A stretch of DNA of 10,428 bases. Origin: Candidatus Micrarchaeota archaeon (GTDB lineage: Archaea; Micrarchaeota; Micrarchaeia; Norongarragalinales; SBBD01). The stretch covers positions 1 through 10,428 of the forward strand of contig JBDRLB010000033.1 in the NCBI GenBank assembly GCA_043813365.1. Reading direction: 5' to 3'. Position 1 is the stretch's first letter; each line of letters begins with the position of its first letter. The notes under the pieces were generated by a model. The model worked only from the letters and a program-made list of their open reading frames with translations. It was not told the origin of the DNA and ran no database searches. Shown here piece after piece: positions 1 through 10,428 of this stretch. Both the position numbers and the translations under genes were made by a program.

Positions 1-269
1 CTTAGGCTTTGATTATCTAATTTAATATGAAAAGCCGACGGTTCAACCCACATGGGGGCGCTTCGGCGCCCCCACCCCTCTTTTACGATCCTACTGGAAG
101 GAAACCCCATACTATCCGCATCAACATCCTCAATCGAAAAATTAGGAGATTCAGGATGAAAAAACCGTGCAAAAAAATCATAATTATTTCTAGGGTTCAA
201 TCTCCGTTTTCGTCCTGATAGCCTTGACAACGGTCTTGAAAGCGCCGATAGCCATGGCTGTGGCCCCAT
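1..269 (-). CDS. Possible hypothetical protein, 5' part only (runs off the window start), divergent from nrdR
   Basis: Not in the ORF track. By hand, the - strand frame is stop-free from ATG at 269 to the window edge (MGPQPWLSALSRPLSRLSGRKRRLNPRNNYDFFARFFHPESPNFSIEDVDADSMGFPSSRIVKEGWGRRSAPMWVEPSAFHIKLDNQSL...). The other two - frames contain stops, mostly in one frame. A TATA-like TTATAA lies about 40 nt upstream (308-313). No recognisable domain. Confidence 0.35.
   Translation of the reverse strand, partial: MGPQPWLSALSRPLSRLSGRKRRLNPRNNYDFFARFFHPESPNFSIEDVDADSMGFPSSRIVKEGWGRRSAPMWVEPSAFHIKLDNQSL
53..84 (+). terminator. GC-rich hairpin with C(UUCG)G tetraloop followed by a pyrimidine run; terminator-like or structured RNA element
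   Basis: TGGGGGCGC-TTCG-GCGCCCCCA (53-74) is a perfect 9-bp stem, followed by CCCCTCTTTT. Function is uncertain, and it lies inside the possible - strand ORF. Confidence 0.3.
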
Positions 270-580
270 TTACGCCTAAAAGTCATCGAGTCAAGCCGCA
301 CCCGGCATTATAATTCTGCATAAGAAAGGAACAGTCTGAATGTCAGATATTATTCTTTGGTAGAAAAAAAGAAAACTTAAAGTTGAAATTTTCGGAAATT
401 GATAATCTATCAATCGAGCGAATACTACTCCCCCGTAACCGCAGTATGGGTAAATTTTGAATATTCCTTCCTCGTAGGCAGGAAAAAAAGAAATATCGGT
501 TCCGATATTGGATAAAATTTTACGAGGTAAGAAAAGAAATAAATTGAAAAAACGCTTTTTTTAGCGAATTTTACGAGAGG

Positions 581-598
581 CGCAAAAAGGTTTATATA
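581..598 (+). promoter_or_regulatory. Archaeal promoter (BRE + TATA box) of the nrdR-nrdJ cluster
   Basis: Purine-rich CGCAAAAAGG (581-590) sits immediately before TTTATATA (591-598), a consensus archaeal TATA box, about 110 nt upstream of the nrdR ATG. Confidence 0.7.
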
Positions 599-676
599 TC
601 CAGCTATAGTATCTACTGCGGGTTTGAAATACAACCTATAGTATCCGAAGAGGCATAGGACATCAATATTTAGTGC
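597..676 (+). promoter_or_regulatory. Three tandem NrdR-box-like operators (597-612, 629-644, 661-676), 32-bp period
   Basis: tatCCAGCTATAGtat, ataCAACCTATAGtat and catCAATATTTAGtgc align with the bacterial NrdR-box consensus acaCwAtATaTwGtgt (third best, first most degenerate). Starts are exactly 32 bp apart, matching the known 31-32 bp spacing of tandem NrdR boxes, and lie directly upstream of nrdR-nrdJ. Confidence 0.75.
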
Positions 677-705
677 CTTTTACGCCTCTTTTGCGGGTGT
701 ATAAT

Positions 706-1158
706 ATGCGTTGCCCATACTGCGGCCACATGGAAACCAAGGTGCTTGACTCGCGCGATGCGGAGGACCTTGCTGTAACGCGCCGCAGAAGGGAATGCGA
801 GAAATGCACAAAGCGCTTCACCACCTACGAGAGGGTGGAGTTCCTGGACCTTGTTGTCAGGAAGAAGGACGGCAAGACTGAGCCGTTCGACCGCAAGAAA
901 ATAGAAAGCGGCCTCCTCAAGGCAACAGAAAAAAGGCCCATCAGCCGCGAGAAAATAGAGGAGACGGTTGACGAGATAGAGCGGGACATCCGCAAGAAGG
1001 AGACTACCGAAATCAGCTCCTCCGAGATCGGCGCGATGGTGATGGAAAAGCTCAAGAAGATGGACAAGGTCGCGTACATCAGGTTCGCAAGCGTTTACAG
1101 GGAATTCGCGGACCTTGATGAATTTGAAGTGGAAGTGAAGAAATTATTGAAGAAATGA
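706..1158 (+). CDS. nrdR: Transcriptional repressor NrdR (Zn-ribbon + ATP-cone), 150 aa
   Basis: Canonical N-terminus MRCPYCG..TKVLDSR..RRRRECEKC.KRFTTYERVE, ATP-cone VRKKDGKTEPFDRKKI, and C-terminal DKVAYIRFASVYREF. Start moved from GTG 673 to ATG 706, which has an SD-like GGGTG at 695-699. Confidence 0.97.
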   Translation: MRCPYCGHMETKVLDSRDAEDLAVTRRRRECEKCTKRFTTYERVEFLDLVVRKKDGKTEPFDRKKIESGLLKATEKRPISREKIEETVDEIERDIRKKETTEISSSEIGAMVMEKLKKMDKVAYIRFASVYREFADLDEFEVEVKKLLKK

Positions 1159-1320
1159 TGCCAGTGGAAACAATCTCCGGCAAAAGCATTAATAAATGGA
1201 AAATCCGAGCATTAGTTCCAAAATATTTCACAGAAGGTTGTTTGTTTTTTCAAAAGGGGGGAAGATGGAAAATATTCGCATACAGAAACCGATGGACGCC
1301 AATCTAGGGGGTGGTAAAGC

Positions 1321-4059
1321 ATGCCTGAAAAGAAAATCGTGTATTTCAACGTACCCGCAGGTGAGAGAGATCCGATGACTAACGGAAACGGGAAGCTGCT
1401 CAAGATCAAGAAGCGCGACGGCAGGATCGTGGAATTCAACAAGGACCGCATCACAACCGCAATCTGGAAGGCCGCGAAGGCAGTTGGAGGAAGGGACAAG
1501 GCGCTTGCCAATGCATTGACCGATACAGTTGTGGACCAGCTCGGAAAGCAGTTCAAGGAAGGCAATTTCCCCAGCGTGGAGGACGTGCAGGACACTGTTG
1601 AAAAGGTGCTCATTGAGGGCGGCTATGCGAAGACCGCTAAGGCATACATAATTTACAGGCAGCAGCGCCAGGAGTTGAGGGAGGAGAAGAAACGCATACT
1701 CGAAAAGGATGAGATTGACGAGGTTGACAAGGTATTCGACTTGAACGCGCTCAAGGTGCTCAAGGCAAGATACCTCAGGAAGAACGAGGAAGGGAAACTG
1801 ACCGAAACCCCGAAGCAGCTTTTCACGCGGATCGCCATCCATACGGCGCTCCCGAACATAATCTACGATGCAAGGGTTTTCGACCAGAAGGCGCAGCAGA
1901 AAGTGCAGCCGCAGGAGGAGTTCGATCCAGCATCATTCGAATTTAAATTTTCAATAGGGAAATACCAGCTCAACCGCTACCATCTCGAAGCGCTAAAGCG
2001 CATGTACGGCCGCATGAACAGTTCGGGCCAGATGAAAATCGCTTTCAGCAGCATGATGGGGATGCTTTCCAAAGGCGAATTCTCGAAGTGCGAGGCGGGC
2101 ATAGATGACAACTATAATGTGATGGTGAGCAGGAAGTTCATGCCCAATACGCCAGCAATAGCGAATTTCGGCAACTCGCTCGGGATGGGAAGCGCGTGCT
2201 TCGTCATAGGGGTGGAGGATTCCATCGAGAGCATCATGGAAGGGCTGAAGAACACCGCAATCGTATTCAAATCCGGCGGGGGAATGGGATACAATTTCTC
2301 GCATCTTAGGCCGGAGGGCGATTTCGTGAGCTCAACATCGGGAATAGCAAGCGGCCCGCTCTCATTCATGCGCTTATTCGACACGATGACCGAAGTGATA
2401 AAGCAAGGCGGGATAAGGAGGGGCGCGAACATGGGGATCCTGAACTCCAACCACCCCGACATAGAAAAATTCGTGAAGGCGAAGGAGGGCAACAAGGCTC
2501 TCAGGAATTTCAACATTTCCGTCCTGCTTATGCCCGATTTCTGGGAATATTACGAGAAGAACGAGCCCTACCCGCTGGTGAACCCCAGGAATGGGGAAGT
2601 CGTGCGCACAGTAAATCCGCGCCGGCTTTTCGACATGATAGTATACCAGGCATGGGAATCTGCCGAGCCTGGAGTGATCTTCTACGACAAGGTGAACCAA
2701 TACAACCCGTTCCTCGAGCATATGGGCCCCATCATCACAACTAACCCCTGCGGCGAAGTGCTTCTTTACCCGTTCGAGAGCTGCAACCTTGGAAGCATCA
2801 ATGCATGGAATTTCGCGAAGGAGGATGAGAACGGCAAAACGTATTTCGATTGGGAAGCGCTCAAGCAGACCGTTTTCCTCACTACTGAATTCCTCGACAA
2901 TGTCATCGACGTGAGCAAGCACCCGCTGCCGCAATTCGAGGAGATGACGCTCAACACCCGCAAAATAGGATTAGGAGTCATGGGATTCGGCGATTGCCTG
3001 TATGAGCTGCGCATACCCTACAATTCCGAGGAGGGGAGGGCCTTTGCAGGAAAACTGATGGAATTCATCAACTACTGGAGCAAGGTGAAGAGCATTGAGC
3101 TTGCAAAAACGCGTGGCTCCCTTCCTTATTACAGCAAGAGCTTCTACCCGCAAGGGAAGATGCCAATTGCGGGCGCATATTCGAAAGAAGTGCAATTCGA
3201 TTGGGCGAAGGTAGGGGAGGATACGAAGAGGTTCGGCATCAGGAACGGCTTCACTACGGTTATCGCACCCACAGGAAGCATCTCCATGATAGCTGGCTGC
3301 TCTTCAGGCATCGAGCCCGTTTATTCGCTTGTTTTCGAGAAGAACGTGAAAGTGGGTTCGTTTTATTACATCGACGGCGCATTCGAAAAGGCAATGAAGG
3401 ACGAGGGGATCCACGATGAGAAGCTGATGGCCGAAATCAACGAGAACGGCGGCAGCGTCCAGCAGATAGGGTACATAACGCCAGCGCTCAAGAAAGTATT
3501 CGTCACTGCCATGGACATCACTCCCGAAGATCACATCCGCATGCTAGCAGCGTTCCAGAAATGGACCGACTCCTCCATAAGCAAGACCAACAACTTCCCT
3601 GCGGAAGCAACAGTAGATGACATGCGCGAGAGCTACCTCCTAGCGTACAAGCTCGGATGCAAGGACGTGACCGTTTTCCGCGATTCCTCCATCAAGGACC
3701 AGGTGCTCGTCGCCCCTCCGAAAAAATCGGTGCAGATGGCGGAAGCGAAAAAGGCGCAGGAAAGCACGCCCTCGCAAACATATGCTCACCCGCAGAACCC
3801 CACAGCCGCCTCCTCCACCCCAAAAAACATTACTGCAGAATCCCTGTTGCAGAAGCACGAAACAACCATGAAAGTCATGAACCAAAGTGCGGCCGAGCCT
3901 AAGGCGGCATATGCGAACATGAAGAACGCGGATTTCGCGAACATCACTTTCGGGGACAAGAATATTCAAAATTGCCCCTCCTGCAATTCCGAACAGCTGG
4001 AAAAGAAGGAGGGCTGCCTCACCTGCGCGGACTGCGGCTGGGGCTATTGCAGCGCTTGA
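1321..4059 (+). CDS. nrdJ: Class II (adenosylcobalamin-dependent) ribonucleotide reductase with N-terminal ATP-cone
   Basis: ATP-cone (IKKRDGRIVEFNKDRI), FMPNTP, SACFV, GGGMG, QGGIRRGANM, catalytic TNPCGE, ESCNLGS, RKIGLGVMG, IAPTGSIS, DSSISKT and a C-terminal CPSC...EGCLTCADCGWGYC tail. There is no class I YY pair and no nrdB nearby. An alternative start is ATG 1375 (AGGTGA upstream). Confidence 0.95.
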   Translation: MPEKKIVYFNVPAGERDPMTNGNGKLLKIKKRDGRIVEFNKDRITTAIWKAAKAVGGRDKALANALTDTVVDQLGKQFKEGNFPSVEDVQDTVEKVLIEGGYAKTAKAYIIYRQQRQELREEKKRILEKDEIDEVDKVFDLNALKVLKARYLRKNEEGKLTETPKQLFTRIAIHTALPNIIYDARVFDQKAQQKVQPQEEFDPASFEFKFSIGKYQLNRYHLEALKRMYGRMNSSGQMKIAFSSMMGMLSKGEFSKCEAGIDDNYNVMVSRKFMPNTPAIANFGNSLGMGSACFVIGVEDSIESIMEGLKNTAIVFKSGGGMGYNFSHLRPEGDFVSSTSGIASGPLSFMRLFDTMTEVIKQGGIRRGANMGILNSNHPDIEKFVKAKEGNKALRNFNISVLLMPDFWEYYEKNEPYPLVNPRNGEVVRTVNPRRLFDMIVYQAWESAEPGVIFYDKVNQYNPFLEHMGPIITTNPCGEVLLYPFESCNLGSINAWNFAKEDENGKTYFDWEALKQTVFLTTEFLDNVIDVSKHPLPQFEEMTLNTRKIGLGVMGFGDCLYELRIPYNSEEGRAFAGKLMEFINYWSKVKSIELAKTRGSLPYYSKSFYPQGKMPIAGAYSKEVQFDWAKVGEDTKRFGIRNGFTTVIAPTGSISMIAGCSSGIEPVYSLVFEKNVKVGSFYYIDGAFEKAMKDEGIHDEKLMAEINENGGSVQQIGYITPALKKVFVTAMDITPEDHIRMLAAFQKWTDSSISKTNNFPAEATVDDMRESYLLAYKLGCKDVTVFRDSSIKDQVLVAPPKKSVQMAEAKKAQESTPSQTYAHPQNPTAASSTPKNITAESLLQKHETTMKVMNQSAAEPKAAYANMKNADFANITFGDKNIQNCPSCNSEQLEKKEGCLTCADCGWGYCSA

Positions 4060-4071
4060 AAGTGAATTCGC

Positions 4072-4491
4072 ATGGAAAAAAAATTAGGCCTTATTCCTTT
4101 CCTTCTTCTTTTTTCCCTATTTGCATCAGGATGCACTTCGCAGAAAATCACCGAGCCCATATCCGTCGCCACCTTGGTACCGGAAATGGTTGCATTGGAA
4201 GTCACGATAGATGACGGCAATTTCCCCGTTTCCAAAATAATCGAGGTGGAGAAAGGCACTTCGGCACTGGCCGCATTCGAGAAGGCTGCAAAACTGGAAT
4301 ATAAGAAATACCCGTTCGGATCCTACGTATATTCCATCAACGGCAAAAGGGAAAACACGTACAATGACGGCCGCTATTGGCAGTATTACGTGAATGGGAA
4401 GATAGCAATGGTCGCGGTTGACAACTTCATAATCACATCCGGCGCAAGGCTGGAATTCCGGTACGAGAAGCAGAATCCTGAAATAAGGTAA
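4072..4491 (+). CDS. DUF4430 / transcobalamin C-terminal (beta-domain)-like lipoprotein, putative cobalamin-binding (CbrS-like)
   Basis: N-terminal KK plus hydrophobic stretch plus lipobox-like FASGC (Cys21). Contains the DUF4430-type pattern GTSALAAF...FGSYVYSING...YWQYYVNG...VAVDNF...G.RLEFRY. Starts 12 nt after the nrdJ stop. Confidence 0.85.
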   Translation: MEKKLGLIPFLLLFSLFASGCTSQKITEPISVATLVPEMVALEVTIDDGNFPVSKIIEVEKGTSALAAFEKAAKLEYKKYPFGSYVYSINGKRENTYNDGRYWQYYVNGKIAMVAVDNFIITSGARLEFRYEKQNPEIR

Positions 4492-4510
4492 AATTCGAGG
4501 GGGAAATTAA

Positions 4511-5926
4511 TTGCAAAAAAATATCGCCGCAGTGCTCATATTCGCAGTTCTGCTCAATTCCATCCATGCCGTCGATGTCCCCCTAGCGCTCGAATTCATC
4601 AAGGCAAAGCAGCTTCCCAACGGCGCATTCGACTCGTTCTCTTCTCCCCACTCTCCATCCGCAGTGCTTGCGCTCCATGCGTTTGAGGCAGATTCCCCTA
4701 ACTTGACAAATGGGCTCGCGTTCCTTAAATCCGACCTTGAGGACGATAATTCGTATGCATGGGGCGAGGCGGATCTCATCGGGCTCTCTCTTTATGCTTA
4801 TGCCCGAGCAGGCAACCTTTCAGATTTGAACCCGACCGGAATCATCCCTAGGCTAATCGCAATGCAGGGAGAAAACGGCGGCTTCAAAGGCTACTCGCAA
4901 TGCCTTGAAAACTGCTCCGACCCCGACTGGACGGTGCAGGTGTGGGGCGCAACTGAGGATTCCATAAGCACTTCTGCAGCATTGATGGGCCTCATCGCTT
5001 CCGGTTATATCGATGAAACCCTGAAAAACAGCTCCCTGCTCTACCTGGCTTCGCTTAAAAATTCCGACGGCAGCTACAACCTCACTCATGAAATAAAGCT
5101 AGGCTCGTTCTGGTCCCTCGCTCCGGATGCATATTCGCAAACAGCTTTCGTGCTTTGGGCACTGAACAAAGCCGGTAAAACAGAAGCTGATGTTGTGGAT
5201 TCCCTCGCCTACCTAGAGACTGCTGTTCAAATGAATTTCAACGATAGGAACCGGACATATGCCGCAGCATTGGCATCAATTGCATTTGCCACTTACAACC
5301 GCACCAACTCCTCGATTTATTCGCTTGAAAACCTTAGGTGCTCCCAAAACTCAGACGGCGGCTTCAGGGACTCCTCCAGAATGGCAACAGGCTCCAATGT
5401 AATGGATACGGCGTTCGCGCTCCTGGCAATCGGCAATAATATGGCATTAAACTGCTCCTCTTCAGGCATGGGCAACTCAACAAATTCCTCCAATTCAACG
5501 CCCTCCGTTTCACCTTCGCCATCACCATCCACGTCACCAACTGAAACAATATCGCCTTCCCCCACAACAAGTTCCAGCAGCTCAAGCTCAAATAATTATT
5601 ACTACCAGCAGCAATACGAATACCCGAGCGCTTCTCCAACGCCTTCACCCAAAGTTACTCCATCTCCTTCGCCCTCCGCTTTAAAAAAAATAATTGCGGA
5701 TGCACCCTCGCCCACTCCCCAACCTACTCCCAGCCCCTCAGCAACAGTTAAAAACCAGACCGCAGAAACAACTCCGTCCCCAACAGAAATGGGAAAACGG
5801 GATGATAAGGCGCCTCCGACAGGATTTTTCGTCGGCGCGAATATGCAAAACATGGCATATGCCGGAATCATCTTCATTGCCCTCGGCTTAGTCTTCATGG
5901 GATTCAAGAGCGGTGTTTTCAAATGA
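4511..5926 (+). CDS. Secreted, C-terminally membrane-anchored alpha6/alpha6-barrel (prenyltransferase/squalene-oxidase repeat) protein with Ser/Pro/Thr-rich stalk
   Basis: TTG start preceded by GAGGGGG, then a signal peptide. Repeats QLPNGAF, QGENGGF, KNSDGSY and QNSDGGF are each followed by a T/S-AxAL helix. A long (S/T)P-rich linker leads to PPTGFF, a transmembrane helix and a basic tail. Confidence 0.8.
   Translation: MQKNIAAVLIFAVLLNSIHAVDVPLALEFIKAKQLPNGAFDSFSSPHSPSAVLALHAFEADSPNLTNGLAFLKSDLEDDNSYAWGEADLIGLSLYAYARAGNLSDLNPTGIIPRLIAMQGENGGFKGYSQCLENCSDPDWTVQVWGATEDSISTSAALMGLIASGYIDETLKNSSLLYLASLKNSDGSYNLTHEIKLGSFWSLAPDAYSQTAFVLWALNKAGKTEADVVDSLAYLETAVQMNFNDRNRTYAAALASIAFATYNRTNSSIYSLENLRCSQNSDGGFRDSSRMATGSNVMDTAFALLAIGNNMALNCSSSGMGNSTNSSNSTPSVSPSPSPSTSPTETISPSPTTSSSSSSSNNYYYQQQYEYPSASPTPSPKVTPSPSPSALKKIIADAPSPTPQPTPSPSATVKNQTAETTPSPTEMGKRDDKAPPTGFFVGANMQNMAYAGIIFIALGLVFMGFKSGVFK
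5455..5785 (+). repeat. Low-complexity Ser/Pro/Thr coding repeats (SPSPSPSTSPT, SPTPSP, PSPTPQPTPSPS)
   Basis: Visible in the translation. Codons are diversified, so this is a protein-level linker rather than a DNA tandem repeat. Confidence 0.7.
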
Positions 5927-6453
5927 GCTTAATTTCCGGAATAAAATTCGCTTTAGGGCTGGCAGTCATCACTATTTTGCGAATGATCCAGATGCCCCTC
6001 CCCAACATCGAGCCCATAATGGCAACAATGCTCCCGTTCGCTAAAAAATACGGGAAAATAGCGGGATTCGTTTTCGCATCCGTTGCACTTGCATCCTTCG
6101 ATTTCATTTCCGGAAGGCTTGGGATGTGGACGATATATTGTGCAATTGCATATGGTGCAATCGGTTTTGCAGCAGGAAAATATTTTGCAAACAAAAAAAC
6201 CCACAAAATGCGCTATTATTTGGGCTTCGGGGTTATCGGAACCATTTTTTATGACGCAGTTACCGCCCTGCTATTCGGCTTCCAGTTCGGCCAGCCGCTT
6301 GCTGTCACAATAGCGGGGCAAATTCCGTTCACGCTCTATCACCTGATGGGGAATATGGCGATGATCGCAATTCTATCTCCGCTGGTTACAATGGCAATTG
6401 TGGAGAATCCTGCTCTCGTAACAGATAAGGTTTCAAGAGTAATAGAAAGTTAG
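5923..6453 (+). CDS. ECF transporter S-component, CbrT-like (putative cobalamin-specific)
   Basis: 176-aa hydrophobic protein with about 5-6 TM segments. Motifs LPNIEPIMA..L....YG...G and IPFTLYHLMGN resemble the PNxxP and PFDxxHxxGN motifs of CbrT-type S-components. ATGA overlap with the upstream stop suggests translational coupling. Confidence 0.75.
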   Translation: MSLISGIKFALGLAVITILRMIQMPLPNIEPIMATMLPFAKKYGKIAGFVFASVALASFDFISGRLGMWTIYCAIAYGAIGFAAGKYFANKKTHKMRYYLGFGVIGTIFYDAVTALLFGFQFGQPLAVTIAGQIPFTLYHLMGNMAMIAILSPLVTMAIVENPALVTDKVSRVIES

Positions 6454-6469
6454 CCTCCAGAATACGACC

Positions 6470-7114
6470 CTATTCTTCCTCCCAAACTTTGCTTGATTTT
6501 TTACGATCACCTAAGGGATGATCATGGCGTTCAAAATCAACAGGGCGATCGAACCCTTCGTCTGCCAGATACAATCCAAGTTGACGACGTGCCCTATTCA
6601 TCCGAGACTTTACTGTGCCACGAGGGATACTGAGCATACTCGCAATATCCTTATCAAGAAAGCCCGCATTATCCAGCTCGAAAACTGAGTGGAAAAGGGG
6701 ATGATTTTTACGAAGTCTATTTATTGCTCGGCCAAGTGCATTGCCGAGTATGGCGTTCGTCCTCTCGCCTTCAGCAGTCAACTGGCGAGGGTATAAAGAA
6801 CCTATAACATCGCATTGCGAAGCTCGTAATTTTTGCTCGGTCTTGATTGCCCTCGAAATATTTTGTTTGTTCATCACGGCTAGGCCCGTAATAAATGTTC
6901 TGAAAGGGGCAACTTTTGGGTCCCATTTTTCAAGGGAATGCGGCACATTGTCCAATATGCGATCCAAATACCGTTGTAAATGATATCCGTCCCTGCCATT
7001 AAAGGCTCGTAACAAAAATTTTTCCAAATATGGTCGAAGCGCCATATGCAGCTCGCCAAACTCGCCGGTTGCCCTTGCCTTAAGCGCCAATTCGTTTATC
7101 TGTCTGGCATTCAT
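6470..7114 (-). CDS. Sigma-70 ECF-family sigma-factor-like protein (regions 2 and 4)
   Basis: Region-2-like FGELH..LRPYL and WDPKVAPFRTFITGLAVMN. Strong region 4 HTH signature KDIASMLSIPRGTVKSRMNRARRQL. The 214-aa length is typical of ECF sigmas. Confidence 0.8.
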   Translation of the reverse strand: MNARQINELALKARATGEFGELHMALRPYLEKFLLRAFNGRDGYHLQRYLDRILDNVPHSLEKWDPKVAPFRTFITGLAVMNKQNISRAIKTEQKLRASQCDVIGSLYPRQLTAEGERTNAILGNALGRAINRLRKNHPLFHSVFELDNAGFLDKDIASMLSIPRGTVKSRMNRARRQLGLYLADEGFDRPVDFERHDHPLGDRKKSSKVWEEE

Positions 7115-7135
7115 TTGTCGGTCTACCTAAAAAGG

Positions 7136-7768
7136 TTATGCAGTTTTCGCCTCCTCCTCGTGATGCTTCGGTTCCTCCTTTTTCACTTCCGGATGCGGAA
7201 CATCCTTGTGCTCCGGCTTGGGTTCCGTTTTTGGATTCGCGGGTTCTCTCCTCTCCTGGGGCACAAACGGCCCTCTCCTATCCGGCCGGTCCATCATCCC
7301 GCCTTCCGCGCGAAGATCAATCACAATGTCGGCAGAATTCTTAAGAGCGGATGAAAAATCAGGTTCCGTTCCAACAACTATGGTGTCCTTCCCGTGCTCC
7401 TTCGCCTTTGTGAGAACTGGTTTGAAATCCGAATCGCGGGAAACAATTGCAATCGTGTCAATATGCGGCGAGAACATGTACTCAGCAGCTTCTAGCGCGA
7501 GCGCAACATCAACATCGGAAGGTATGATGACAACATCATAACCCTGGTTTGTCACCGCCTCGATCAGCTTGTCCGAAGCGAACTGGTCCAGGAATACTTT
7601 CGCGACTTTGATTTTCCCGTATTTCTGGAGCTTCTTTTTCACCTTGTCCAAATCGATGCCGAGCTCCTTGCGGATCATGTTCGGCCCGTCAACTAGGGCT
7701 GCAATATTCTTTTCCTTGGGCTTCTTGACCATCTCCTTGATCTGGTCAAGCACATTTGGCATTGCCAT
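7136..7768 (-). CDS. NYN (PIN-like/LabA-DUF88) domain protein, TIGR00288 type, with charged low-complexity C-terminal tail
   Basis: Motifs LVDGPNMIRKE, SDVDVALALEA, SRDSDFKP, GK.TIVVG.EP.FS.ALKNSAD. Start placed at ATG 7768 with AGGTGG 5 nt upstream (ATG 7762 also possible). Confidence 0.9.
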   Translation of the reverse strand: MAMPNVLDQIKEMVKKPKEKNIAALVDGPNMIRKELGIDLDKVKKKLQKYGKIKVAKVFLDQFASDKLIEAVTNQGYDVVIIPSDVDVALALEAAEYMFSPHIDTIAIVSRDSDFKPVLTKAKEHGKDTIVVGTEPDFSSALKNSADIVIDLRAEGGMMDRPDRRGPFVPQERREPANPKTEPKPEHKDVPHPEVKKEEPKHHEEEAKTA

Positions 7769-7782
7769 GACGACCACCTATC

Positions 7783-7820
7783 GAAATAATGGAAATAATG
7801 GAAAATATGGAAATATTTCC
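7783..7820. repeat. Four degenerate 9-bp tandem units ending in the perfect palindrome GGAAATATTTCC
   Basis: GAAATAATG (7783), GAAATAATG (7792), GAAAATATG (7801), GAAATATTT (7810). The palindrome spans 7809-7820. Confidence 0.8.
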
Positions 7821-7829
7821 GCACGAGGG

Positions 7830-7837
7830 TATTTATA
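7830..7837 (-). promoter_or_regulatory. Putative TATA box for the NYN (and possibly sigma-like) transcript
   Basis: TATAAATA on the - strand about 60 nt upstream of the NYN start. BRE is not obvious. Confidence 0.45.
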
Positions 7838-7851
7838 GCCGTGGGGTTGCC

Positions 7852-8415
7852 TCAAAGCCCGTAAAGCGCTAGGTAAACGGAGAACGCGTTGTAGAACATG
7901 TGCGCAAAAATCGGAGTGGCGATGCTCCTGTATTTCTGCACATAATACCCTAATATGCCTCCCAGCAGAATGGCGCCAAGCAGCTCCGTAACCGAGCCGT
8001 AAATGAAATGGAAGCTGCCGAACAATAATGCGGTAACGGGAAGGCCCAGTTTCCTCTGCACAAAGCCCCTGAAGAAAATTTCCTCAGCGACGGGCGCAAC
8101 AAACACGGCTGCAATGATGAATATCTGCGGTTGCTGCCTAATTATCTCCTGCACTTTCTGCGAGTCAAGGAATCCGAGGAAATACAAGGCTATGGACAAA
8201 AGGATGGTCATGAAAACCATCAGCAGGAAAAGCACGAACGCCCTTGCTAGCGTTGAAATGAATTTTTTCGGGGGGATGAAATCCTCCCGGTTCAACCGCA
8301 CATATCCAAGCATTTTCTGGAATTTGAATCCCCGGAATTTCATTAGCAGGAATGGGAAAATAAGGAAAAAAAGCGGAAGCCCGAATATCCTCGCAAGCTC
8401 GTCTTCCGTTGCCAT
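7852..8415 (-). CDS. CPBP family (CAAX protease/Abi) intramembrane metalloprotease
   Basis: Multi-TM protein with APVAEEIFFRG, LFGSFH and AHMFYN motifs. Confidence 0.92.
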   Translation of the reverse strand: MATEDELARIFGLPLFFLIFPFLLMKFRGFKFQKMLGYVRLNREDFIPPKKFISTLARAFVLFLLMVFMTILLSIALYFLGFLDSQKVQEIIRQQPQIFIIAAVFVAPVAEEIFFRGFVQRKLGLPVTALLFGSFHFIYGSVTELLGAILLGGILGYYVQKYRSIATPIFAHMFYNAFSVYLALYGL

Positions 8416-8428
8416 CTAACCGACCTGT

Positions 8429-9745
8429 TTATTCCCCAAGTACCACTTTGATCTTGTCCGGCTTCCGGGTGATGTTGCCCGCCCGTATGCCTACTGCGAA
8501 TTGCACGCCCTTTTGCTCGGAAAGGTCAAGCAGGCGTTGGGTCACAATGCCATCCAATACAACCCCGAACACGCCTTCCGACTCCGAAAGCACCTTGATG
8601 ATCTCCCGTATGGGTGCTTCCCCAATGGATTGCAGGTCTGCATTGTAAAGTTTCGCCTTCAGCGAACCCTCAAGCTCCTTCAACTGGCCCCTGAAGAAAC
8701 CGACTTTCGCCTCATCCTCAGGTGAAAGCTGCTCCTGCACTAGCTGCGCAGGCGCGCTCTCCTGCCTTGGTTCCGTTGGCTGCTGCGGCTCCTGCTGAAC
8801 CACCTTGACAGGCTGGCTTCCTGCTGGCATCACTTTCTGGTACCAGCCCTCCTCACGCTTTTTCTCGAACCGCTTCTTGAAATCATACCGGTTTTCCCGA
8901 TCACTGATCTGCTCTTTCAGCTCGGTCTCCGCCTGTTCAACCGGCACCTTCCTTCTCAGGGCCATGATGATTTCCTTGCGCGTAAGCTCCTCAACTTCCT
9001 TGCCTGCAGGGGCCCTTGCAACGAAATCTACGCTGGTTGCATGCAACATCTCCCTAAGGATAATGTCCCCGCCGCGGTCGCCATCCAAAAACAGCGTCGC
9101 ATCCTTCTGCTGCCCAAGCTCGATGATGGTTTTGCCGACATTGGCGCCACCTATTGCAACGACGTTCTTGATGCCGTTCTTCAGGAGGTTCACAACATCA
9201 GCGCGTCCCTCGACGATGATGATCTGCTCGCTCTTCTCTATTTCTGGCCCGCAAGGAAGCTTGTCCTCTCCCCAAGTGGCAACCTCTGCCACCTTCACTT
9301 CGGCGCGCACCATCTCCGCAAGCTCCTTGCTCTCCGGAATCTCATCTACAATGACATTCTTCAGCAATGCCTTTGCACGTTCAAGGAGCATCTTCCTCTT
9401 AAGGTTCCTCGTATCCTCGATTTTTTCAGTATTGATCCTCGCCTCGCACGGCCCCACCCTGTCAACAATTTCCAAACTTGCCGCAAGTATGGAAGTTTCC
9501 ACCATGTCGAGGGAAGAAGGTATCAGTATGTTCCCGAAGCTCTTCCCGCCCCTCATCTGCACGTTCACTTCGATGCGGCCGATGCGGCCGTTCTTCTGCA
9601 GCTCCCGGAGGTCAAGCTCGTCTCCCAGCAGCCCTTCAGTCTGGCCGAAAATCGCGCCCACGATGTCGGGCTTCTCAACTATGCCATCAATCTCGAAATT
9701 CGCCTTCACCAGATACTTCACGGTATCTATGTAAGTCTTTCCCAT
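8429..9745 (-). CDS. dnaG: Archaeal DnaG (TOPRIM primase-like, exosome-associated), 438 aa
   Basis: VEKPDIVGAIFGQTEGLLGDELDLRELQKNGRIGRI, DRVGPC, TOPRIM IIVEGRADV and DGDRGG, RAPAGKEVEEL, and C-terminal DGIVTQRLLD. Start moved from 9841 to ATG 9745 (MGKTYIDTVKY), preceded by AAGGTGG. Confidence 0.96.
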   Translation of the reverse strand: MGKTYIDTVKYLVKANFEIDGIVEKPDIVGAIFGQTEGLLGDELDLRELQKNGRIGRIEVNVQMRGGKSFGNILIPSSLDMVETSILAASLEIVDRVGPCEARINTEKIEDTRNLKRKMLLERAKALLKNVIVDEIPESKELAEMVRAEVKVAEVATWGEDKLPCGPEIEKSEQIIIVEGRADVVNLLKNGIKNVVAIGGANVGKTIIELGQQKDATLFLDGDRGGDIILREMLHATSVDFVARAPAGKEVEELTRKEIIMALRRKVPVEQAETELKEQISDRENRYDFKKRFEKKREEGWYQKVMPAGSQPVKVVQQEPQQPTEPRQESAPAQLVQEQLSPEDEAKVGFFRGQLKELEGSLKAKLYNADLQSIGEAPIREIIKVLSESEGVFGVVLDGIVTQRLLDLSEQKGVQFAVGIRAGNITRKPDKIKVVLGE

Positions 9746-9899
9746 TTTTTCCACCTTATCATGTTTTTTTAAGCGCAATGAAAAACGGCTTATACAGCGG
9801 GCAAAAAAGCGCCCATCCGCAAAAATCCGCCTCTTTCGCATTTTTTATTTTTTTCCAATTATGGCTCATTTTAGCGGAAAAAATCTGCAGAATTAGCGC

Positions 9900-9980
9900 T
9901 TTTAGAGCCCTATGCATTGTTGACGTCCCTTTCATCCGTAATGTCAGGGAGCCATCCATGCACAAAGGCTTCTCCTAAAA
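9900..9980 (-). ncRNA. Candidate structured RNA (long imperfect hairpin) upstream of dnaG
   Basis: Nested pairing on the - strand: UUUUAG/CUAAAA, AGCCU/GGGCU, UGUGCAU/AUGCAUA, UGGC/GUCA, UCCCU/AGGGA, CAU/AUG, loop UACGG. Three G-U pairs work only on the - strand. Family not recognised. Confidence 0.45.
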
Positions 9981-10029
9981 CCTTCTCCTCTAGCCAAGGA
10001 AAAATGCGCACCCGAAAAATCCTGCCCGG

Positions 10030-10044
10030 TTAAAAAACGCTTTC
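10030..10044 (-). promoter_or_regulatory. Putative BRE/TATA promoter for the hairpin-dnaG transcript
   Basis: The - strand reads GAAAGCG-TTTTTTAA, about 50 nt upstream of the hairpin. Confidence 0.35.
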
Positions 10045-10095
10045 CCGCCCATCAAAGGTTCCGTTCTTTTGTATCAAACGTGATTGCAACTAATT

Positions 10096-10428
10096 CTACT
10101 TCAAATGGCCTTCGACCTTTTCCGCTATCAGGTCATATAGGCTCGGGGATATCTTGACAATGTCCTTCTCCGAAAGGATCCCGACCACTTTGTCCCCTTT
10201 GAACACGACCAGCCTCCTCAGGTCCTCATTCCCCATGAGCTTTGCAGCCTCGGAAATGTCTGAGTCTGGCTCGATGCCAATGAGCGGCTTGCTGATGTAC
10301 TTGGTGATCTTCGTCTTTGCGGGTGCACCCGTTGCGAGTGCCTCCTCCACCAGGTCTCGATCCGTGAGAATGCCGTAGATGCGCTTTTCCTTGTCGTGGA
10401 TGAGCACGCTTCCGATATTCCTGGATTT
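10096..10428 (-). CDS. CBS-domain pair protein, 3' part (start lies beyond the window)
   Basis: The frame is open to the window end (KSRNIGSVLIHD...). CBS motifs GILTDRDLV, EAAKLM..EDLRRLVV, VVGILSEKDIV. Confidence 0.9.
   Translation of the reverse strand, partial: KSRNIGSVLIHDKEKRIYGILTDRDLVEEALATGAPAKTKITKYISKPLIGIEPDSDISEAAKLMGNEDLRRLVVFKGDKVVGILSEKDIVKISPSLYDLIAEKVEGHLK

Follow-up and report, generated by a model that had tools for sequence, protein, structure and literature searches.

Three genes located directly behind nrdJ, within a 10,428-nucleotide stretch of DNA that was analysed as a whole (here termed the window), were found to encode a DUF4430 lipoprotein, a tethered alpha/alpha-barrel protein and a small membrane protein with the fold of an ECF S-component. 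At a probability of roughly 0.6, these three genes constitute a corrinoid (vitamin B12) capture-and-uptake module, in which transport is inferred to be solitary. The cluster consists of five genes in the following same-strand order:

nrdR, 673..1158, plus strand: bacterial-type repressor of ribonucleotide reductase genes, opening the cluster
nrdJ, 1321..4059, plus strand: adenosylcobalamin-dependent class II ribonucleotide reductase
DUF4430/SLBB lipoprotein gene, 4072..4491, plus strand: 139 aa, PF14478
alpha/alpha6-barrel protein gene, 4511..5926, plus strand: 471 aa, secreted and C-terminally anchored
CbrT-like S-component-fold membrane protein gene, 5923..6453, plus strand: 176 aa, six helices

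The nrdJ stop codon (4057-4059) is separated by a 12-nt gap from the ATG of the lipoprotein gene (4072), whose TAA (4489-4491) is in turn separated by 19 nt from the TTG start of the barrel gene (4511), with GAGGGGG preceding this TTG. The TGA of the barrel gene (5924-5926) overlaps the ATG of the S-component gene (5923) in the form ATGA. An earlier note on this DNA had described three tightly linked genes after nrdJ, and the positions, the 19-nt gap and the ATGA overlap were all borne out. The lipoprotein, barrel and S-component genes are probably co-transcribed with nrdJ. No riboswitch was detected across the whole window (0 Rfam matches at E 1), a scan for the NrdR box with a consensus and up to three mismatches returned 0 matches, and promoter and terminator scans gave signals at chance level only.

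NrdR matched TIGR00244 with 189 bits (cut-off 125) and contains Zn_ribbon_NrdR and ATP-cone domains; its gene was observed upstream of nrdJ in eight of the 40 relatives' loci. NrdJ (TIGR02504; 691 bits versus a cut-off of 400) was the sole B12-dependent enzyme detected in the genome, the assembly of which is 88.6% complete and is the one to which all genome-wide negative results refer. No PF02310 B12-binding domain was found anywhere in this genome, nor were CobA, CobS, a FecCD/BtuC-type permease or any B12 importer other than the cluster itself, while a PduO adenosyltransferase is encoded on another contig. Combined with the adjacency to nrdJ, the presence of PduO and the failure to find cobalamin synthesis and BtuC-type genes sustain the B12 context that had been proposed. 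Judged by its gene content, the host, a DPANN (Micrarchaeota-like) archaeon, appears to be unable to make B12 and to need an imported supply. Of the 401 genomes sampled from the phylum, 347 carry NrdJ, whose genome-level co-occurrence with the S-component family was not discriminating: NrdJ was detected in 44 of 56 genomes with the family (12 show no NrdJ) and in 303 of 345 genomes lacking it, so that most NrdJ-bearing relatives must obtain B12 in another way.

The lipoprotein matched PF14478 (DUF4430) with an E-value of 4.6e-15 and 56.3 bits versus a cut-off of 23.8, the model (1-72) being covered in full, and this defines a transcobalamin-beta-like domain at residues 62-133 (4255-4470). The signal is followed by the lipobox LFASGC, with the Cys21 codon at 4132-4134, and all 10 lipoprotein orthologues compared retain both G20 and C21. 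A profile of the lipoprotein family (A3) matched residues 328-432 of haptocorrin (4kki) at E 3.8e-5 and the beta domain of transcobalamin-2 (5no0) at E 0.025. The lipoprotein stretch FGSYVYSINGKREN...YWQY was aligned to the haptocorrin segment WGPYITCIQGLCANN-NDRTYWEL. These profile matches establish homology between the lipoprotein and the beta domain with which haptocorrin and transcobalamin bind B12. The relationship of a DUF4430-type lipoprotein to the transcobalamin beta domain had been claimed beforehand and is upheld by the PF14478 and haptocorrin matches; the beta-domain motif proposed alongside it was real in kind, as its alignment with the haptocorrin segment indicates.

A word-index search starting from the lipoprotein recovered no longer, fused forms, which represents weak evidence. 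An iterated DUF4430 HMM was rejected, having drifted onto proteins of 270-440 aa encoded beside the S-component in one family (f16). A domain-only DUF4430 HMM gave weak matches for four of six of these proteins (E 5e-7 to 1e-3), and they were left out of the DUF4430 counts because Pfam gives no confirmation. A DUF4430 match on the barrel protein of one locus (L071) was produced solely by the drifted HMM and was also rejected.

The AF2 model of the 176-aa membrane protein (pLDDT 91.4) consists of six helices, and the best 19 rows of the VIA structure comparison were all ECF S-components (Z 11.5-16.4, rmsd 2.6-5.7, 149-169 aligned residues), the next row having a Z-score of 9.3. The profile of its family (A1) matched 6fnp_A (CbrT) at E 3.9e-5 over 140 of 179 positions, CbrT being the only PDB S-component matched, and the motifs R..PN.EP and F.LYH..GN are common to the family and CbrT. 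Neither Pfam nor NCBIfam yielded a match to the protein itself, even at E 10, so the S-component label is based on its fold and on the profile of its family. Homologues at 45-65% identity exceed the cut-off of PF20221 (DUF6580; 36.2 and 29.9 bits versus 27), and others fall just under that of PF07155 or PF12822. These fold and profile matches, which agree with the CbrT-like S-component announced in the earlier note, indicate that the third protein adopts the fold of ECF S-components and is a sequence relative of CbrT, whose transport of B12 is proven. A BtuM-like S-component was considered and rejected, as no PDB profile match to BtuM was obtained at E 10 and no invariant Cys is present.

The designation of the system as 'ECF' was not supported. 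EcfT (PF02361) was found neither in the 88.6%-complete genome nor in any of the six genomes of the genus, using a model that detects EcfT in 67 of the 401 genomes of the phylum, and EcfA was not the best match of any of the genome's eight ABC ATPases, none of which reaches the EcfA cut-off.

The barrel protein comprises the following segments:

residues 1-20: signal, assigned by hydropathy (hydrophobic segment 3-27)
residues 21-315, 4571-5455, plus strand: barrel domain, from the AF2 model
residues 318-440, 5462-5830, plus strand: S/T/P-rich stalk (63% S/T/P/N)
residues 445-471, 5843-5923, plus strand: C-terminal hydrophobic anchor, assigned by hydropathy

Structure prediction (AF2, pLDDT 90.8) confirmed an alpha6/alpha6 barrel fold, and Pfam matches were obtained for Prenyltrans (27.0 bits; cut-off 26.5), TED_complement (24.9; cut-off 22) and SQHop_cyclase_C. 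The nearest relatives in sequence and structure are squalene-hopene/class II terpene cyclases, the TED of alpha-2-macroglobulin and C3d. Squalene-hopene cyclases are the top sequence match (profile E 2.7e-20), and the VIA-align Z-score with the squalene-hopene cyclase 1gsz was 25.4, generic (alpha/alpha)6 barrels scoring 17-24. The ESM Atlas returned SQHop_cyclase, TED and prenyltransferase clusters alone, and no cobalamin-binding family. PF01122 (Cobalamin_bind) was not matched at E 0.01, no cobalamin carrier occurred among the best 60 of 95 PDB profile matches, and no transcobalamin chain was present in the best 50 Foldseek rows or in the best 50 VIA-wide rows, rank 50 of the latter still having a Z-score of 17.2. 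That the barrel is homologous to the alpha domain of transcobalamin thus found no support: PF01122 was not matched, squalene-hopene cyclases are nearest and carriers are absent among the matches listed.

DxDD is the catalytic motif of class II terpene cyclases, its Asp acting as the general acid; the zinc site of the protein prenyltransferase beta subunit is formed by conserved Asp, Cys and His residues, and CGEQ is the thioester motif of the alpha-2-macroglobulin/C3 TED. At the position aligned with DxDD, the window protein has D-S-I-S, with no D.DD anywhere in its sequence, and the family consensus is hydrophobic where the cyclase general acid would be situated. The CGEQ motif is absent from the protein, and no invariant or near-invariant Cys or His was observed in a 53-sequence alignment of the family (A2). 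The conserved polar residues of the barrel include E86, D88, T154, N184, T211, Q279, D287, R290 and D299. The protein is predicted and modelled here as an alpha/alpha6 barrel that is tethered at the cell surface and in which no catalytic site can be recognised, in line with the earlier proposal that this 'prenyltransferase' is a non-enzyme, the cyclase, prenyltransferase and thioester signatures all being missing. A complex prediction for barrel residues 21-313 and lipoprotein residues 38-139, performed with alignment inputs and with neither controls nor cobalamin, gave a score of 0.00 in both runs, which counts neither for nor against the clamping of B12 in trans proposed in the earlier note.

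Gene neighbourhoods were compared between the window and 40 loci of S-component homologues, drawn from 40 of the 55 other positive genomes. A short DUF4430 lipoprotein gene adjoins the S-component gene in 10 of these 41 loci and a barrel gene in eight, with DUF4430 alongside in all eight. In the window, barrel and beta domain are separate genes rather than a single polypeptide. Domain scans of 51 of the 66 representative barrel relatives identified DUF4430 in the same chain in 12 (11 exceeding the Pfam cut-off), the barrel preceding DUF4430 in 11 of the 12, as in transcobalamin; one such fusion occurs within the same order (genome G086). Some other relatives bear PKD or CARDB surface domains in place of DUF4430. 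A functional link between the barrel and DUF4430 is supported by the fused relatives.

Of the 41 loci, 33 lack the barrel, which, being present in just eight, is dispensable for the DUF4430/S-component pair: two loci (L057 and L070) carry DUF4430 and the S-component without a barrel, and two others (L064 and L072) carry nrdJ and the S-component with no further partners. Such a distribution would be expected if the lipoprotein and the S-component imported B12 while the barrel was an operon-sharing surface protein with another role, for example in the cell envelope, in host contact or in binding a different ligand. The barrel's place in the SQHop_cyclase/TED/prenyltransferase superfamily, the failure to detect any link to PF01122 and the relatives bearing PKD or CARDB all point in the same direction. 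This explanation is nevertheless considered unlikely in view of the fusion to DUF4430 in 12 of 51 relatives, the DUF4430 neighbour in eight of eight surveyed barrel loci and the overlap of the barrel stop codon with the S-component start in the window.

The neighbourhood of the S-component gene also bears on the identity of the ligand. The gene adjoins nrdJ in 10 of the 41 loci, distributed over five GTDB families and confined to one order, and in one locus (L054) a B12-binding radical-SAM gene is convergent with it. In 31 of the 41 loci it does not adjoin nrdJ, and one homologue (L002) lies beside genes for adenylate kinase and Ham1. The module might accordingly handle haem or another tetrapyrrole, or an unrelated vitamin or nucleoside. 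Published accounts include a reported haem role for a Lactobacillus sakei operon with the same split proteins and an S-component (10.1101/864751) and the suggestion of 'a distinct metabolite' for archaeal SLBB proteins (Burroughs 2007, PMC1796856). A ligand other than B12 is nonetheless regarded as improbable, more so than a separate role for the barrel, given the position of the S-component gene directly behind nrdJ in five families, the match of the family profile to CbrT as the sole PDB S-component, and the need for imported B12 in a genome where no other B12 importer was found. An enzymatic barrel (terpene cyclase, prenyltransferase or thioester protein) is highly improbable, for although squalene-hopene cyclases are its top matches (profile E 2.7e-20; Z 25.4) and one relative is named 'prenyltransferase/squalene oxidase repeat-containing protein' in the database, the catalytic, thioester and candidate zinc-ligand residues are lacking, as described above, and the protein is a single, secreted barrel of ~300 aa tethered outside the cell.

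In the favoured reading as a B12 capture-and-uptake module, the lipobox, signal peptide, stalk and anchor place both putative binders outside the membrane. The lipoprotein and the barrel would bind B12 at the outer face of the membrane, either between them or one after the other, in the manner of the transcobalamin domains, and pass it to the S-component. The latter may carry B12 through the membrane with no ECF ATPase module, like the unrelated solitary carrier BtuM, and intracellular trapping may provide the pull for uptake, with the PduO-type adenosyltransferase producing adenosylcobalamin for NrdJ. Points against the module include the ECF module, which was not found in this genome or its genus although the one CbrT tested required it, and the barrel, whose closest matches are terpene cyclases, with no carrier among the matches listed.

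A bolder and only tentative proposal is that the CbrT-like S-component and a two-piece tethered extracellular clamp, made of the beta-grasp lipoprotein and the barrel, form a binding-protein-dependent, ATPase-independent importer, which would serve as the main B12 route in one order of ultra-small archaea and would be related, as separate proteins, to the parts that were assembled into animal transcobalamin. To our knowledge, S-components are regarded as independent of extracytoplasmic binding proteins, and we know of no description of ATPase-independent, binding-protein-dependent transport for them.

DPANN archaea depend on supplies from hosts or neighbours, and no description of their route of B12 acquisition was found in the searchable literature. 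The cluster provides a concrete candidate for such a route, composed of three small, testable proteins: a tiny-genome archaeon encodes, behind nrdJ, two surface proteins resembling both halves of the animal B12 carrier together with a small membrane carrier. It also raises the mechanistic question of how a CbrT-like carrier works without an ECF module, and whether surface binders partly replace that module. The earlier note knew of no such description in archaea, which the literature searched does not contradict; the design itself is not new, as earlier reports already contain the split pair with an S-component in L. sakei and bacterial fusions (2007). The prediction of the design for bacteria in 2007 and the proposal of its split form for Lactobacillus in 2019 came first, so the present finding extends and varies a known principle and does not introduce a new one.

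Among known systems, ECF-CbrT (6FNP) is a cobalamin transporter whose gene resides in an nrdJ-cbrS-cbrT-pduO cluster of Lactobacillus delbrueckii, and CbrT alone failed to rescue Escherichia coli, the ECF module being required (Santos et al. 2018, PMC5997447). The archaeal cluster shares with it a related S-component sequence, the adjacency to nrdJ and a B12-auxotrophic host possessing PduO; it differs in the failure to detect EcfT or EcfA, in the location of PduO on another contig, in the additional barrel protein and in its archaeal host. A solitary S-component-fold protein without an ECF module is likewise represented by BtuM, for which we know of no surface helper proteins. BtuM belongs to a separate family, and its cobalt-binding Cys has no invariant counterpart in the archaeal S-component family. 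BtuM is described as a functional, solitary S-like carrier of B12 whose host organism has no ECF module (Rempel et al. 2018, PMC6072759). Both ECF-CbrT and BtuM were assayed in E. coli lacking btuF, btuC and metE.

Bacterial surface proteins combining SLBB (DUF4430) domains with alpha/alpha-toroids were predicted to be B12 scavengers by Burroughs, Balaji, Iyer and Aravind (2007, PMC1796856), who noted archaeal SLBB proteins but doubted a B12 role for them. The two domain types, the surface location and the predicted role are the same here, and fused barrel relatives exist; in the archaeon, by contrast, the domains are split into two polypeptides, and a lone S-component replaces the bacterial link to CbiO/CbiQ. 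For Lsa1836-1840 of L. sakei, in which beta-like and alpha-like proteins are split, a heterodimeric clamp was proposed, with the authors arguing for haem as the ligand (bioRxiv 10.1101/864751). Separate secreted beta-like and alpha-like proteins encoded with an S-component are common to both systems, whereas the L. sakei operon, as described there, includes EcfA/A' and EcfT and does not adjoin nrdJ. Animal transcobalamin, intrinsic factor and haptocorrin are each one soluble chain, unlike the two membrane-tethered chains of the archaeon, whose barrel has no PF01122 match and is closer to terpene cyclases. With these animal carriers, the archaeal proteins share a homologous beta domain, an alpha6/alpha6 barrel partner and, in the fused relatives, the same domain order.

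On this contig (C33), which the 10,428-base window covers entirely, a tight cluster of five same-strand genes, from nrdR to the gene for a 176-aa membrane protein, was identified in a genome of 1.34 Mb (78 contigs, 88.6% complete), with genes for an archaeal DnaG and a TIGR00288 NYN protein located 3' of the cluster. The cluster most likely represents a B12 capture-and-uptake module (probability about 0.6) and is composed as follows:

673-1158, +, nrdR; 162 nt to the next gene
1321-4059, +, nrdJ; 12 nt to the next gene
4072-4491, +, DUF4430 protein (139 aa); 19 nt to the next gene
4511-5926, +, alpha/alpha-barrel protein (471 aa); ATGA overlap with the next gene
5923-6453, +, membrane protein (176 aa); last gene of the cluster

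The earlier note had described the order of nrdJ and the DUF4430, barrel and membrane protein genes, with the 19-nt gap and the ATGA overlap, correctly, as the coordinates agree. The first gene encodes a bacterial-type NrdR repressor ahead of nrdJ, in an archaeon; a scan of the window with an NrdR-box consensus returned no site, and no riboswitch match was obtained in the window. Directly downstream of the cluster, on the opposite strand, a gene for a 214-aa protein (6470-7114, -) was observed, the product of which has a match to region 4 of bacterial sigma-70 (E 5.6e-6); in a relative, the orthologue (L001:8511-9095, -) additionally matches region 2 and an ECF-sigma model. Such a sigma-factor-like gene is odd for an archaeon, and its adjacency to the cluster is conserved within the genus.

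The membrane protein itself matched none of the curated models, even at E 10; homologues at 45-65% identity pass the DUF6580 cut-off, and others fall just under the cut-off for riboflavin or general S-component models. For its predicted structure, modelled from 33 homologues (pLDDT 91.4), ECF S-components were shown to occupy all of the best 23 listed rows in Foldseek and all of the best 19 rows in VIA (Z 11.5-16.4, the next row reaching Z 9.3). When the profile of its homologues (the S-family) was compared with the whole PDB, the sole S-component match was chain A of 6FNP (E 3.9e-5), with which the family shares the motifs R..PN.EP after helix 1 and F.LYH..GN in helix 6, bearing out the proposed CbrT-like identity. 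This structure is ECF-CbrT of Lactobacillus delbrueckii, for which transport of cobalamin and cobinamide has been shown and whose cbrT gene sits in an nrdJ-cbrS-cbrT-pduO cluster (PMC5997447). A 609-aa open frame on another Micrarchaeota contig (L003:1089-2918, +) combines an S-component-like N-terminus with a GT4 glycosyltransferase; the two may be genuinely fused, or a stop or start may have been missed.

The 139-aa protein covers the whole Pfam DUF4430 model (E 4.6e-15), and its N-terminus is a hydrophobic segment ending in LFASGC, with G20 and C21 invariant in 10 of 10 orthologues. Its profile (10 sequences) aligned with the entire beta domain of haptocorrin (4kki, residues 328-432, E 3.8e-5) and with the isolated transcobalamin-2 beta domain (5no0, E 0.025). 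The beta-domain motif pointed out in the earlier note has its counterpart in the aligned stretch of haptocorrin. Family membership points to a beta-grasp fold. A designed repeat protein scored better with the same profile and was set aside, as no single stretch was significant.

The barrel protein consists of a signal-like segment (residues 1-20), an alpha/alpha6 barrel (residues 21-315; predicted model, pLDDT 90.8), a region of 63% S/T/P/N (residues 318-440) and a hydrophobic end (residues 445-471), indicative of a stalked ectodomain with a C-terminal anchor. Its profile matched squalene-hopene cyclase (E 2.7e-20), other sequence relatives being drimenyl diphosphate synthase, alpha-2-macroglobulin TED, C3d and geranylgeranyltransferase beta, with no cobalamin carrier among the best 60 of 95 PDB profile matches. 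Structure comparison likewise placed squalene-hopene cyclases first (Z 25.4, rmsd 3.5, 284 aligned), with Z still at 17 for generic (alpha/alpha)6 enzymes at rank 50, and Foldseek gave the same outcome; the proposed alpha6/alpha6 barrel thus stands, but a specific kinship to the transcobalamin alpha domain finds no support among the matches listed. Where the DxDD motif of the cyclases aligns, the barrel reads D-S-I-S; CGEQ is absent, and an alignment of 53 relatives shows no conserved Cys or His. With these catalytic signatures lacking, non-enzymatic binding is the simplest reading, in line with the role suggested earlier for this 'prenyltransferase' protein.

Fusions provide the best evidence in this analysis that the two proteins would act together. 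At E 0.001, 66 representative clusters out of 1.84 billion belong to the barrel family, which is thus a small one. Of these, 51 were scanned for domains after 15 short fragments had been dropped, and in 12 of the 51 the barrel shares its chain with DUF4430 (11 exceeding the Pfam cut-off); 11 of these 12 run from barrel to DUF4430, as in transcobalamin. One fusion is encoded within the same order (genome G086), 300 kb away from the S-component gene there. The 'split transcobalamin' of the earlier note, in which lipoprotein and barrel would clamp B12 in trans and pass it to the S-component, retains its beta domain and, through the fusions, a functional link to the barrel; homology between the barrel and the alpha domain of the carrier is not supported. 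The gene at G086:C1:751673-753979 (L091:11873-14179), 2 kb 3' of the G086 fusion gene, encodes a 768-aa PF09826 beta-propeller surface protein.

The cluster is real and conserved. Of 401 genomes sampled from the phylum, 56 (window genome included) have S-family members, and loci of up to 16 kb were fetched for 40 of the remaining 55 (the omitted 15 being the weakest matches). Across the resulting 41 loci, window counted, the S-component gene lies beside nrdJ in 10 (five GTDB families, one order), beside a short DUF4430 lipoprotein gene in 10 and beside a barrel gene in eight, DUF4430 being present every time; two loci combine it with nrdJ only and two with DUF4430 without the barrel. In one further locus, the S-component gene converges with a gene for a B12-binding radical-SAM enzyme (L054:2880-4349, +), and NrdJ was not found in that genome. 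Neighbours in the other loci were unrelated. At the whole-genome level, 44 of the 56 S-family genomes have NrdJ, versus 303 of the 345 others, tallies that take in two genomes flagged as unpublished and from which nothing can be concluded on co-occurrence.

In eight of the 40 relatives' loci, a gene for a CggR_N/PH0730-like DNA-binding protein with DUF4443 (~200-220 aa), missing from the window, was observed inside or beside the DUF4430/barrel/S-component cluster, and could encode a dedicated regulator of the module:

L049:5772-6443
L056:5752-6405
L059:10166-10792
L060:9821-10474
L062:9845-10456
L066:5982-6578
L071:9023-9664
L076:8610-9269

In family f16 (L060, L062, L063, L066, L067 and L069), the S-component gene overlaps the end of a gene for a 270-440-aa protein, which may be a divergent surface binder: its N-terminal ~100 residues show a weak DUF4430 likeness (own HMM, E 5e-7 to 1e-3 in four of six), unconfirmed by Pfam, and its C-terminal part is similar to the Ig-like domain CarboxypepD_reg. 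The nrdJ open frames at L070:525-4214 (1229 aa) and L072:8523-13049 (1508 aa), compared with 912 aa in the window, have extra length that suggests inteins.

The window genome encodes a PduO-type adenosyltransferase on contig 13. Searches of this genome for CobA, CobS, a FecCD/BtuC permease and a B12-binding domain found none of them; at 88.6% completeness, NrdJ therefore looks like the sole B12 user, and B12 must be imported. EcfT (PF02361) was found neither there nor in any of the genus's six genomes (84-91% complete), although the same model detects it in 67 of the phylum's 401 genomes; EcfT was found in 21 of 56 S-family genomes (none in 35) and in one of 10 with nrdJ adjoining the S-component gene. 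The eight ABC ATPases found in the window genome are of LolD/MacB, DrrA, PotA/WtpC, SufC, RLI and UvrA types. With no EcfT or EcfA-type ATPase found, the S-component probably acts solo, by analogy with BtuM, a carrier working alone (PMC6072759). Of all the steps in the model this one is the weakest, and it conflicts with the reported failure of CbrT alone to rescue E. coli (PMC5997447).

Burroughs et al. 2007 (PMC1796856) defined the SLBB superfamily and described bacterial surface proteins in which a fused alpha/alpha toroid precedes or follows SLBB, with operons including CbiO and CbiQ, for which B12 scavenging was predicted; archaeal SLBB proteins were listed there with a different ligand suspected. 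In Lactobacillus sakei, a 2019 preprint (10.1101/864751) reported separate secreted beta-like and alpha-like proteins, encoded with EcfS/A/T, which it modelled as a heterodimer and for which it favoured a role in taking up haem. As previously asserted, no archaeal description of such a cluster was found in the literature at abstract level. The window cluster is set apart from these systems by its archaeal host, its two separate chains, the tethering of both proteins, its linkage to nrdJ and the apparent lack of an ECF module.

Follow-up and report, generated by a model that had tools for sequence, protein, structure and literature searches.

Transcription initiation in bacteria is defined by sigma factors, while archaea use TBP and TFB. 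The sigma genes retained by many DPANN genomes are thus anomalous and unexplained. Rinke et al. are said to have come across sigma-like genes in DPANN single-cell genomes in 2013. That sigma genes are on record in DPANN archaea, as the first-pass annotation of the present locus had stated, is borne out by the portion of Castelle et al. 2021 (Front Microbiol 12:660052) drawn on here: it groups the DPANN sigma-70-class genes as family fam00359, prevalent in Woesearchaeota, with no anti-sigma factors and an unclear mechanism, and the supplement row of this family reads primary sigma factor, K03086, PF04545. The question raised by the locus is what a short gene of bacterial ECF sigma-factor type does in a Micrarchaeota genome. 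The gene, named sigL here, lies between a NYN gene and a membrane gene in a window of 10,428 nucleotides, i. e. the whole stretch of DNA that was analysed (Table 1). Most likely, its product is an accessory DNA-binding protein of HTH type, or else the gene was acquired transiently. With somewhat better than even confidence, we read sigL as an intact, extremely diverged ECF-derived accessory gene whose product is likely a stand-alone DNA-binding regulator rather than a classical sigma factor.

Table 1. Coordinates of sigL, its parts and its neighbours in the window.
Feature	Position	Strand	Description and basis
sigL (name given here)	6470..7114	-	214 aa, coordinates include the stop codon; ORF list
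Sigma-2-like N-terminal half	aa 1-105, 6800..7114	-	four helices; register alignment with ECF sigma-2
Region 2.2 equivalent	aa 41-58, 6941..6994	-	alignment A1; acidic core-binding patch lost
Sigma-4-like domain	aa 110-190, 6545..6787	-	phmmer to SigH, structure model
HTH recognition part	aa 155-179, 6578..6652, IASMLSIPRGTVKSRMNRARRQL region	-	best-conserved stretch; Pfam Sigma70_r4_2
C-terminal tail	aa 191-214, 6473..6544	-	predicted disordered, without match; pLDDT <50
NYN/sigL spacer	7115..7135	-	21 nt; weak AGGT 13 nt before the sigL ATG
NYN gene	7136..7777	-	upstream of sigL; TIGR00288 family, NCBIfam 202.4 bits, Pfam NYN
NYN promoter box TATAAATA	7830..7837	-	sequence
Membrane gene	5923..6453	+	convergent, downstream of sigL; 176 aa, hydrophobic

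The host and its contig

Judged by its genes, the host is a genuine DPANN archaeon of the Micrarchaeota, order Norongarragalinales. Its genome (G000; 1.34 Mb, 88.6% complete, 3% contaminated) encodes TFB (TFIIB family) and one Rpo1N, the largest RNA polymerase subunit, which is split in archaeal style and 92-94% identical between congeners. Matches to RNA_pol_A_CTD, present in 10/10 bacterial controls, number zero in this 88.6% complete genome. An archaeal DnaG equivalog (495.8 bits) is encoded in the window, together with the TIGR00288 NYN protein, a CAAX protease, a class II ribonucleotide reductase and NrdR.

The gene order nrdJ-DUF4430-toroid protein-membrane gene / NYN-CAAX-DnaG-CBS recurs in three of four congener loci and partly in the fourth. 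It is conserved on both sides of the sigL position in G001, G002 and G003; G005 keeps it on the DnaG side, and G004 in the surroundings of the slot. As this order is common to four of the five congeners, the contig is genuinely archaeal; the archaeal locus assumed in the first pass thus stands, the flanks being archaeal and the contig neither of bacterial origin nor a chimera. Pieces of the stretch occur without differences in short contigs of four groundwater runs that belong to two studies, and one of these samples may be the source of the assembly. Among 12 runs listed for the stretch there was no RNA run, and the four consist of DNA contigs. One of them, from another run, covers 6039-6506 and hence the membrane-gene/sigL junction, again without differences. 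The NYN/sigL junction is unbridged by these short contigs, the nearest of which ends at 7121.

An intact reading frame of atypical composition

The 214-aa sigma-like ORF exists as annotated, and its frame (645 nt) was kept open in 0/20000 composition-preserving shuffles. The flanking gaps of 16 nt (6454-6469, stop side of the membrane gene) and 21 nt (7115-7135, stop side of NYN) are exact, as are the earlier hand counts of GC, 0.450 over 6481-6720 versus 0.550 over an nrdJ sample at 1441-1680. Among the 839 long ORFs of the genome, sigL ranks in the 1st percentile for GC3 (0.423) and in the 2nd for the codon adaptation index (0.656). Its GC lies below that of the flanking housekeeping genes and is similarly low in the adjoining membrane gene (0.454); the contig as a whole (0.496) is close to the genome mean (0.494). 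This atypical composition, the GC3 rank in particular, fits the horizontal acquisition that had been proposed; sigL is either a fairly recent arrival or a very fast-evolving gene. Both domains of the encoded protein are basic, with pI values of 9.8 and 10.5-10.8.

The sigma-4 half

The HTH is the sole stretch of sigL recognised at curated cut-offs. Pfam Sigma70_r4_2 (PF08281) exceeds its cut-off of 25.7 with 26.4 bits and aligns to aa 155-179 only, corresponding to the second half of the model, while PF04545 reaches 22.9 bits, under its cut-off of 24.1. The similarity to the sigma-4 domain of M. tuberculosis SigH (aa 131-205) has a phmmer E value of 1.2e-5, and a PDB search with the single sequence matched the sigma-4 domains of SigH (E 1.2e-5) and SigR (3.4e-4) only; the HTH is about 40% identical to these actinobacterial domains. 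In the alignment-guided structure model, predicted sigma-4 superimposes on 3hug_A (SigL) with a Z score of 11.7 and an rmsd of 1.7 over 79/80 residues. Hence, the region 4 HTH that had been called strong is present, if by a narrow margin over the Pfam cut-off. Three more weak Sigma70_r4_2 matches in the genome look by eye like Lrp/AsnC-like regulators and were set aside as not sigma-like.

The sigma-2-like half and the loss of the acidic patch

Pfam Sigma70_r2 (PF04542) gave no match: none in sigL at E <= 0.1 and none genome-wide at E <= 10. Other profiles reach into this half. TIGR02937 (sigma70-ECF, NCBIfam) covers aa 59-180 with 22.6 bits (cut-off 42.9), and PHROG 1740, annotated as 'sigma factor', matches at E 2.2e-5 and aligns from aa 59 on. 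A recognisable region 2.3-2.4, as described in the first pass, is thus upheld only in part, by the alignments that start at aa 59 and not by Sigma70_r2. Searched alone, the N-terminal 110 aa match two ECF sigma factors at 17.3 and 14.5 bits, in register with sigma-2; the maximum from shuffled sequences is 8.6 bits (n=100), the targets having been pre-selected for whole-protein similarity. The modelled sigma-2 domain of the alignment-guided prediction resembles SigC (2o7g_A; Z 11.8, rmsd 1.6, 84/88 residues) and region 2 of E. coli SigE (4lup_A; Z 11.6). A sigma-2 fold of this half is neither refuted nor independently proven by the models, since the good one was built on an ECF alignment and the single-sequence one is poor.

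In ECF sigma factors, the acidic surface of region 2.2 binds the polymerase core via the beta-prime clamp helix. The replacement of this motif by YHLQRYLDRIL is real: the sequence occupies aa 43-53, where ECF homologues have an acidic stretch, and the net charge of region 2.2 is 0 in sigL versus -2 to -4 in ten ECF homologues. The region is not conserved even with the protein encoded at the syntenic position in G002 (see below).

Whole-protein relatives and structure models

Across its whole length, sigL has only remote relatives. When 1.84 billion representatives were searched exhaustively with phmmer, 19 matches were obtained at E <= 0.001; besides sigL itself and a repetitive 1929-aa protein, these lie between E 8e-6 and 9e-4. 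Nine of them are full-length ECF sigma factors with both Pfam domains, aligned over about aa 17-195 of sigL, the best at E ~3e-4, and four of the nine clusters bear the name sigma-70, ECF subfamily. As many as 36 NCBIfam sigma models match, all far under their cut-offs, several of them spanning aa 59-186 or 18-180. Weak matches to GerE/NarL-type HTH profiles appear with the ECF alignment of sigL. Among 5.8 billion clustered proteins no relative other than sigL itself was found; scans of viral and metagenome contigs gave 8 and 113 pattern matches, respectively, 0 of which were confirmed, and a protein search of 60 related genomes yielded no E value better than 0.03.

AlphaFold2 with a 13-row alignment predicts two helical domains at a pLDDT of 84.1. 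The top Foldseek and VIA matches of this model are all ECF sigma factors (Z ~11.7, rmsd 1.6-2.0), and since the alignment consists mostly of ECF sigma factors, the model is not independent evidence. The single-sequence prediction is poor (pLDDT 44.3), with helices at the same positions as in the guided model. On these grounds, sigL is filed here as a remote, extremely diverged derivative of ECF sigma-70 factors, not as a working member of the group.

A variable slot within the genus

The position after NYN is a small variable island in the genus. In G002 (L010:5797-6381), it is occupied by an intact ECF-like gene (194 aa) that is oriented like sigL and whose product passes both Pfam cut-offs (r2 25.4 versus 24, r4_2 29.3 versus 25.7). 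The two proteins share 18% global identity, or 26% over 68 aa (E 1e-4), with the region 2.2 patch neutral in both; for the neighbouring proteins, identity between congeners is 43-87%. In G001, G003 and G004 the slot is empty, with the flanking genes back to back, 10-61 nt apart. G005 (L011:2996-5244) has an MNT (Polbeta/NTP_transf_2) and a HepT gene after NYN, together with PIN_2 and its small upstream ORF and a gene for a DUF1801 protein. Thus, sigL is one of the accessory genes, occupying a slot of variable content whose borders, NYN and the membrane gene, are conserved. Either one ancestral gene underwent near-saturated divergence and three losses, or the slot was filled twice.

Neighbouring genes and transcription

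The NYN protein is 77-87% identical in 5/5 congeners, and its likely start is the ATG at 7768, preceded by GGTGG. The TATAAATA box, tandem TTCCAT(T/A)AT-type repeats and GGTGG (7778-7851; L007, L010-L013) are found in all six genomes of the genus. A connection of the NYN promoter repeats to sigL was considered and rejected, as the TATA box and the TTCCAT-type repeats occur in 6/6 genomes with or without sigL. Between box and repeats, a perfect 12-bp palindrome, GGAAATATTTCC, is seen in the window only. The 21-nt NYN/sigL spacer has no TATA-like box. From this spacing and the lack of a box in the spacer, co-transcription of the two genes may be deduced: sigL would probably be read through from the archaeal TATA promoter of NYN, as the tail of the NYN transcript.

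On the other side, the 176-aa membrane protein has no Pfam or NCBIfam match; it is 69-72% identical in 3/4 congener loci compared, with a like ORF beside NYN in the fifth congener. Co-encoded anti-sigma factors are common for ECF sigma factors, not universal. The membrane gene is kept whether or not sigL is present and is therefore not an anti-sigma partner. The same retention holds for NYN, and zf-HC2, the anti-sigma family searched for, has 0 matches in the 88.6% complete genome. The statement that no anti-sigma gene adjoins sigL is correct in this sense.

The membrane gene is preceded by a gene for a 471-aa surface-type protein, the two together covering 4511-6453 (+). This protein combines an alpha/alpha-toroid domain (prenyltransferase/TED-like) with a stalk rich in Ser, Thr and Pro, and ends in a hydrophobic anchor at its C-terminus. 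The two genes share 4 nt, the stop of the first overlapping the start of the second, and are kept together in the genus.

Sigma-like genes in the order and the phylum

Of the 67 genomes of the order, 25 have Sigma70_r2 matches over the cut-off, as do 10 of the 21 high-quality ones (controls: 10/10 bacterial genomes positive, 0/4 archaeal). In a phylum sample of 301 genomes it was found in 35, concentrated in the order and one other family (15/65). All these counts are lower bounds, since the sigma-like genes of G000 escape Pfam Sigma70_r2. A profile built from five short archaeal ECF-like proteins matches in 8/67 genomes, five of which are the sources of the seed.

A second sigma-like gene of the host, G000:C69:865-1614 (-) (L053, 249 aa), was found only by tblastn with a relative from G032. 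The two are 24% identical over 238 aa (E 4e-7), and the host protein has no Pfam sigma domain. The gene adjoins one for a ParE-family toxin and a small upstream ORF.

The ECF-like proteins of G002, G020, G010 and G024 are 15-23% identical to sigL. The gene contexts in G024 (LemA/M48 peptidase) and in G020 and G010 (surface-protein genes) differ from that of sigL, and no neighbour common to the archaeal ECF-like genes of G000, G002, G020, G010 and G024 was seen. In G024 (L003:510-2613), a 209-aa ECF-like gene is flanked by LemA on one side and an M48 (HtpX-like) peptidase gene on the other; 2 nt separate its end from the start of the peptidase. The same genome has a further ECF-like copy (G024:C61:445-975, L093) with one in-frame TAG, which makes it a pseudogene or a case of sequencing error.

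Many of the proteins with Sigma70_r2 matches are long. Such long sigma-like proteins of the order (L018, L020, L024, L037, L043, L047) have about 470-660 aa as called, with frames of up to 793 aa. They combine a primary-sigma-like core (Sigma70_r2 up to 85.9 bits) with large N-terminal extensions, in several of which 'HGG' modules are repeated.

Possible roles of sigL

A classical sigma factor is unlikely in view of the neutralised region 2.2, the encoded TFB and archaeal Rpo1N, and the failure to find a bacterial alpha-CTD in the 88.6% complete genome. DNA binding is the likeliest activity because the HTH is best kept, both domains are basic, and neither a bacterial core nor an anti-sigma factor was found. 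Most likely, sigL would regulate transcription on its own by sequence-specific DNA binding through its sigma-4 HTH; the basic sigma-2-like half may serve as an accessory or a dimerisation/DNA-contact module.

The main rival is a functionless passenger, recently acquired or decaying, as yet undisrupted and useless in the archaeon. We consider this distinctly less likely than a regulator, although the atypical codons and the empty slot in three of five congeners are equally compatible with a gene that was acquired transiently and may be useless. GC3 in the 1st and codon adaptation in the 2nd percentile, the lack of relatives in 5.8 billion proteins and in the viral and metagenome contig scans, the slot left empty in G001, G003 and G004, the lost region 2.2 motif, the failure of Pfam r2 and the in-frame TAG in the related G024 copy are all what would be expected of such a gene. 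Against it, the frame of 214 codons is intact at 0/20000 shuffles, the helix pattern is preserved in both domains, and the gene is tightly packed between spacers of 21 and 16 nt. In addition, there is the intact G002 gene in the same slot despite near-saturated divergence, which is hard to explain without selection for an open, folded protein.

Cargo of a mobile element or virus, placed in a recombination-prone slot and serving the element rather than the cell, appears improbable as the role of sigL, while a mobile-element route to the slot is plausible. The slots of congeners differ, that of G005 containing MNT/HepT and PIN_2 toxin-antitoxin genes; PHROG sigma-factor families match sigL, and its codon usage is atypical. 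In addition, rpoS-like genes are reported in DPANN viruses and one prophage in the portion of PMC12647753 drawn on here. Yet, the window contains no integrase, tRNA (0) or other viral gene, and the repeats around sigL are short two-copy ones of chance size, with no larger direct or inverted repeats. Moreover, the viral contig scan returned no relative of sigL, and the insert is a single ORF with margins of about 20 nt.

Slightly less probable still is a retargeted sigma factor, in which sigL would contact the Rpo1N clamp coiled-coil via its sigma-2-like domain and act as an alternative promoter-specificity or clamp-binding factor. This coiled-coil is present in Rpo1N and invariant across the order (alignment A2), and many genomes of the order keep strong Sigma70_r2 genes (to 85.9 bits) where only an archaeal polymerase was found. 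That the patch, acidic in ECF homologues, is neutral in both sigL and the G002 protein could reflect drift or re-adaptation. However, region 2.2 of sigL differs even from that of its syntenic counterpart, and most congeners do without the gene. When sigL aa 1-105 and Rpo1N aa 1-330 were modelled as a complex (A1, A2), the scores were 0.13 and 0.03 relative to a mark of 0.32, which speaks neither for nor against binding. A bolder form of the idea, and one with even longer odds against it, is that the sigma-2-like domain was re-tuned, its acidic patch becoming neutral or basic, to grip the clamp coiled-coil of the archaeal polymerase, so that some DPANN archaea would have a sigma-like promoter-specificity layer over TBP/TFB, with the fast-evolving short ECF-like copies, sigL included, as strain-specific switches.

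An assembly or binning artefact that joined a bacterial fragment to archaeal DNA, as the lower GC of sigL relative to the flanking housekeeping genes and the NYN/sigL junction, left unbridged with the nearest short contig ending at 7121, might suggest, is close to refuted by the archaeal, syntenic flanks, the sigma-like gene of G002 in exactly the same slot, the other-run contig across the membrane-gene/sigL junction, a contig GC (0.496) that equals the genome mean (0.494), and the similarly low GC (0.454) of the adjoining membrane gene. The first-pass suggestion of a secreted or injected effector that manipulates the RNA polymerase of a bacterial partner draws on the family resemblance of sigL and nothing further, and is very improbable: sequence and context show no sign of export, the N-terminus is predicted to be the first helix of the sigma-2-like domain, no neighbour is related to secretion, the ECF-type acidic patch is lost, and the described hosts of Micrarchaeota are archaea.

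Relation to known sigma factors and regulators

Bacterial group 4 ECF sigma factors such as SigH (5zx2_F), S. coelicolor SigR (5fgm_A) and E. coli SigE (1or7/4lup) resemble sigL in size (about 200 aa) and in the arrangement of sigma-2 (sigma-2-like in sigL) and sigma-4 around a disordered linker. They differ from sigL, in which Sigma70_r2 fails, region 2.2 is neutralised and the domains are basic, and for which neither an anti-sigma partner nor a bacterial core was found. The syntenic gene of G002 and the ECF-like genes of G020, G010 and G024 belong to the size class of sigL and share its domain order, with region 2.2 neutral in G002 as well. By analogy, stand-alone sigma-4/LuxR-GerE-type HTH regulators may have in common with sigL what the working model assumes, namely DNA binding by way of a sigma-4-type HTH in a protein that does not serve as a sigma factor. 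In contrast to these regulators, sigL has a sigma-2-like N-terminal half in place of the receiver or ligand-binding domain.

As far as the cited portion of Castelle et al. 2021 extends, fam00359 and sigL are alike in being bacterial-type sigma genes of bona fide DPANN archaea that lack an anti-sigma factor, stand beside TBP/TFB-type machinery and have no known function. Unlike fam00359, sigL is a short two-domain, ECF-like gene of Micrarchaeota whose sigma-2 is degenerate and for which no close relative was detected; judged by its supplement row, fam00359 is a closer fit to the long sigma genes of the order than to the short sigL. The gene is thus a new, fast-evolving member of a known DPANN sigma-gene oddity. 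Taken alone, the locus leaves the role of DPANN sigma-like proteins unexplained. It offers a within-genus comparison of the gene itself, a replacement of about 18% identity and an empty slot, and so adds a presence/absence and divergence series as well as a second, hidden paralogue to the known cases. It also indicates that profile-based counts underestimate sigma-like genes, two of which escape Pfam Sigma70_r2 in the sigL genome.

The distal part of the window

The window has 0 Rfam matches. Upstream of nrdR, positions 300-670 have a GC of 0.33-0.37, with neither a convincing ORF nor an Rfam match. At 673-4059 (+), a bacterial-type NrdR (Zn ribbon and ATP-cone) is encoded upstream of the class II ribonucleotide reductase. 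The reductase has an ATP-cone of its own and a low-complexity C-terminal extension of about 120 aa that ends in a CxxC...CxxC zinc-ribbon-like motif.
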